Below are positions 1 through 64,000 of a DNA stretch of 64,000 nucleotides, in pieces. The notes under the pieces were generated by a model, which saw nothing but the letters and a program-made list of their open reading frames with translations, made no database searches and was not told the origin of the DNA. Every line of letters starts with the position of its first letter. Positions within the stretch are counted from its first letter, which is position 1. The stretch is taken from the IMG/VR virus record IMGVR_UViG_3300046535_002009, positions 1 to 64,000 of that record. One strand, written 5' to 3'. The stretch comes from a virus. A program made the translations under genes and the position numbers.

Positions 1-85
1 TCGTGATCCGGACCGGTTCGAACGACAGGTCGGTGTCGACGGGCCGGGGCCGGGTGGCGGTGCTGGTGCGCTTGCGCGGGGGCAT
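1..85 (-). CDS. Probable tail assembly chaperone, 5' part (runs off window)
   Basis: ATG at 85 after AGGAG RBS (MPPRKRTST...); directly downstream of tail tube gene. Confidence 0.45.
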   Translation of the reverse strand, partial: MPPRKRTSTATRPRPVDTDLSFEPVRIT

Positions 86-118
86 GGCGGTCTCCTGGTG
101 CGGGGTGGAGGGTCGGGG

Positions 119-148
119 AGGGGCCCGGCGCCGGCGCGCCGGGCCCCT
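119..148 (-). terminator. GC-rich hairpin after tail tube gene
   Basis: AGGGGCCCGGCG-N6-CGCCGGGCCCCT, 12-bp stem. Confidence 0.55.
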
Positions 149-150
149 GG

Positions 151-717
151 TCAGGCCGTGGCCTCGATGAAGTGCACGGGCGCGATGGTGCTGCTCACGT
201 AGTGGCCGGAGAACTTGACCTTGTAGAGGGTCTGCTTGTCCTTCGTGTAGGCCATGGCCACGGCGTCGGTGGACAGGGTCTTGCGGAGGATGGCGCGGCG
301 CTTGAAGCTGTTCGCGCCCCAGCCGTCGAACAGGAGGGCCGTGTAGTTGGGCTGCGTCGCGGAGCTCGCGAAGAGGGGCTCCAGCGTCTTGTAGCCGGCG
401 CCGCTGGCCGTGGTGGAGCCGTTGAGGGTGACGGAGAGGTTCTCCAGCGTGGCCTCGGCGAGTCCGGTTTCGATCGTCAGCTCGCGCTTGGTGAGGCGGG
501 AGCCGGCCCGGTCGACGATCTGGTCGCACTCCAGCGCCGTGTAGGTCTGGTTGATGGACAGGGTGACGCCGTCCTGGGTGCCGCCCATGTCGGTCCAGGC
601 GGACGCGGCGGGGGTGGCGTTGATCGCGACGTTGGTGTCGGCCGGCTCGGTCGCGCCGAAGGCGCCCTGGTAGAGGGTGGCCGGGCCGAGGATGAGGTTG
701 GCGGTGGTCACGGACAT
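151..717 (-). CDS. Major tail tube protein
   Basis: WTDMGGTQDGVTL motif typical of tail tubes; position after tail terminator. Confidence 0.8.
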   Translation of the reverse strand: MSVTTANLILGPATLYQGAFGATEPADTNVAINATPAASAWTDMGGTQDGVTLSINQTYTALECDQIVDRAGSRLTKRELTIETGLAEATLENLSVTLNGSTTASGAGYKTLEPLFASSATQPNYTALLFDGWGANSFKRRAILRKTLSTDAVAMAYTKDKQTLYKVKFSGHYVSSTIAPVHFIEATA

Positions 718-802
718 GCGGCGGTCCTCCGGTGGGGTGCGGTGGTTGCGGCGCGGGCCGGGGCGGAGGGGTCCTCGGCGGGCGGGATCGTGGTGGCGGG
801 GG

Positions 803-1030
803 TCATCGGTAGTCCTCCCGCCGCAGGGGGAAGCGGTGGGCGGCGAACTGCGGGAGGTGCGGGAGGTCGATGGTGTCCTCGGGCGGGATCGACTTCGGGC
901 ACTCCACGACCTTGGCGTTGGCGATGAGGAACTCGAGCTCGCCGCGGTGGTTGTGGACGATGGTCCGGCCGCGCCAGGACAGGAGGGTGTGGCTGACCTC
1001 GCCGAGGAGGGCGTAGCGTCGGGCGGTCAT
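803..1030 (-). CDS. Hypothetical phage protein
   Basis: ATGA-coupled to upstream gene; plausible codon usage. Confidence 0.6.
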   Translation of the reverse strand: MTARRYALLGEVSHTLLSWRGRTIVHNHRGELEFLIANAKVVECPKSIPPEDTIDLPHLPQFAAHRFPLRREDYR

Positions 1031-1476
1031 TGGGCAACCTCCACCCAGTTGAGGGCGAGGCCGAGTTCGATGCGGGCGTAGGAGGCCTCGTCGTCGGGGA
1101 CTCGGCGCGGCTCGTAGGCGGTGTACGCGGACAGGACGCGGGCCGCCGGGTAGTTGGCCGGCAAGGTGAGCAGGCGCGGGGTGTCATGGCTGTCGTAGGT
1201 CGCGGCCTGGATGCGCTCGGCCAGCGCGGTGGCCTTGTTCCACGGGGGCTTGTTGGAGCTCGAGGCGACGGCCCAGCAGGTGACGGAGACGACCGGCGAG
1301 CGCAGCGGTACGTAGAGGCCGGCGGCGCCGCCGACGGTGGCGAGCGTGCAGAATCCGGATGCGGCCCAGGTGGCATTGCCGCGGGGCAGGGTCGTGGCGA
1401 CGATGTCGCCGACCACGCCGCGGAGCCAGGCCTGGGCGACGAGTTCGGTGGTGGCGCGCAGCAGGGTGGGCATCAC
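1027..1476 (-). CDS. Tail terminator/completion protein
   Basis: Size and synteny between gp10-like gene and tail tube. Confidence 0.65.
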   Translation of the reverse strand: MMPTLLRATTELVAQAWLRGVVGDIVATTLPRGNATWAASGFCTLATVGGAAGLYVPLRSPVVSVTCWAVASSSNKPPWNKATALAERIQAATYDSHDTPRLLTLPANYPAARVLSAYTAYEPRRVPDDEASYARIELGLALNWVEVAQ

Positions 1477-1829
1477 AGCTCCCTCGTCTGGAGGAGAGCG
1501 GGCCGCAGGAAGGGCTGGGCGGGGGTGCCCGGGTGGCGCACGTAGGCGACGGGGTGGGCGGCGCCCTCCCAGAAGAGGGCCTTCGCGGTGCTGGGCCGGA
1601 TGATGTGGGGTCCGGTGCCGTATTCGACGTAGCGCCAGTAGGTGACGTCGGTGCCGATGCGGGCGGTGAGGCCGACGGTGTCGTGGAAGATGCTGGCCTT
1701 GAGGCGGCCGTTGCGGACGGGCGCGAGTGCGCGGGCGTCTTCGGCGATGGCGGCGGCGATCTTGTCGAGGGCGGCGTGGAGGGCGGCGTCGAGGTGCTGG
1801 TCCGCGCTCGGGTCGAGCCTGATCGTCAT
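1473..1829 (-). CDS. HK97 gp10-like neck protein
   Basis: APVRNGRLKASI, YVEYGT, AQPFLRPAL motifs; start re-picked at MTIRLD. Confidence 0.85.
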   Translation of the reverse strand: MTIRLDPSADQHLDAALHAALDKIAAAIAEDARALAPVRNGRLKASIFHDTVGLTARIGTDVTYWRYVEYGTGPHIIRPSTAKALFWEGAAHPVAYVRHPGTPAQPFLRPALLQTREL

Positions 1830-1903
1830 CGCCGCCGTCCTCTCCGGATCTCGTGGCGTGTGCTGGGTGGCCGCCCGGTCTCCCCGGGGCTGTGGCCGGT
1901 GCT

Positions 1904-2239
1904 TCAGTTGATGAGGGTGAGGTCCACGCGGAGCTCGGCTGTGAACCCGATCGCGGCGGGCTGGTTGACCTGGTCGACGCTGTAGATGCGGCCCGTGCTC
2001 TCGTCGCGGATTCGGTCGTCCTCGGTGACGTCGGTTCCGGCCGGGAGGCGGGCGATGGTGGTCCGGATGACGCGGGGTGTGCCGGATGCCGGGCCGCGGC
2101 TGGTGCGGGTCTGCTCGATCAGCGAGGCGGGGATGTTGGTCTGGGCGTCGGTGCCCGCCTCGGTGTCGCTGTCTTCGGCATCGCCGAACAGGGACACGCC
2201 ACCTCCACGCAGGACGGTGACGCGGGTGGTGGCGATCAC
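1904..2239 (-). CDS. Head closure (stopper) protein
   Basis: DVTEDDRIRD...YSVDQV pattern; synteny; GTG start overlaps upstream stop. Confidence 0.65.
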   Translation of the reverse strand: MIATTRVTVLRGGGVSLFGDAEDSDTEAGTDAQTNIPASLIEQTRTSRGPASGTPRVIRTTIARLPAGTDVTEDDRIRDESTGRIYSVDQVNQPAAIGFTAELRVDLTLIN

Positions 2240-2688
2240 GAGGTGTTCCCCATCTGCTGCCAGTTCTGGATCTCGTCGACGGACTCGCTGAGCGGGTTGA
2301 CGCCGAACCAGCCGACGCCGCCGTCGACGAACGGCGAGCGGATGTGGACGGTCCGGCTGCGCCGCCAGGAGCAGCGCTGGAGGGCGCGGCCGGCCATGGG
2401 GGCGAGGACGATCGCGTCGCCGGTGAAGTTGGCGCTGGTGCCGTCCTGCGTCTGGGCGGTGACGTCCATGCGCTGGGCGAGGCCGGGCTGTCCGGCGGCC
2501 CACGCGGCTTGGTAGGCGACGGCCTTGCCGAGCCAGTACAGGTCGCGGACGCGCAGCCGGTCGGTGTCGGTGAAGATGCGGCCGGAGATGACTTCGATGT
2601 CGGCCTGGGCCTGGGCGAGTTGCTGGTCGGTGACCTCGACACCGGTGGTGGTGAGGACGTCGGCGGCGCTCGCCCAGGCGTCGACCAT
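2236..2688 (-). CDS. Head-tail adaptor protein
   Basis: Synteny after capsid; AVAYQAAW helix. Confidence 0.65.
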   Translation of the reverse strand: MVDAWASAADVLTTTGVEVTDQQLAQAQADIEVISGRIFTDTDRLRVRDLYWLGKAVAYQAAWAAGQPGLAQRMDVTAQTQDGTSANFTGDAIVLAPMAGRALQRCSWRRSRTVHIRSPFVDGGVGWFGVNPLSESVDEIQNWQQMGNTS

Positions 2689-3110
2689 CAGTCCTCGCCG
2701 CCCTCGGGCGGGTTGAGGGTGCTGCGCGGGGTGGTGGTGGAGGCGGTGTCGTGGTCGATGGAGGAGGCGACGACGGGGACCGTGTAGGTGAGGACGACGG
2801 AGCGGCCGTCGGGGAGGTCGGTGGCGCCTTCGAAGACGATGTCGCCGTGCGGGTGCAGGCCGCGCTGGATCGCCTCCTGGGCGGCGGCGGCCTTATTCGC
2901 GGTGTGGGCGGTGTCGGAGATGTCGTTGTCGGCGCGGCCGAGGAGGACGAACTCCTTGACGTGGGTGAGGCCTTCGGAACCGTCCGGGGAGCGCTTGTCG
3001 ACCTCGGCCTCGTGGTGGCCGGCCCGGGCGGGGAACTCGGCGGCGCGGGTGGCGGCCGGGGCCGCCGGGGCCTGAGCCCCGGCGGTCGCGTTGGCCTTGC
3101 TCGCGGCCAT
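2688..3110 (-). CDS. Hypothetical virion protein
   Basis: TGATG coupling to capsid stop; MAASKANAT... Confidence 0.65.
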   Translation of the reverse strand: MAASKANATAGAQAPAAPAATRAAEFPARAGHHEAEVDKRSPDGSEGLTHVKEFVLLGRADNDISDTAHTANKAAAAQEAIQRGLHPHGDIVFEGATDLPDGRSVVLTYTVPVVASSIDHDTASTTTPRSTLNPPEGGED

Positions 3111-4027
3111 CAGGAGCCGGAGTTGTTCTCGACGATGCAGGCGCCGGCCGGGTGGCCGTAGGCGAAGCCGCGGCGGGAGCGCATCTTGAGCAGGGACTCG
3201 TCGGTGAGGGCGCTCGTGCCGTCCTTGCCGTCGATGAAGATGGACTCGGGGCCGGAGCGGACACCGAGGAGCATCAGCGACGGGTGGACGAAGAGGATCA
3301 GCGGGTTGCCGCCCGGGCGGGAGGACGCGGTCGCGGAGGTGCGGGCGCCCAGGGACCACTTGACCTGGTGGCCGAAGATGGTCGGCGGCGTGCCGGCCAG
3401 GCCCTCGACGAAGATGGGCTCGCCCTGCAGGTCCTTGACGTTGCGGAGCTTGGCCCGGAAGGACGGGTGCGCGACGGCGATGAGCTCGGACGGGTCGAAG
3501 TAGTCGCCGGACTCGACCTTGGACAGGCCGTTGGACAGCACGTCGTAGGTGATGCCGCCGGTGCCGCACTGGGTGATGTTGGAGCCGCCGGTGTAGCCGA
3601 GGCCGCTGTCGGTCTGGGAGAGCAGGTAGTACACCGACTTGAAGGGGACTCCGGTGCCCGGGGCGCCGGTGACGCCGAAGGAGGCGTTGTCGAGGATCTT
3701 GGCGTAGCTCGTCGACCAGTCGGTCATCTTGACCTTGATGATGTCGGCGAGGGAGTCGTCGATGTCCTCCTCGGCGATGCGGATCGCCTTGCCGAACTTC
3801 TTCGCGGTCAGGACCACGTCGTCGTTGGTGTTGGAGTCCTCGCCGTACGCGCCGCCCTTGTCGACGACGTCGACGTCCATGCCGGCGGACCGCGGCGTGG
3901 AGCGGGAGTTGCTGGCCATCGGGATGCGGGAGGCGACCGCCTCGACGACCGAGTTCTGCTGGATACGGGTGATGACCTCGGAGCCGAACTCCTCGGGGAT
4001 CCACGCCTCGAACGTTTCGCGTGCCAT
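3110..4027 (-). CDS. Major capsid protein (HK97 fold)
   Basis: WIPEEFGSEVI, VVLTAKKFGKAIRIAEEDIDDS, KLRNVKDLQGEPIF motifs. Confidence 0.92.
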   Translation of the reverse strand: MARETFEAWIPEEFGSEVITRIQQNSVVEAVASRIPMASNSRSTPRSAGMDVDVVDKGGAYGEDSNTNDDVVLTAKKFGKAIRIAEEDIDDSLADIIKVKMTDWSTSYAKILDNASFGVTGAPGTGVPFKSVYYLLSQTDSGLGYTGGSNITQCGTGGITYDVLSNGLSKVESGDYFDPSELIAVAHPSFRAKLRNVKDLQGEPIFVEGLAGTPPTIFGHQVKWSLGARTSATASSRPGGNPLILFVHPSLMLLGVRSGPESIFIDGKDGTSALTDESLLKMRSRRGFAYGHPAGACIVENNSGS

Positions 4028-4156
4028 GAGTGCCCTCCTGGGCGGGTGATGGGGTCGAGCGGAGAGGTGTTGGCTCGGGCCCCATCACGGGCGCCTCGGG
4101 CGTATCAGCGGTGCCCGGTCACCGGGCGGCTGAGGTGAAGGTACGGCGGGTGATCG

Positions 4157-5017
4157 TCAGCTCTTCAAAACTGCGGCGGCGTGACGCTCCCAGGTGCTCT
4201 TGGGCTTGTCCGGGGCGGGCTTCTTCGCGGCGGCGGTCGGCCGGGGCTTGAGCTTGGGCTGCTCGGTGACGGGCGCCTTGAAGAGTTCGGGGTAGTCGGC
4301 CTGCATTGCCTCGACCTGCTCGTCAAGGCCGAGGACCTCGCCGGTGTCGGAGTCGACGCTGACGTCGTTCATGTCGACGAGCTTGAGCAGGCGCCGGAGT
4401 TTGGCCTCGCCCTTCTCCTTGTCGCCCTCGGTCGAGGCGAGGGCGCCGGCCTGGATGAGCGCGGCCCGGGCGGCAGTGCGCACCAGCGGCTCCTTGAAGC
4501 GGCGCTCGCCGGCCTCGGCGGCCTCGCGGATCGCCTTCTCGGTCTCGGTCTCCGCGGCCGCGTTCTTGGCGCGCTCCTCGTTGAGCTGGCGCTGCAGGTC
4601 GAGCTTCTCGGTCTTGCGCGCTGCGAGGGTGCGCTTCATGCGCTCGTGGTCCTCGCGGCTGGGCGGCGTCCAGTCGCTGTCGGCCGCCGGCGCGGCTGGC
4701 GCAGGCTTGACCGCGGCCGTCTTCCGCGGGCCGGGCTTCGGCGTGACCTTGGCGGCCGGCTCTTCCTCGTCGTCGTCCTCGTCGGTGTCGGCGTCGCTCT
4801 CATCGGTCTCGTCGAGGTCGGTGTCCTCGCCGGCGTCGTCGACCTCGATGTCGTTGTCGTCGTCCTGCGCTCCGCCGGCGATGACGCGGATCGGGCGGCC
4901 GTCGGCGCGGTAGCCGATGACGGTCTGCGGGGGCAGGCTGATGCTGGGTCGTGCGGGTGCGGCTGCACCGATCACCGGGGCGTCCACGGCGGCCTCCATC
5001 ACGGGGGTTGCTGTCAT
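4157..5017 (-). CDS. Capsid scaffolding protein
   Basis: Acidic N-region, coiled coil, YPELF motif, upstream of capsid; TACGGT -10 lies 7 nt before the ATG (possibly leaderless). Confidence 0.8.
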   Translation of the reverse strand: MTATPVMEAAVDAPVIGAAAPARPSISLPPQTVIGYRADGRPIRVIAGGAQDDDNDIEVDDAGEDTDLDETDESDADTDEDDDEEEPAAKVTPKPGPRKTAAVKPAPAAPAADSDWTPPSREDHERMKRTLAARKTEKLDLQRQLNEERAKNAAAETETEKAIREAAEAGERRFKEPLVRTAARAALIQAGALASTEGDKEKGEAKLRRLLKLVDMNDVSVDSDTGEVLGLDEQVEAMQADYPELFKAPVTEQPKLKPRPTAAAKKPAPDKPKSTWERHAAAVLKS

Positions 5018-5055
5018 GGCGGGGACCGTAACCGCGGGCCTGGGCCGGGTTGTGA

Positions 5056-6093
5056 TCAGCCAGAGGTCTGCGCCCGGTAGGGGAAGCGGTGCTCGCGCAG
5101 GGCGCGGCGGGCGGCCTGCGCCACGGCGGAGGGGACGTCGCTGCCGTCGTCCAGGAGGCGGCGGGCGGCGCGCAGCCGGGCGGCCGGGGATTCCGACGGC
5201 AGGGACCAGCCGCGGCCGACGGCCTCCCTGGCCTGCCGGGTCAGGAGCGAGGGCAGGCCCTCGCCGCGCACGGGCCAGGCCTCGGACCACAGGGCGATCC
5301 GGCATCGGCAGTGCGGGTGCAGGGGCGGGGAGTGCAGCGGGTCCGCTTCCAGGTCGGCCTGCTGGGGGTCGAAGGACTGGCCGCCGGGGAAGTCCCCGGC
5401 GACGGTGGTGCTCTGGCCGGCGTAGGCCTGGCAGCGGACGCACGCGTTGAACTCGGCGGCCCAGACGCGGCGCAGGCGCAGCGCGGTGGCGACGTGGTTG
5501 ATGCCGGTGTTGAGGGCGTCGTTGACGGCCCAGGAGATAGCGGCGCGGGCGCGGGCGACGGCTCCGCGGGCGACGGCCATGCCGGCGGCGACGGCGGAGA
5601 ACCGGCGGCCGTCGATGACCTCGGTCGTGAGGAGGCGGGTGGCCTTGTCGAGTTGGTCGGCGACCATGGCGGGCAGGGCGTGGGCGGCGTCGGTGGTGCG
5701 TGCGAGGGCTCGGCCGGCGGCGCCGGTGGCCTTGCGGACGGCGCGGCCGGATCCGGCGGCGGCCAGTTCGCGGGCTTGCTGGGCGCCGAGGGCCAGGGCC
5801 TGCGGTAGGGCTTCGAGCAGGACCCGGCGGGCGCGGCGGCCGAGGCCGGCCAGGGCTGCGGTGACGCGTTCGCGGACGGCGGTGAGAAGCTCGTCCAGGG
5901 CGGTGCCGGTCCCGCGGTGGTCGAGGTCGCCGAAGGCCCGGACCCACAGGCCGGCGGCGTCCGCGATGGCGTCGGCCAGGCGCTGGTCGGCGCGGCCGAT
6001 TGCGTCCGCTGCCGTCTGGTCCTCCAGGGTGCGGGCGTCGTCGGTGTGCCGGCCGAGGGTGAGTTCGGCGAGCCGGGCCGCGGTGGTGCTCAC
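5056..6093 (-). CDS. Head morphogenesis protein (Mu gpF-like)
   Basis: CVRC and PPLHPHCRC motifs; follows portal. Confidence 0.85.
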   Translation of the reverse strand: MSTTAARLAELTLGRHTDDARTLEDQTAADAIGRADQRLADAIADAAGLWVRAFGDLDHRGTGTALDELLTAVRERVTAALAGLGRRARRVLLEALPQALALGAQQARELAAAGSGRAVRKATGAAGRALARTTDAAHALPAMVADQLDKATRLLTTEVIDGRRFSAVAAGMAVARGAVARARAAISWAVNDALNTGINHVATALRLRRVWAAEFNACVRCQAYAGQSTTVAGDFPGGQSFDPQQADLEADPLHSPPLHPHCRCRIALWSEAWPVRGEGLPSLLTRQAREAVGRGWSLPSESPAARLRAARRLLDDGSDVPSAVAQAARRALREHRFPYRAQTSG

Positions 6094-7664
6094 GCTGCGG
6101 CGGTCGTCTCAGGCGGCCCGAGGAGGGCGGTCATGATCGGGGTCAGGAGCTCCTGGACCTGACCCTCGTCGATCGCGCCGAGGGTGACCGCGGTGCCCAG
6201 GCGCTGTGCGATCTCGGAGAATGTGGCGATGTCGGCGAGGCGGCGGGTGAGTTCGGCCGGGTCGTCGATCTCGGACTCCAGCCAGGCCTTGACCTGGTCC
6301 TCGGTGTAGCCGCCCTCCAGGAGGAGCTGCCGGTCGGGCACGCCGCGCTCGGACTTGAGCTTGGCGGTGCTCCAGCCCTCGGCGTCCTCCAGGGCTGCGG
6401 CGGCCGCCCAGCGGACGTCGACGGGCGCGTCGATGCCGAGGACGTGGAGGCAGAAGCCGAAGAGGTCGCGCCACGTCGCGCCGTAGGACATCTGCCGGTT
6501 GCGGACCTTCTTCACGAACGGCGCCTCGTCCCTGCGCTGGCTCTCGCCGGACGGGGCGTGGCCGAGCAGCGCGGTCTCGAAGCGGCGCAGCGGGGTCTCG
6601 GTGAGGACTGCCATGGCCTTGATGTAGAAGGCGGCAGGGTCGAAGAAGACCTTGGGGTCGGCGGGCTGGAACTGTCCGACGGCCTTGTAGCCGCGCAGCA
6701 GCCACATCTCGCCGGGCCCCGATTTCAAGTTGCTGTCGTCGCCGGAGTCGACGGGGCCGAGGTCGCGGTCGGGCGGGAAGTCGGCCTCGTCGAAGTCGCC
6801 GGGGTCGAGGTCGCCGGTGTCGGTGGTCATGGCCTCGGTGAGGCCGTAGCGCTGAGGGAAGGCCTGGTAGTCGACGGTGTTGAGGTGGGTGACGATCAAC
6901 TTGTTGACGGCGTCCTGGCAGCCGTAGGCGGCCTCGTGCTCGGGCTGGCCGTACGGCATGTCGGTGCGGAAGTGGAAGACCGGGACCTCGCCCCAGGGGT
7001 GCGGGATCTCCCAGGAGTCCTCGTCGGCCGGCAGCGGCTCGGTGCCTTCCTCGTCGAAGGCGGCCGGGTCGGCGAGCCAGTGGTCCCAGTCCGTCTCCTG
7101 GTGGCCGGCGACGCCGGGCTTGGTGGTCCAGCGCTGGATCCGGTCGTCGTAGAGGAGCTCCGCGCGGACGACCTCGCCGAGGGCGGTGCGCTCGCACCAC
7201 CGCTTGATCGCGAAGTCCTTCACGCGCGGGTTCTCCTCGGAGTAGAGGATCCGCACGGTCAAGGGCGAGTTGTAGTGCAGCTCGACGCCGACAACGGCGC
7301 CGCGGTCGTCCTCGACCGGCCGGGCGATGACGTAGGCGTCGCCGTACTCCCCCGCGCGCCGGTGGACCTGCGGGGCCTCCAGGTCGAGCTGGTTGGCCTC
7401 CCACAGGGTCGCCAGGGCGGTAGCGGCGTCCGGGTCGGTGGAGGTGACGGCGGCGATCTCCAGGCGGTCGGTGATGGCGTTCACCGGGGTCTTGGCGTAG
7501 TTGAGGCGGTTGTGCATGCCGTTGCGCTGGAGCGCGCGCCGCACCCGCTGGCTGGAGAAGACCTCGTCGACACGGCCCACGTAGTAGGCGTGGGCCGTGT
7601 CGTAGTCGTGGCGGGTCAGGTTGAGCTCGGTGATGCCGGCCCACAGGTCGGTGCTCGCGGTCAC
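6090..7664 (-). CDS. Portal protein (SPP1 gp6-like)
   Basis: YYVG, LNYAKTPVNAITDRL, YGDAYV, AFPQRY, PSGES motifs. Confidence 0.92.
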   Translation of the reverse strand: MTASTDLWAGITELNLTRHDYDTAHAYYVGRVDEVFSSQRVRRALQRNGMHNRLNYAKTPVNAITDRLEIAAVTSTDPDAATALATLWEANQLDLEAPQVHRRAGEYGDAYVIARPVEDDRGAVVGVELHYNSPLTVRILYSEENPRVKDFAIKRWCERTALGEVVRAELLYDDRIQRWTTKPGVAGHQETDWDHWLADPAAFDEEGTEPLPADEDSWEIPHPWGEVPVFHFRTDMPYGQPEHEAAYGCQDAVNKLIVTHLNTVDYQAFPQRYGLTEAMTTDTGDLDPGDFDEADFPPDRDLGPVDSGDDSNLKSGPGEMWLLRGYKAVGQFQPADPKVFFDPAAFYIKAMAVLTETPLRRFETALLGHAPSGESQRRDEAPFVKKVRNRQMSYGATWRDLFGFCLHVLGIDAPVDVRWAAAAALEDAEGWSTAKLKSERGVPDRQLLLEGGYTEDQVKAWLESEIDDPAELTRRLADIATFSEIAQRLGTAVTLGAIDEGQVQELLTPIMTALLGPPETTAAA

Positions 7665-7738
7665 TGCTCCTCCAGGTCACCGGGCTGCATGATCGGCGTC
7701 ACGGTACGGGCGGGCCCGGCTGGGGCTGCGACGCGCGA

Positions 7739-9379
7739 TCAGGTGTAGGAGCGGCTGCTGGCGGAGGCGGGCGGGTCCTTCTTCGGGGGCTTGAGGAAGC
7801 GCAGGACCGCGTTGCCGACGGCGTCCACGAGGTCATCGTGCGGCGCCCGGGGAAAGCCGATGAGTTGGTCCTCCAGGGCGGGGATCTTGCGGGCGTGGAC
7901 GACGCGGGGCGGCAGCAGCTGGTACAGGGTGTGGACGCGTCCGGCCCGGACCTCCTTGGGTTCCTCGTTGTGCACCGTCACGACCTTGACGGGCATGCCG
8001 TGCAGGGTCTCCAGCCACTGGTCGCCGCCCTGGTTCGTCTCGATGAGGATCGCGCCGACCCACGGGTACTCGTCGAGGATTGCCAGGACCTTCTCCCGCA
8101 GGGCTGCGCCGCGGAGCTTCACTGCGAGCGCGAACTCCACAAGGCAGCGCGCGGGCTGGACCACGCGGCCGCCGTCGCCGCGCACGGGCGGGGCCATGGA
8201 GACGACGGCGAGCCCGGTGTAGTCGGAGGTGGTCTTGGTGGTGACGGCCGGGTCGATGGACAGATAGGTCCGGGTGACGGGGAAGGTCTCGAAGGTGATG
8301 TCGTCCTCGGTCCAGTACTCCGAGGCGGCGGCGTACGGGTCGTTGAGGAAGTTCTTCCGGTAGGAGCGGGTGTGCCGGATCCGCAGCAGGAAGGAGATCG
8401 GCCACTTCGCCGGCCACATGGAGCGCTCGGTGCCGTCGGTGCGCTCGACGATCGGCAGGTGGTGGTGGACGGTGAAGTTCTCCGCACCGATCCACTGGGT
8501 GTCCCGGTCGTCCGGGTCGAGCTCGCCCTTGAGGTGCTTCACGAGCTGGTGCGTGATGGAGCCGGGCATGGTGACGGTGCCGGAGAGGACCACGCTGGCG
8601 CGGACGTTGAGGGGCAGCACGGCGTCGATCACCGTGGTGAGCCGCTTGCGCATCTGGTAGGCGGAGTACGAGGACTCGTCCGGCTCGATGTCGTCGAGGA
8701 GCAGCAGGTCGGGGCGCAGCGCGCCGACCTTCATGCCGAGGGAGGAGCTGTCGATGCCCTTCGCGGCGAAGGTGAACCCGGACCGCGAGGTGTACATCGA
8801 CTTGGTGTCGGTCTCCCCCGACGTGCGCTGCCGCTTCCCCCACACGCACAGGTCGGGAAAGTCGCGGCGCAGTGCGCCGTTGGTCTTCAGCTCCTTGCGG
8901 AAGGTCTCCAGGTGCATCTCCGCCTGCGGCGCGGAGTCGGCGAAAGCCGCGGCGAACTTCTTCCAGCCCTGGGCGGCCGCCCACATCGGGAGCAGGAGCA
9001 GCCACCAGGTGGACTTGCCGCAGCCGCGCGGGGCGAGGAAGGCGTGCCGCTGCTCCTGGGGGCGGGTGACGGGGCGGGCCCATTCCAGGGCCAGGCGCAC
9101 CCATTCCAGGTGGGCGTCGGCGACGGAGAAGTGGCCGTCGTCGTCGCGCAGGTGGTGAGGGAAATACAGCAGCGCGAAGAGCAGCGGGTCATAGCGGGTC
9201 AGCTCGATGCGGATCTCGCGCTGCGCGGCGGTGCGGCCGGCGGGGCTGCGCGGGTTGTGCTGGATCGCCTCCCAGGGGATGGAGTCGATCCAGGCGTCGA
9301 GGTCGAAGGTCTCGGCGGTCGCGGCGAGGTCGTAGGGGTCGGCCGTGGTGTCGGTCGCAGGCAGGGTGGCCGTGGTCAT
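7739..9379 (-). CDS. terL: Terminase large subunit
   Basis: APRGCGKST Walker A, LLLLDD Walker B, SIDPA and HDDLVDA nuclease motifs. Confidence 0.93.
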   Translation of the reverse strand: MTTATLPATDTTADPYDLAATAETFDLDAWIDSIPWEAIQHNPRSPAGRTAAQREIRIELTRYDPLLFALLYFPHHLRDDDGHFSVADAHLEWVRLALEWARPVTRPQEQRHAFLAPRGCGKSTWWLLLLPMWAAAQGWKKFAAAFADSAPQAEMHLETFRKELKTNGALRRDFPDLCVWGKRQRTSGETDTKSMYTSRSGFTFAAKGIDSSSLGMKVGALRPDLLLLDDIEPDESSYSAYQMRKRLTTVIDAVLPLNVRASVVLSGTVTMPGSITHQLVKHLKGELDPDDRDTQWIGAENFTVHHHLPIVERTDGTERSMWPAKWPISFLLRIRHTRSYRKNFLNDPYAAASEYWTEDDITFETFPVTRTYLSIDPAVTTKTTSDYTGLAVVSMAPPVRGDGGRVVQPARCLVEFALAVKLRGAALREKVLAILDEYPWVGAILIETNQGGDQWLETLHGMPVKVVTVHNEEPKEVRAGRVHTLYQLLPPRVVHARKIPALEDQLIGFPRAPHDDLVDAVGNAVLRFLKPPKKDPPASASSRSYT

Positions 9380-9381
9380 GG

Positions 9382-9840
9382 TCAGCCTCCGGCGTCGCCC
9401 GGCTCGTACTGCTCGCGGCCGTCGAAGCTGTGGTGGGTGATCACCCAGCCGGTGCCGCTCGCGGTGGCCTCCGGCCGGGGCGTGGGCGCGCAGACGCAGT
9501 CCTCGGTGAACTCGTGGACGGCCTCGTCGTCGAGGGGGGCGACGTGGACCCGGCCGGGCGCGGACTCATAGACGACCCAGTGTCCGGCCGGCGGCTCGTC
9601 GGCCTCGTCGCCCATGTCGAGGTCGAACTCCTCCACGGCGACGGTCGCGCGCAACAGCGTCATACCGACCGGGGGCGGCACGTCGCTGGGGACGTCCGAG
9701 AAGGCGGGGCGGGTGACGGGCTGCCAGTCCTGCAGGGCCATCCGGTCCAGGATGTGCTGGCCGAGGGCGGCACGGTATCCGGGGTCGGCGGCGAGCCAGG
9801 ACGGGACGAGGGAGTCGAGGTAGTGGCGGGTGGCGCTCAC
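9382..9840 (-). CDS. Hypothetical protein (C-terminal HxxxxxCxC...HHSFDGRE)
   Basis: Coupled ORF between TerS and TerL. Confidence 0.65.
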   Translation of the reverse strand: MSATRHYLDSLVPSWLAADPGYRAALGQHILDRMALQDWQPVTRPAFSDVPSDVPPPVGMTLLRATVAVEEFDLDMGDEADEPPAGHWVVYESAPGRVHVAPLDDEAVHEFTEDCVCAPTPRPEATASGTGWVITHHSFDGREQYEPGDAGG

Positions 9841-10310
9841 TCGGCAGTCCCCGGGCGCATCCGGTCGGCGCGCAGGGCGTTACGGGACCGGACCTCGTTG
9901 AGGAGTTCCTGCAGGGCGACGTCCTGCTGGGTGACCTCCAGGATCGTCGCGTCGACCTGCACTGGGGCGTCGATGCCGAGCAGCTTGCGCCGGTCGGCGA
10001 TGCACTTCAGCACGACGTCGGCGGCCTTGGTGTTGCCGTCCAGGGCCTCGTCCCAGTACGCGGACTGGAGGGTGTCCAGGCGCTGGCGCTCGGTCTCGCG
10101 CCAGGTGTCGGCGGCCTCCTGCTCCAGCGTGCTGGCTGCCCGGCAGGCCCGGGTGAAGTCCTTGCGGGCGTTGGCGATCCCGTCGGAGTCCTCGGTGGCG
10201 TAGCCGAGCTGCAGGGCGATCTCGTCGTACGAGACGCCTTTGAGGCGCATCTGGATCAGGCTGGCGCGGCGGGTGGCGACGTCGGCGCCGACGGCTTTGG
10301 AGACAGGCAT
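9837..10310 (-). CDS. Terminase small subunit-like HTH protein, copy 2
   Basis: GVSYDEIALQLGY HTH, RLDTLQ...RRKLLGIDAP. Confidence 0.75.
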   Translation of the reverse strand: MPVSKAVGADVATRRASLIQMRLKGVSYDEIALQLGYATEDSDGIANARKDFTRACRAASTLEQEAADTWRETERQRLDTLQSAYWDEALDGNTKAADVVLKCIADRRKLLGIDAPVQVDATILEVTQQDVALQELLNEVRSRNALRADRMRPGTAE

Positions 10311-10372
10311 GGCGGGGTCCTCCTCGGGTCGATCGGGATGATCGCCCGGGGAGGACCGCGGCCTGCGAACAG

Positions 10373-10831
10373 CTACTCGGGCTGCTCGCCGAGCAGGCCG
10401 GCCACCCGAGCGGCGTTGCGGGCCCGCGCCTCGTTGAGGAGTTCCTGCAGCTCAACGTCCTGCTGGGTGACCTCGGTGAAGGTGGCGTCGACCTGGACGG
10501 CGGCGTTGAGGCCGAGGATGCGGCAGCGCCTGTCGATGAGCCGGGCGACGGTCTCGATCGCCTTGAGGTTGCCGCGGATGGCCTCCGCCCACGCCGCGGC
10601 CTGGAGCCGGTCCAGGCGCTGGAGCTCGATGTCGCGGAGCTCGTTCGCGGTCTCCTGCTCCAGGTCGAGGGTCTCGCGCATGGCCCGGGTGAAGTCCTTG
10701 CGGGCGGCGGCTGCGCTGGCGTAGTCGAGGCGGTCGGCGATGGTGGTGTAGTCGACGGCGGCCAGGCGCATCTGGAGGAGCTTGCTGCGCCGGTCGGCGA
10801 TGGCTGCCTGCTGGGCCCGGGAGATCGGCAC
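10373..10831 (-). CDS. Terminase small subunit-like HTH protein, copy 1
   Basis: VDYTTIADRLDY HTH, RLDRLQ...RCRILGLNA; paralogue of 9837-10310. Confidence 0.75.
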   Translation of the reverse strand: MPISRAQQAAIADRRSKLLQMRLAAVDYTTIADRLDYASAAAARKDFTRAMRETLDLEQETANELRDIELQRLDRLQAAAWAEAIRGNLKAIETVARLIDRRCRILGLNAAVQVDATFTEVTQQDVELQELLNEARARNAARVAGLLGEQPE

Positions 10832-10836
10832 GGGCG

Positions 10837-12090
10837 CTACCTCGCGGCCGTGAAGTCGTGGGCCTCACCAGTGCTGGCGAGGACGGGCACGGTGCCGGTG
10901 TGCTGCTGGTATCTGCGGCAGATGACGTCGACGTACCGTGCGTCGAGCTCCACCACCCGCGCGGTGCGGCCGATGGTGTGGGCGGCGATGAGCGTGGAGC
11001 CCGAGCCGCCGAACGGTTCGTAGACCAGGCCGCCGGGGCGGCAGGAGTTCCGCAGGCCGGCGGCGACCAGCTCGACCGGCTTCGACGTCGGATGGGTGTC
11101 GTTGCGGGCGGGCTTGTCGACCTCGAAGACGGTGGTCTGGGCGTTGTCGCCGTGCCAGCGGTTGCCACCGCGGCCGAGCCGGCCGGACCCGGCGGGGGCG
11201 TCCGTGAACCCGTACAGGATCGGCTCGTGCCGGTAGTGGTAGTCGGAGCGGCCGAGGACCATCGTGTTCTTGACCCAGATTAGGTTCTGCCGGAACAGCC
11301 ATCCGGCGGCGCGGAACGCGGCTTCGAAGGTCGCGCGGGCGGTGTCGGCGTGCGCGACGTACACCGGGGCGCCCGGGCGCAGCGCCGCGGTGGCGACGGC
11401 GAACGCGCCGGCGAGGAGGTCCTCCAGGCCGTCGGCTCCGTCGTTCTGGATGGTGAGGGCCTGCTTCGTCTTGCCGACGTAGTCGACGCCGTAGGGCGGG
11501 TCCGTCCACATGCAGTCCGCGCGGTCGCCGTCGAGCATGTTCTCAACCGCGGTGATGTCGGTGGAGTCGCCGCACAGGAGCCGGTGCGGGCCGAGGTGCC
11601 ACAGGTCGCCCGGCCGGGTGCGGGGGTCGGCGGGGATGTCGGGGATGTCGTCGGGGTCGGTGAGCGCGGTGGGCGGCTCGTCGAGGTGGAGGAGGGCGTC
11701 GATGTCGGCCTGGGTGTAGCCGGTGCCGTCGTAGTCGCCGTCGAGGTAGGAGAGGAGCTCGGCCAGGGCGTCGTTGTCGTAGCCGCCGAGTTCGGCGGTG
11801 CGGTTGTCGGCGAGGTTGATGCGGCGGGCCGTGGAGTCGTCGCAGGTGATGATCTCGCAGCGGGCGCTGGTGTGGCCTTCGGCGGCGAGCGCCTGGAGGG
11901 TGTGGTTGCCGGCGAGGACGATGAGCGGGCCGTCAGGGATCTCGCGGGCGACGAGGGAGCGGTACTGGCCGTTGCGGCGCAGTGAGGCGCGGATCGCTTC
12001 GACGTCCCCGCGCTTGGCGTTCCCGGGGAACGGCGAGAGTTCGTCGAGCGGGACGTCGCGGGTGTGGAGGTAGGTGGCGGTGTCGGACAT
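10837..12090 (-). CDS. ParB-like N-domain fused to N4/N6 DNA methyltransferase
   Basis: LAGNHT...LADNR ParB motifs; TDPPY, HPTSKP, EPFGGSGST MTase motifs. Confidence 0.92.
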   Translation of the reverse strand: MSDTATYLHTRDVPLDELSPFPGNAKRGDVEAIRASLRRNGQYRSLVAREIPDGPLIVLAGNHTLQALAAEGHTSARCEIITCDDSTARRINLADNRTAELGGYDNDALAELLSYLDGDYDGTGYTQADIDALLHLDEPPTALTDPDDIPDIPADPRTRPGDLWHLGPHRLLCGDSTDITAVENMLDGDRADCMWTDPPYGVDYVGKTKQALTIQNDGADGLEDLLAGAFAVATAALRPGAPVYVAHADTARATFEAAFRAAGWLFRQNLIWVKNTMVLGRSDYHYRHEPILYGFTDAPAGSGRLGRGGNRWHGDNAQTTVFEVDKPARNDTHPTSKPVELVAAGLRNSCRPGGLVYEPFGGSGSTLIAAHTIGRTARVVELDARYVDVICRRYQQHTGTVPVLASTGEAHDFTAAR

Positions 12091-12197
12091 GGGTGGGCTC
12101 CCCTCGGCGGATGAGGGGCGTCATGCTGCGCCGAGAGGGGAGTTCGATTGCGAACGGACTTACCACGTGGTGGTAAGCCAGGCGCCCGCGTCAGGTG

Positions 12198-12368
12198 TCA
12201 GAACCGCCTGCGGCCGGCGCCGCGCCGCGGGGGAAGGATGCGGTAGTCAGTGGTCTTGCCCACCTGCCGCTTGCGGGATCGCGCCCATCGGTGGGCGAAG
12301 CGCTGCCTGGTGGCGAACATCCATCGCCACTGCGCCTGCGAGCGAACCTTTCCCTGCTTGCCTGCCAC
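12198..12368 (-). CDS. Small basic phage protein (56 aa), absent from ORF track
   Basis: GAGGAGG RBS + GTG; MAGKQGKVRSQAQWRWMFATRQRFAHRWARSRKRQVGKTTDYRILPPRRGAGRRRF. Confidence 0.65.
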   Translation of the reverse strand: MAGKQGKVRSQAQWRWMFATRQRFAHRWARSRKRQVGKTTDYRILPPRRGAGRRRF

Positions 12369-12377
12369 GGTTCCTCC

Positions 12378-14999
12378 TCAGCTGATCTCGAACGGGGGCG
12401 TGTCGAGCACGGGGTGCTCGGGCGGGGCGTCGATGGCGACCCAGGCCCGGTAGCGGCCGGGGCCCGGCGCCACGGCTCCGCCGTCGGGGCCGACGAGGAG
12501 CTTGGCGACGGTCTGCCCGGCACTGTCGGTTCCCCAGGTGGCGGTGTGCCAGTCGGCGTCGTCGGGCTCGTGGCCGACCGGGACGACGGCCATCTGCACC
12601 GGGTAGGCGGTCGGGTCTCCGCTGGTGCAGGCGATAGGGACCTGCTGGAACTCGGTGCTGAGGGAGTGCATGTCTCCTCCGGGGGTGGCGGGCGTGGACC
12701 AGGCGGTGTGGGCGGTGCGGGCCGTCCAGGCGGTGCCGGCCTGCTGGGCGGTCCAGGGGGACTCGGGGCGGCCGGCGATGCGCAGGCCGTGGGCCTGGCC
12801 GCCGCCGGGGGTTGCGATGGGCTGTGCCGTGTCGGTCTCGGTCGCGGGCAGCAGCGGCCGGGCCTTCGCGGGGTGCAGCGGCTGGGCGGTGTGGGTCTCG
12901 GTGGCCGAGGCGAGCGGGAGGACGCGACCCTGCCCGGTCGGCTGGGCGCTGTCCACCGCGGTGGCGGGCGGGAGGGTTCGGGCCTTGCCGGCCGCGGGCG
13001 GCAGCGCGCTGTCCTGCTCGGTGGCGGCACCGAGCGGGCGTGCCTTCCCGGGGCGGAGCACGGTGGCGAGGTCTGCGGCCGTGGCCGGGGCGATCGGGGC
13101 GGTCTTGCGTGCGGCGATGGGCTGGGCGGCGCTGGACTCTGTGGCTGGCTGGAGCGGCTGGGTGACGTGGCCGGGTGTGGCGAGGGTGCCGGCGGTGTCG
13201 GTCTCGGTCCCGGTGCCGAGGGCGCGGGTCTTGGCGGCGGCCGCGGGGCGGGCGGTGTCAGTGGCGGTCGCGGGCGCCGCGGCACGCGTCTTCGCCGCGG
13301 CGGGGGCGAGTGCGGCGGCGTTCTCTGTGGCGGGTGCGGCCGTGCGGCGCTTCACTGCACCGACCGGTCGGGCGGTCTCCACGGAACTGCTGGTCGCGGC
13401 GGGAGCGACGTGCGCCGCAGTGATGGGGCGGGCCGTGTCGCCGGATGCGGCGGTGCCGACCGTACGGGCCTTCGCCGCGCCGACCGGGCGGGCGCTGTCG
13501 GTCTGGCCGGCCGGGCCGAGCGGGGCGCTCTTCGCCGCGCCGAGGGGCTGTGCCGCGTCGCTGCCTGCGGCGCGCAGCACCCCGAGGGACCGGGCAAGGC
13601 GCTGCGCCACTTCGAGTGCGGCGGCCAGGGAGAGCGCTCGTCCCTTGGCGCGGCCGGCCGGCTGCGCGGTGCCACTCTCCCCCGCCGTCCCGAGGGCCGC
13701 GCGCTTGGTCCGGGCGATGGGCTGCGCGGTGTCGGTAGCTGCGGCGAGGACGAGGGCAGACGTCTTGGCCCGGCCGAGGGTCTGCGCCGCGTCGGTCTCC
13801 CCGGCCCCGGTGACCGCTTGGGTCCGGCCGTTGGAGATGTTGAAGTTGTCGAGCTCGGCGAAGTCGTTGGTGCCGCTGGAGCGCTGGCACTCCGCATAGA
13901 AGATCAACGTCCCGAGGCGCATCCACTGGGCGTTGACCGTGACGGTGCGCTGCGTGGTCCAGGAGCTGTTGTCGGGCGACGTCTCCATGAGGATGGAGCC
14001 GCCCGACTCGCGGAAGCGCCACCACTGGTGGCTGGTCGAGTTATAGGCGATGGTGGTGGGGCTGGCGTCGGCACCACCGATGTTGCTTCGGAAAACGAGG
14101 TTGCCGGTGCCCGGCTGGTAGTTGATCTCCAGGTTGGTAGTGGAGACGGTCGGGCCCGCGGAGAGGTACGCGCTGAACGCCGCCCCGGAGCCGCCGCCGA
14201 CCCCCGGAAGGGTCGGCACCTGGAAGGCAACCTGCGCCCCCTGGATCTCGTAGGGCGTGGCCGTGTAGAGGGTGGCCAAGGTCGTGGTGCAGGGCATGCG
14301 CGCGCGGCCGCCGGTCGCGGTGACGCTGCCTGTGCTGGTCCACTTCGCGTCGATCGACGAGGTGAAGGTGTCAGTCAGGCCGGTGAAGGCTGCCGTGAAC
14401 AGCCCGTCCGCACCGCTGAATTCAATCCATCCGGGCTCCGTCGTCACCGCGGTGTCGGTGGCGGCCAAGTCCGTGCTGCCGACGTTCCCGTAGTTGATGG
14501 TGGCGGAGTAGGAGGCGGCCGTCGTCGTGGACGTCTCGTACCCGATCTCGACCACGAGCCGGTCGCCGACCTGCACGGACACGGGACTGACCGACACCGC
14601 GCCTTCGGTCGCTCCGGTCGCGGTCGTCGAGAACTCGCTGCTGCCGGTGTAGTTGGAGAGGAGGGTGCCGCGGGGCGTGTCGGAGTCGCCGGACGTCACG
14701 TAGACGTGCAGGTGCCAGACCGCGTCCAGCAGCGTGTTGCTCTCCTTGGCGCCGATGCACCAGGTGACGGTCCCGCTGATCGTGCCCGCCTTGATGGCGC
14801 CCGCGGAGATGCTCCGGTGCAGGAGCACTTTGCGCGTGCCGGACCCGGCCGCGAGCGCGATGGACGACGTGCCGGCGCTGCCCTGCGGCTTGCGCCCGAG
14901 CAGTTGCACATCCTCGCCGGACGCGGTCGTCCAGGAGCCGCGGCGGGTGGTGGGCGTGTAGGGCGCGGCCGCGTTGGTCAGCCAGTGCCTGGTGGCCAC
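12378..14999 (-). CDS. Virion fibre-like protein: beta-rich/lectin-like N-half, about 18 20-aa repeats, C-terminal domain with its own RBS
   Basis: WWRFRESGGSILMETSPD lectin-like segment; TxxDTAQPxxxxKxRxLxxA repeats. Confidence 0.7.
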   Translation of the reverse strand: MATRHWLTNAAAPYTPTTRRGSWTTASGEDVQLLGRKPQGSAGTSSIALAAGSGTRKVLLHRSISAGAIKAGTISGTVTWCIGAKESNTLLDAVWHLHVYVTSGDSDTPRGTLLSNYTGSSEFSTTATGATEGAVSVSPVSVQVGDRLVVEIGYETSTTTAASYSATINYGNVGSTDLAATDTAVTTEPGWIEFSGADGLFTAAFTGLTDTFTSSIDAKWTSTGSVTATGGRARMPCTTTLATLYTATPYEIQGAQVAFQVPTLPGVGGGSGAAFSAYLSAGPTVSTTNLEINYQPGTGNLVFRSNIGGADASPTTIAYNSTSHQWWRFRESGGSILMETSPDNSSWTTQRTVTVNAQWMRLGTLIFYAECQRSSGTNDFAELDNFNISNGRTQAVTGAGETDAAQTLGRAKTSALVLAAATDTAQPIARTKRAALGTAGESGTAQPAGRAKGRALSLAAALEVAQRLARSLGVLRAAGSDAAQPLGAAKSAPLGPAGQTDSARPVGAAKARTVGTAASGDTARPITAAHVAPAATSSSVETARPVGAVKRRTAAPATENAAALAPAAAKTRAAAPATATDTARPAAAAKTRALGTGTETDTAGTLATPGHVTQPLQPATESSAAQPIAARKTAPIAPATAADLATVLRPGKARPLGAATEQDSALPPAAGKARTLPPATAVDSAQPTGQGRVLPLASATETHTAQPLHPAKARPLLPATETDTAQPIATPGGGQAHGLRIAGRPESPWTAQQAGTAWTARTAHTAWSTPATPGGDMHSLSTEFQQVPIACTSGDPTAYPVQMAVVPVGHEPDDADWHTATWGTDSAGQTVAKLLVGPDGGAVAPGPGRYRAWVAIDAPPEHPVLDTPPFEIS
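12810..13815 (-). repeat. Degenerate 60-nt (20-aa) coding tandem repeat
   Basis: e.g. TETDTAQP, AATDTAQP, GQTDSARP, TATDTARP, TAVDSAQP at about 20-aa period. Confidence 0.8.
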
Positions 15000-15027
15000 C
15001 GGCCACCCCCTCCCTCAGCACGGTGGG

Positions 15028-15474
15028 TCAGGCGGCGGACGTGGCGCGGAAGAAGTCGGCGATGGTGGCGGTGACGTCGGACCCGTCCGGCGTGATCGCG
15101 AAGTCGTGCTTGGTCAGCGGGATGAGGTCGCTGTCGGTGCCGGTGGTGGTGTCCGGGTCGTAGCAGATGACGATCGCGGAGATGGCGTTGCCGGAGGCCG
15201 CGGTCCAGGTGATGTCCGCGCAGTCGACGGCCACGCGGTCGTTGGTGTCGTCGAAGGTGACCGTGACGCCGGACAGCGTCTTCCGGCCCATGGTGGTCTG
15301 CTCGTTGCTCGCGCCGGCGAGGAGCGTGCTCAGGTCGTGGTAGTCGCGCATGGCCGAGTCCGCGACGATGCCGCTGGTCTCGATCGGCACGGCGATCAAG
15401 GCGTCGTTGGTGAGCGGCAGCCCCGCGTAGTAGGCGACCTTGCCGAGAGCGATGTTGAAGACGATGTTGGCCAC
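15028..15474 (-). CDS. Putative virion structural protein
   Basis: Thr/Asp-rich beta protein (DCADITWTAASG, HDFAITPDGSD) upstream of fibre gene. Confidence 0.7.
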   Translation of the reverse strand: MANIVFNIALGKVAYYAGLPLTNDALIAVPIETSGIVADSAMRDYHDLSTLLAGASNEQTTMGRKTLSGVTVTFDDTNDRVAVDCADITWTAASGNAISAIVICYDPDTTTGTDSDLIPLTKHDFAITPDGSDVTATIADFFRATSAA

Positions 15475-15582
15475 GAAGGTCCTCCGGTGGGCACGGCGGT
15501 GCTGTGCCGGGCGGAGGGGTCCCGGGCCCCGGTCGGGGCGCGCCTATCGGAGCACAGGCGTGCTGTCAGAGTGTGAACGCGA

Positions 15583-15608
15583 AACGGCCCCACCCGGATA
15601 GGTGGGGC
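15583..15608 (-). terminator. Hairpin/terminator ending the Ro60 transcription unit
   Basis: GCCCCACC-N6-GGTGGGGC followed by CGTTT on minus strand. Confidence 0.45.
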
Positions 15609-15711
15609 GGCCGGAAGTCTGCCGCGTCCAGGTCCGTCGGCTTTCGCGATCGCGCCACCGAACGGGGTCCTGCCGGTCGGGCAACGCCTGGTGATCAGGT
15701 CCGGACACGCG

Positions 15712-15993
15712 TCAGTACTCTTCCGGGTGGTCGAAGGGGTGCAGCTCGGCGCGGAGCGACTCGTTGAGGCTGGGCTCGGGCATGGTGACGACGATCTCCG
15801 GTGCAAGACGCTTCACGACGCACTCACCGAGGCTGCGCAGGAGATCGGCCTTCTGGAAGTTCTGGTAGTCCTCGCCGCACGCGTTCCAGTGCTGGAGCGG
15901 GATGGCTTCGCGGACCTGATACCTGAGGCCGTCGACGACGACTTCGGCGCTGAGGACCACGCTGCCGAAGGCGGGGATGGAGGTTTGGCTCAT
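15712..15993 (-). CDS. Hypothetical protein downstream of Ro60
   Basis: AGGAGAG RBS + ATG (MSQTSIPAFG). Confidence 0.65.
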   Translation of the reverse strand: MSQTSIPAFGSVVLSAEVVVDGLRYQVREAIPLQHWNACGEDYQNFQKADLLRSLGECVVKRLAPEIVVTMPEPSLNESLRAELHPFDHPEEY

Positions 15994-16070
15994 GAGTCTC
16001 TCCTGCTGGAACGGCTCCGCCCGGCCGCCGGGGTGAGCCGGGGCCGGGCGGGTCGGGTCGGGGGGCGGGG

Positions 16071-17660
16071 TCAGTTCTGGTGCTCCCAGGGCCATCTGGC
16101 GGAGCGGCCAGCCTCCAGGAGGGGGATCAGGCTGAAGGCCTGGTCGGTGAGGCCGCCGAAGGTGTGGCGGTTCGCGGCGCCGGAGGGACCGTGGCCGGCC
16201 TGGTACCCGGCGAGGTTCCAGGTGTAGAGCTGGACGTTCGCCGGGATCTCCTTCGTCGGGTCGCCGCCCCAGTAGCTGCCGGTGGCCTGCTCGTCGGTGA
16301 CGATGACGACGCGGTCATGGCCGCGGTAGTGCTGGCGTACGGCCGCGGCGGTTGCGGTGCCACCGAGGCTCCCGAACCGGTCGACGAGGCGGAGCACGGA
16401 GTCGCCGCGCTGGAAGGGCACGGCGGCCGAGCCGGTGCCGAACTGGACGAGGTCGGCGCTGGCGGCGCGCAGCGCCAGGGCGACGCCGAACACCGCGGCG
16501 GAGTCCGCTCGGTTGAGCTTCGTCTGCTGGCTGATGCCGTCGAACATGGAGCCGGAGCGGTCGATGAGGACGAGGGTGCGGCCGGGCAGGGACGGGACGT
16601 TGGTCAGGGAGTGGCCGAGGGCGGTCTCCAGGGCGTGGCCCCAGCGCAGGGACGGGGCGTGCTTGTAGGCGGCGAGGTACCGGAAGGGGAACTGGCGCGA
16701 GCGCCGGACCTCGGCGGGGTCGGCGATGCGGGCGCAGACCTCGGCGGCGACCTTGTCGGAGACGCCGGCCTGGTCGAAGTTCCGCAGGTTCCGCACCAGT
16801 GCCATCGTGCCCATGGCGGGGATGATGGCCTCCCATGCGGCGGCGTCCATGGGGCCCTGGAGCCAGCCGGCGAGGCGCTCCCAGGTGAAGCCGGCGCCGG
16901 CGAGGCCGCCCTCGGAGGAGACGAGGGTGGGGTCGAGGACGTAGGCACGACGGTCGGCGACCGGCAGCGCAGCGAGGGTGCGCTGCGCCTGGAGAACCGG
17001 CAGGGAGTCCGGGATGAGATCGACGCGGTTGTGCCGGGCGTCGATCGCGTGCCGGAACAGGTCGCCCTGCCACGCCTTGTCCGGGTGCGGCGCGGGGTGG
17101 GTGAGCTCCAGGACATCGGCGAAGCGGTAGCTCTTGGAGTCGCCGTCGTACTTCAGCAGCGCGCGCTCCGAGTAGAGGCGGCGGGCCGCGTCGGCGACGC
17201 CGCGCTTCACGGGCTGCGGGAGATTGCGGCCGTACCGGGAGGTCCAGTAGGCGAGGAACTCGCCGGGCTCGTCCGGGCGCTGCAGGACGGAGTTGATGAC
17301 CTGCCGGGAGTAGCCCGGGGCCTGGTGGAGGATCCGCTCGGCGGTGAACTCGGCGGCGCCGACCAGGGCCGCGGTGCGCATGTTGGCGTCGGTGCGCAGC
17401 CAGGAGAGGAAGGCGGAGGTCCAGGCGGGGTCGGTGGTGGCGAGCGTGCGGACGAGGCGCTGGAAGCGGTCGTCGCGGTCGCCGGCCTTCTCGTAGAAGG
17501 CGTCGTGGCCGACGGTGTTGGAGATGCCGAGGAGGAAGAGCTCGGACTTGGTGTCGCGGGCGTAGCCGGTGGCGCCTTCGGCGGTGCGCAGCGTCGGCCC
17601 GGTGGTGGTCACGGGCGAGGTCACGGCCGGGCGGGTGGTGGGGGTGTTGAAGCGGGACAC
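16071..17660 (-). CDS. rsr: Ro60/TROVE domain ribonucleoprotein with C-terminal vWA domain
   Basis: TAEGATGYARD, QRPDEPGEFLAY, MGTMALVRNLRN, FPFRYLAAY; vWA DRSGSM, GGT, TDEQ; GAGGGG RBS before GTG at 17660. Confidence 0.93.
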   Translation of the reverse strand: MSRFNTPTTRPAVTSPVTTTGPTLRTAEGATGYARDTKSELFLLGISNTVGHDAFYEKAGDRDDRFQRLVRTLATTDPAWTSAFLSWLRTDANMRTAALVGAAEFTAERILHQAPGYSRQVINSVLQRPDEPGEFLAYWTSRYGRNLPQPVKRGVADAARRLYSERALLKYDGDSKSYRFADVLELTHPAPHPDKAWQGDLFRHAIDARHNRVDLIPDSLPVLQAQRTLAALPVADRRAYVLDPTLVSSEGGLAGAGFTWERLAGWLQGPMDAAAWEAIIPAMGTMALVRNLRNFDQAGVSDKVAAEVCARIADPAEVRRSRQFPFRYLAAYKHAPSLRWGHALETALGHSLTNVPSLPGRTLVLIDRSGSMFDGISQQTKLNRADSAAVFGVALALRAASADLVQFGTGSAAVPFQRGDSVLRLVDRFGSLGGTATAAAVRQHYRGHDRVVIVTDEQATGSYWGGDPTKEIPANVQLYTWNLAGYQAGHGPSGAANRHTFGGLTDQAFSLIPLLEAGRSARWPWEHQN

Positions 17661-17695
17661 AGGGGACCCCTCGTTGGGGAGAGGGGAGGCAAGCT

Positions 17696-17847
17696 GGGGC
17701 GCCCGAGGTCGAGGTCGGTGACGGGCTTGCAAGACCGCTGCTCTGTCCGATTGAGCTACCTCGCCAGCGTGGCTGGCGTGGGCGGGATTCGAACCCGCAA
17801 CCCGCGGTTCCGGAAGAAGTATCCGTCGCCTGCGCACCGGGCGCCCC
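17696..17847 (-). ncRNA. yrlA: Y RNA, YrlA-like (permuted tRNA-like domain)
   Basis: Ends pair GGGGCGCCCG/CGGGCGCCCC; T arm GCGGG-TTCGAAT-CCCGC precedes a closed acceptor-like stem and then D arm TAGCTCAATCGGACAGAGC; adjacent to Ro60. Confidence 0.85.
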
Positions 17848-17857
17848 CGGTGCTTGT

Positions 17858-17933
17858 CCTCCCGAGATCAAGAGTGGGCGGTCCGGCGTAGTTTCACCAA
17901 AGAAGTAGCCGGGGTGCCCAGCGCACCGGGAGG
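17858..17933 (-). ncRNA. Short Y RNA without tRNA-like domain (YrlB-like)
   Basis: CCTCCCG/CGGGAGG terminal stem; shares GGTGCGC, TACTTC and CTYGANCTC with both neighbours. Confidence 0.72.
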
Positions 17934-17950
17934 TGCAGCTGTGAAGTTGT

Positions 17951-18086
17951 GTCCAGAGTTCGAGGTCGGCTGAGGCAACGTAAGCGCTCTGGGCCGCTGA
18001 GCTACCGCCGGACGGACCGGCGGCCAGGATTCGAACCTGGGTCTCTCCTTTAGCAGAGGAAGTAACCCCGGCCTGCGCACCTGGAC
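17951..18086 (-). ncRNA. yrlA: Y RNA, YrlA-like (permuted tRNA-like domain)
   Basis: GTCCAG/CTGGAC ends; CCAGG-TTCGAAT-CCTGG T arm, CCGCCGG-TCCGT-CCGGCGG stem, TAGCTCAGCGGCCCAGAGC D arm; TAGCGT -10 lies 7 nt upstream. Confidence 0.85.
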
Positions 18087-18198
18087 GACGCTGACGCTAC
18101 ACCCACCACGGCGTCAACTTCGAGCGCATTTCCGCTGCTTACTACACTTGTCTCATCCGTCGGGAGTCCGCCTCCAGGATGGCTCGCCTCCGCATCGG

Positions 18199-18861
18199 TC
18201 AGTCCCCGGTGGCACCGTCGAGTCGGGCACCGTCGACGCCGAGCACCTCATAGCCGGCGGCCTCGGCCGCGTCCCACGCCGCGGCGGCCTGCTGCTGCGG
18301 GTTGGTCGGGCCGGCCTCACCACGGGGCCGGCGCCGGTACGTCGCGTGGGTGCTCGCCGGCTCGCGCTCGTCGCCGGCGGCCAGCTGCTCGGCGCCGTCC
18401 CGGCGGCCCCGCGGCGCCGCGGTGTCCTTGTCATCCATGCGGCGATTCTCCTGGTCGACACTGACAGCCGGGTCGGCGCGGGTGTAGGCCCGGCGGGCTG
18501 CGATGGCCTCGGCGGCGGTCCGGCCGGACCAGGTGTTGGCCCGACCGTCCAGGCCCTCGGGCTTGGGCCAGCGGCCCTTGGAGAGTGCGGCGCGAATGTT
18601 GGCGGCGGTGAAGCCGGTCTCGCGCTCGATCTCGGCAGCGGTGTACTGGCGGTCGGGCTGGAGGCCGGGCGCGGGGCGGGTGGTCTGGGCGTGGCGCCAG
18701 GCATCGACGGCGGCCGGGTCGTAGGTCTTCCAGCGTCCACGCTTGGCGACGGCGGGCGGCCAGTCGGGATGGCGGGTCCAGGTGTTGCGGACGGTCGTGA
18801 TGTCGACCCCGTAGCGGGTGGCGATCTCGGCGACGGTCTCTGGCTCTGCGGGAACTACCAT
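18199..18861 (-). CDS. Tandem winged-HTH (excisionase/MerR-like) DNA-binding protein
   Basis: TVAEIATRYGVDITTVRNTW...WP and YTAAEIERETGFTAANIRAALSKGRWP. Confidence 0.7.
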   Translation of the reverse strand: MVVPAEPETVAEIATRYGVDITTVRNTWTRHPDWPPAVAKRGRWKTYDPAAVDAWRHAQTTRPAPGLQPDRQYTAAEIERETGFTAANIRAALSKGRWPKPEGLDGRANTWSGRTAAEAIAARRAYTRADPAVSVDQENRRMDDKDTAAPRGRRDGAEQLAAGDEREPASTHATYRRRPRGEAGPTNPQQQAAAAWDAAEAAGYEVLGVDGARLDGATGD

Positions 18862-19001
18862 GGTGGTCCGCCCTTCAGGGTGGGTTGTGACCGGCGGGGC
18901 TTCGCGACACCCCTGGGTGAGAGCTTCGGCTCGGCCCCGCCGGTCTTTCTGCTGTCTGGGGTGGGACCGGGCCCCCGGCTGGCTGCCGGGGGCCCGGGTG
19001 G

Positions 19002-19367
19002 TTACTCCTGCTGGTCGATCCACTGCATGAGCCGGATCACGGCGTCCTGCGCGGTGTCGAGGTTGAGGCGGGCCGCCATGTAGCGGTAGTCGCCGGGGGT
19101 GTCGGCCCCGAGCGCGGTGAGGTCCACCCCGGCGATCCAGGCGAGGGCCGCCATGCAGAGGAGGGCCTGCTGGTGGGTGGGCATCGGGATCTCGTCGGCG
19201 AGTTCCGCGACCCGGCAGGCCGCCTCGATGGCGTCGGTGAGGCTGTCGGTGTCGATCGGCAGGGCGATCGGGATCGGCAGGTAGCTGCAGACCCGGCCGA
19301 GCGCGCGCCAGATCACGGTGGCCGCCGCCATGTTGATCTCGGCGTTGTAGTCGTCCTCGTCGGACAT
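19002..19367 (-). CDS. Hypothetical protein
   Basis: ATG after GAAGGG; own promoter upstream. Confidence 0.7.
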   Translation of the reverse strand: MSDEDDYNAEINMAAATVIWRALGRVCSYLPIPIALPIDTDSLTDAIEAACRVAELADEIPMPTHQQALLCMAALAWIAGVDLTALGADTPGDYRYMAARLNLDTAQDAVIRLMQWIDQQE

Positions 19368-19434
19368 GGTGTCCGCCCTTCTGTCGGAGGTGGGTTGCGG
19401 GCTTGGGGTTCGCGGCCCCTCGCCCGTGTATCCA

Positions 19435-19470
19435 GTATGGCATTGAGTTAGTAGATTTGCAACACTCAAT
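19435..19470 (-). promoter_or_regulatory. AT-rich promoter with overlapping inverted repeat
   Basis: TTGCAA...CATACT on minus strand; ATTGAGT-N15-ACTCAAT at 19442-19470. Confidence 0.6.
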
Positions 19471-19518
19471 CCCAAGGAGAAGCCCGGACCACCACGGGCC
19501 CGGGCCTCGTCCGACAGG

Positions 19519-19878
19519 TCAGGCCAGGCGCCACCCGGCCAGCCGGTCACCGGCGCCGACGGTCGCCAGCAGCCGGCGCCCGGGCAGCTCAGCGGGAGCC
19601 AGGCCGACGGCGTTGGCGATCTCCTGCGCCGGGTAGCGCTCCGGGCTGGCCGGGTTCTCGACGTCGGCGACGATCTCCGCCTGGTCGCCGATGAGCAGCA
19701 GCACGCGGACACGCACGGGTCCGGTCTCCATGGTGGTTCCTCCGTCTCGCAGGGTGGGCCGCGGCGCGGCCTGGGTGTCGAGCCAGCGCTGCGCCTGGTG
19801 CGACTGGCTCGCGGGCGCGGTGGTCGTGCGCAGCTCGGACAGGCGGGCGTGGCGCAGGGTCGTGGCGGTCGTGCTCAT
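19519..19878 (-). CDS. Hypothetical protein (possible second start at 19731)
   Basis: ATGA coupling; internal GGAGGA RBS before METGPV. Confidence 0.55.
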   Translation of the reverse strand: MSTTATTLRHARLSELRTTTAPASQSHQAQRWLDTQAAPRPTLRDGGTTMETGPVRVRVLLLIGDQAEIVADVENPASPERYPAQEIANAVGLAPAELPGRRLLATVGAGDRLAGWRLA

Positions 19879-20474
19879 GAGGGGATCCTCTCGCGTTCGT
19901 GGGTGGTCTGGGCGTGGTGGACGGCGAAGCGGTTCGGGTTGCCGTCCGGGTCGGGGATGATCCAGGCGAGGGCGTTGCTGTTGCCGTTGCCGGTCTGACC
20001 TGGGGCAACACCGGCGTCGGAAGGAGCGGGGGAGGGGTTGGGGAGGGGAGGGAGGTCCTGGGCGCGGAGGCCGCGGCGGACGCGCGCGCCGACCCTGACC
20101 TTGCGGATGTCGATCCCCTCGGCCTTGCACCAAGCGGTGAGGTCCTCGACGGTGATGCCGAGCGCGGGGGCGAGGACGTCGAGGTGCTTGCCGAAGAGGC
20201 CGGCGAGGTGGGCGTGCAGTGCAGGGAGCCAGTCGACCGGGTCCTCTCCGCACTCGCAGGCTGTGCTCGGCTTCGCGTACCAGCAGGCGAGGAGCCAGCC
20301 GGCTGCGAACGGCCACCACAGTGCGGGAGCAGCGAGGAGCACTCCCCCGCCGGCCGCGACGGCCAGGAGGGTGCCGATGATCCGGCCCGCGGCGGAGGCC
20401 ACGCCGTCGGCGGACCACCAGGCAGTGATCCGGCGCAGGAGCACTCCCCCGCCGGCGAGCAGCCGGTCGGTCAT
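19875..20474 (-). CDS. Membrane-anchored protein, plasmid-spread-like cluster
   Basis: Two TM segments followed by an HTH-like segment; coupled start. Confidence 0.65.
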   Translation of the reverse strand: MTDRLLAGGGVLLRRITAWWSADGVASAAGRIIGTLLAVAAGGGVLLAAPALWWPFAAGWLLACWYAKPSTACECGEDPVDWLPALHAHLAGLFGKHLDVLAPALGITVEDLTAWCKAEGIDIRKVRVGARVRRGLRAQDLPPLPNPSPAPSDAGVAPGQTGNGNSNALAWIIPDPDGNPNRFAVHHAQTTHERERIPS

Positions 20475-20968
20475 CAGTGGCCCGCTGTGGTGAACGGGCT
20501 GCCGATGAAGTTGGCGGCGGAGGCGAGGGGAACGGCGGCGGGCCCGGCGATCACGCTGGTGAGGGCGAGGCAGATCCCCGCGATCATGCCGCCCGCCGTC
20601 TTCAGCCACGGAATCCGCTTCCGGGCGATGGTCAGGAGGCAGACCATCACGACGGTGAGCAGGGCGACGATGACGGAGCCGCCGGAGGTGAGCGCGACGG
20701 TAGTGCGAGCGGTGACGTCGCGGGTGGTGCCGCCGACGCCGAAGACCAGGCCCAGGTCTCCGAGGCCGCCACTCCCCCACAGCGCGGTGCCCGCGGCGTA
20801 CCAGAGGAGGCTGCCGGTGGTGAGGGTGGCGAGCATGCCGTAGGCCATGGCAAGCAGCCACGGGACGAGGGCGCCGACCTTGTGGCCCTCGCGGTACCAC
20901 CAGACGAAGGCGTAGACGATGAGGAGGCCGAGGCCGAAGACGACGGCGCCGAGGGTCACGGGGGGCAT
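20474..20968 (-). CDS. Integral membrane protein
   Basis: About four hydrophobic helices; AGGAG RBS. Confidence 0.75.
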   Translation of the reverse strand: MPPVTLGAVVFGLGLLIVYAFVWWYREGHKVGALVPWLLAMAYGMLATLTTGSLLWYAAGTALWGSGGLGDLGLVFGVGGTTRDVTARTTVALTSGGSVIVALLTVVMVCLLTIARKRIPWLKTAGGMIAGICLALTSVIAGPAAVPLASAANFIGSPFTTAGH

Positions 20969-21117
20969 TGCTGGTGTCTCCTGGGAGGGTCGAGCCGGGG
21001 GCGGGGACTTGGCTGTCTACGAGTGGCGGCCGGAGTGGCGCCGCATGCGGTGCAGCGCGGCGGCCGCGCACAGGGCGGACAGGGGGAAGAGGATCTTGCA
21101 GGCGAGGTCGATGGCGG

Positions 21118-22251
21118 TCACAGGTAGTTCCCGGTGCCGGGCAGGGGGTCCTCGATCGGGGCCGGCGGGGGTTCCGGCGACTGCTGCTGGGCGGCCCTCC
21201 GGTCGCGTGAGCGCACGGTCCGGACATACGAGGCGTTGACGACGAGATCCCGTGAGGCGAGGAACGGGCCGTGCTGCGCCGTGACCGCCTCGGCGATGTC
21301 GCGGGCTGTGGTGCCGGGGCCGAGCTGCGCCTCGGCCTGGCGGACGAGGTCGGCCAGGGCGGGCTCCTGGCCAGGCGCGGCGGGGTGCGGCGCGGGTGGG
21401 GCGGGCGGCGCAGCGGGCACCGGGGGGATCGGCACGGGGCCCAGCTGCTTCGGGGCCGGGGCTGCCGGCACGGCGGCCGGCCGGGCCGGGGCCGGGGTGG
21501 CGCGCCGCACGGTGATGCGCTCCGTGGCGCAGATCATCGCGATCTCCTGCGGCGTGATGTCGTGCCCGTAGCGTCGCGCCATGTCGGCCAGTCCCTGGTC
21601 GTCGAGGGCGGGGTGGGTGCGGCTGAGGATGTCGACGACCTCGATCGCGGTGAGGCGGGAGAACTTGTCGACGAGCAGCTCGTGCGCGGTGCGGCGCCGC
21701 ACAAGCGGAGCTACGGGTTCGGGCGCCTCGGGCTCGAGCGCGGCGGGACCGGTGACGCGCTCCACGGCGCGGCGCTTCACAGCAGCTCCTGCTTCGCCGC
21801 TGGCGAGGATCCAGGTGAGGAAGCCGTACGAGGGCAGTCGCATCGGGGCTTCGCCGCGTTCGACACGGGCGGCATCCCGGGCGCTCGACCAGGAGAAGTA
21901 GGTGATGGCCAGCATGCCGAAGGTCGGGGAGGCGAAGAAGAGAGAGGCCGGCGTCCCGCCGTGGATCAGCTGGGCGTGGAAGTGGTTGAGGTAGATCGAG
22001 ATGCTGGCCATGATGATGCCGGCGCCGAGGGGGACCGCGCCGGAGCGGCCGGCCCGGACGGACTCGCTCGCGTGGTGAAGGCAGACGACGGCGATGCCGT
22101 CGAAGACGAGCCCGGAGGTCACCGCCTGCCACGTCGGGAGGCCGAAGTACCGGGCGACGACGTACAGGGACCAGGCGGTGACGCCTGCGGCGGCGAGTCC
22201 GATGACGGTCTTCGCCAGCCACCAGGCGATCTTGCGGCGGATGTTGTGCAC
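21118..22251 (-). CDS. SpdA/SpdB/DUF2637-like membrane protein
   Basis: TAWSL...GLVFDGIA, four N-terminal TMs, Pro-rich linker, C-terminal helical domain. Confidence 0.65.
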   Translation of the reverse strand: MHNIRRKIAWWLAKTVIGLAAAGVTAWSLYVVARYFGLPTWQAVTSGLVFDGIAVVCLHHASESVRAGRSGAVPLGAGIIMASISIYLNHFHAQLIHGGTPASLFFASPTFGMLAITYFSWSSARDAARVERGEAPMRLPSYGFLTWILASGEAGAAVKRRAVERVTGPAALEPEAPEPVAPLVRRRTAHELLVDKFSRLTAIEVVDILSRTHPALDDQGLADMARRYGHDITPQEIAMICATERITVRRATPAPARPAAVPAAPAPKQLGPVPIPPVPAAPPAPPAPHPAAPGQEPALADLVRQAEAQLGPGTTARDIAEAVTAQHGPFLASRDLVVNASYVRTVRSRDRRAAQQQSPEPPPAPIEDPLPGTGNYL

Positions 22252-23096
22252 GTGACGCTCCTTCCGAGGTGAGGGCGTGCGGGGGTTCCGCGGTCAGCGG
22301 ATGTGGAGGTAGCCCAGTTCGTGGAGCACGAAGAGCACGGCGATGAGCAGCTGGGCGAAGATCGAGATCAGTGCGAAGGTGCGCATGGGTCTCCTGGCGG
22401 GCATGCCGGGGTGGGCCCGGGGCGGTCGGCGGGCGGGCCGCCCCGGGCTGGGGATACGAGGGTCAGGCCGCCTGCGGGCGGCCCCAGATGGCGTAGAGGC
22501 GCAGCGAGAGCGCGGTGACCGCGTCGTCGCCGGCATCCAGGACCTGGTTGGCGGCGGCCTCGCGCTGCACGGGCGTCGCGTCCGGGTCGAGGTCGCCGAC
22601 GCTCACCAGGAGGGTGGCGATGCCGTCGCCGTGTTCCCGCATGGTGCTCACTCGTCGTCTCCGTCCGTGGGGTTGGAGGTGATGGTGTCCGCACCGATGT
22701 CCGGGGCTCCGAACGGACGGGTCGGCCGGGACGGCTGGGGCTCTGCCGGGGCAGCCGGCTGCAGGGGCTCGCTCTGGCCGAAGGCCTGCCAGCACTGCGG
22801 GCGGGCGCCGAGGTCGGGGTCGGTCCAGTTGCTCACTGGGCGCCGCCGACGGGGGTGGGCTGGGGGCGCGCGCCGGGGCGGCGGTAGCGGGAGTCTCCGG
22901 GGTACGTCACGCCCGGCTCGCGCTGCGGGAGCGGCTGCTCCGAGCTGCTGCCGTGGGCGGCGTGCTGCTGGATAACATCAGGCATGGTCTGTCCTCTCGT
23001 GCTTGGCGTGCGGAGGGTGGGCTGGCCCCGGTCGGTGTGTGAGAGCCCGACCGGGGCCGTTCTGTTGTGGAGCACACAGGGAGTGCGCCGCGTCCG

Positions 23097-23150
23097 CCGT
23101 ACAGCGGGCGCTATATGGACACCGTACAGCGTCCGCTGTACGGTGTCCAT
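23097..23150. promoter_or_regulatory. Operator palindrome at divergent switch
   Basis: Perfect 17-bp arms ATGGACACCGTACAGCG-TC-CGCTGTACGGTGTCCAT (23115-23150) plus an extra CCGTACAGCG at 23097. Confidence 0.8.
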
Positions 23151-23184
23151 TGGCGAGCACACTCCCCCTTCGAAGGGAGCAGCG

Positions 23185-23484
23185 GTGGCCGCCGAGAAGC
23201 ACGAGGACGAGGAGGTGAAGCGCGTGGTCGACACAGTCGACTCGCTCCATACGGTGGAAGACCCAACCGAGCGGGCGCGCAGGGCCGGGGCCCTACTCGC
23301 CGAGTGGCCGGTCCAGGCCGCGAGGCTGCGCGAGATCAGGCAGGCCGCAGTCCAGGACTTGCGGACGGACCAGGTGAGTTACCGCAACATCGCCAAGGCT
23401 CTGGGCCTCTCGGTCGCCAGAGTGCAGCAGATCGAAGCCGGCGCCCGGGGCAAGACCAAGACCTCCCCGGACAGCGGGGAGTAG
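23185..23484 (+). CDS. Small HTH repressor-like protein
   Basis: SYRNIAKALGLSVARVQQI HTH; GAAGGGAG RBS. Confidence 0.8.
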   Translation: MAAEKHEDEEVKRVVDTVDSLHTVEDPTERARRAGALLAEWPVQAARLREIRQAAVQDLRTDQVSYRNIAKALGLSVARVQQIEAGARGKTKTSPDSGE

Positions 23485-23610
23485 CCGCCAACAACGCAGC
23501 AAGGGCCCGGTGCGCTAACACCGAGCCCTCGAACACCGACCGCACCCACCAGGCCTGAGAAACCGCGGGTGCAGATCTGGAGCACCGCCATGATGGCAGG
23601 TTCTGTCGCC

Positions 23611-23808
23611 ATGCCCAAGACCACCCCCGCGGCGCTGATCGCCGCCCTCCCCCCGGACGCGCCGGTTCCGCTGCGCACCGCCTGGGTCGACGGCGCCCTG
23701 TTCGCCGCGTACAGCCCGGCCCAGCTCGACCGTCCCTCCGCCTGGGCCCTGCTCGGCGAGGCCGTCAACAGCATGCTGCGCGACATCACCCCGGCGGTGA
23801 CCGCGTGA
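23611..23808 (+). CDS. Hypothetical protein
   Basis: High-GC3 ORF MPKTTPAAL. Confidence 0.5.
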   Translation: MPKTTPAALIAALPPDAPVPLRTAWVDGALFAAYSPAQLDRPSAWALLGEAVNSMLRDITPAVTA

Positions 23809-23987
23809 CCGGCCTCATCGCCCGCCTGGGCGGCGCCTCCGGCCCGCACCACGCCGCGCTCACCGTCGCCAAGGCCGAGTCGGCCGGCTTCGAGGACGTC
23901 TCGATGACGTACCGGCCCGCGAGCGAGACCTTCGAGGTCCGCGGCACCCTGCCGGACGACGAGCTCAGCATCCCGACCGGCCGCTGA
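23805..23987 (+). CDS. Hypothetical protein
   Basis: GTGA-coupled ORF. Confidence 0.5.
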   Translation: MTGLIARLGGASGPHHAALTVAKAESAGFEDVSMTYRPASETFEVRGTLPDDELSIPTGR

Positions 23988-24094
23988 GGCCGCCCTGCCG
24001 CCCGGGCCCGGGGCCCGGGCGGCGCCCACCCTGCTTCTCCCGTTTCCGCCGCGACCGCGGCGACGCACGTTGGAGTCCCACGCTGAACGCCACC

Positions 24095-25249
24095 ATGCCC
24101 GGATCGGCCATGCCCGATCCGGCCGAGCTCGACCAGCAGATCGAGATCCAGATCGGGCGCCGCGCGCCCTTCACGCAGATCGGTGACTGGGTCCTGGTCT
24201 CCGCTGTCTCCGACCGGGCGGTCGCCCTGTACTGCCGCCTGTCCATGCACATCAACGTGACCCGCGGGGACACCGAGGTCTGGCCTGCCCTTGAGGTCCT
24301 GGCCGAGTGGGCCGGATTCTCGAAGTCGGAGTCGATCACGCCGTACCTCGACGAGCTGGTGGTCATCGGCGCGGTGTCGGTCGAGCAGTCCCGGTACGCC
24401 AACGGCCTGCGGGCCCGGAACCGGTATGTCGTGCACCAGACGCCGGAGGCCGGCTACGTCGGGCCGCTCTCGGCCGCCGACTACTACGCGCTGCGCCGGG
24501 CCCGCCCGGACGACCTGGCCGCGTGGCGGGAGCAGCGGCGGGCGTGGATCGCCGATCAGGCCCGGGACATGGCGGCCCGGCGGAAGGAGGGGGCGAGGAA
24601 GAGGCGGCGCAGTGCGGCCGCGTCCGCACCCCCGCCGGGCGGGGTACGTACCCCGCTCCAGCGGGGTACGGCGCGAGCTGGGGCGACGCGGGACGAGGGC
24701 CTGTTTCCGGTACCCCGCTCCAGCGGGGTACGTACCCCGGTGCAGCGGGGTCCGGTACCCCGCCCCAGCGGGGTGGAACAAGACGTAGTTCAACCAGACG
24801 AAGTTCTTCTCTCTCCGTCGCCCGAGCCCGAGCCGGTCCCGGCCGCGCCGGAGAGAGAGACCACGGCTCCGCTGGACACCCACGACCAGGCGCAGCAGGT
24901 GGCCTCGGCCTGGGAGGCGGCGCGCGGCGGCCGACCGGTGCCGGCTGCGCGGCGGCAGGTGGCGGCGACGGCGGCCGAGCTGCTGGCGGCGGGCTGGTCG
25001 CTGGTGGACGTGACCGCGCTGGCGGAGGACATGGCGCGGGTGCAGCCCGCCTGGCGGGACCTGTCGAGCCACGCGGCGCACTGGCGGCCAGCACCGCCTG
25101 TGCGGGCGGCACTGGTGCTGCCGGAGTGGTGCGGGGAGTGCGAGGGTCCTGCGCTGGAGCAGCGGTGGGTGACCCGGCCGGACGGGGTTGGCCGGTGCGG
25201 CAGGTGCCACCCGCATGCGCAGAACCCGCAGGTCAGCTCGGCCGCGTGA
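24095..25249 (+). CDS. Phage replication initiator (N-terminal wHTH, C-terminal Zn-finger)
   Basis: FTQIGDWVL...ALYCRL...WPALEVLAEWAG...YLDELVVIGAV; WCGEC...RCGRCHP; internal iterons. Confidence 0.8.
   Translation: MPGSAMPDPAELDQQIEIQIGRRAPFTQIGDWVLVSAVSDRAVALYCRLSMHINVTRGDTEVWPALEVLAEWAGFSKSESITPYLDELVVIGAVSVEQSRYANGLRARNRYVVHQTPEAGYVGPLSAADYYALRRARPDDLAAWREQRRAWIADQARDMAARRKEGARKRRRSAAASAPPPGGVRTPLQRGTARAGATRDEGLFPVPRSSGVRTPVQRGPVPRPSGVEQDVVQPDEVLLSPSPEPEPVPAAPERETTAPLDTHDQAQQVASAWEAARGGRPVPAARRQVAATAAELLAAGWSLVDVTALAEDMARVQPAWRDLSSHAAHWRPAPPVRAALVLPEWCGECEGPALEQRWVTRPDGVGRCGRCHPHAQNPQVSSAA
24628..24776. repeat. Palindromic 22-bp iterons (putative origin)
   Basis: GTACCCCGCTCCAGCGGGGTAC at 24648 and 24710; variants at 24732, 24755 and a degenerate copy near 24628. 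Confidence 0.8.
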
Positions 25250-25264
25250 GACCCAGCCTGCACA

Positions 25265-25331
25265 TTTAGTGGGTACCCCCTTGACTGCGGATCCGCAGCA
25301 GTCCTAACGTGAATGCTGTCAGAGAGCAGCA
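25265..25331 (+). promoter_or_regulatory. Promoter/operator A
   Basis: TTGACT-N18-TAACGT; GACTG-N8-CAGCA and TGCTG-N8-CAGCA. Confidence 0.8.
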
Positions 25332-25362
25332 GTTGTCGAAGCGGCAACCCCGGGAGAAGACG

Positions 25363-26040
25363 ATGACCACAACCCACCACGTCCGCACCGAGAACGGGAC
25401 CCCGACGCTCATCACCACCCGCGCCGCCCTCGACGAGATCAACGCCGGCATGATGGACAAGACCGTCAAGCGCACCATCCGGCAGATGTCCGCCGCTCGC
25501 GGTGAAGCCGACATCGAGTACCGCGACGGCCGGAAGGTCAGCATCCGGCGCGCCACCCCGGAGCAGATCGCCCAGCACACCGCACCGAAGCGGCCCGCTG
25601 ACGTGTCGGCCCGCGCACTCGCCGAGGAGATCGGCGTCTCATACGACGACGTCCACGACGCCGCGTCCGACCTCGCCTCCGAATGGTTCCCCGAGCACGG
25701 GCACCGCGCCGTCTTCCGCACCATCCCCGGTAACGACTTCGGCCTGTCCGCCGCCGCCGACGACGAGATCCGCAAGCGGGTCAAGCCGGAGACCGACGCG
25801 CACGGGCGCCGGATCATCTCCGTCAAGGGCAAGCGCTACATCGTCGCCAACCGCATCAGCCCCGCGAAGGTGACGGAGCACAGCAACGGCACGACGCACC
25901 GGTGGCCGGGCGGCGTGGACTACTGGAGCGAGCGCAACGGGGACACCTTCGGGCCCGTTTGTACCGCGCTCGGCAACAGCAAGCCGGGCACCGTCGGCGC
26001 CGCGATCTGGGCGACCGTCGCCGCCCTGCCGACCACCTGA
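25363..26040 (+). CDS. Hypothetical protein
   Basis: GGGAG RBS; strong codon bias. Confidence 0.75.
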   Translation: MTTTHHVRTENGTPTLITTRAALDEINAGMMDKTVKRTIRQMSAARGEADIEYRDGRKVSIRRATPEQIAQHTAPKRPADVSARALAEEIGVSYDDVHDAASDLASEWFPEHGHRAVFRTIPGNDFGLSAAADDEIRKRVKPETDAHGRRIISVKGKRYIVANRISPAKVTEHSNGTTHRWPGGVDYWSERNGDTFGPVCTALGNSKPGTVGAAIWATVAALPTT

Positions 26041-26126
26041 CACCCCACCAGCCGGGTCCGGCGGCCGAGGCACACACCGACCGCCGGACCAACCAACCCC
26101 TCACCACCCGACCGAAAGGCACCACC

Positions 26127-26753
26127 GTGACCGGCCTCGCCGACCGCCTCACCGACACCGCTGCCGGCTCCTGGGGCGAGGAGGCCTCGATCTGGCTCCT
26201 CGACATCCACGACCACTGGCTCCCCGAGCTGGAGCGCTGCGGCATGATCCGCACCGACGCCGACCTGCCGGACTACTCCGCCATCAACTGGTCGCTGGCC
26301 GCGTCCGCCGTCCTGACCCGCGGCGACAACCCGCTGATCGGGACCACCTCGGAGTGGCAGATCCTCGCGGTCGCCTGCTCCCTGACCGGGCGCCACGCAC
26401 TCGGGTGGGGCGACCTCTCCTTCGTCGACGGGCCGAACAAGCGCCTCGTCGTCCACGCCACCGCCTGGGCCTCGGGCGGCCGGGCCTTCGCTGACCAGTT
26501 GCACGTCCTCGCCACCCAGCTGTGGGTTGCCGACTACGACGGCGCCGAGATCACGGTCTGGTCGACCGCCGACAAGGCCCGCGAGTACTGCGACGACATC
26601 GCGAAGGTCGACCGGACGCCGGACACCCACTGGGACTGGGTTCCCGCGGAGGAGGGCGGCGAGCAGATGGTGTGGGTCCGGGAGCTCGACGACGCACCGC
26701 TCGCGGCCGGGCCCGGCCGCATCACGCCGATCACCATCGACCCGGCCAACTGA
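26127..26753 (+). CDS. Hypothetical protein
   Basis: GAAAGG RBS + GTG. Confidence 0.72.
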   Translation: MTGLADRLTDTAAGSWGEEASIWLLDIHDHWLPELERCGMIRTDADLPDYSAINWSLAASAVLTRGDNPLIGTTSEWQILAVACSLTGRHALGWGDLSFVDGPNKRLVVHATAWASGGRAFADQLHVLATQLWVADYDGAEITVWSTADKAREYCDDIAKVDRTPDTHWDWVPAEEGGEQMVWVRELDDAPLAAGPGRITPITIDPAN

Positions 26754-26818
26754 CCGACGAATGTCCACCGTGGCGGCCGGACTCGCCGGCCGCCGCCTCG
26801 ATACCGAACGGATCCAGC

Positions 26819-27541
26819 ATGTCTGACACCTCTGTCACCCCGGCACCCACGCCCGAGCCGATCACCAACCAGGAGATCCCGGAGCTGGCGGACCGGGTCG
26901 CCCGCGAGCTGGTCCACTTCCTCCTCACCGAGTCCCGGAACTTCCTGGGCAACGGCGAGATCGACGAGGCCATCGGCAACGACAAGGACGCCGTCCGGCT
27001 CGATGCCCACACGCGCGGCCTGGTGTACGGCCAGGTCTGGGACGCGCTCGGCCGAGCCGCCGTCGAGTACCAGCCGCGCAACCACGTGCTCGCCGAGGCG
27101 GAGGAGATCGCCAGCTCGGTCATCGGGTGGGAGTGGCACCTCGACACCCTGAACGCGATCTGCGAGCGCCTGCGCGCCGCGCACGACAGCACCCCCAGAG
27201 TGTCGGCCTCCGACCGCGTCGCGGCCATCGCCACACGCGTCGCCGCGCTGCCCGTCTCCCCCGGCGGCGGCCGGATCACGGCCAGCCGCGACGAGATCCT
27301 ACGCGCGATCAACGGGAGCGCCCAGCCCGACACGGTCCGCATCAGCTCCCCGATCATCTGCTGCGGGTTCTGCGGCGACTTCCCCGTCGAGGAGGAGCAC
27401 CGCGACCACGGCGACCTGCGCTTCGTCGGCGACCCGGAGACAGCCGAGGCCGCCTGCATCGACTATCTGACCACCTACCGGGGCTGGAAGTTCACCGGGA
27501 CCGCGACCGAGACACGCTGCGGCGGCTGCATCAACGGCTGA
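26819..27541 (+). CDS. Hypothetical protein, C-terminal CxxC pairs
   Basis: MSDTSV...; CGFC and CGGC. Confidence 0.7.
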   Translation: MSDTSVTPAPTPEPITNQEIPELADRVARELVHFLLTESRNFLGNGEIDEAIGNDKDAVRLDAHTRGLVYGQVWDALGRAAVEYQPRNHVLAEAEEIASSVIGWEWHLDTLNAICERLRAAHDSTPRVSASDRVAAIATRVAALPVSPGGGRITASRDEILRAINGSAQPDTVRISSPIICCGFCGDFPVEEEHRDHGDLRFVGDPETAEAACIDYLTTYRGWKFTGTATETRCGGCING

Positions 27542-27620
27542 CCCGTCACCGCAGGGCCGGCCAGGAACAGTCGGCCCGTGCAACACCCCGCCAACCCAAC
27601 TCCACGGAAGGAGCCCCTCG

Positions 27621-27887
27621 ATGCCCACCACTCCGACTCGCGCACCCGGCTCGGCGCAGCGCCGGACCGTCCGGGCCACCGAGTGCCCGGTCCGGATCTG
27701 GGTCGAGGACCACACCCTGGGCGGCCGGACGTTCTCCGTGAACTCCCGCTCCCCCCGGCGGCCGCACGGCCGGGTCGTCACCATCGACCGGATCGAGGTC
27801 CGCGACCACCTCCGGTACGGCACCACGACCGACGGGGACCAGGTCCGGCTCGGCGGCACCTCGGCAGACCTGTGGGTCGAAGCCTGA
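27621..27887 (+). CDS. Hypothetical protein
   Basis: AAGGAG RBS. Confidence 0.65.
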   Translation: MPTTPTRAPGSAQRRTVRATECPVRIWVEDHTLGGRTFSVNSRSPRRPHGRVVTIDRIEVRDHLRYGTTTDGDQVRLGGTSADLWVEA

Positions 27888-27931
27888 CCCTGCCTCGACT
27901 ACGGGCCGACCAGGCGGATCCCTGTCCTGGG

Positions 27932-27969
27932 TGCTGCAAATCGCAGCATTCTGTTGTCAGTGCGCAGCA
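27932..27969 (+). promoter_or_regulatory. Operator B (two sites)
   Basis: TGCTG-N7-CAGCA and TGTTG-TCAGTGCG-CAGCA. Confidence 0.7.
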
Positions 27970-28177
27970 ACCTCGGTAGTGTCGTTCCACGCCACCGGGC
28001 CGCCGTCCCGCACCGGCGGCCCGGTGGCCACGGAGGCACGCGCGCACCGACCTGCGCCGCTGAGCCCCGACAGTGCGGGCCCGGCCCGACCCCCCTCAGG
28101 GCCGGCCCGCACGCCCCTACCGCAGCTCCCACCCCGACCCGTCGCAGCGTCGGCGGCACACCCCCACGGAGCCCCGC

Positions 28178-28453
28178 ATGGTCTTCATAGCCACCCACCA
28201 GGACGCCTACCTCGCGGCCACCAAGGTCCACCCGGGCGCAGCCAAGTTCCACGTGCACGACCTCGACTCCCGGCTCGTCGGCTTCACCTTCGCGCTCCGC
28301 GGCGGCCGTACCTACGCGTGGATCACCAGCGCTGGCCAGATCGGCACCACTGCCTGCGACAGCCGGAGCGCCGCCCTGCTGGACCTCCTGGCGGCCGTCA
28401 TCCAGCCGGAACACCGGCGCGCCACCCAGGCGTCCTACGCCCTCCACTCCTGA
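28178..28453 (+). CDS. Hypothetical protein
   Basis: GGAG RBS, MVFIATHQ. Confidence 0.65.
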   Translation: MVFIATHQDAYLAATKVHPGAAKFHVHDLDSRLVGFTFALRGGRTYAWITSAGQIGTTACDSRSAALLDLLAAVIQPEHRRATQASYALHS

Positions 28454-28467
28454 AGGACACCCACCCG

Positions 28468-29628
28468 ATGAGCACCTTCATCTGCGCCCCGACCGGGCAC
28501 CTGACCCTCGACGACCTGTTCGCTCCCCAGGACCTGACGGCTGCGATCGACGCCAGCCACGTAACCCGGAAGTCGCACCCCGAGCTGCCGCTCTCCATCT
28601 ACACCTACACCGCGGTCTGCCAGTACGCGCAGATCTGGACCCCCATCACCACCCAGTGCCGGGGCCTGATCGCCGACGACCGCACTGGTGAGATCGTCGC
28701 CCTGCCGTTCCCGAAGATCTTCGTCACCGGTCTCCACACCGGCCTCCACGCGTACGCCCCCGCGCTGCCGACCGATGAGCGGTTCGAGATCTTCGAGAAG
28801 GCCGACGGGTCCCTGATCATCGTGTTCCACTACGCCGGGCGCTGGCATGCAGCGTCCAAGGGGTCGTTCATCTCCGAGCAGGCCCAGTGGGCGCAGGCCC
28901 TCCTCGACCGGTCCGACATCTCCCGCCTCGACCCCGGCCTGACCTACCTCGCCGAGGCGATCTACCCGGGCAACCGGATCGTCGTCGACTACGGCGGCCG
29001 GGAGGAGCTGATGCTTCTCGCCGCGTTCCGGCCCGCCGACGGCACCGAGGAGCTCCTGTCCGCCGTCACCCCAGACTGGGCACCGATCGGCCCGGTGGTG
29101 CGCTCCTGGGGCCTGTCCTCGGACATCACCGCCTTGGAGAAGCTCGCCACCCAGGACAGCAGCGTCGATGGCCGGGCCGTCGGGGGCACCGAGGAGGAGG
29201 GCTGGATCGTCCGCTTCGAGTCCGGGCTCCGCGCGAAGATCAAGCTGTCCGCTTACCTGACGCTCCACCGGCTCTACACCGGCACCAACCAACGCACCGT
29301 CTGGGCAGCCCTCGCCAACGGTGAGGATCTGGCCGGCCTGTTCGACCGCGTGCCCGACGAGTTCCGCGAGTGGGTCGATGAGATCGCAGTGCGACTGCGC
29401 GCCGAGCACAAGAAGCTCATCGAGCAGGCCGGCTGGGACTACGCCGCGATCGTCGTCGTCATGGCCCCCGGCGCAAGCCGCAAGGAGTTCGCCGCAGCCG
29501 CGGCCCAGTACAGCAACAGGTCCGCGCTGTTCCTCCTCCACGACCAGCGGTACGCGGCACTCACCGCCTGGGCGTGGAAGCAGGTCCGGCCGGCCGCCGA
29601 GGCTCCGTTCAAGGCAGGCGACGAGTGA
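28468..29628 (+). CDS. T4 Rnl1-like RNA ligase
   Basis: CRGLI, PFPKIF, EKADGSL (motif I), SKGSF, AEAIYPGNRIVVDY, EEGWIV, KIK. Confidence 0.92.
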   Translation: MSTFICAPTGHLTLDDLFAPQDLTAAIDASHVTRKSHPELPLSIYTYTAVCQYAQIWTPITTQCRGLIADDRTGEIVALPFPKIFVTGLHTGLHAYAPALPTDERFEIFEKADGSLIIVFHYAGRWHAASKGSFISEQAQWAQALLDRSDISRLDPGLTYLAEAIYPGNRIVVDYGGREELMLLAAFRPADGTEELLSAVTPDWAPIGPVVRSWGLSSDITALEKLATQDSSVDGRAVGGTEEEGWIVRFESGLRAKIKLSAYLTLHRLYTGTNQRTVWAALANGEDLAGLFDRVPDEFREWVDEIAVRLRAEHKKLIEQAGWDYAAIVVVMAPGASRKEFAAAAAQYSNRSALFLLHDQRYAALTAWAWKQVRPAAEAPFKAGDE

Positions 29629-30035
29629 GCGACTTCGTCCTCATCGAGGAGAACTGGCTCCAGAAGGTCTTCGTGCGGGCCTGGGAGCCCGGGGACGGCC
29701 TGACCTGCTCGCACGCCAAGGCCGCTCCCCGTGACCTCCCCTGCACCGAACCCGTCGCAGTCACGGTGACGGAGGACAAGCGCGAGACCTCCCGCACGGG
29801 TCGGTGGAGCCGGACGGACACACGGCGGCTGCTGTGCCGCAACCACGCGCCCGGCCTGGCGCGGCCCAGCCAGATCCACGCCGACGCCAGGAAGGCCGCC
29901 CTGGAGCGCCTCGCCGTGGAGAACTGGGCGACCTACCAGCGCTACGTGGACGAGGAGATCCAGTCCCGGAGGGACCAGGCCCTTGTGCAGGCGCCGCCCG
30001 AGATTCGCCGCATCGTCCTCGGCGAGGACGCGTGA
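29625..30035 (+). CDS. Hypothetical protein
   Basis: GTGA-coupled to ligase. Confidence 0.65.
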   Translation: MSDFVLIEENWLQKVFVRAWEPGDGLTCSHAKAAPRDLPCTEPVAVTVTEDKRETSRTGRWSRTDTRRLLCRNHAPGLARPSQIHADARKAALERLAVENWATYQRYVDEEIQSRRDQALVQAPPEIRRIVLGEDA

Positions 30036-30076
30036 ACACGCGGCCATCCGCAGCTACCAGAATGTCGAGGCCACCG

Positions 30077-30646
30077 ATGACCGATCTGTTTGCACGTGCA
30101 GCAAAGATCTTCAAGACCGGCCCCGACGGCATCGTCTGGCCCTACGGCCTCAGCGTCCCGGACCGCCGCCGCACCGGGCTCAGCAAGGCGAAGTGGCAGT
30201 GGATGGCCGATCACGCCCGCGCGGCGCAGCTGTCCATCGTGGAATGGGCAGAACACCACGAGGTCAAGGCAAGCCCGATCGGCTGCTGCCCACTCTGGTT
30301 GGCGCGCCCGAGCAGCAGACGCTGCAAGTTCGGTACTTGCCGTAACTACGGCGGCTTGGACTACCTGTGGCTGGACCACCCGATGGGGTGGCTGAAGGAT
30401 GGCAGGCCAGCAGTGCTGACCAGCGCGCCCTACAGGCTGTACGACGAGGACCGCGGCCACATCAACGAATGGCTGCAGAAGGACGACCGGCTGCGCGCCG
30501 ACTTCGGTGGCGGCTGGTACGGCTACAGCACAACGCAGATCGTGATGTGGCGAACGGACCGCATCACAGGTGTCGCGCCCGCCCCGGATCCGCACGGCGA
30601 GGTGAGCCTTGCCGCCCGAACCACGTCACTCGAAGGCGGCATCTGA
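30077..30646 (+). CDS. Hypothetical protein (WLDHP...SAPY motif)
   Basis: ORF with GAGG RBS; somewhat less GC-biased. Confidence 0.65.
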   Translation: MTDLFARAAKIFKTGPDGIVWPYGLSVPDRRRTGLSKAKWQWMADHARAAQLSIVEWAEHHEVKASPIGCCPLWLARPSSRRCKFGTCRNYGGLDYLWLDHPMGWLKDGRPAVLTSAPYRLYDEDRGHINEWLQKDDRLRADFGGGWYGYSTTQIVMWRTDRITGVAPAPDPHGEVSLAARTTSLEGGI

Positions 30647-31026
30647 TGGGTGCTCTGCACCTCGCAGTAGTCCACCAGACGCCGTTCCCGCCCCGCCGTC
30701 GGCGCGGTGGCGGCCGCCGCGGTGGCGGCGGCCGGCGGTTCCTCATCCCGTCTGGGTCGTGCGAGCCCTGCCGCGACCACTGGCACCACCGCTGCCGCGG
30801 CGTCGACGTCCTCGACGAGCACCGCCCGGACTGCCGCTGCCCTTGTGGCGACCCGCGCGACCCCACCGGGCTGCGGCTCAGCGCCGCCGCCTGGACCGAC
30901 CTCGCCCAGCACGTCCCTCAGCAGGTCTGGGTCGCCGTCCAGTTGCAGAGCCTCCGCGAAGGCGGCGGCGTCTTCGTCTGCGCGTGGCGGTCGGACGACA
31001 ACGGCCTGCGGTCGGCACTGCGGTGA
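30646..31026 (+). CDS. Hypothetical Cys/His protein
   Basis: TGATG coupling. Confidence 0.55.
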   Translation: MGALHLAVVHQTPFPPRRRRGGGRRGGGGRRFLIPSGSCEPCRDHWHHRCRGVDVLDEHRPDCRCPCGDPRDPTGLRLSAAAWTDLAQHVPQQVWVAVQLQSLREGGGVFVCAWRSDDNGLRSALR

Positions 31027-31418
31027 GCGAGGTCGACGACCTCCGGGCGGAGAACGAGCAGCTCCGCCTCGCGCTCGCCGCGGCGCAGCGCCCCATCCCC
31101 GCGCTGCCGACCGAGCACGACGGAGAGCCGATCACCTGGCGCCCGTGGGAGCCCTCCCCGGTGATCCTCTGCTTCAAGGCCGGGGACCTCAACATCTGCC
31201 CGCAGTGCGACCACCCGGGCCCCTCTCTCCTCGCCCTCGGCCTGGCCGGCCCAGGCCGCCCCGTCATCCGCTTCAACGCCCGGCGCTGCCCCGGCTGTCA
31301 GGAGATGGCCGTCTACGAGCGCCGCCACCACCAGTACCGAATCGGCGCCGAGCTGGTCGAGATCGCCTACCACCCGCCGCACACCGGCCCGTTCCCTACA
31401 CCGAGAGAAGCGTCATGA
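31023..31418 (+). CDS. Hypothetical Zn-ribbon protein
   Basis: CPQC, CPGC; coupled. Confidence 0.6.
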   Translation: MSEVDDLRAENEQLRLALAAAQRPIPALPTEHDGEPITWRPWEPSPVILCFKAGDLNICPQCDHPGPSLLALGLAGPGRPVIRFNARRCPGCQEMAVYERRHHQYRIGAELVEIAYHPPHTGPFPTPREAS

Positions 31419-32107
31419 CCCCTCCACTCAACCCCCTCCTGTCCGGAGTCGTCGGCTCCACCGCATACGGCCTCGCGCACGCCGGCTCCGACGTCGACCG
31501 GCTCGGCGTGTTCGCCGCACCGACGCACGCCCTCCACGGGCTTGGCCGGCCGCCCGAGTCGGCCGTCACCACGAACCCGGACTCGACCTGGCACGAGGCC
31601 GCGAAGTGGTGTCGGCTCGCCCTCGGATGCAACCCGACCGCCATGGAGCTGGTCTGGCTCGACAGCTACGAGGTCGAGACCGAACTCGGCCAGGACCTGA
31701 TCGGCCTCCGGCAGTCGTTCCTCAGCGCTGGCCGCGTGCGAGATGCCTACCTCGGCTACGCCACCCAGCAGTTCCGCAAGCTCCAGGCCCGCGGCGACGG
31801 CACGTTCAGCAGCGATGTCCGCGGCCGGACCGCCAAGCACGCACGGCACCTCGTCCGGCTCCTGCAGCAAGGCGTCGGGCTGCACCGGACCGGGCACCTG
31901 ACCATCCGGATCGCCGACCCGAACCATGTGCAGTACCTGGCCGGCCGCCTCGTCGCGGCCCCGGTCTACGGCGAGGAACTCCTTCAGGACGCCAGCCAGG
32001 CCTTCGACTCTCCCGGCGTCCTGCCCGGCCGGCCCGACGAGAGCTCCGTCGAGAAGTGGCTCCACGCGGTTCGCGCCACCTACTACCGGCCGGAGGCCGA
32101 CCGATGA
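31415..32107 (+). CDS. Pol-beta superfamily nucleotidyltransferase (Nuc-transf/YcgL-RlaP-like)
   Basis: GSTAYGLAHAGSDVDRLGVF, CNPTAMELVW, YLGYA, KHARHLVRLL. Confidence 0.88.
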   Translation: MTPPLNPLLSGVVGSTAYGLAHAGSDVDRLGVFAAPTHALHGLGRPPESAVTTNPDSTWHEAAKWCRLALGCNPTAMELVWLDSYEVETELGQDLIGLRQSFLSAGRVRDAYLGYATQQFRKLQARGDGTFSSDVRGRTAKHARHLVRLLQQGVGLHRTGHLTIRIADPNHVQYLAGRLVAAPVYGEELLQDASQAFDSPGVLPGRPDESSVEKWLHAVRATYYRPEADR

Positions 32108-33018
32108 TCACCGTTCACCTCACCACCGGACTCCCCGCCTCCGGGAAGAGCACGCACGCACGGCACCTGGTCGCCGAGTCCGGCGGTCGCATGCGGCGCG
32201 TCAACATGGACGACATCCGGGCCATGCTCGATGACCACGGCAGCGGCCGGGTCTGGAGCAGGGAGCACGAGAAGACCGCGCTCGCCGTCCAGGACGCGGC
32301 GGTACTCGCCGCGGTGGCCGACGGCTTCGACGTCGTGGTCGACAACACCCACCTCACCACGCACATGCCCAGCCGCATCCGAGCGGCGCTCACCGGCCAG
32401 GACGTCACCTTCGTCATCCACGACTTCACCCACGTCCCGCTCGAGGAGTGCCTGGCCCGGGACGCCGCCCGCCCGGCGCCGGTCGGCGAGGACGCGATCC
32501 GCCGCCTGCACCAGCGCCTCCAGTCCGCCCGCAAGAGCGGCTGGAAGCTCACCGCGGAGTGGATGTCCGGCCGGCTCCCCGTCGAGCCGTACACGCCGCT
32601 TCCCGGCCTCCCGCCGGCGGTCCTCTGCGACATCGACGGCACTCTGGCCCTGCACGTCTCCCGCGGCCCGTACGACTTCGAGCGGTGCGGCGAGGACGCG
32701 CTGAACACCGCGGTCAGCGACACCGTGGACCTGTTTCGCGACGCCGGCCACCGCATCGTCCTCATGTCCGGGCGCAGCGAGGAGTTCCGGCCCCAGACCG
32801 AGGCCTGGCTCGCCAAGCAGGACGTCGCCTACGACGAGCTGTGGATGCGCGCCACCGGCGATGTCCGCCGCGACGACGTGGTGAAGCTGCAGCTGTTCAA
32901 CACCCACGTCCGCGACCGGTACCAGGTCGTCCTCAGCCTCGACGACCGCGACCGCGTCGTCGCCCTCTGGCGGACGCTCGGCATCCCGACCTTCCAGGTC
33001 AACTACGGCAACTTCTAG
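32104..33018 (+). CDS. pseT: Polynucleotide 5'-kinase/3'-phosphatase (T4 PseT/Pnkp-like)
   Basis: GLPASGKST P-loop, VVVDNT; HAD DIDGT, SGR, DDR. Confidence 0.92.
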   Translation: MITVHLTTGLPASGKSTHARHLVAESGGRMRRVNMDDIRAMLDDHGSGRVWSREHEKTALAVQDAAVLAAVADGFDVVVDNTHLTTHMPSRIRAALTGQDVTFVIHDFTHVPLEECLARDAARPAPVGEDAIRRLHQRLQSARKSGWKLTAEWMSGRLPVEPYTPLPGLPPAVLCDIDGTLALHVSRGPYDFERCGEDALNTAVSDTVDLFRDAGHRIVLMSGRSEEFRPQTEAWLAKQDVAYDELWMRATGDVRRDDVVKLQLFNTHVRDRYQVVLSLDDRDRVVALWRTLGIPTFQVNYGNF

Positions 33019-33025
33019 GAGCAGC

Positions 33026-33934
33026 GTGTCCCGCGTCTACTTCCGCTCCCCGTCGGGCTGCGCTGAGCTCCACGGCAGCGAGCGTGCCCGGCTCGGCGGC
33101 ATCGCCAACGACATCGCCATCGGAGCGCTCCACCTCGACGACCACCACATCATCGAGCGCCTGCAGCAGCTCATCCCCGACGGGCACTTCATGACCCGCC
33201 AGCACCCCAGAGGGCCGGATTGGGCCCTCACCTGGGCCGACAGCTTCCGAACGGCCCTGCTGGTCAACTTCGGCCAGACCCCGCTCATCGCCTACCGCGG
33301 CCAGGAGGTCGACGCCTTCGACCTCGTGCTGAACAGCGCCCTGGCGCTCGGCAACGACGCGGTCAGGCTCGGGGTCCGGATTCACGGCCAGTGCGAGATC
33401 CACGGGTGGGTCGACGGCTCGAACCGGGCTTGGCTCGCCGACATCATGCAGGCCGGACTCGATGCGGGTATCTACCGGCACGGCTTCTGGCGCGAGCCGC
33501 TGCCGGGCAGTACCGCCCCGCGGCAGTGGCTGAGCCAGGGCTGGGACGAGGTGATCGAGTTCCTGCGAGCCCAGGACGACGAGCCGGTCGTCATGTCGTA
33601 CTCGGTGACTGACGGCTTCCCCAACGAGATGGTCGGCGACTGGATGCCTCCTTGGCCTGCTGACGTCCCGAAGAAGCTCGGCTGGGACGGACTGAGCGAG
33701 GAGCAGCAGACGGAGCGACAGACCCGGGCGGACGCCTGGTGGGAGCTCGACGACGCCGAGCAGTGGCGGATCTCCATGGCCGGGCTGCGGCAGCACGGCG
33801 GCGGCCGGGAGCTGCGCCCCGGCAACTGGCAGGAGTTCCGGTTCGGCCACCGCCTGTCGGTGCTGGACCTGGTGGCCCAGGACTGGGAGGACCGCCTCGC
33901 ACGGGCCCTGGGTCTTGTGGCTACCGCAAGTTGA
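33026..33934 (+). CDS. Hypothetical protein
   Basis: AGGAG RBS; long high-GC3 ORF. Confidence 0.75.
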   Translation: MSRVYFRSPSGCAELHGSERARLGGIANDIAIGALHLDDHHIIERLQQLIPDGHFMTRQHPRGPDWALTWADSFRTALLVNFGQTPLIAYRGQEVDAFDLVLNSALALGNDAVRLGVRIHGQCEIHGWVDGSNRAWLADIMQAGLDAGIYRHGFWREPLPGSTAPRQWLSQGWDEVIEFLRAQDDEPVVMSYSVTDGFPNEMVGDWMPPWPADVPKKLGWDGLSEEQQTERQTRADAWWELDDAEQWRISMAGLRQHGGGRELRPGNWQEFRFGHRLSVLDLVAQDWEDRLARALGLVATAS

Positions 33935-34032
33935 TCGGTCTCGCCTGCTGGCCAGTCGTATCCCCGAACCCGCGGCCGGCGACTCCTCGCCGGTCTACGC
34001 TGACCCCGGGTGTGCCTGGGAGGAGAGAAGTG

Positions 34033-34566
34033 ATGTACCAGATGCGTGAGGCGACGGCCTCCGACGCCAGGCCGATCGCCGAGATGGTGCGGGCCCGCTC
34101 CGCATGGCTGTCCGCGCGTGGGCTGGGCGAGTGCGCGGACATGGCCGACGAGTACGGCTCGCAGGCGGGGAACCCGGCGTTCCCCGTGTGGGTGCTGGAG
34201 CACGAGACGGACGGAGTCGTCGGCTGCACGTCCACCTTCGGCAACGAGGCGCTGCCCCCGTTCGCGTTCAGCGAGGAGGAGCGCGCCGAGCCGACGCTGT
34301 TCCTCGCCACGACGTTCACCGTGCCCAACCCGCACCGCCTCGGCCGGCTGATCGCCTGGTGGGCGCTGAACCGGGCCGCCGAACAGGGCCTCGCATGGGT
34401 TCGCCGCGGGACCGGCCAGGAGCAGCTCGCCCGCTACTACCAGGAGGCGCAGGGCTGGGAGCTGCTGCGCGTCGTGGATCGGCGCGGGGCGAAGGTCTTC
34501 TTTCTGCAGCGCGAGGCCGCTGCGGTGCCGGAGCTGGCCGACCTGATGGCCGGCCGCGGCCTGTAG
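34033..34566 (+). CDS. GNAT-fold acyltransferase
   Basis: MREATASD start, LFLATTFT..LGRLI, LARYYQEAQGW; GGAGGAG RBS. Confidence 0.75.
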   Translation: MYQMREATASDARPIAEMVRARSAWLSARGLGECADMADEYGSQAGNPAFPVWVLEHETDGVVGCTSTFGNEALPPFAFSEEERAEPTLFLATTFTVPNPHRLGRLIAWWALNRAAEQGLAWVRRGTGQEQLARYYQEAQGWELLRVVDRRGAKVFFLQREAAAVPELADLMAGRGL

Positions 34567-34568
34567 CG

Positions 34569-34617
34569 ACACGCCGAGGGCCCGCAGCAGAGCGACTGCT
34601 GCGGGCCCTCGGCGTGT
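34569..34617. terminator. Bidirectional terminator
   Basis: Perfect 22-bp stem ACACGCCGAGGGCCCGCAGCAG-AGCGA-CTGCTGCGGGCCCTCGGCGTGT between convergent genes. Confidence 0.85.
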
Positions 34618-36198
34618 TCAGCGGCGGGTGAGTGCGGAGTCCGCCAGTAGTGCGAAGACGACTTCGTGGTCGCCTGCGGCCGGGGTGCCGTCCTCCAGCC
34701 GGTCGGCGACCTGGCCGAGGCCGTCGGGGTTCAGCAGCCGGGCGTCGATCAGCGGGGAGCCGTCGGCCAGGATTCGGCGGATGCGGGGCACACCGTGGCG
34801 GCGCATGGCCTCGGTGATGATCTGCTGAAAGTTCTCCACGATCGGCGGCCGGGCGACCTGAGGCGGCATGCCCGTGCGGGCGATGATCACCCGGAGCACC
34901 TGCTTGTCCCGCCGCCATTCCAGGGGAAGCCACTCGCAGAACCGGACAAGCGCCGGATCGGTGAGCGGGTGGGCCGGCCACAGACCGTGGCGCAGGAACG
35001 CCGGGCCGCAGACCGCCTTCGCCATCAGCGCGGTCTCGGGGACGACCGCGGCCGGGGTGATCGCCGTGTCAATGTCCGGCAGGAGGGCCTGGGCGGCGGT
35101 GCCCAGCCACGGCGGAGTGCTGGTCGGCTCGAACCCTCCCCAGCCGCCGGTGTCCTCGGCCGCGGTGGTGGCCATCAGCTCGTCTCCGCCGATGCCCGTG
35201 AACACGGCCCTGATTCCCGCCTGGGAGAACCGGCCCGAGAGGGTGTCGAGGGCATCCGCGTAGATGTCCGTGGTCGGGGAGACCCATACCGGCCGACTGA
35301 ACCGGGAGACCGGCCCGTACGGCAGGTGGTCGGCGGCCTGCACGGCCAGGCTCGACCAGCCGGACGCGATGTGGTCCAGGAGCAGCTGTCGCCGATCGGA
35401 CTGCTGGGCGCCGCGTTCGGCGTCGAGGATGACCGTCCCGGCGGTCACGCCGGCCCCCTGCGGGGCGGTACGCATGGCCAGGGCGACCGTCGTGGAGTCC
35501 ATCCCGCCGGACAGCTGCACCGCGGTCTTGGAGCCGGTCCACGGCAGGCGCGTGACGGCCCGCTCCAGCAGGTCGGCGAACAGCGGGATCGGGTCCATGC
35601 CCTGCTGGAGCGACCGTGCCCGGCTGTGCTCCGCGGGAGCAGGGAACTGGATGGCGAGCGCCCCGTCCACTCCGAAGTGGGCTGTTGCCCGCTCGGTGAG
35701 GAGCCGGACGTCCTGCCAGAAGGTCGCCGCCGAGTACCGGGCGCGCAGGGCGAGGTGGCGGGTGATGGCGAGATGGTCGAGCCGGTCCGGGCGCTGCTGG
35801 TCGCGGAGGTTCATCAGGTCCCACGAGCCGTACAGGACACTGCCGTCGGCGGCCAGGTACTGCGGGGCGGTGCACGCGGTGCCGGTCGTGACCTGGACGG
35901 CCCGGCCGGGTTCGACATGGACGGCAGTCCAGTCGTCGTGGAGCTCGTGCAGCTCGCGGACGGCCTTGTCGTAGGCGCCAGCCGAGACGGTGGCCACCTC
36001 GGGCCGGCCCGGGCGCTCGCCGCTGCGCCTGGCGGACGAGGTGAACAGAGTGCGGGTGCCGTCGGTGAGGGCGGTCTGCTCGGTCAGGACGTGGCGGTAC
36101 GGCTCGATCCAGGACGTCCCGCACTGCCAGCGGCTGGCGCACCAGGCCCAGGTCCGGCCGGGGAGGTTGTCGTCGTGGGTGATGCGGAGGTCGAACAT
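34618..36198 (-). CDS. Asparagine-synthetase/lasso-cyclase-like ATP-dependent amide ligase (no N-terminal Cys)
   Basis: LSGGMDST PP-loop, FTGIGGDEL, HPLTDPALV...DKQVLR. Confidence 0.85.
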   Translation of the reverse strand: MFDLRITHDDNLPGRTWAWCASRWQCGTSWIEPYRHVLTEQTALTDGTRTLFTSSARRSGERPGRPEVATVSAGAYDKAVRELHELHDDWTAVHVEPGRAVQVTTGTACTAPQYLAADGSVLYGSWDLMNLRDQQRPDRLDHLAITRHLALRARYSAATFWQDVRLLTERATAHFGVDGALAIQFPAPAEHSRARSLQQGMDPIPLFADLLERAVTRLPWTGSKTAVQLSGGMDSTTVALAMRTAPQGAGVTAGTVILDAERGAQQSDRRQLLLDHIASGWSSLAVQAADHLPYGPVSRFSRPVWVSPTTDIYADALDTLSGRFSQAGIRAVFTGIGGDELMATTAAEDTGGWGGFEPTSTPPWLGTAAQALLPDIDTAITPAAVVPETALMAKAVCGPAFLRHGLWPAHPLTDPALVRFCEWLPLEWRRDKQVLRVIIARTGMPPQVARPPIVENFQQIITEAMRRHGVPRIRRILADGSPLIDARLLNPDGLGQVADRLEDGTPAAGDHEVVFALLADSALTRR

Positions 36199-36239
36199 CA
36201 GCTGTCGGCCCTTCGTGCGCCGGTGAGGGTGGACGCGGC

Positions 36240-36270
36240 CCGGCCGCAGCGGACGTGCCGCTGCGGCCGG
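36240..36270 (-). promoter_or_regulatory. Intercistronic hairpin after peptide gene
   Basis: CCGGCCGCAGCGG-N5-CCGCTGCGGCCGG, 13-bp perfect stem. Confidence 0.75.
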
Positions 36271-36281
36271 ACGAGGGACTG

Positions 36282-36440
36282 TCAGACAGCCGTGGTGTCG
36301 TACGTCTGGACCGAGTCGCTGGACCCGGCGATCTTCTTGTACGAGTACCGGTCGGTGGTGTCCATGACCTCGTACGCCGGCTCGTCGCCGAAGATCCGGC
36401 CGGCGGCCTCCAGCAGCATGCGCTCGTCGGTGATGATCAC
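36282..36440 (-). CDS. Putative RiPP precursor peptide (52 aa), absent from ORF track
   Basis: MIITDERMLLEAAGRIFGDEPAYEVMDTTDRYSYKKIAGSSDSVQTYDTTAV; GAAGGGA RBS; nearly all codons end in G/C. Confidence 0.78.
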   Translation of the reverse strand: MIITDERMLLEAAGRIFGDEPAYEVMDTTDRYSYKKIAGSSDSVQTYDTTAV

Positions 36441-36706
36441 GGGCCTGTTCCCTTCACCTGGGCTTGGACGGCCCCCTCGCCAGGTCGGTAAGGGGGCCCG
36501 GCACCAGCCGGTTGCCGGTGTCGGCGCCGGCCCGGGGTGTGCCTCTGGCTGGCCGGCGCACCATCAGGTAACCGCTCGGGTCGCGCGTGCGGCAGGGCTC
36601 CGAGGCCAATCTGCAAACGGCATGCAGAACACGCACACGCTGTGCGCGGCCCGTCGCTCCGGGTGTACCGTCAGGACTGTTGCCACACTCCCGAGTTGGA
36701 GGACAG

Positions 36707-38059
36707 ATGGCGGTGCCCACGGCCGGGGGCCGGGAGATCGGAGCAGTGATCCGGGGCGCCCGGGCAGAAGCCCGGATGACGCAGCAAGACCTCGGAGAGA
36801 AGTGCGGATACTCCGCGTCCACGATGAGTCGCGTCGAGGCCGGCACGCTCCGGCCGACCCCGGAGACCCTGCTGCGCATCGCCGAGGCCCTGGACCTGCC
36901 ACCGCAGCGCCTGGGCATCGTCCCGGTACCGGCGCAGCGGCGCGCCTCCCCGAGCTGCTCCCCCGCGGCCGGTCCGGCGGCTAGGGTGGCCAACGGTGTG
37001 ATGCAGGCTCAGCAGGAGGTCCCAGTGCGACGTAGAGAACTGCTGGCTGGCATGGCGGGCACCGCGGCCGCCGCCATCATCCCCACCCCCGCAGCGGCAG
37101 CAACCGCCTCGACATCGGACGACGACCTGGCCGCCGCACTGGAGCGCGCCCTGTACGCCCCGGACGCCATCGGACCGGCGCCGGCGGCCGTCGTGGAGCA
37201 GCACCTGGCCGCCGCCCGGGGCGACTTCACCGCGGCCCGCTACGGCCGCCTCGGTCAGGCCCTGCCCGGACTCATCGGCGCCGCCGAGGCCGGCCGCGAC
37301 GCATCGGCTGGCGCCGCCCGCGAGCGCGCGCACTCCACCGTCGCCCGCGCGTACGTCCTCGCGACCGAGCTCGCCGTGAAGCAGCACTCCGACATCGCCT
37401 GGGTCGCCGCCGACCGAGCGCTGGCCTCGGCCCGCGCCGGCGGCAGCCCGGTCGTGATCGGCGAGGCGGCCCGGGTGCTGGCCATCACCATGCGCCGCTC
37501 CGGACGGCCCGCCGCAGCCGTCGACCTGCTGCGCCGCACCGCCGCAGACCTTGCCGACCAGCGTGGCGCCGCACCGCAGGCTGTCGCAGCGACCCTGATG
37601 TTCACCGCGGCGTACACCGCCGCGTGCGACCGGCGCCGCAGCGACGCCCTCGACCTCATGGCCGGTGCCGACGAGGCGATCCGTCGGCTCCCGGCCGACA
37701 CGCCTGCAGCGCCGCTGTTCACCGTTGACGCGACTGCGGCGCAGCGCGACCTCTACTGGATCGGCGTGCACAACGCCCTCGGTACACCGGACGAGGGCGT
37801 GCCCTACGCCGCGCGCCTCACTGCCGTGGCGCTGCCGACCGCCGAGCGCCGCGCCCGCCTCGGCACCGACACCGCCCGCATGTGGCACCAGCTCGGCGAC
37901 CAGCGCCGCACCTTCACTGCGCTGCGCCTCGTCGAGCAGGCCGCCCCGGAAGAGGCGCGGCGGCCGGCGCTGCGCGCGCTGACCGCCGACCTTCTCTACT
38001 CACCCGCCCCGCTGCCGGGGGTGAGGGAGTTCGCCCGCAGGACCGGCGCGGCCTCCTGA
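36707..38059 (+). CDS. XRE-family HTH regulator with long helical (TPR-like) C-terminus
   Basis: ARAEARMTQQDLGEKCGYSASTMSRVEAG; GGAGG RBS. Confidence 0.88.
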   Translation: MAVPTAGGREIGAVIRGARAEARMTQQDLGEKCGYSASTMSRVEAGTLRPTPETLLRIAEALDLPPQRLGIVPVPAQRRASPSCSPAAGPAARVANGVMQAQQEVPVRRRELLAGMAGTAAAAIIPTPAAAATASTSDDDLAAALERALYAPDAIGPAPAAVVEQHLAAARGDFTAARYGRLGQALPGLIGAAEAGRDASAGAARERAHSTVARAYVLATELAVKQHSDIAWVAADRALASARAGGSPVVIGEAARVLAITMRRSGRPAAAVDLLRRTAADLADQRGAAPQAVAATLMFTAAYTAACDRRRSDALDLMAGADEAIRRLPADTPAAPLFTVDATAAQRDLYWIGVHNALGTPDEGVPYAARLTAVALPTAERRARLGTDTARMWHQLGDQRRTFTALRLVEQAAPEEARRPALRALTADLLYSPAPLPGVREFARRTGAAS

Positions 38060-38952
38060 GCGCGCGGGGCCGGCACTGCCCCGAGCTCCCGATCGTCCCG
38101 TTTCGACTCGAAGTAGCGCAGCTGGGTGCTCTCGACATGGACTCGGGTGGGCGGCCAGGACTCGTGGTGCTGGTTCCGCATCGCATGCCGGAACCGCCAG
38201 CCGCCGTCCTCGTCCGGGATCGGCTCAAGGCCGTTGCATGCGACGAGGACCCGGACCGATCCGAAGACCCCCTCGTCGTGACCATCGTCCCAGCGGACGG
38301 CCGCCTCCAGGTCTACAGTTCCGGGACCGCCAGCCTCGCGTTCCTCGTGCTGGCGAATCCAGTCGGACAGCGGCCGGTATGCCTCGAACTCCAGGGTCTC
38401 GCTCTGGCCGGTCTCCAGGGTCAGTGTCAGAGGTTCCCTGGTGAAGGTGGCATGAGGGCCGTCAGGAGCGAACTGGCCAGTGACGTTCACCGTGGCGTCC
38501 GGCCCAAGGTTTTTGATCGTGAAGGAGTAGCGCAGGCCGGCAAGCACGTTGCGGTCGCGCGGCGTCCGGTAGACATGGTCCCTTTCGAGCGGCATGCCAG
38601 GCGCATTCGCGGCGATGCCGATCCGCAACGGCCTGAAATCCAGGCTCGACTGCGTGACTTGGATGTGCGGGGCACGGGCGGCGAGCCGGGCCTTGGCCGC
38701 ATCCACCGCCCCGCGCTCGGCCACGGCCAGTGCATCCTGCGCGATGCGATTCGCCTGCTCGCTCAGCTCATTGGCTTGCCTGGCGAGCTCGTTCGCGCCG
38801 TCGCTACGAGCGTTCGCCTGCTCGGCGGTGACGTTGGCGCGTTCGCTGTTCCGGTTGGCCCTCCGGGCGGTGTGGTGCTGGGCGATCGCCCAGATCCAAC
38901 TGCCCGCTGCTGCTGTCGCGGAGGCGAGGGCGATCTTGTCCGAGGTGTTCAT
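37996..38952 (-). CDS. Hypothetical protein, N-terminal TM + coiled coil
   Basis: AEQANA/ARQANE/SEQANR heptads; overlaps the XRE 3' end by 64 nt. Confidence 0.7.
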   Translation of the reverse strand: MNTSDKIALASATAAAGSWIWAIAQHHTARRANRNSERANVTAEQANARSDGANELARQANELSEQANRIAQDALAVAERGAVDAAKARLAARAPHIQVTQSSLDFRPLRIGIAANAPGMPLERDHVYRTPRDRNVLAGLRYSFTIKNLGPDATVNVTGQFAPDGPHATFTREPLTLTLETGQSETLEFEAYRPLSDWIRQHEEREAGGPGTVDLEAAVRWDDGHDEGVFGSVRVLVACNGLEPIPDEDGGWRFRHAMRNQHHESWPPTRVHVESTQLRYFESKRDDRELGAVPAPRAQEAAPVLRANSLTPGSGAGE

Positions 38953-39050
38953 GGCGGCACCGTAGTGGTCGGCGCTGACGCGCGATAGGCGTCACCTTCC
39001 GTCTGGTATACAGCGGCACTCTGGGTCGCTGGCAGGGCCCGGCAGGGCAC

Positions 39051-39302
39051 TCAGGTCTGCCCACGGGCGATGGCACTGGCCCGTTCCGGCTTGACGCCGA
39101 TGTGCGGGGCGATGGCGGTGTAGGACAGGCCGGCCGCGTGGAGGGCCTGGAGGTCCTGCTGTCGCATGGTGCGTAGCCAGCGCTGGAGTTCGGGGACGGC
39201 CTTGAGTGCGGCGGTGAGGCGCTGGGCTCGGTCGATGGTGCCGGCGTCGTCGGCGAGCTGCGCGAGAGCAGCGAACGGCTCGGGGAGCTGCGGAGTAGTC
39301 AT
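39051..39302 (-). CDS. Small HTH repressor-like protein (probably leaderless)
   Basis: GLSYTAIAPHIGVKPERASAI; TAAAGT -10 lies 6 nt before the ATG; paralogue of 23185-23484. Confidence 0.8.
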   Translation of the reverse strand: MTTPQLPEPFAALAQLADDAGTIDRAQRLTAALKAVPELQRWLRTMRQQDLQALHAAGLSYTAIAPHIGVKPERASAIARGQT

Positions 39303-39310
39303 ACAGCGAC

Positions 39311-39377
39311 TTTAGCGGGTACCCGCTTGACTGCCTAGGCGCAGCAGTCGTACCGTGAATGCTGTCAGAGCGCAGCA
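39311..39377 (+). promoter_or_regulatory. Promoter/operator C
   Basis: TTGACT-N18-TACCGT; GACTG-N8-CAGCA and TGCTG-N8-CAGCA; near copy of 25265-25331. Confidence 0.8.
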
Positions 39378-39401
39378 AATCCTAGCCCGGGAGCCCTCGC
39401 C

Positions 39402-39869
39402 GTGACCACCATCGCCCTCGCCGCTGTCGCGGCCGGCACCCTCCTCACGCTCAGCCCCCTCGACCCGCAGGCCGTACGCGACGCCCACTGCCTCATCAAC
39501 CCCGACGCCCTGCACGAGCAGGACGCCGACGTCACCGCCGACCTCGCGCTGATCGACCGGATCACGGCTTGGCTGCCCCGCTGCACGGAGCGCACGCCCG
39601 CGCTGGAGATCAACCTGCGGGAGCGTCACCACGCCGAGGACCGGCTCCTCGCCGCGTACGGCCACGTCGTCCCGACCGAGGCGCAGCGGCAGGCCGCACG
39701 GCGGGCCTCCGCCCGGGCGACCGCGGCCGTCCACTCGATCGCCGACCGCGCTCACCCGCCCGCGGACTGCCCGGCCTGCCGTGCCTGGGAGGACTGCCCG
39801 GCCGCGGACCGTGCCCACCGGGACGCGCTGCACATCGACTGGGTCACCCGCTGGCACACCGCCGCCTGA
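39402..39869 (+). CDS. Hypothetical protein
   Basis: GGGAG RBS. Confidence 0.65.
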   Translation: MTTIALAAVAAGTLLTLSPLDPQAVRDAHCLINPDALHEQDADVTADLALIDRITAWLPRCTERTPALEINLRERHHAEDRLLAAYGHVVPTEAQRQAARRASARATAAVHSIADRAHPPADCPACRAWEDCPAADRAHRDALHIDWVTRWHTAA

Positions 39870-39968
39870 TCCTCCCCCGGCCGAGGGCCAGCCCCTGACG
39901 GGCCGCACGACCTCTTCCCGGCCGTCACGGCGCGGCCGACCTCTCCTCCATCGCGAAGGGCACATCCG

Positions 39969-40181
39969 ATGAGCTCCCTCCTCGACCGTCTCGCCCCGAT
40001 CGACCGCGTCCTCCTCGACGACGACCTGGAGCTGACCTTCACCCACGAGACCTTCGCGGCGCAGCCCCTGCCGGAACCGTGGGAGACCGAACCCTGCGAG
40101 CTGTGCGGCGCGTCCCCGGGCGAGCGCTGCGCCACGGACTGCCCGAACCACGCCCCTGTCGAGGAAGGCACCCCCCGATGA
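39969..40181 (+). CDS. Small Zn-finger protein
   Basis: CELCGASPGERC. Confidence 0.6.
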   Translation: MSSLLDRLAPIDRVLLDDDLELTFTHETFAAQPLPEPWETEPCELCGASPGERCATDCPNHAPVEEGTPR

Positions 40182-41083
40182 CCGACCACACGCCCGAGCA
40201 GCAGGCCGCTGAACGCTTCCGCCTAGAGACGTCCGGCCACCGCCTCACCGTCCTCCAGGACAACGGCCTCTACCGGCACCTGCGCTTCGAGAATCCCCGC
40301 CACGGCAGCCTCTACCGGGCCGACCTGATCACCTGGCCCCACGGCCTGGCGGTCCGCGGTGACGGCCCGAACTTCACCTTCTCGCTCCACCCGACGCGCG
40401 ACCTGTTCGAGATGTTCCGCGGCTCCAGCCAGTTCGGCATCAACCCGGGCTACTGGAAGGAGAAGGTCCAGGCCGGCGAGGTCCTGGCGTGGTCGGAGGT
40501 CAAATTCCGCGACTGGCTGATCAAGGCCGCCCGGGGCGCAGAAGCCCTCCATCGCGGCATCGGTGCCGCCGTCCGCGAGAAGATCCTCGACAGCGACGAG
40601 TACGACCTCGCCCACGAGGAGATGGCCCGGGCCGCAGTCGCCGACTTCGACCACAACGGCCACCACCTGCGGTACCCGGCAAGGTGGGAGTGGAGCTTCG
40701 AGGACTGGTCGTGGGAGTACCTGTGGGGCTGCCACGCGATCGTCCGGATCATCGCCGAGTACGACCAGTTCACGGCGGGTGCATCCGTGCGTGCCACCCG
40801 GTACACGGTCAACGCCGTGCCCGACGGTGCCCTGTCGGACCCCTACCTCTGGGACATCCACGTCGAACGCCTGCGGGACGGCAAGCGCTGGTTCATCACC
40901 AACGGCTACGCGTACCTCGACGCCCGAGGCGTCTGGCACCACACGCTCCATGAGGCCGGCACCCACGGCTTCGAGGAGGCCATGACGCTCGCCCGCGCTG
41001 AGGCCCCGAGGCTGCAAGTCATGGGGCGCACCGCCGCCGAGGCCGTCACCTGGGCCGCACAGCGGTCGGCTCTGGAGGCCTGA
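40178..41083 (+). CDS. Conserved hypothetical phage protein
   Basis: DNGLYRHLRF...LITWP...GD...INPGYWKEK. Confidence 0.75.
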   Translation: MTDHTPEQQAAERFRLETSGHRLTVLQDNGLYRHLRFENPRHGSLYRADLITWPHGLAVRGDGPNFTFSLHPTRDLFEMFRGSSQFGINPGYWKEKVQAGEVLAWSEVKFRDWLIKAARGAEALHRGIGAAVREKILDSDEYDLAHEEMARAAVADFDHNGHHLRYPARWEWSFEDWSWEYLWGCHAIVRIIAEYDQFTAGASVRATRYTVNAVPDGALSDPYLWDIHVERLRDGKRWFITNGYAYLDARGVWHHTLHEAGTHGFEEAMTLARAEAPRLQVMGRTAAEAVTWAAQRSALEA

Positions 41084-41085
41084 CC

Positions 41086-41682
41086 ATGCCGCCGTCCCGC
41101 GCCGAACTCGCCGCAAAGCACGAGCGGGTCCGCCGGCTCGCCGCCGAGGGCTGGGCCACCGCCCGGATTGCCAAGGAACTCGGCATGGACCGCCGGGACG
41201 TCCGTGCGGTCCGCAACGCTGCGGGCCTTCCGGTCGGCCCCTTCGTCCAGCAGCCCCTCACCCTGGAACAGAAGTGGGCCGAGCGCACCCAGCCGGTTGA
41301 TGGCGGCCATCTCGAATGGTCCGGATCACGCGCCGTGTCTGGCACACCCATCATGATCTACCGCGGCCGGATGTACACCGCGGCCGCCATCGCGTTCCGC
41401 ATCCACAACGGCACGGACCCTATCGGCTACGCCAAGGCCAGCTGTGGCACAGCACATTGCGTCGCCCCCGAGCACGTTGATGACGCGGCCCGCCGCGCTC
41501 GCGACCGAGCCGCGCTGCGCATCGTGCTCGGCACCGGCGAACGCCCAGCGTTCTGCCGCCGTGCAGGCCACGACCAGACCGTCCACGGCCGCCTCTCCCC
41601 GGACGGCGTCCAGTACTGCCACGCGTGCAACCTCACCACCAAGGCCACTGCACGCACTCAGCGCCAGCAGGAGACAGCATGA
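41086..41682 (+). CDS. HTH + degenerate HNH/Zn-finger protein
   Basis: ARIAKELGMD; CGTAHCVAPEH; CHAC. Confidence 0.7.
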   Translation: MPPSRAELAAKHERVRRLAAEGWATARIAKELGMDRRDVRAVRNAAGLPVGPFVQQPLTLEQKWAERTQPVDGGHLEWSGSRAVSGTPIMIYRGRMYTAAAIAFRIHNGTDPIGYAKASCGTAHCVAPEHVDDAARRARDRAALRIVLGTGERPAFCRRAGHDQTVHGRLSPDGVQYCHACNLTTKATARTQRQQETA

Positions 41683-42140
41683 CCGCCTACCAGCCCCTCA
41701 CCACAGGCCAGATCGACAAAGCCCGCGAGCTGATCGGAGACGTCCGGCGCGCTGAGCCCAGCCTCGTCGTCGAGCTCGCGCAGAGCGTCAACGACCGCCG
41801 TACCCATGACCACCCCACGATCAATGAGGACTGGTTCTGCAACAACCTGTCCGGATGGGCCGGCGACAAGGCGGCCGTCGTCCTGCAGCGACTCCTCGAC
41901 GCCGAGACCGCGCTCGCGGCCGTCACCGCCGAACGCGACGCCGCTCTAGCCGAGGTGGCGACCGCGAAGGCGGCCGGTTACCGCAGCGCCGCAGCCAACG
42001 TCGCCGAGATGATGGACCTGCACGGTGCCGACTTCGACCCGCCCATGATCCGGGTGTTCCTGGACCGCGGCGCCGAGGCCCGCGAGAAGTTCGCGGCCCA
42101 CCTCGCTGCCGGCCAGCTCATCGCCGAGCCGGGGGCCTGA
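41679..42140 (+). CDS. Hypothetical protein
   Basis: AGGAG RBS, ATGA coupling. Confidence 0.7.
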   Translation: MTAYQPLTTGQIDKARELIGDVRRAEPSLVVELAQSVNDRRTHDHPTINEDWFCNNLSGWAGDKAAVVLQRLLDAETALAAVTAERDAALAEVATAKAAGYRSAAANVAEMMDLHGADFDPPMIRVFLDRGAEAREKFAAHLAAGQLIAEPGA

Positions 42141-42141
42141 C

Positions 42142-42420
42142 ATGGCCCAGTCGATGACCGCCAACCAGTGGAACCACCACTACCCCGTCGGCACGCCCGT
42201 GACCGCCTACCCCGGCGTCCACCCCGAATACGCCGCCGAGATCGGCCTGACCGACGTCCCCACGCTGGAGACCCACACCCGAAGCCACGCCTGGAACCTC
42301 GGCCACGGCGAGCCGGTCGTGATGGTCGACGGCTACGCCGGCGGCATCAGCCTGGGCCACGTCTTCGTCCGGGTGCAGGTCGAGGCCACCTCAACCGCCA
42401 CCGTCAGGCCTGAGCCATGA
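42142..42420 (+). CDS. Hypothetical phage protein
   Basis: WNHHYPVGTPV...TRSHAW. Confidence 0.7.
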   Translation: MAQSMTANQWNHHYPVGTPVTAYPGVHPEYAAEIGLTDVPTLETHTRSHAWNLGHGEPVVMVDGYAGGISLGHVFVRVQVEATSTATVRPEP

Positions 42421-42749
42421 CCGACCTTCCGGACTCCCTCGTGCGCCTCGCAGCCAAGCAGGACCTCCGCGTCAGGGAAGCTCTTGGGCGGATCGCTGAC
42501 GGGGCGGAGGCACTCCACCACGCCTTGGCCGCCGTCGGCGCTGAAACGCCGGGCTTCAAGGACCTGCTGGCGCTCACTGGGCCCGACTTGGCCACGCGCG
42601 CAGCCCTGTACGGGCTCGCCCGGCCCACCGCCGACCAGCCCCAGCCCGCGCCCGCCGCTGATGGCTGCAAGTGCCAGACGGCCACCCACCTCGGCCACTG
42701 GCCGGGCTGCCCCAGCCGCACGGCACAGGCCGGCCACACCAACACGTGA
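42417..42749 (+). CDS. Hypothetical protein
   Basis: Coupled ORF. Confidence 0.55.
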   Translation: MTDLPDSLVRLAAKQDLRVREALGRIADGAEALHHALAAVGAETPGFKDLLALTGPDLATRAALYGLARPTADQPQPAPAADGCKCQTATHLGHWPGCPSRTAQAGHTNT

Positions 42750-42759
42750 GGAGCGGGCC

Positions 42760-42951
42760 GTGATCATCAAGGTCCCCGCCTACCTGATCACCTGCGACGG
42801 CTGCCGCAAGGTTCTGTACGAGGACCGCAACGGCTGGCACTGCACCGTACTCGCTGAAGAACCGCGCGCAGCCCGGCACATCGCCACCAACGCCGGTTGG
42901 ACCGTCCACCCCGACGGCCACCTCTACTGCCCCGACGAACGCCACGCCTGA
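42760..42951 (+). CDS. Small Zn-binding protein
   Basis: ITCDGC...GW...YCP. Confidence 0.6.
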   Translation: MIIKVPAYLITCDGCRKVLYEDRNGWHCTVLAEEPRAARHIATNAGWTVHPDGHLYCPDERHA

Positions 42952-43007
42952 CCCCGCTGCCCAGCCGGCGATTCCGGTCGGGCTCACCACCACCCAGGAG
43001 GAACACC

Positions 43008-43418
43008 ATGCCCGACGTGGGATCCGTCACCCACCCCGCCGCCATCTACGCCCCGGGCGTCTTCAGCCCCGGCAACGGCCCCGACGACTGGCCCATCGAG
43101 CGCGACCGCCAGATCTTCGAGCTCGTCGTCACCACCTCCACGGGGCCGTTCCACGCGCCGAATGGCGACATGGATGGCAGGCCTTGCTCCGGCTGCGCCG
43201 AACTCCCAGCCGAAGGAGACGAGATCACCCGCCTCGGGGATCTCTGGTGGCACCTCAACTGCGCCAGGAAGCACCTGCGGGAACGAGGCGCGGACGAGGC
43301 GTGGCTGCTCCTCGGCGCCGACTTGGCAGCGCGGCCCTCGAGGTACGGCGTGGCGGAGACCCGGGCGATCACCCGGAACCTGCTGCGGCTGACCGCCCGT
43401 CCCGGCAAGGAGGGCTGA
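43008..43418 (+). CDS. Hypothetical protein
   Basis: AGGAGG RBS. Confidence 0.7.
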   Translation: MPDVGSVTHPAAIYAPGVFSPGNGPDDWPIERDRQIFELVVTTSTGPFHAPNGDMDGRPCSGCAELPAEGDEITRLGDLWWHLNCARKHLRERGADEAWLLLGADLAARPSRYGVAETRAITRNLLRLTARPGKEG

Positions 43419-43422
43419 ACCC

Positions 43423-43587
43423 GTGGCCACTTCCTCCGACCGGCAGGGATGGGACCTCGCCGAGTTCCACTGCGGCCGCTGCGGGACCGTGATCACCGCC
43501 ACCACCGAGCGCGAGTACGTGAGCCTCGTCAGAGGCCACAAGGCCACCTGCCCCGGCGACGGCGACCGGGCGCAGCGGGCGGGGTAG
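43423..43587 (+). CDS. Small C2HC Zn-finger protein
   Basis: FHCGRCG...HKATC; GGAGG RBS. Confidence 0.55.
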   Translation: MATSSDRQGWDLAEFHCGRCGTVITATTEREYVSLVRGHKATCPGDGDRAQRAG

Positions 43588-43589
43588 CG

Positions 43590-43955
43590 GTGCCTATCCG
43601 GCCGGAGAACCGGCGTCTGTACCCGCTGGACTGGCCGGAGATCAGCGCACGGATCCGCTTCGGCCGGGCCAGCGGCCGGTGCGAGTGCGTCGGCGAGTGC
43701 GGCCGCGGCACCCACGACGGCCGGTGCCCGAACCGGCACGGCGAGCCGGCGTACGGCACCGGCTCGGAGGTGGTGCTGACGACCGCGCACCTTGATCACA
43801 CGCCGCAGAACTGCACCCCGGCCAACTTGCGCGCCATGTGCCAGGGGTGCCATCTGCACTACGACCGGGAGCACCACCGGCAGACCGCGGCGGCGACCCG
43901 GCGGGCCGCGAGCGCGGCGGCCGGCCAGCTCTCCTTCGACCTGCCGACGGACTAA
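43590..43955 (+). CDS. HNH-like endonuclease
   Basis: YPLDW, VLTTAHLDH...NLRAMCQGCHLHYD. Confidence 0.8.
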   Translation: MPIRPENRRLYPLDWPEISARIRFGRASGRCECVGECGRGTHDGRCPNRHGEPAYGTGSEVVLTTAHLDHTPQNCTPANLRAMCQGCHLHYDREHHRQTAAATRRAASAAAGQLSFDLPTD

Positions 43956-44011
43956 GAGTGCCGCGTTTCCGCAGGTCGCACCCGAACCCGACAGTAACTT
44001 AGGAGTACAGC

Positions 44012-44593
44012 GTGCCCGACACCACCATCCTGCCCGGCAACCTCGTCGACCCCGCCACTGGCCTACGCGCATGGAACGGCCGACTGATCCTGCCCGGCCA
44101 CATCGACAAGGGCCACGCCCGCGCGATCGTCCTCGCCCGTTACCCGGAGGCCGACACCTCCACCGAGCTCAGCCCCGCCTTCCACGAGCACATCCAGTTC
44201 AACGAGCCGTACGGCTGCTGGGTGTTCGGCAGCGATGTCCCCGTCACCGTGCTCCTGATCCAGCCCCGCGACGAGGAGGACCGGGACGACGAGCCCGAAC
44301 CGCAGACCGGCGACGAGCAGGACCCCGAGCTGGCGACGCCCGCCCAGGTCGACGCCTACCTGCGGCAGCTCCTCTCCCCGGAGACCTACCTGCGCTACCA
44401 GCAGGCGCTGTGCGGCCGGGCGGTTAGCCAGGCTGCCGCGGAGCAGCGGCTGCAGGCCGCGCACCGGTCGGTGACCGGCGCCCCGCTGCCCGAGTACGTG
44501 GTGCGCGGATGGCAGGACGCGGCGAACCACGTCGACCCACTGAAGGCCGGTGGTCGCCGCTGGCCGGCCGAGCTGATCGAGCTCGGCCGCTGA
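44012..44593 (+). CDS. Hypothetical protein
   Basis: AGGAG RBS. Confidence 0.7.
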   Translation: MPDTTILPGNLVDPATGLRAWNGRLILPGHIDKGHARAIVLARYPEADTSTELSPAFHEHIQFNEPYGCWVFGSDVPVTVLLIQPRDEEDRDDEPEPQTGDEQDPELATPAQVDAYLRQLLSPETYLRYQQALCGRAVSQAAAEQRLQAAHRSVTGAPLPEYVVRGWQDAANHVDPLKAGGRRWPAELIELGR

Positions 44594-44723
44594 CACTGTC
44601 CGGTCGGGCGACGGGCCCTCCAGCACGTCGCCATTCGCTGCGATGGCGCAGCGATCGGCAGGGCGCCCAAGCCGCGAGCTTGTGCAGCTCGCAGGGACTT
44701 TAAGCTCGGCTGGCTCGGGCTGC

Positions 44724-44773
44724 TTGACCTAGGTAGCGCGCACCCATACCGTTATTGCTGTCAGCGCGCAGCA
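44724..44773 (+). promoter_or_regulatory. Promoter/operator D
   Basis: TTGACC-N17-TACCGT followed by TGCTG-TCAGCGCG-CAGCA. Confidence 0.78.
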
Positions 44774-44944
44774 ATGACCGGAGCCCCGATGCACCGTCTT
44801 GCCCTGTCCGCCGCCGCCATCCCACGCGCCCTCCCAGGCCACTGGCAGCGCCGCACGCCTCCCCGCCACGTTCAAGCCCGAAGGAGCGCCCGTGGCCCCC
44901 TCCAGCTACGCCTTCCGCAAGTCCTGCGAGAAGGAGATCCACGG

Positions 44945-45403
44945 ATGAGTCCCCTCGTCGACGACAGCCAGCGGATCATCGACGCCATCGCCTGCGGCGC
45001 CTCCGGGGACCGGCCGGGCGCCCTGGCCCACCTGAAGCCGATCATCGACCGCGGCCCCGGCGCCATCTTCGCCATGCTCCACGCCCTGGCCAACGTCGCA
45101 GTGGTCGAGCAGAAGCCGGAGACCGGAACGTTCCTCGGCATCGCCGTCGAGACCACGGACGGGCACGCTGCGAGCATCGACCAACTCCCGGCCGGGCACC
45201 GGTTCGCCGCGCAGTTCACCACCGCGGTCGCGAACGACGACCTGGACCAGGCCGACGCCCTCTACCGCGCGCTGCTCGTCGGTGACGACTTCCACGCCGC
45301 CACCGGCTTGGCCGAAGGGATCGGCGCCGTCTACGACATGGCCGTCGCCACGACCGTCGCCATGGTCGAGCTGGCCCGGCAGCGGAAGCGGGGCCAGCAG
45401 TGA
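44945..45403 (+). CDS. Hypothetical protein
   Basis: AAGGAG RBS. Confidence 0.7.
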   Translation: MSPLVDDSQRIIDAIACGASGDRPGALAHLKPIIDRGPGAIFAMLHALANVAVVEQKPETGTFLGIAVETTDGHAASIDQLPAGHRFAAQFTTAVANDDLDQADALYRALLVGDDFHAATGLAEGIGAVYDMAVATTVAMVELARQRKRGQQ

Positions 45404-46212
45404 GCAGCGACACCACGGCGCTCGGCGACCGCATGAAGCGCTACGAGGCGCCGTACCGGGCCCTGTTGCCGCGCCGCACGTACACCGTGCTGCGGGTCGA
45501 CGGCCGCGCGTTCCACACGTACCTCAGGGGCGCCGTGCGGCCCTTCGACGAGGCTTTCGCCGCGGACATGGATGCCGTTGCCGCGGCGATGTGCAAGGAG
45601 ATCACGGGCGCATTCCTGGCCTACGTCCAGTCCGACGAGATCAGCATCGTCGCCGCGGACTTCCGCTCGACCAGCACCGAGCCGTGGTTCGGCGGGGTCG
45701 TCGCGAAGTGGACGAGCATCGGCGCAGCAATCGCCACGGCCGAGTTGAACGCCCGCCGGCCGGGCCGCCGTGCCCTGTTCGATGCCCGGGTCTTCACGCT
45801 GTCCGACCCGGTGGAGGTCGCCAACTACCTGGTGTGGCGGCAGCGGGACGCAACCCGGAACAGCATCGTCATGGCCGGGCAGGCGCACTTCCCGCACCGA
45901 TCCCTCCACGGGCAGGACACCGGGCAGATCCAGGAACGGCTGTGGGCTGAGCGGGGCGTGAACTGGAACCGCTACCCGGACGGCTTCAAGCGTGGCCGGG
46001 TCGCCACCCGCGTCGTCGGCTTCCGCGACAGCGAGCACCCCGAACGGGGGCGCGCGCCGCGGTCATGGTGGGCAGCGGAACCGGCACCGGTCTTCATCGC
46101 CGAGCCGGGCAGCTGGCTCGCCCGGACGATCCCCACCCTGCCCACGCTCGCACCGGCGCCGCCCTGCGGCGTCGGCCACTCGCTGGCACCGCACCAGTCC
46201 GCCCCGGCCTGA
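45400..46212 (+). CDS. thg1: tRNA(His) guanylyltransferase Thg1-like 3'-5' polymerase
   Basis: RMKRYE, RVDGRAFH, QSDEISI, FDARVF, WRQRDATRNSI. Confidence 0.93.
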   Translation: MSSDTTALGDRMKRYEAPYRALLPRRTYTVLRVDGRAFHTYLRGAVRPFDEAFAADMDAVAAAMCKEITGAFLAYVQSDEISIVAADFRSTSTEPWFGGVVAKWTSIGAAIATAELNARRPGRRALFDARVFTLSDPVEVANYLVWRQRDATRNSIVMAGQAHFPHRSLHGQDTGQIQERLWAERGVNWNRYPDGFKRGRVATRVVGFRDSEHPERGRAPRSWWAAEPAPVFIAEPGSWLARTIPTLPTLAPAPPCGVGHSLAPHQSAPA

Positions 46213-46224
46213 GAAGGACCAGTC

Positions 46225-46488
46225 ATGCCCACCACACCCGGGCCTGCGCAGGCCTCCCCCCGCTGCGACTACTCCGACCTCCCCGTCGACAGCTGCGCCC
46301 ACTGCCGCGGCAACCGGCTATTCCCCGAGGTCCGGCGCGTCCGCACCGGCGTCGTCGGCCGACCCATCACTGCCCGCTTCCCGGGCCGCTGCGCCTGCGG
46401 CGAGGCCTACCCGCCCGGCACCACCATCCGATCGCTCGACGGCTCCTGGGTCGCCGACTGCTGCGCGACCGAGGCGGACGAGACGTGA
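46225..46488 (+). CDS. Small Cys-rich protein
   Basis: CAHCR, ARFPGRCACG. Confidence 0.6.
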   Translation: MPTTPGPAQASPRCDYSDLPVDSCAHCRGNRLFPEVRRVRTGVVGRPITARFPGRCACGEAYPPGTTIRSLDGSWVADCCATEADET

Positions 46489-46829
46489 CCGCTTCCCACA
46501 ACTACGGCCCTGGCTTCCGCGGTTGGGGACACGACTATGCCATCACCGAGGTGATCGACGGCGGCCGCCAGCTGCGGGCCTGCGGCTGGGGCCCGCTCGG
46601 CGGCTCCCGGATCGCGGAGGGCGACTTCATTCTGCTGCAGGCCGGTACGACGGACACCCGGTACCAGGTCGTCAGCGTCGAGTACGTCACCGACCCGGCG
46701 GACATGTGGTTCGCCGTCCTGAAGTTCGCACCCCGCTCCGGCCCGGCCGAGCCCTCGACCGCCAGCTCGGCACTCGCCACCTCAGCCGTTCACCCCAGCC
46801 CAACATCGCAGCCAAGGAGTACCCCATGA
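46485..46829 (+). CDS. Hypothetical protein
   Basis: GTGA coupling. Confidence 0.6.
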   Translation: MTASHNYGPGFRGWGHDYAITEVIDGGRQLRACGWGPLGGSRIAEGDFILLQAGTTDTRYQVVSVEYVTDPADMWFAVLKFAPRSGPAEPSTASSALATSAVHPSPTSQPRSTP

Positions 46830-47119
46830 GCGCCGCAACCACCGTCCTTCCCCAGCACGATGAGCTCCTCAGCCGTCTCACCGCGGTCGACAGCGAACCG
46901 CACATGGTGGAGCGGTTCTACCCGCACATCCTCACGTCTGCCGGACAGGAGAAGACCGGCCTCGGCGTCGCGCTGGCGCTCACCCTTGCCGCCTCCGACT
47001 ACACCGACGGCATGCCGCCGGTCCTGGCCCGTGTCGTCCTGCTCCGGCTGCCAAGTTTCGTGCGCGCCATCGTTGACGACCCCCAGGTCCAGGCCGAGGC
47101 CCTCGCTGGCCTTCGGTAG
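46826..47119 (+). CDS. Hypothetical protein
   Basis: AAGGAG RBS. Confidence 0.65.
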   Translation: MSAATTVLPQHDELLSRLTAVDSEPHMVERFYPHILTSAGQEKTGLGVALALTLAASDYTDGMPPVLARVVLLRLPSFVRAIVDDPQVQAEALAGLR

Positions 47120-47180
47120 GTGCGACCTTCAGAAACACGACAGCCCAACCCGCGAGTAACAACCAGTGGAGGAATTGATC

Positions 47181-47780
47181 ATGCACGACATTGCCGACCC
47201 CAACCGCCACCCCCACGCCGCACTGCTGCTCCTTGCCGAAGCCATGGGACCCGCCAGCCCGAGCGGCGCAATCGAGGCCCAGGAGAGGCGCGGCCAGCAG
47301 GACCTGGTCCGGTCCGAGCTCCTGCCCTCCGACCTGCGCGGGACAGAAGCCGCGTTCGAGGAGCTCGGCTTCATCCTCGGCGACGTCCAGGCCGACGACC
47401 CGCTGTTCCGCCAGGTGACCCTTCCGGCCGGCTGGGCCCGGGAAGCATCGGACCACGCTATGTGGTCGTACATCATCGACCCGCTCGGTCGGCGCCGGGT
47501 CTCGATCTTCTACAAGGCCGTGTACTACGACCGGAGCGCGCACGCCGCGGTCGTCACGCTGCACAGCTACCTGACCAGCTGTGCGTGGGACAACCGCCTG
47601 CCGGTCCTGGACGACGCCTGGGCCACGCCCGCCGAGGTGCTCCAGATCGCCGAGGCTGGGCAGGAGGAGCAGGCTGCGGAAGCCGCACGCTGGTCAAAGC
47701 AGGGTGCGAAGGACCTCGCGCAGGAGGCCGCGGCGCGCTCCGCCACATACTCGCGGATCGCCGACACGGCACGCCAGTGA
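47181..47780 (+). CDS. Conserved hypothetical phage protein
   Basis: IEAQERRGQ, LPAGW...HAMWS, IFYKAVYYDR. Confidence 0.75.
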   Translation: MHDIADPNRHPHAALLLLAEAMGPASPSGAIEAQERRGQQDLVRSELLPSDLRGTEAAFEELGFILGDVQADDPLFRQVTLPAGWAREASDHAMWSYIIDPLGRRRVSIFYKAVYYDRSAHAAVVTLHSYLTSCAWDNRLPVLDDAWATPAEVLQIAEAGQEEQAAEAARWSKQGAKDLAQEAAARSATYSRIADTARQ

Positions 47781-48484
47781 GCACGGACGACGCCGCGCAG
47801 GAACTCGCCACGCTGCGCCGTCGCTTGGAGGTGATGGCCGCAGCCTGGGAGGAGCAGCTCCCTGAGACCGTCCAGACGGCGACGGTGGTCGAGGCGCTGC
47901 GCCTCACCGTCGCTCGCCCGGCCAGCCGCTCCGGTCTGGTTGCCGAGCAGCGAGTGCGCGCGTACCTCGCCGAGTTCCCGGACACCGCCAACCTCGGCCC
48001 CGAGATCGCATACGGCCCAGCCTGGAACACACCGGGCTGGCCCCACGACTTCTACCCACTGACCCGGGCAGACGTCGATGCCGTCCTGGCCGAGCTGGCC
48101 TCCACCCGCGCGGAGGCGGAGGTGCTGTACGAGGCCCGCTTGAACGAGCCCGTCCTTCGGCACTGCGTCTACCCGGGATGCCTCGCCGAGTTCGACATGG
48201 CCGCGGCCCTGGCTGGCCGGCCGACACGGCCCTCGTGGTCCGGGGATGGCTGGCTGACCGTCGGGCACCTCTTCGCGCACGTCTGCCCTGAGCACGCGCC
48301 GCTGCTCCGTACCGGCGACGGCCCAGGACCGCACCTGCCTCAGTGGGAGCGGGGCGAGGAGACCCGGCTCGTGTGCGCCTGCGCCTGGCGGTCCGGGCCC
48401 GTCCGGTGGCGTGGGTTCGGCATCGAGGCGTGGAAGGACCATCTCCTGGCGGTCGAACAGGGAGCAGCGCCGTGGCCGAGCTGA
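47777..48484 (+). CDS. Hypothetical protein
   Basis: Coupled ORF. Confidence 0.65.
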   Translation: MSTDDAAQELATLRRRLEVMAAAWEEQLPETVQTATVVEALRLTVARPASRSGLVAEQRVRAYLAEFPDTANLGPEIAYGPAWNTPGWPHDFYPLTRADVDAVLAELASTRAEAEVLYEARLNEPVLRHCVYPGCLAEFDMAAALAGRPTRPSWSGDGWLTVGHLFAHVCPEHAPLLRTGDGPGPHLPQWERGEETRLVCACAWRSGPVRWRGFGIEAWKDHLLAVEQGAAPWPS

Positions 48485-48678
48485 TCACCTGGTGCCGGAT
48501 CATGCGCACCGGTCCGGCGTGCGCGGTCCCGTGCGACGACTGCCGGGCCACCAGCCGCCGCCTGGCCCTCGCCCAGCAGGCCGGCACCGTGAAGCCCTGG
48601 ACTCTCGCGGACGCGATCGCCGAGCTCGACGGCACCGACCCTCGCCCCACCACCGACACCACCGAAGGTGCGCCGTGA
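48472..48678 (+). CDS. Hypothetical protein
   Basis: GGGAG RBS. Confidence 0.5.
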   Translation: MAELITWCRIMRTGPACAVPCDDCRATSRRLALAQQAGTVKPWTLADAIAELDGTDPRPTTDTTEGAP

Positions 48679-48938
48679 CCATCCGCATGACCAAGCTGAC
48701 CTGGCGAGTCCTGGCCGCGATCCACGCCCGGCCGGAGCCGACCTACGGCGGCGAGCTACGGGAGGAGACAGGCATCCAGTCCGGCACCCTGTACCCGCTC
48801 CTGGTCCGGCTGGAGGGAGCCGGCCTGCTGACCTCCCGGTGGGAGGAGCCCGCGGAGTACGAGGCCTTCAGCCGGCCCCGCCGCCGCTACTACGCCCTCA
48901 CCGAGGCTGGCCGGGCGGCCGCCGGGACGAAGGCCTGA
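48675..48938 (+). CDS. PadR-family wHTH regulator
   Basis: YGGEL...SGTLYPLLVRLE...RPRRRYYALTEAG. Confidence 0.88.
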   Translation: MTIRMTKLTWRVLAAIHARPEPTYGGELREETGIQSGTLYPLLVRLEGAGLLTSRWEEPAEYEAFSRPRRRYYALTEAGRAAAGTKA

Positions 48939-49348
48939 TGTCGACGGGCCCGGTCGTGGCCTCTGGTGACGAACAGCTGCCCCTTGCGGACCCTCCCCGG
49001 CCGGCCGGGGCGGCGCGGCGAGTGGAGTGCCGCCGCTGCCACCGGGCACTGACCGACCCGGACTCCCGGCTGCGCCGCATCGGCCCGGACTGCGAGCACC
49101 TGATCGCGGCCGCGCGTCGGCACGACATCGACCAGGACCCGCTACCCGGGCTGGAGTGGCGCGATAGCCGGGACGCTTCATGCCCCCTGAGCTCTCTTGC
49201 CGCCCCTGAGGACCAGCTGTACAACGCCATGCTGGCCTGGGACGGGTCAGCGGCATTCACAGAGACCTCCACCCGGGCCTCCCCGCCCTCCCGGAAGAGA
49301 GCGGGGCTCGCACTCAACGACTGGTCACTCGAAAGACTCGCTGGCTGA
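48938..49348 (+). CDS. DUF6011-like Zn-finger protein (C-terminus possibly read-through)
   Basis: CRRCHRALTDPDS...IGPDC. Confidence 0.65.
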   Translation: MSTGPVVASGDEQLPLADPPRPAGAARRVECRRCHRALTDPDSRLRRIGPDCEHLIAAARRHDIDQDPLPGLEWRDSRDASCPLSSLAAPEDQLYNAMLAWDGSAAFTETSTRASPPSRKRAGLALNDWSLERLAG

Positions 49349-49715
49349 TGTTTGCCTCGACGAGAGTCGTCTCCCCCACCTGCGTCCAGTTCCGCCAATA
49401 TGCCGCGCCGCCATGGTTCTCGCCCATGCACTGGCAGTCGCAGTCGTCGCCTTCCGCGTCGCGGCAACGGATATCGCATCTGCTGTTCGTCCGAAAGTCG
49501 ATCGCCACCTCGACCACCCCGAAGCGATCTGCCAGGGCCTCGACTGTCGCGCGCATGTGCTGGCGCGAGATCTCCCAGCATTTCTCCGCCCCGTTCCAGT
49601 CCGGCCGCACCAGGCTGCCGAGGGTGCGGTGGATGAAGGCTCGGTTACCCACGGCGTACGGCATGCGGACCCGGATCCGCCCGGTGCCGACCGGCCGGTA
49701 AACCGTGGCAATCAC
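49314..49715 (-). CDS. Cys-rich hypothetical protein
   Basis: CDIRC...CDCQCMGENHG; TAGTG coupling. Confidence 0.75.
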   Translation of the reverse strand: MIATVYRPVGTGRIRVRMPYAVGNRAFIHRTLGSLVRPDWNGAEKCWEISRQHMRATVEALADRFGVVEVAIDFRTNSRCDIRCRDAEGDDCDCQCMGENHGGAAYWRNWTQVGETTLVEANISQRVFRVTSR

Positions 49716-50299
49716 TAGGCCTCCTCGCTGAGAATGCGTACGAGGTCGACAATGGCCGCGCTAGACAGGTGCTTCCGCAGGACGCGCGCCGTGGCGTCAG
49801 TGTCCTCCACCGGCACGCTGACTGCTCGCCTCCGGAAGCCCGCCTGCACCATGGCGGCGTGCGCGGACAGGTGCCCCGCGAGGACCTCGGCATGCAGCTC
49901 GGGGGCGTCCTTGCGGAGGCGGCGAAGGGCCGAGGTCTGAGAGTTCCCGTCCGGCTGGGCAAGGTTGACATTGTCACCCTTGCTTCGGTCGCCCCCGTGC
50001 GGAGCCTGAAGGGCCTGGTCGAGCAGGTCGAGCGCCACCGGATCGTCCGCGACCACCCGCTGGACGAGCGCCACCGACGCCCCGAGCCCCTTCAGCGGCG
50101 GCGTGGTCACAAAGTCGGCGAAGCTCGCGTGCTCCACCAACTCGCCCCGCACGGTGACGAAGGACCGCCAGGACCCATCAGCGAGCAGCCGGCGCAGGAG
50201 CTCCGGAGCGTTCTCCAGCCCGCTCCCGCCCCGCTCCAGCGCAGAGGACAGCGCCTCAACGAGGGTTCCCCGTGCGCGCCCCTCCTCCCGCGCGGTCAC
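49715..50299 (-). CDS. Hypothetical DNA-binding-like protein
   Basis: HGGDRSK, GNS..ALRRLRKDAPEL...SAHAAMVQAGF. Confidence 0.75.
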   Translation of the reverse strand: MTAREEGRARGTLVEALSSALERGGSGLENAPELLRRLLADGSWRSFVTVRGELVEHASFADFVTTPPLKGLGASVALVQRVVADDPVALDLLDQALQAPHGGDRSKGDNVNLAQPDGNSQTSALRRLRKDAPELHAEVLAGHLSAHAAMVQAGFRRRAVSVPVEDTDATARVLRKHLSSAAIVDLVRILSEEA

Positions 50300-52221
50300 T
50301 GAGCCTCCCGAAGCATCTGCTCCACGAATTCCAGTCCGCGCTGCAGCTGCTGGACGCTCGCGTCAGCGCGCTTCCGCACGCCCATGACCTGGTTCACCCG
50401 CCACTGCAGCTCCGGGTGCTCCAGCCCAAGCTTGAACACCGCGTGGCGCGAGCGCTTCGTCAGCTGGTCGGCCAAGGCCTTCCGCCTCTTGTGCAGGGGC
50501 TCGTCCGCGGCCCCGATCGCCACCCTGCTGCCCTGCGGCGGGATGGGCATCGGCACCGTGCCGACCTTGGTCAGCTCGCCGAGCTCCTCGCGGACGAGCT
50601 TGCGCATCGAGGCGAGCACGCTCGGCGGGAAGTCGTGCTTCTTAAGCAGTTCCTCCGCGCGCTCGTTCTCCTCCACGGTCCACTCGGTGCCGGCATGGAT
50701 CGCGCCGTGGAACGTGGGCTGGGACGCGGCGAGGGGGATCCGGGCGAACAGGTCCAGCATCTGTTGGCCGTTGCCGTCGCTCAGCTCGCGCTCGATCTCC
50801 TCCTCCTGGAGGTCGAGCTCGTGCCGGATCTCCTGCTCGATCTGCGCCGCCATGATCCGGAGGCCCGAGAGCGCTGGCGCGAACACCGTGGCGATCTGCT
50901 CGTCAGCCTTGCCTTGGCGCCGGACGAACCGGCCGACCGCCTGGCGGAAGAACATCTCCGTCTTCGTCTTCGTGGCGTACACCCCGAGGGCCAGGCGCGG
51001 GACGTCGACGCCTTCCGACACCATCCGGACAGCGACCAGCCAGCGCTGGCTGCCCTCGGAGAACCGGTCGATGCCGAGCTTCGCCTCGGGGCCGTCCTCG
51101 GAGAGCACCACGACGGGGTCCTCGCCGGTGATGTCCTTCAGTATCTTGGCGTAGGCCTTCGCCTGCGGGGCCCGGTAGGCGATGACCAGGCCGCCAGCCC
51201 GCGGCGCCTCCTCCCGCATCGCCGTGAGCGTGCTGTCCGCCTTCAGTAGCAGGCCCTTCATCCAGCCCGTGGCCGGGTCCAGCGCGGTCTCCAGGACGGC
51301 GGACACGTCGCCGCGCTGCAGTTCGGCCGACAGGTTGGCGCTGGAGGTCACCGACCCGGAGTCCATCCACTTCATCTCGCCGTCGTAGAAGTGGAAGTCG
51401 ACCTGGCGGCAGACGTCGTCCCGGATGGCCTGGCCATAGCTGTATGTGTAGTCAGCGATAGAGCGCGGCACTCCGTCGCTGTCCTTCTCATACCGCACGA
51501 AGGGGATCGGGTTGTTGTCCGACCGGAACGGCGTGCCGGACAGGGCCAGGCGGCGCGACGCCTCGGAGAAGGCGTGCTTGACCGCGGCACCCCACGCCTT
51601 CTCATCGCCGGCATGGTGGACCTCGTCGAGGATCACCAGGGTCTTCTGCTGGCAGCCGAGGCGGTGGAGGTCAGGCTGCGAGGCGACCTGGGCATAGGTG
51701 ACGGCCGCGCCGCGGTAGTCCGCCGGGTTCTCCAGGCCGTCGCTGTTCTTCGTCGTGGGGTCGATCTCGAAGCCGCACTCGTGTGCGGCCGTCGCCCATT
51801 GCATCTTGAGGTGCTCGCTCGGCACGACGATGACGATGCGCCTGACCACCCCGCTGTCCATCAAGTCGCTGGCTAGCCGGAGCGCGAACTTGGTCTTCCC
51901 GGCGCCCGGGGTGGCGACCACGAGGAAGTCCCTGGCATTGCGCGTGACATAGGTGGTCAGGGCAGCGCGCTGCCATTCGCGGGGGTCGGGGCCAGTCCAT
52001 GCCATGTGCGTCGAGCCCTTCTTCAGGTTGCAGTCCGGGCAGAGCGCTTGCCCGTTGATCACGTCAGTAGGGCCGCCGGCAGACCATGGGGTGATGTGGT
52101 CGCCGTGCCAGCCCGGGAGGAGCCGGGTCCCGCACTTCGTGCAGGTGCCACCCGAGGCGAGGTACATCGCCACGCGCTCGGAAGAGTTGAACCGGCGGCG
52201 GGTGGGGTCCGGAGTCACCAC
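50296..52221 (-). CDS. HNH nuclease fused to SF2 (DEAD/DEAH, ResIII-like) helicase
   Basis: CTKC...DHITPWSAGG...NGQALCPDCN; TPGAGKT, DEVHH, SGTPFR, SEGVDVP, QAVGR. Confidence 0.9.
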   Translation of the reverse strand: MVTPDPTRRRFNSSERVAMYLASGGTCTKCGTRLLPGWHGDHITPWSAGGPTDVINGQALCPDCNLKKGSTHMAWTGPDPREWQRAALTTYVTRNARDFLVVATPGAGKTKFALRLASDLMDSGVVRRIVIVVPSEHLKMQWATAAHECGFEIDPTTKNSDGLENPADYRGAAVTYAQVASQPDLHRLGCQQKTLVILDEVHHAGDEKAWGAAVKHAFSEASRRLALSGTPFRSDNNPIPFVRYEKDSDGVPRSIADYTYSYGQAIRDDVCRQVDFHFYDGEMKWMDSGSVTSSANLSAELQRGDVSAVLETALDPATGWMKGLLLKADSTLTAMREEAPRAGGLVIAYRAPQAKAYAKILKDITGEDPVVVLSEDGPEAKLGIDRFSEGSQRWLVAVRMVSEGVDVPRLALGVYATKTKTEMFFRQAVGRFVRRQGKADEQIATVFAPALSGLRIMAAQIEQEIRHELDLQEEEIERELSDGNGQQMLDLFARIPLAASQPTFHGAIHAGTEWTVEENERAEELLKKHDFPPSVLASMRKLVREELGELTKVGTVPMPIPPQGSRVAIGAADEPLHKRRKALADQLTKRSRHAVFKLGLEHPELQWRVNQVMGVRKRADASVQQLQRGLEFVEQMLREAQ

Positions 52222-52496
52222 GCGGTGGCGGTCGGCTGGCGGAGGGCGTTAGGTTGGGCCTGAGCCATGGGAGATCGCACTCCTCTGGTCGGCGCCCTCG
52301 GCGGGGATCGCGAGTTCCCGCCCGAGGGCATCACTGTGCCTGCACTGGTTCGCAGATGAACCAGACAGAGAAACATTACTCCGAGTGGACGACAATCTGA
52401 CTAGTTGTCACTCTGTGCCACATGCGCACTTGAGCGACTGAAGTGGTCGGCACTGAGTGTCGTATCGGGAAGTGATGCGGCGACACCCCGTATCCA

Positions 52497-53039
52497 TCAG
52501 GCGATGGCCTTCTCGTAGACCTTCGCCTGGTCTGGCGTCAGCAGATGGGAGACGCGGACGACGACCGCGCCATGCTGGTAGATGTAGTCCGGCCTGATGA
52601 GCCCGCCGAGGGCCTGCTGCGCCCCGTCGACGTACTTGACCCAGACGGTGGCGTCGTCCGCGTTGGGGAAGACCTCGACGGTACCGCCGTAGGAGATGCT
52701 GTCACGCCGGTCCTTGGTGGCGTCCTCCTTGGCCTGGGGGCTGTCGGCGACGCGGGTGTCGTCGAACGCGGTCTTGCTCAGGTACTGGTGCGGGCGGCCG
52801 AGCCGGCCATTGGGGTCGCTGGTCGCGTCATAGGTGATGGTGAGCTTGACCGGCAGGCCCTTGGTGGTGAGCTGCCGGGTGATGCCGGCGGCGTCGGTGG
52901 CCTTGGCCGGCGGGGCCGGCGCGGGTGCTGCGCTGCTCTTGGCGGCGGCCGGCGTGCCGGTGCCCGCGGACATGGTGGTGCAGGCGGTGGAGGCTGCGAG
53001 GACGGCGGCGGCGAGGGTGAGGGTGGTGCGGACGCGCAT
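52497..53039 (-). CDS. Secreted lipoprotein
   Basis: Signal MRVRTTLTLAAAVLAASTA-C; DPNGRLGRPHQYLSK, GGTVEVF. Confidence 0.8.
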   Translation of the reverse strand: MRVRTTLTLAAAVLAASTACTTMSAGTGTPAAAKSSAAPAPAPPAKATDAAGITRQLTTKGLPVKLTITYDATSDPNGRLGRPHQYLSKTAFDDTRVADSPQAKEDATKDRRDSISYGGTVEVFPNADDATVWVKYVDGAQQALGGLIRPDYIYQHGAVVVRVSHLLTPDQAKVYEKAIA

Positions 53040-53134
53040 GGTCTCCCCTGAGTGGTTGTGAGGCGCCGACCGTATCGGTGTCGTCACACAGCGCGCACAG
53101 GCGTTGCCGAGTCGTGACCGCTGATGGTGGGCGT

Positions 53135-53842
53135 TCAGTACGCTGCGGCCCGCACGCCGTCCGGGATGCCGGCGGCGAGGATCCCGCCGTCGACCGCGGT
53201 GACGGTGCCGCGCTCGTCCGGGAGGAGAACCTCCAGCGTTCGGCCGGCACCCGGTGCTCCGCGGCCGGACGCCCGGATGTGGACCCGGCGGGACATGAGC
53301 TGGCCGTGGCCGTCGCCGAGCCCGGTGCACTCGCGGGCGGCCACGTCGAGCTGCAGGTGCGCGCCGGGCCAGGGGCCGGGGGTGAGGAGCACGGTGCCGT
53401 GCTGGCGCAGCCGGGCGCCGAGGCGGCTGGCCGTGGCCGGCGAGGGGCCGACCGGGCCCAGGAGGAGGATCTCGACCGCGGGGAGCAGCCCGGCGCAGAC
53501 GTCGGGCCACTGGTCGCCAGGGGTGTCGGCGAGCAGGAGCCGGTCGAGGTCGATGCCGTAGCCGGCGGCCGCGGCCAGGCCGAGGTCGGGGAGGGCGACA
53601 GCGGCGGTCCAGACGTCGGGCCGGTGGACGGCGGGTCCGGCCGCGAGGGCGAGGAGCAGGCCGGGGTCGCGGACGACGGCGACAGTGCCGCGCTGGAGGC
53701 CGCCGTGCGGGAGGAGGGTCGCGAGTTCCGGCTGGACGGGCAGGGTCTGTGCGGCCTCGGCCCGGGCGCGGGCGGCCGGGGAGGTGGCTTCGAGGAGGTC
53801 GGTGAGGGCGGGGCGCTCGCGCGGCTCGGCGGGGGCGGTCAT
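53135..53842 (-). CDS. ImuA'-like inactive RecA-family protein
   Basis: LPVQPELATLLPHGGLQRG, PDLGLAAAAGYGIDLDRL, GLGDGHGQL...GRG resemble actinobacterial ImuA'. Confidence 0.75.
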   Translation of the reverse strand: MTAPAEPRERPALTDLLEATSPAARARAEAAQTLPVQPELATLLPHGGLQRGTVAVVRDPGLLLALAAGPAVHRPDVWTAAVALPDLGLAAAAGYGIDLDRLLLADTPGDQWPDVCAGLLPAVEILLLGPVGPSPATASRLGARLRQHGTVLLTPGPWPGAHLQLDVAARECTGLGDGHGQLMSRRVHIRASGRGAPGAGRTLEVLLPDERGTVTAVDGGILAAGIPDGVRAAAY

Positions 53843-54189
53843 CGCTCGGCCCGGGCGTGGACGGCGCCGGGGTCGGAGACCTGTGGCTGGACGGGCTGGA
53901 GGGCGACGCCCTTGTGGTGGACCCAGACCGGGTCGTCGTCGGGGCCGGTCTGGAGGCGGGCGGCCCAGTAGCCGGGCCCGAGCTGGCGCCAGCCGGTGAG
54001 GACGGTGGGGTGCCAGGTGCCGCCGCGGCGGACCCAAACGGCGAGGAGGTCATCGACGATGTCGGAGTCGGCGGTGGCGAGTTCGGCTTCGGTGAGGGGC
54101 ACGATGTCGCGCCAGTCCCGCGCCACGGCGTTGGTGGCGAACGGGCTGGGTGGGCGTGCGGGTCTCACGTGCTCAGGATGCAGCACCAT
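53839..54189 (-). CDS. Hypothetical protein (SOS-box preceded)
   Basis: ATGA-coupled to ImuA'-like gene. Confidence 0.6.
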   Translation of the reverse strand: MVLHPEHVRPARPPSPFATNAVARDWRDIVPLTEAELATADSDIVDDLLAVWVRRGGTWHPTVLTGWRQLGPGYWAARLQTGPDDDPVWVHHKGVALQPVQPQVSDPGAVHARAER

Positions 54190-54198
54190 CGTTCGAAT

Positions 54199-54214
54199 TC
54201 GCAAACACGTTCGA
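54199..54214. promoter_or_regulatory. Putative LexA (SOS) box
   Basis: TCGAAC-GTGT-TTGCGA on minus strand versus actinobacterial TCGAAC-N4-GTTCGA. Confidence 0.55.
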
Positions 54215-54218
54215 ATGA

Positions 54219-54425
54219 CTATTCGGGGGTGTCGCCGACCCGGCGCCCCGGCGCCAGCTGCATGAAGAAGGCGAGCGCGTCGGGCGCGGCGGCGTGCATC
54301 GCCTGCTCCTCGGCCTCGGACTCACGCGGCCGGTCGTAGCACGGCCATGAGCACGACCCGTACGGAGTCCAGGGCACGGTCTGCCCGCATCCGTCGCAGG
54401 TCATCAGCGGAATCTCAAGGGCCAT
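54219..54425 (-). CDS. Small Cys-containing protein
   Basis: CDGC...CSWPC. Confidence 0.45.
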   Translation of the reverse strand: MALEIPLMTCDGCGQTVPWTPYGSCSWPCYDRPRESEAEEQAMHAAAPDALAFFMQLAPGRRVGDTPE

Positions 54426-54603
54426 GTCGACCATCCCCTCGCACGGGTCGCCCTGCCACCGTACGCCCGCAACCCGCGGCGCAGCCCGGGCCGCCGCCAA
54501 CCCCTCGTGTGACAAATCGTCATCGGATCTCCGGTTCCGCGCAGGGTGACAGTGCCGACGCGTACGGTGCCGGGCAGCAGACCCACGTCCCCGGGGGGAC
54601 CGC

Positions 54604-56079
54604 ATGACGACCACCGAACAGAAGCCCGCGTCCACGGCCGTGCCGGCACCTGCCCGGCCGAGCTGGGCCAGGCTCGCCCCGCCGCCCGCGGCCCGCCGGT
54701 GGTGGCGGCCGGCGACCGCCCCCCACATCGCCCTCGCCTCGGCCTTCATGGCCGCCTACACGCTGGTCTCGGCGCTGCGATACGCCCGCTTCGACTTCAG
54801 GTCGTGGGACCTGGCGATCTTCACCGAGGAGGTCAAGGCCTACGCCCACCTGCGGGTGCCGATCGTCCCGGTGAAGGGCGACGGCTTCAACGTCCTCGGC
54901 GACCACTTCAGCCCCATCACCGCCGCCATCGCCCCCCTCTTCCGGATCTGGCCCAGCGCCTTCCTGCTGCTCCTCGTCCAGGCCGCCCTGTTCGCCTGGT
55001 CCACCGGCGTCGTCTCCGACACGGCAGCCCGCCTCCTGGGCCGCTCCCGCGGCCTGTGCATCGGCATCGGCTACGGCCTCTCCTTCGGCCTGCAGCGCGC
55101 CATCGACGTCGACTTCCACGAGGTCGCCTTCGCCGTGCCCCTGGTCGCGGTCGTCTGCCGGCAGCTGCTCGCGCGCCGCTGGCACCGCGCCGTGTGGTGG
55201 TCGCTCCCGCTGCTCCTGGTGAAGGAGGACCTCGGGATGACGGTCGCCGCCGTCGGCCTGCTCCTGCTCATCCAGGGCCGGCGCCGGGTGGCCGGCCCCG
55301 TCCTCATCGTGCTCGGGGCCACGGCCACGGTCGCGCTCGTGTGGTGGGTCGTCCCGCACTTCAACCCGACCAGCCAGTACGCCTACTGGGACCGCTACGG
55401 CGGCCGGCACCCCCACGTCTGGACCCTGCTCTGGGCCGCGGTGAAGCGCCTGCAGACGTGGACGACACTCGGCTGGACCCTCGGCATCACCGGCCTCCTC
55501 GCCGCCCGCTCCCCACTCCTGGCCCTCGCTGCGCCCACCCTGCTGTGGCGCCTCACCTCGACGTACGACGCCTTCCGCGGCACGGGCTGGCAGTACTCGG
55601 CGGTCCTGATGCCGATCGCGTTCCTCGCCGCGGCCGACGCCGCGCTGCGCATCCGGTCCTCCCGCCGCGTGTGGTTGTGCCAGTTCTCCGACCGGACGGT
55701 GACCTCGCTGCCGGCCGTCGCCCTGGCCTGTATGGCCGGCATGACGTACGGCCTCGGCGGGCTCGCCCAGGCCAGCGCATGGTCGGGCGGGCACGTGGCC
55801 GAGGCCCGGCGGGCCGCTCTCGACCGGATCCCCGACGGCGCGACCGTGGAGGCGACGACGGACGTCCTGGCCGGCCTGGCCGGGCGGTCGGACGTCTACT
55901 GGTACGGCGGGTCGAAGATCCGGCCTCCGCAGTACATCGTCTTCGACAAGAACGACTGGGACTCCGCGCCGCTCGGCGACCAGGCCGCGCACGTCGCGCA
56001 GGATCTGCACCCGGGCTCGACCTACCGGGTGGTGTTCAGCCGCGACAAGGTCACGGTCGTCCGGCTCCTGGCCGGCTGA
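54604..56079 (+). CDS. DUF2079-like polytopic membrane protein (GT-C-like)
   Basis: SWDLAIF, LGDHFSPI, DFHEVAFAVP, LVKED, WQYSAVLMP. Confidence 0.85.
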   Translation: MTTTEQKPASTAVPAPARPSWARLAPPPAARRWWRPATAPHIALASAFMAAYTLVSALRYARFDFRSWDLAIFTEEVKAYAHLRVPIVPVKGDGFNVLGDHFSPITAAIAPLFRIWPSAFLLLLVQAALFAWSTGVVSDTAARLLGRSRGLCIGIGYGLSFGLQRAIDVDFHEVAFAVPLVAVVCRQLLARRWHRAVWWSLPLLLVKEDLGMTVAAVGLLLLIQGRRRVAGPVLIVLGATATVALVWWVVPHFNPTSQYAYWDRYGGRHPHVWTLLWAAVKRLQTWTTLGWTLGITGLLAARSPLLALAAPTLLWRLTSTYDAFRGTGWQYSAVLMPIAFLAAADAALRIRSSRRVWLCQFSDRTVTSLPAVALACMAGMTYGLGGLAQASAWSGGHVAEARRAALDRIPDGATVEATTDVLAGLAGRSDVYWYGGSKIRPPQYIVFDKNDWDSAPLGDQAAHVAQDLHPGSTYRVVFSRDKVTVVRLLAG

Positions 56080-56088
56080 CCGCGGTGG

Positions 56089-57369
56089 TCAGCCTGCCCG
56101 CTCCTCGCTGAGGATCTCGGAGTACCGGCCGTGGACGCCGAAGCCTCGCAGGAGCGGACCCACCATGCGGTTGACGACGCCGCCCGGCGCGGTGGCGAGT
56201 TCGGCCCGGGTGGCCGCGGTGGCCTGGTGGTAATCGTCGCGGTCGTATCGAGACGGGTAGCTCGTTCCCCAGGACTGCATCATCGAGTAGGGCACGCGTC
56301 CCTTGAGCCGGGACGCGCCGACGGCGAAGGACCAGGCTCCCTGGTGTCCGGTGATGTCGGCGACCTCCTCGACGACGGCAACGAGCCGTCGAGCGAGAGA
56401 GGGCGCAGCAGCGTCGAGGACGACCTGCTGCCCGCCTGCTCGGTCCATGTGGTCCGAGAACCGGCTGAAGTACAGCCGGAGACCGCCGTCCTCGAACACC
56501 TGCAGCTCGACGACGTCCTCGTCCTCCGCCCGCTCGGGCTGCCAGATTCGGCCTTGCCCGAGGTTCGGCGTGGCCCTGGCGACGCCGCCGGAGCGCCGGA
56601 AGCTGTTGCTTGCGTGGAGCAGCTCCGGGTGCACTTCGTTGCCCTGGAGCACCTGGTTCACCTCGGGGGTGTAGGACTTCTGGACCAGGTGCGCGAGCTT
56701 GAGGTTCCAGTCGGGTGCGCTGGTGAAGTCGAGCAGCATGTCTCGCCTCCCGGCGATGGGCTGCGCAACGAGGAACAGGTGTGACTGCTCGCCGATGTCG
56801 CCGAGGGGATCGCGCTTCATCTCGTCGCTGAGGATGGCCAGGACGTCCTCGTCCGTTGAGCGGCGTCGGGCGTGGAGGCGTGCGACGTCCGGGTCCCTGA
56901 GGATGTGCTTGGTCGTGTCGCCGCGCCCGTGGTACTTGCCGTCCACCATGTGCGGTGCCTGGGGGCTCATCGGCACGTGGACCACGAGGTACCCGTGGGA
57001 GGTGTCTGCGTTGCTGGGGATCGGCTTGATGACGACGCTGATCGGGGGGTCGGGTATCGATCGGGCAACCTGGTCGACTCGCTCGGCGAGGCCCCCGAGG
57101 GGCTGCGGTGCGAGGCTGAAGGTGCGGGCGGACTTGTCCTCGTCGATGCCGATGAGCAGGGTGCCGCCCTCGTTGGCGAAGGAGGCGAGATCGCGTGCCA
57201 GCTCCCGGTTGTCGCTCTTGCTGGCCAGCTCCCGCTTCGCGTCGAGGTAGCTCGACTCCTCGATGAGCCCGCCGTCGATGGCGGCCTGCAGGTCGGCTTC
57301 GGTCTGGGGAGTCCAGCGGGGGTTGTCCGGGGAGAGGTAGATCGTGGTCAAGTGCACCTCGCGCTTCAT
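56089..57369 (-). CDS. Schlafen/AlbA_2 domain protein
   Basis: EESSYLDAKREL...LARDLASFANEGGTLLIGIDED; start uncertain (57369 or 57351). Confidence 0.85.
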   Translation of the reverse strand: MKREVHLTTIYLSPDNPRWTPQTEADLQAAIDGGLIEESSYLDAKRELASKSDNRELARDLASFANEGGTLLIGIDEDKSARTFSLAPQPLGGLAERVDQVARSIPDPPISVVIKPIPSNADTSHGYLVVHVPMSPQAPHMVDGKYHGRGDTTKHILRDPDVARLHARRRSTDEDVLAILSDEMKRDPLGDIGEQSHLFLVAQPIAGRRDMLLDFTSAPDWNLKLAHLVQKSYTPEVNQVLQGNEVHPELLHASNSFRRSGGVARATPNLGQGRIWQPERAEDEDVVELQVFEDGGLRLYFSRFSDHMDRAGGQQVVLDAAAPSLARRLVAVVEEVADITGHQGAWSFAVGASRLKGRVPYSMMQSWGTSYPSRYDRDDYHQATAATRAELATAPGGVVNRMVGPLLRGFGVHGRYSEILSEERAG

Positions 57370-57500
57370 GTCGCCGCTGCTGCGTCCTTGCAGCAGTGCG
57401 AGTATGCGCCGGAGGTCCGACAGATCGCGCTCCAATATCCGTACGGAACGCGTCCGAGGTCAGCCAGCCTCGGCGGCCGCGCGGCTTAATGCCCGCGGCG

Positions 57501-57746
57501 TCACGGCGCAGCATCAATCGGCGCCTGCTGCTCTTCTGGTGGCGTGCTCTCCTGCTTGGCGGCGGCCAGCAGCGCGGCCTCCAGCTGCTCAACGCGCTGC
57601 TGCAACTCGGCGCTGCGGCGGCGGGCTTGGCCGAGTTCGTTCTCGAGGGTGGTGCGGTCCTGTTCCGCGCGGTGGCAGCGGTCGGCGAGCTGCCGCTCGT
57701 ACGCGCCCGGGCCGCCCGGCTGCGGCAGGTACATCGCGTTCGTCAT
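57501..57746 (-). CDS. Coiled-coil hypothetical protein
   Basis: GAGGAG RBS. Confidence 0.55.
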   Translation of the reverse strand: MTNAMYLPQPGGPGAYERQLADRCHRAEQDRTTLENELGQARRRSAELQQRVEQLEAALLAAAKQESTPPEEQQAPIDAAP

Positions 57747-57940
57747 CTGTGGGCACTCCTCGAGGAGCGGGACTTCTTGGCGCGGGGCTGGACCCGCCCC
57801 CGGGGCGGATCGGCGGCCGGTGTGGGCGGGGCCGGGCGGCACTGGTTCTCGTCGAGGCAGCAGCAGTCGCCCCGGTCCCGGAAGCAGCAGACAGGCAGCG
57901 CGGGGTCGCAGGCACCCGGGTGGTCGTGGCGATGGCTCAT
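57743..57940 (-). CDS. Small Cys-rich protein
   Basis: Coupled ORF. Confidence 0.45.
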   Translation of the reverse strand: MSHRHDHPGACDPALPVCCFRDRGDCCCLDENQCRPAPPTPAADPPRGRVQPRAKKSRSSRSAHR

Positions 57941-58140
57941 CCGGTCTGCGCCGCGTTGCAGTTCCCGCCGTCCGCGTAGCCCCAGGAGTGTCCGAGCGGG
58001 AGCTCCTCGTGGGGGCGGCCGCACCCGGGGCACAGCCAGGTGCCGGCCGCGTGCTGCGCCTCGGCCTGTCGGAACGCAGCCGTCTGCCGGAGCACGCTGT
58101 CCGACAGCGGGTCGCGCGGCTGTACATGCTCGTGATCCAT
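57937..58140 (-). CDS. Small hypothetical protein
   Basis: CPGCGRPH. Confidence 0.5.
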   Translation of the reverse strand: MDHEHVQPRDPLSDSVLRQTAAFRQAEAQHAAGTWLCPGCGRPHEELPLGHSWGYADGGNCNAAQTG

Positions 58141-58542
58141 CCCGGCCAGGAGGCAGCTGAGGATCGGGCAGCGTGCCCTCTGCGGGTACCCGCTCAAGGC
58201 TGAGCCTCCTTCTTCTCGGCCGCGGCGGCGCGTCGGGACCGTGTGGCCGCAGCACCGCGCTGGCGGCGCAGCCGGCCAATGCCGGACCGTAGCGTCGCCG
58301 CTTCCTCGGGGGTGAGCTGGTAGAGCTCGGCCCGGTCGACGAGTCGGTCCACCGCGTCGTCGTCGGGCACGGGCTGGCGGCGGGTCACGGCGCGGCCGGG
58401 GCGGGCCTGGACGGCATCTCGTACAGGGCCTCGGTCGATTCCGGGTGCTGGATCTCGTCGATGAGGTGGTCCTGCTCCGGGTTGCCGGTGTGCGGGAGCT
58501 CGGTGACAGCGCGGCTGTGGGCGTCGTCGTACTGCTGCTGGG

Positions 58543-58785
58543 TCACGGAAGGGTCCTCTCGGTGGTCTGGGTGAAGGTCTGGGTCTGGCCGAGCGGGCCA
58601 AGCCAGGCGAGGAGGCTGACAAGGGTGTCGGCGTTGACGCCGACCAGGTCCTGACGAAGCTCGGCGAACAGGCTGGAGGCGACTCCGGTCTCCCGGGCGA
58701 CGGCCCGCCAGGAGATCCCTCGCTGCTCCCGGCGGGTGTCGAGGGCCTGCCACAGGGCACGCCGGTCCAGGCGGTGGCTCGTCAT
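58543..58785 (-). CDS. XRE-like HTH protein
   Basis: RREQRGISWRAVARETGVASS. Confidence 0.75.
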   Translation of the reverse strand: MTSHRLDRRALWQALDTRREQRGISWRAVARETGVASSLFAELRQDLVGVNADTLVSLLAWLGPLGQTQTFTQTTERTLP

Positions 58786-59159
58786 ACCGGACGTCCGCTG
58801 GGGTGGGCGGCGCGGCGTCGGATGCGGCAGGCGCCTTCCCGTGAGCAGACCATGGTGGGCTCGGCATGGTGGCCGGGGTCGAGGCGCCGGAACTGGCTGA
58901 TGCCGACGCGGCCGCAGCGGGCGCAGGTCCGCTCGTTGGCCTTCTCCGGGAGGTACTCGATCGCGTAGGCGGGGTGGGTGGTGAGGATCCGGCGTTCGCC
59001 GTCGAGTTGGATCCGCAGGTGGCTTTCGTGGAAGCCGACGATCGTGCCGAGCTGACGGCCGGCGCGAGGGTTGCCGCTGTAGGCGACGCGCCGGTACCGC
59101 TCGACCAGCGGCAGGTTGTAGGTGGCCCTGATCCACGCGGCGGAGCTGGCGGCGCTCAC
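58782..59159 (-). CDS. Hypothetical phage protein
   Basis: WIRATYNLP...LRIQLDG...HP. Confidence 0.65.
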   Translation of the reverse strand: MSAASSAAWIRATYNLPLVERYRRVAYSGNPRAGRQLGTIVGFHESHLRIQLDGERRILTTHPAYAIEYLPEKANERTCARCGRVGISQFRRLDPGHHAEPTMVCSREGACRIRRRAAHPSGRPV

Positions 59160-59450
59160 CGGCGGACCCTCTCGCCCCGGCGGCTGGCGGCGTTGCGGAC
59201 GGAGCGTTCGGCATCGCGCAGGACCGTGGTGCGCCACCACCAGGACCAGGCGGCAGCCATCGCGCGCTCGGTGTGCCGGTCCGCGAGGTACAGCAGGCCG
59301 AGGAGCGCCCAGACCGCAACCGTCAGCAGGAGCAGCTCGGTGAGGGTCACCGCTCGTCCTCGCGGGTTCCGACGCGGGCCGCGCCAAGGAGAACGGCCAG
59401 GGCGATGACGGCGAGCACGATAACGACGGCGACGCACAGGACGGCCTTGA

Positions 59451-60308
59451 TCATGACGGGTTCACCTCGTAGGAGAGGACCAGGTCGGCGCCGTCCTGGG
59501 CCATGGTGACGACGGCCGGGTTGACGCCGTGGGCCGCCGCAGCCCGGGACGCGGTCCGGGTCAGCGCGGGGAAGTCCCGGACCGGGACGGGCAACGGCAC
59601 GCGCAGCTGCACGGTGACCGTGTGCGGCGGGGCGTCCGGCTCGGCGTCGTCGCCGAGGTCCGGCGGCAGGTAGGTCCGGCCGCGGTTGTAGTGCGGGATC
59701 GGGTCCGGCATGGGGATCACCACGCGGGAGTCGCGGTCGAGTTCGTTGCCGTCCGCGTCGTAGAAGGTCGCCCGGTCCTGCTCGTGGCGCTCACGCCACG
59801 CGATCAGGTCGACCTCGGCCAGGCCGGCCGGCGCGGTCTCGCCGCCGTACCAGTCCTCGGTGATGCCCGCGGCGCGGAGCTCCGTCCCGTCCATCTCGCC
59901 GACGAGGACCTCCCGGCCGGCGATCACGTCGTAGGCCTCGGGCTGCGGCAGGTGCCGGTAGGCGGCCACCAGCTGCTCCAGGCACTCGACGAACTGGAGC
60001 TGCCAGTCGATCGGCATGGACTGGGCGAGAGTGCGGGGCACGACGAAGTGCGTGCTGTAGGAGAGGCCGGCGTGCGCGTGGACGGGCCCGTCCGTGTGGT
60101 TGCGCGGTGGCATGGTGGGTCCTCGGAGGGGCTGGGGTGGGCGGGAGCCGCTGGCGGTCTCGGGGAGCGCAGGCCGGCCAACGATCTGGCGCCGTGCCCG
60201 TTCAGCGGCTGCACGCAGCGCGTCGTTGGCCGTTCCGGGCGTGACCGAGTCCGCGAGCAGGTGGTCGAAGTGCTCCGGGCTGACCGTGGTCACCTCTGGG
60301 TCGGTCAC
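59451..60308 (-). CDS. Hypothetical phage protein (start may be 60113)
   Basis: GLSYSTHFVVPRTLAQSMPIDWQ, PIPHYNRGRT. Confidence 0.65.
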   Translation of the reverse strand: MTDPEVTTVSPEHFDHLLADSVTPGTANDALRAAAERARRQIVGRPALPETASGSRPPQPLRGPTMPPRNHTDGPVHAHAGLSYSTHFVVPRTLAQSMPIDWQLQFVECLEQLVAAYRHLPQPEAYDVIAGREVLVGEMDGTELRAAGITEDWYGGETAPAGLAEVDLIAWRERHEQDRATFYDADGNELDRDSRVVIPMPDPIPHYNRGRTYLPPDLGDDAEPDAPPHTVTVQLRVPLPVPVRDFPALTRTASRAAAAHGVNPAVVTMAQDGADLVLSYEVNPS

Positions 60309-60700
60309 GGCTGGGGTTCCTCGGGGAACAGCTCGGCCGCCCGGGCGTGCGGGCAGGTCGCCTCGGTGTAGAACCAGAAGTGCGCCTGGCAGTAGCCGTG
60401 ATGGTCGTGCCGGCAGGGATCCGGGTCGCGCAGCTCATCGATAAGTTCGCGGAGTTGGTCGCCGTCCCAGACGACTCGGGTCCGGCCGTCGTGGCCGTGC
60501 ACACGGATGGCGTCCTCGATCGAATTCCACAGCACGGTGGACGCCGTGCTGGTGCTCCAGCGCAGAGCGACGGTGCCGTCGGGAAACTGGATGCCGTGGG
60601 CGACGGGCCCGGTGCCGGAGACGCCAGTGACGTCCTCGTCGCGCTGGAGGGTGAACAGGCGGCCGGTGGGCCGGGGTTCAGTGGTGGGCTGGTCGGGCAT
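60305..60700 (-). CDS. Conserved hypothetical phage protein
   Basis: FTLQRDEDVTGVSGTG...FPDG...HGHDGRT. Confidence 0.75.
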   Translation of the reverse strand: MPDQPTTEPRPTGRLFTLQRDEDVTGVSGTGPVAHGIQFPDGTVALRWSTSTASTVLWNSIEDAIRVHGHDGRTRVVWDGDQLRELIDELRDPDPCRHDHHGYCQAHFWFYTEATCPHARAAELFPEEPQP

Positions 60701-60717
60701 GGGTGGTTCTCCCGGGG

Positions 60718-60951
60718 TCAAGCCGCAGCGGCGTTCAGGCCGCAGGCGGCGAGGAGTTCGTCGACCTCGTCGTCGCTGAGGTCGGGGCGGGTGATGTCGT
60801 CGAGGCCGTCGCCGATGCCGTTGGCGATCTGGCGCCATCGGTCGGCCTTGTCCGGGTCGCGTCGCTCGCAGCGGTCCGCGGCGGTCAAGAGGATGTCGAC
60901 GAGGTCGGCGGCGTCGGCCGTGGTGTCGAGGTGAAGTTCGAGGCGGAGCAT
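60718..60951 (-). CDS. Hypothetical protein
   Basis: GGAGG RBS. Confidence 0.65.
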   Translation of the reverse strand: MLRLELHLDTTADAADLVDILLTAADRCERRDPDKADRWRQIANGIGDGLDDITRPDLSDDEVDELLAACGLNAAAA

Positions 60952-61076
60952 GGCGGCCTCCGGTGAGCGGGTGGGACGGCGCGGGCGGGCGGCCGGGGCC
61001 GGTGCGGAGGGCGCTCGAATCATCGTGCGCCTGATCCGCCGGAAGGCCCAGGGACGGATGCGCGTAGTAGCACCTA

Positions 61077-61115
61077 CGGGTGGCCAGCCGGGAAAGGTAT
61101 CCGGCTGGCCACCCG
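61077..61115 (-). terminator. Hairpin
   Basis: CGGGTGGCCAGCCGG-N9-CCGGCTGGCCACCCG, 15-bp stem. Confidence 0.65.
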
Positions 61116-61145
61116 GGTGTTCCGAAATTCGGACACCTGGGCCGG

Positions 61146-62153
61146 TCATGAACCGCCGTAGGCGCCGAGGACAGTGACGGGGACGACGCGGAACCCGGTG
61201 CTGCTCTCGCCGTTGTCGGCCTTGACCCACATGACCCAACGGTCGGGGTCCTCCTGGTCCTCGTACCAGGTGTAGTCGGTGCCGTCGCCGTGCTCGGCCC
61301 GGTGGTCGTCGCGGCAGTGCGCCTGGGCGTCCTCTCGGGCGGTGTAGGTGTCGAGCGGGATCCCGCCGCGCTCGGCGCGCCATACGGTGACCGCGAGCCC
61401 GTCGACGTCGAGTCTCAGGGCGGCGGCGATGGTGGCCGCGAGCTTCGTCGCTTCGTCCTCGTCCATCGCGAGGACGATGGTCCGGCCGTCGAGGAGGCGC
61501 AGCGGCGCGTGCAGGGACGCTCCGAGCTCGGTCTCGGGCCACTGCAGCTCACCGGTCCAGCGAGCGGTCACCGGGGCGCTGACCGTGTCCGGGGCGGCCT
61601 GGCGCTGCGCCTGGTGGGCGAGCTGCCGGTGGAGGATGTCGACCTCGTTGAGGAGGTCGGCGATCGCGGCCTCGGCCAGGGAGTTGGCCACGTACTCCGG
61701 GACCTGCCCCGAGTAGAGGCGATCCAGGCGGGCGCGGGCGTTCGCCTCGGCCCGCTCGATGAGTTCGGCCCGGGTGCGCCGCTCCCCCGTGTCGAGGCGG
61801 GCGCGCTCCTCGCGTAGCTTGTCGACGATCTCGCGCTCCATGGCGACGCTGAGTCGGGCCGTGTGCCGGCCGTGCGAGAGGTAGCCGACGAGGGTGTCCT
61901 TCTTCTGGTGGAAGTAGAAGCGCTTGCCCTCGTGGTCGGCGATGCGGTCCCAGGCGTTGCGCTGCTCGTCGGGAACGTCGCCGTGCCAGAACAGGTCGCG
62001 GTGGTGGTGCTCGCGGCGGGCGACGGCGCCGAGCGCCTCGCAGGCGGCCATCCAGTGCGCGGTGTCGACTGGGTGGCCGTCGGCCTGGAGCTGGGCGGCA
62101 CGGGCGGCGAGGCCGGCCGGGGTGGGCAGGTACTCGGGGGCTTCGGTGTCCAT
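61146..62153 (-). CDS. Hypothetical protein
   Basis: GGAAGG RBS; long ORF. Confidence 0.75.
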   Translation of the reverse strand: MDTEAPEYLPTPAGLAARAAQLQADGHPVDTAHWMAACEALGAVARREHHHRDLFWHGDVPDEQRNAWDRIADHEGKRFYFHQKKDTLVGYLSHGRHTARLSVAMEREIVDKLREERARLDTGERRTRAELIERAEANARARLDRLYSGQVPEYVANSLAEAAIADLLNEVDILHRQLAHQAQRQAAPDTVSAPVTARWTGELQWPETELGASLHAPLRLLDGRTIVLAMDEDEATKLAATIAAALRLDVDGLAVTVWRAERGGIPLDTYTAREDAQAHCRDDHRAEHGDGTDYTWYEDQEDPDRWVMWVKADNGESSTGFRVVPVTVLGAYGGS

Positions 62154-62226
62154 GGGTGGTGCCTTCCTGATGGGCCCGCCCCGGCGGGGTGCCGGGGCGG
62201 GCGGTGGCGGTGGTTCGCGTGGGTGG

Positions 62227-62472
62227 TCAGCCGGCGTGGGCCGTGCGGCCGGCTGCCTGGTTCCACTCGGCGAAGGCCTTCCTCTGCATGCCGGCCGAGT
62301 CGTACGCGGCCATGGCGGTTGCTGCTGCCGCAGCGAGGGTGGCGTGCACCTGTGCGGCGGCGATGAGCCGGTCCGCCTCCGGGTTGGTCCCCTCGTAGGT
62401 GGTCGCCTTGCTCGCGAATGCGAGCTGGACGAGCTGCTCAGCTTCGGAGTAGTGCTCGGGCCCGGTGGCCAT
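62227..62472 (-). CDS. Hypothetical phage protein
   Basis: TGPEHYSEAE...AQVHATLA. Confidence 0.7.
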   Translation of the reverse strand: MATGPEHYSEAEQLVQLAFASKATTYEGTNPEADRLIAAAQVHATLAAAAATAMAAYDSAGMQRKAFAEWNQAAGRTAHAG

Positions 62473-62717
62473 CAGGTGTTGTCCTTCGGGGTGGTGAAGC
62501 GGGGCGGGGTGCCGGCGGCCGCCCGGAGGGCGTCGACTCGGGCGGCGAGCCGCAGGATGTGGAGGGCATTGCGGGTGAGTGCCTGAGCCGGGGCCTCGAC
62601 GGGTTCGCGGCGGACGATCCCGGCGGCGAACTTCTGGGTCTGGCTGGCGACGGCCATCGCGGCGCGGGCGAGGTCGTTCTCGGCGCGCTCGACAGCCGCG
62701 GTCAGGTCGGTGCTCAC
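62472..62717 (-). CDS. Hypothetical protein
   Basis: Coupled ORF. Confidence 0.55.
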   Translation of the reverse strand: MSTDLTAAVERAENDLARAAMAVASQTQKFAAGIVRREPVEAPAQALTRNALHILRLAARVDALRAAAGTPPRFTTPKDNT

Positions 62718-63229
62718 TCGGGCCGCCCGGTGTCCGGCGCCTCGGTGGTGGGGCGCAGCTGCGCCCAGGCGGCGAGGATGGCGGGCAGCGCCGGGCACCA
62801 GGCGCCGGTGTCCCACATGCCGGCGCGGTAGCTGCTGCTGGCGCAGTCCTTCGGCCAGAGACCACACGCGCACTGGTCGTCGTGGTGATAGGCGTTGAGG
62901 GCCTGGTCTGCCACGTCGCCGAGGAACTCCAGCTCGGCGCGGGTGAGGACGACCGGGTCGGGCGGGGTGGGCTGGTAGCCGTCGATGTCGGTGCCGTCGG
63001 GGTGCTGGGCGTCGACGCCGCGAGGCGACCAGCGGAGCCGGTACTCGCCGAACGGGAAGTCCGCGGTGAGTTGCTGAAGGCCTGCCGGGCCGGTGATGCC
63101 GAGGAGCCGGCCGAGGCGGCAGCGGGGGTGGCACTCGTCGGGGTGGGTGAGGGTACGGCTGACGCCGTGGTCGCTGCTGATGGCGAACCGGTGCCAGGGC
63201 CCGGCCGTGAGGTGGTCGATGTCGATCAC
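62714..63229 (-). CDS. Hypothetical protein
   Basis: Coupled ORF. Confidence 0.65.
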   Translation of the reverse strand: MIDIDHLTAGPWHRFAISSDHGVSRTLTHPDECHPRCRLGRLLGITGPAGLQQLTADFPFGEYRLRWSPRGVDAQHPDGTDIDGYQPTPPDPVVLTRAELEFLGDVADQALNAYHHDDQCACGLWPKDCASSSYRAGMWDTGAWCPALPAILAAWAQLRPTTEAPDTGRPE

Positions 63230-63546
63230 AGGTCCCAGTCCTCCGGGAGGTTGGCCGCCACCAGGTCGGTGACCCAGGCGGGATAGGTGTCGGGGTTCCA
63301 CAGCTCGCGGGTGACGGCCGAGGCGGGAAGGCCGAGTTGGCCGGAGACGAGGCGACGGCGGCCGGAGACCTTCACCCGGGCCTGGCCCGGCCGGTAGGCA
63401 GGGGGCCGGTCCTCGGGACGCAGCCACCGGTAGGTGATCTCGACGGTCTCCGGCACGACCGTGGGCGAGTACGGGACCGGCAGGTCGGGCACGTCGGTCA
63501 CCCGGAAGGTCAGCGTGCGGGTCTCCTCTGCCCGGGTGGCGCTCAC
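63226..63546 (-). CDS. Hypothetical protein (paralogue of 63543-63866)
   Basis: C-terminal PAWVTDLVAANLPEDW. Confidence 0.65.
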   Translation of the reverse strand: MSATRAEETRTLTFRVTDVPDLPVPYSPTVVPETVEITYRWLRPEDRPPAYRPGQARVKVSGRRRLVSGQLGLPASAVTRELWNPDTYPAWVTDLVAANLPEDWDL

Positions 63547-63866
63547 GCGGTCCACCACGCCGGGAGGTTGTCCTTGACAAGGTCGCCGATCCAGGCTGGC
63601 CGCTCGTCCCGGGGGACGGTGGACCAGACCTCGACGCTGTCGCCGAGAGGGCTGACAGTGCCGTCCGGGTCGCGGTAGTTGCCGCGGACGTGCACCTCGA
63701 TCAGCCGCGTGACGGCGTAGGCCTCGTGCTGCGAGTACCGGATGGTGATCCGGTTCGGGACGATGCGGTCGCGGCCGGAGGTGACGTCGGGGGCGCCGTT
63801 CGGCAGGTCGAGGAGGAGGCGCTGCTCCTCGCTGCGGGGGACGGTGGCGACGGTTGCGGTGGTCAT
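63543..63866 (-). CDS. Hypothetical protein
   Basis: C-terminal PAWIGDLVKDNLPAWW. Confidence 0.65.
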   Translation of the reverse strand: MTTATVATVPRSEEQRLLLDLPNGAPDVTSGRDRIVPNRITIRYSQHEAYAVTRLIEVHVRGNYRDPDGTVSPLGDSVEVWSTVPRDERPAWIGDLVKDNLPAWWTA

Positions 63867-64000
63867 CGTGTGTCTCTCGGGTCGGGCCGGGCCGCCCATT
63901 GCGGGGCGGCCCGGCGGCGGTCAGAGCGCGTTGTAGGCCTGGATGCGGGCGATGTCCCGGCCGGGCAGGGCGGTGGCGGGGTCGTGCGGGTCCATGCGGG

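Follow-up and report, generated by a model that had tools for sequence, protein, structure and literature searches.

A putative lasso-like peptide-cyclising cassette carried by a temperate actinobacterial phage

Canonical lasso peptide clusters encode a precursor (A), an RRE protein (B1), a leader peptidase (B2) and an asparagine-synthetase-like cyclase (C). Triculamin-type clusters (triA-triC-triT-triD) are non-canonical and lack B1 and B2 (Merrild et al. 2025, PMC12070363). Like albusnodin clusters (albA/C/B/T), they pair a precursor and an asparagine-synthetase-like macrocyclase with a GNAT N-acetyltransferase. In triculamin, the recognition sequence is predicted to bind the cyclase directly, without an RRE, the ring region is Lys-rich and the cluster includes a regulator gene. 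TriA has no leader. Rather, the core is N-terminal, a follower is C-terminal and the ring uses the alpha-amine. TriC lacks the N-terminal domain of 150-250 aa. The acetyltransferases TriT and GelT, of triculamin and gelatinamin respectively, acetylate Lys for self-resistance (PMC12070363; doi 10.64898/2026.07.03.736388; PMC13178200). Graspetides and microviridins contain side-chain Lys to Asp or Glu links, within leader-bearing precursors. These are made by ATP-grasp ligases through acyl-phosphate.

We focused on a 4-kb module in a 64,000-nucleotide stretch of DNA, here called the window (positions 1 to 64,000 of the 110-kb virus record IMGVR_UViG_3300046535_002009). The module encodes a 52-residue peptide, an asparagine-synthetase-like enzyme, an acetyltransferase and a regulator. 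The initial annotation proposed a RiPP-like cassette distinct from lasso clusters, in which a modified peptide could be the ligand of the regulator. Every sequence feature that it described is present. Its interpretation is only partly supported. The data support a conserved peptide-plus-enzyme cassette of RiPP type that is not a canonical lasso cluster. They favour a Lys-Asp macrolactam, the first chemistry named, but do not support a role in signalling. We found no description of this peptide-modifying family, which is widespread.

Features of the four-gene module

Nucleotide comparison with a Kitasatospora locus (L001; loci of the family are numbered with the prefix L) defined the extent of the mobile module. 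Window positions 33990-38052 match L001 positions 8211-4152 at 85% identity over 4073 nt, with no homology outside. Loci L002-L004 share only about 34004-36583, equating to the GNAT, ligase and peptide genes. The four genes of the module could all be assigned.

The ligase gene (34618-36198, minus strand) encodes 526 aa. The protein matches PF00733 (E 1.4e-13) and phrog_29141 (E 3e-110). The PP-loop SGGMDS (residues 230-235) and GGDE (residues 337-340) are invariant. The protein begins M-F-D, and all 23 aligned homologues begin at the same Met without a Cys. The glutaminase nucleophile is absent. The curated NCBIfam lasso cyclase model NF033535 scores 20.4 bits, against a cut-off of 525, and the albusnodin-type model NF033561 scores 30.3 bits, against a cut-off of 300. 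Unlike TriC, the enzyme is full length. By sequence, the closest solved structure is beta-lactam synthetase 1jgt (E 1.3e-7). There is no ATP-grasp gene in the module, where the PF00733 protein is the only ligase.

The 177-aa ORF at 34033-34566 (plus strand) matches phrog_38266 (E 3e-44) but has no Pfam or NCBIfam hit. An AlphaFold2 model has a pLDDT of 93.5 and all top Foldseek PDB hits are GNAT acetyltransferases (best 2oh1, E 4.5e-9, TM 0.65). The protein has an invariant Gly104/Ala108 at the beta4-alpha3 junction and a WVRRG motif. For comparison, AlbT is 178 aa and TriT is 296 aa. The gene is adjacent to the ligase in 22 other loci, in three different arrangements. A perfect 22-bp inverted repeat with a 5-nt loop (34569-34617) fills the gap between the convergent stop codons of the two genes and resembles a bidirectional terminator.

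The regulator is divergent from the peptide gene and matches phrog_5823 (E 2e-40). The ORF is open from 36587 to 38059 (plus strand), and alignment of homologues indicates a probable start at 36707. The protein has an XRE HTH (PF13560, E 2e-13). In the structural model, the HTH spans residues 8-69, a linker at 75-136 has a pLDDT below 50 and helical repeats at 138-446 form an all-helical TPR superhelix of roughly 310 aa. Regulators flank 17 of 28 actinobacterial loci divergently and belong to one superfamily by hhalign (98.8%). The proteobacterial loci lack this regulator. In the intergenic region between peptide and regulator (36441-36706), presumably containing promoters, no sigma-70 consensus was found, as expected for this GC content. 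An imperfect 24-nt inverted repeat lies at 36509-36574.

We searched for lasso B genes using profiles. No match to PF05402 (PqqD-like, B1) or PF13471 (Transglut_core3, B2) was found in the virus record. Similarly, there was no PF13471 match anywhere in three host genomes that carry the cassette. No protease or RRE recurs among the neighbours of about 60 loci.

The peptide and its predicted docking on the ligase

The 52-codon ORF (36282-36440, minus strand) starts at GTG, with GAAGGGA 8 nt upstream. Conservation of the peptide beside ligase homologues had been set as a test of the initial annotation. A homologous peptide lies directly upstream of the ligase in 26 actinobacterial loci (jackhmmer E 1e-27 to 7e-4), and each copy has its own Shine-Dalgarno site and start codon. 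Against the two closest orthologues, synonymous codon changes outnumber non-synonymous changes (10:4 and 9:4). We conclude that the ORF is a real gene. Unrelated-looking small ORFs occupy the same place in Xanthomonadales, Bradyrhizobium, Mesorhizobium, Cupriavidus, Myxococcus, a sphingomonad and Tenacibaculum. A small ORF lies directly upstream of the ligase in essentially all family loci, from at least four phyla.

Within actinobacteria the only invariant residues of the peptide are M1, F17, K36, D42 and D48. F17 lies in the leader, and the core has the pattern K36-x5-D42-x5-D48. Across at least four phyla, the only shared feature is Lys-x5-Asp near the C-terminus, found in nearly all of the peptides (K36 and D42 here). 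In a selection made blind to the motif, 39 of 48 unique conserved upstream tails carry K-x5-D and 3 carry K-x6-D, while shuffles of the same tails give 14%. Of the 6 misses, 3 are wrong frames and 3 are non-family loci. The loci are phylogenetically related, so these counts overstate independence. K-x6-D occurs in L028, L035 and L043. The distance from Lys to the C-terminus varies by locus. The residues at -1 and -2 of the Lys also vary, and are not Thr. Likewise, no YxxP leader motif is present.

A perfect 13-bp GC-rich hairpin with a 5-nt loop (36240-36270, minus strand) separates the peptide stop codon from the ligase ribosome-binding site, and resembles an attenuator or stabiliser. A hairpin of 11-16 bp, with a different sequence, occurs at the same position in at least 16 other actinobacterial loci. 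A hairpin also follows the precursor gene in canonical lasso clusters.

Presence of the GNAT tracks additional Lys residues in the peptide core. All 23 GNAT-bearing loci have at least 2 Lys in the core, compared with 1 of 5 loci without a GNAT (Fisher p 2.4e-4). In three GNAT-bearing loci, the second Lys is in the tail rather than next to the ring Lys. Lys acylation, also suggested by the initial annotation, thus gains correlative support. A canonical GNAT, an APH-type kinase and ABC exporters accompany the peptide-ligase pair in Cupriavidus or Mesorhizobium loci. ABC exporters do so in two Streptomyces loci.

To assess whether the peptide could be the substrate, we predicted its complex with the ligase, ATP and Mg. 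The complex scored 0.90 (runs 0.90, 0.82 and 0.90) while the best of three controls scored 0.01. That mark was reached by 58 of 80 solved complexes and 2 of 110 mismatched pairs. These counts hold only roughly, because our own alignments were used and small molecules were included. The runs agree in at least 44% of contacts and the partner pLDDT is at least 61. In the prediction, F17 contacts ligase residues 195-198 and 423, and peptide residues 28-38 contact the GGDE region (339-346). Residues 39-52, including D42, are placed without confidence.

Proposed chemistry and alternatives

The best interpretation of our data, to which we assign a probability of about 0.55, is that the module is a leader-dependent, protease-independent relative of lasso peptide biosynthesis, carried as a moron by a temperate phage. 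In this model, the 52-aa peptide is the substrate, and its N-terminal part, with the invariant Phe17, docks directly on the ligase, with no RRE protein. The enzyme would adenylate the side-chain carboxylate of Asp42, and the epsilon-amine of Lys36 would attack. This would give a 7-residue Lys-Asp isopeptide ring while the leader is still attached, so that no B2 peptidase is needed. The GNAT would then acylate the additional core lysine (Lys35 here). From published precedent, self-resistance is at least as likely a role for the GNAT as tailoring. The hairpin would set a high ratio of peptide to enzyme transcript, and the HTH-TPR protein would be a cassette-associated transcription regulator. 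Our analysis establishes that the genes are real, their conservation and synteny, the folds, the invariance of the motifs and the absence of B genes in the sequences searched. Conversely, the substrate relationship (supported by a controlled structure prediction), the Lys-Asp bond, acyl-CoA-dependent transfer by the GNAT and its target, and every biological role are inferred. The Lys could be conserved for recognition rather than as the nucleophile. Similarly, D48, which is not conserved outside actinobacteria, could be the true acceptor. The closest described systems are the triculamin and albusnodin clusters, which likewise combine a precursor, an asparagine-synthetase-like enzyme and a GNAT. 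Triculamin also shares the lack of B1 and B2, predicted direct binding of the recognition sequence to the enzyme, a Lys-rich ring region (the proposed ring here) and a regulator gene. The locus differs from triculamin in having a conserved C-terminal core behind a leader of roughly 30 residues. It shares with canonical lasso clusters a PF00733 enzyme with an intact PP-loop, a 7-residue spacing to an Asp acceptor and, in some family loci, ABC exporters. The proposed product chemistry is that of graspetides, but the enzyme is a PP-loop adenylating enzyme of the asparagine-synthetase fold.

An ordinary lasso peptide is possible but unlikely. This would require a trans-acting host protease, or B1/B2 pair, to remove the leader just before Lys35 or Lys36. 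The enzyme would then join the new alpha-amine to Asp42, giving an 8- or 7-residue ring. The enzyme is of the lasso cyclase superfamily and rings of 7-8 residues ending in Asp are typical. Furthermore, triculamin-like cores are Lys-rich with a PGD motif at the ring acid, and many proteobacterial peptides of this family read P-G-D. However, the lack of B1 and B2 matches in the phage, of B2 matches in three cassette-bearing host genomes and of a recurrent protease or RRE among the neighbours of about 60 loci, the lack of a conserved Thr at -2 and the low lasso cyclase score argue against this. In addition, there is no known reason for a residue at ring position 1 to be an invariant Lys across phyla. 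A different ATP-dependent reaction on the peptide is about equally doubtful. Candidates are amidation of Asp42, Asp48 or the C-terminus with free ammonia, as done by TsrC and ScdTA, nitrile formation, as done by PesC, or a link from Lys36 to Asp48 or from Lys to the C-terminus. Invariance of D48 in actinobacteria is consistent with such reactions. Conversely, K-x5-D is fixed where the distance to the C-terminus is not, D48 is not conserved more widely, the glutaminase nucleophile is absent and simple amidation does not explain an invariant Lys at fixed spacing. It is very unlikely that the small ORF is a regulatory leader peptide which, with the hairpin, controls a ligase acting on a small molecule. 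The hairpin directly follows the ORF and beta-lactam synthetase does act on a small molecule. However, the amino acid conservation, the excess of synonymous changes, the K-x5-D motif in otherwise unrelated peptides and the confident interface prediction all oppose this. There is no small-molecule pathway gene nearby.

A peptide-signalling system of RRNPP or arbitrium type is also unlikely. Here, the modified peptide would be exported, re-enter or be sensed, and bind the TPR domain of the regulator to control the cassette or the choice between lysis and lysogeny. In the most far-reaching version, for which we consider the likelihood lower still, a Lys-Asp lariat, optionally acetylated, would be a diffusible signal read by the neighbouring regulator to set lysogeny or host behaviour. 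This would be a RiPP-based analogue of arbitrium in actinobacteria. The regulator has the RRNPP architecture, with its gene next to a small peptide gene, and recurs divergently beside the peptide. However, the peptides of L002 and L003 are 92% identical to that of the window, while the TPR domains of their regulators cannot be aligned with that of the window's regulator by BLASTP. BLASTP aligns only the HTH of the L002 regulator (E 0.002) and nothing of the L003 regulator (best E 0.61). Hence, peptide and receptor do not co-vary. The regulator family of the window is commoner than the ligase, and unlinked to it, in three genomes. No signal-like N-terminus is visible in the peptide sequence, and no exporter or Opp lies in the module. 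The TGCTG-N8-CAGCA operator set of the phage does not touch the cassette. In structural searches with the regulator model, the top Foldseek hit is PlcR-PapR-DNA, which is weak (E 1.4e-3), and Rap, PrgX and ComR also appear. A structural comparison (VIA) gave Z of 17-20 to TPR proteins, with Rap proteins at about 17, and generic TPR proteins score as high as Rap. The disordered linker of 60 residues is a further difference from RRNPP regulators (PlcR, Rap, PrgX, ComR and AimR).

Phage context and components of the cassette

The window is 72% GC and belongs to a 110,060-bp IMG/VR virus record judged to be about 90% complete. Encoded proteins include a portal, a large terminase, a ParB-methyltransferase, a Ro60-like RNA-binding protein, a polynucleotide kinase, a nucleotidyltransferase and an HNH protein. 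A large serine recombinase lies at 84.5 kb. Hence, the source is a temperate actinophage. The closest relatives of the cassette genes are in Kitasatospora and Streptomyces. A search for sequencing runs containing this DNA listed no RNA run. The only runs listed were rhizosphere metagenome DNA.

Every element described in the initial annotation is present, and the observation therefore stands. The peptide gene (36282-36440, minus strand) has a GTG start codon with GAAGGGA 8 nt upstream. A hairpin with perfect 13-bp arms is found at 36240-36270. The ligase (34618-36198, minus strand; 526 aa) matches PF00733, contains SGGMDS and GGDE motifs, and has no Cys after Met1. A perfect 22-bp, terminator-like inverted repeat (34569-34617) lies exactly between the convergent stop codons of the ligase gene and a 177-aa ORF (34033-34566, plus strand). 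The Pfam and NCBIfam libraries do not recognise the latter. However, it is confidently predicted to adopt a GNAT fold (pLDDT 93.5) and all top PDB matches are acetyltransferases. The divergent regulator is an XRE-HTH protein with a long helical domain. PADLOC returned no defence system hit for the ligase, the GNAT-fold protein or the ORFs flanking the module, and only generic HTH hits for the regulator.

Conservation of the peptide and ligase pair

To determine if the peptide is a genuine gene, we retrieved 79 loci encoding ligase relatives from species-representative genomes. Using tblastn, and then jackhmmer, we found a homologue of the peptide immediately upstream of the ligase, on the same strand, in 26 actinobacterial loci. 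The ligases at these loci are only 33-78% identical to that in the window. Each peptide copy has a start codon preceded by a strong Shine-Dalgarno sequence, giving products of 37-60 aa. Against the closest orthologues, synonymous codon differences outnumber non-synonymous ones. The alignment has five invariant positions: M1, F17, K36, D42 and D48. We conclude that the peptide is a real, conserved gene. A GC-rich stem of 11-16 bp follows the peptide stop codon in at least 16 other actinobacterial loci, with a different sequence each time. This fits the attenuator or stabiliser hairpins common after RiPP precursor genes.

The pair extends far beyond actinobacteria. Ligase relatives with about 24-31% identity occur in Xanthomonadales, Bradyrhizobium, Mesorhizobium, Cupriavidus, Myxococcus, a sphingomonad and Tenacibaculum. 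Each is also preceded by a small ORF. ORFs in the loci were clustered with a GC1>GC2 filter to exclude antisense shadow ORFs. These peptides look unrelated to the actinobacterial ones. However, nearly all contain Lys-x5-Asp within the last 30 residues or so, usually with Gly, Asn or Ser before the Asp. We then selected upstream ORFs without reference to the motif, by cross-locus similarity only. Of 48 unique tails, 39 have K-x5-D and 3 have K-x6-D, compared to 14% in shuffles of the same tails. Of the six misses, three are wrong-frame picks and three are loci outside the family. The loci are related and so this is not a clean probability. Nevertheless, a fixed Lys-to-Asp spacing is the only thing that these peptides share.

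The family is not small. A profile search of 1.84 billion representatives gave 492 clusters, at 50% identity, with E<=1e-30. In addition, the family occurs in 22 of 301 sampled Streptomycetaceae genomes and spans at least four phyla. A scan of IMG/VR found the ligase on only one further viral contig (locus L080, from a 72.8 kb UViG). Here, at about 1700-3481, a 35% identical ligase is again preceded by a peptide with K-x5-D-x5-D, and no GNAT was found within the DNA examined. Hence, the family is mainly chromosomal. Searches of a phage GenBank collection, by megablast with the region and tblastn with the ligase, gave no match but are uninformative, since near records may be missing from that set. 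Literature searches for an asparagine-synthetase-type Lys-Asp RiPP found no description, although most subscription journals were outside their reach, and the family appears to be undescribed. One recent survey counted about 300 uncharacterised asparagine-synthetase-like enzymes near RiPP elements (PMC13060819).

All 23 aligned ligase homologues start at the same Met and lack the Cys nucleophile of the glutaminase domain. The PP-loop and GGDE motif are invariant. Curated models place the enzyme outside of the known subfamilies. Briefly, the scores were 31 bits for asparagine synthase (cut-off 267), 20 bits for lasso cyclase (cut-off 525) and 30 bits for albusnodin-type cyclase (cut-off 300). 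The closest solved structure by sequence is beta-lactam synthetase, itself an intramolecular amide-forming relative.

To investigate whether the enzyme could take the peptide as its substrate, we predicted the complex of ligase, ATP, Mg and peptide using our own alignments. The score was 0.90 (0.90, 0.82 and 0.90 in three runs) while the best of three controls scored 0.01. In calibration of the method, the mark was reached by 58 of 80 solved complexes and 2 of 110 mismatched pairs. These counts hold only roughly here, because the alignments were our own and small molecules were included. The runs agree in at least 44% of contacts and the partner pLDDT is at least 61. The invariant F17 sits on ligase residues 195-198 and 423, whilst peptide residues 28-38 reach the GGDE region (339-346). 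Residues 39-52, including D42, are not placed with confidence. The prediction supports binding but does not show it. It parallels the published model in which the triculamin follower binds TriC directly, without an RRE (doi 10.64898/2026.07.03.736388).

The GNAT-fold protein and the regulator

The GNAT-fold gene lies next to the ligase in 22 other actinobacterial loci. Three arrangements are found: convergent, downstream on the same strand, or upstream of the peptide. This argues for a functional link rather than a fixed operon. All 23 GNAT-bearing loci have at least two Lys residues in the peptide core, while four of five GNAT-less loci have only the ring Lys (Fisher p 2.4e-4, not corrected for relatedness). 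In two actinobacterial loci without a GNAT (L053, 7661-11332; L012, 7864-11433) the cassette abuts a DnaE-type polymerase alpha subunit of about 1200 aa and a small partner gene. Among L044 (7588-9073) and L046-L048, the peptide and ligase pair is followed by an APH-family kinase and a canonical GNAT in Cupriavidus loci, while Mesorhizobium loci have the kinase. ABC exporters lie nearby, and occur in several loci. This is the usual furniture of RiPP clusters and suggests phosphorylated or acetylated variants. TriT and GelT acetylate Lys of triculamin and gelatinamin as self-resistance, and AlbT is needed for albusnodin (PMC12070363, PMC13178200). Hence, self-resistance is at least as likely here as tailoring.

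The model of the regulator (36707-38059) has an HTH, a 60-residue low-confidence linker and a TPR superhelix. The linker (residues 75-136) is predicted to be disordered and holds an RRRxLL stretch, within a twin-arginine-like RRRELLAG sequence followed by an Ala-rich stretch. It may or may not be a membrane or export segment; HTH-less homologues are annotated 'small secreted protein' by one source. The top Foldseek match, though weak, is PlcR with PapR and DNA. Rap, PrgX and ComR also appear. However, VIA-align gives Z 17-20 to Rap proteins and to unrelated TPR proteins alike. The RRNPP likeness is therefore architectural only. Using jackhmmer with the window regulator against genes of the retrieved loci, only L001, a Kitasatospora locus, was found. 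Profile-profile comparison was required to detect remote homology. This shows that divergent genes encoding 420-490 aa proteins, beside the cassette in other loci, belong to the same superfamily (98.8%, E 7e-17, full length). In HMM searches, such a gene was found divergently upstream in 17 of 28 actinobacterial loci and in none of the proteobacterial ones. Thus, the regulator is a recurrent part of the cassette.

A consensus promoter scan found nothing, as expected at 72% GC. A 25-nt direct repeat (80% identity, ending GGGTGTGCCT) lies just upstream of the GNAT start (33993-34017) and again in the intergenic region between the peptide and regulator genes (36520-36544). This could be a shared operator or chance.

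Interpretation of the cassette and its carriage by the phage

The initial annotation read these genes as a non-lasso RiPP-like cassette and proposed that the product could be the ligand of the regulator, with influence on lysis-lysogeny. This interpretation is supported in part. The RiPP-like reading is supported and can be sharpened: the most likely product is a leader-bearing peptide with a Lys36-Asp42 isopeptide ring, made by a lasso-cyclase-like enzyme, with a GNAT acting on the neighbouring Lys. The genes, their conservation and their arrangement are established by our analysis. Conversely, binding of peptide to enzyme, the ring itself, acylation and all other chemistry are inferred. If the ring is confirmed, this would define a RiPP class in which a lasso-cyclase-type enzyme closes a side-chain ring on an intact precursor. 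In turn, that would explain how such enzymes can work without an RRE or a leader peptidase.

An ordinary lasso peptide is a less satisfactory explanation. Neither PqqD (B1) nor the transglutaminase-like B2 family matches anywhere in the phage, B2 was not found in three host genomes that carry the cassette, and no protease or RRE recurs among the neighbouring genes. We infer that an invariant Lys, at a fixed distance from the acceptor Asp, is best explained if its epsilon-amine is the nucleophile. That would remove the need to create a new N-terminus. The phage-signalling extension is not supported, since several results argue against a receptor-ligand pair. The window shares the whole module, regulator included, only with L001 (85% nucleotide identity over 33990-38052, with sharp edges). 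A further three of the retrieved loci, L002-L004, share the GNAT, ligase and peptide but carry a different regulator. The TPR domains of those regulators cannot be aligned with that of the window by BLASTP, although the L002 and L003 peptides are 92% identical to the window peptide (79% for L004). Furthermore, the regulator family of the window is found in 27 of 101 genomes and, in three genomes that have both, lies on other contigs or far from the ligase.

A phage carrying the whole module with sharp borders shows that RiPP cassettes move as phage morons. It also provides a minimal four-gene system that is easy to express and test. No terminal repeats mark the module borders. The two flanking ORFs (37996-38952, minus strand, 318 aa; 33026-33934, plus strand, 302 aa) have no Pfam, NCBIfam, PHROG or PADLOC match and are not conserved beside the cassette elsewhere. 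The Ro60-like RNA-binding protein (phrog_850) and the ParB-DNA methyltransferase fusion (phrog_498/723) are encoded at 16074-17867 and 10840-12120, respectively. The sequence TGCTG-N8-CAGCA occurs four times in the window, at 25314-25331, 39360-39377, 44756-44773 and 57378-57395, against 0.04 expected. Three of the sites share the spacer TCAGAG/CG. This is a likely phage operator set and none of the sites lies in the cassette.
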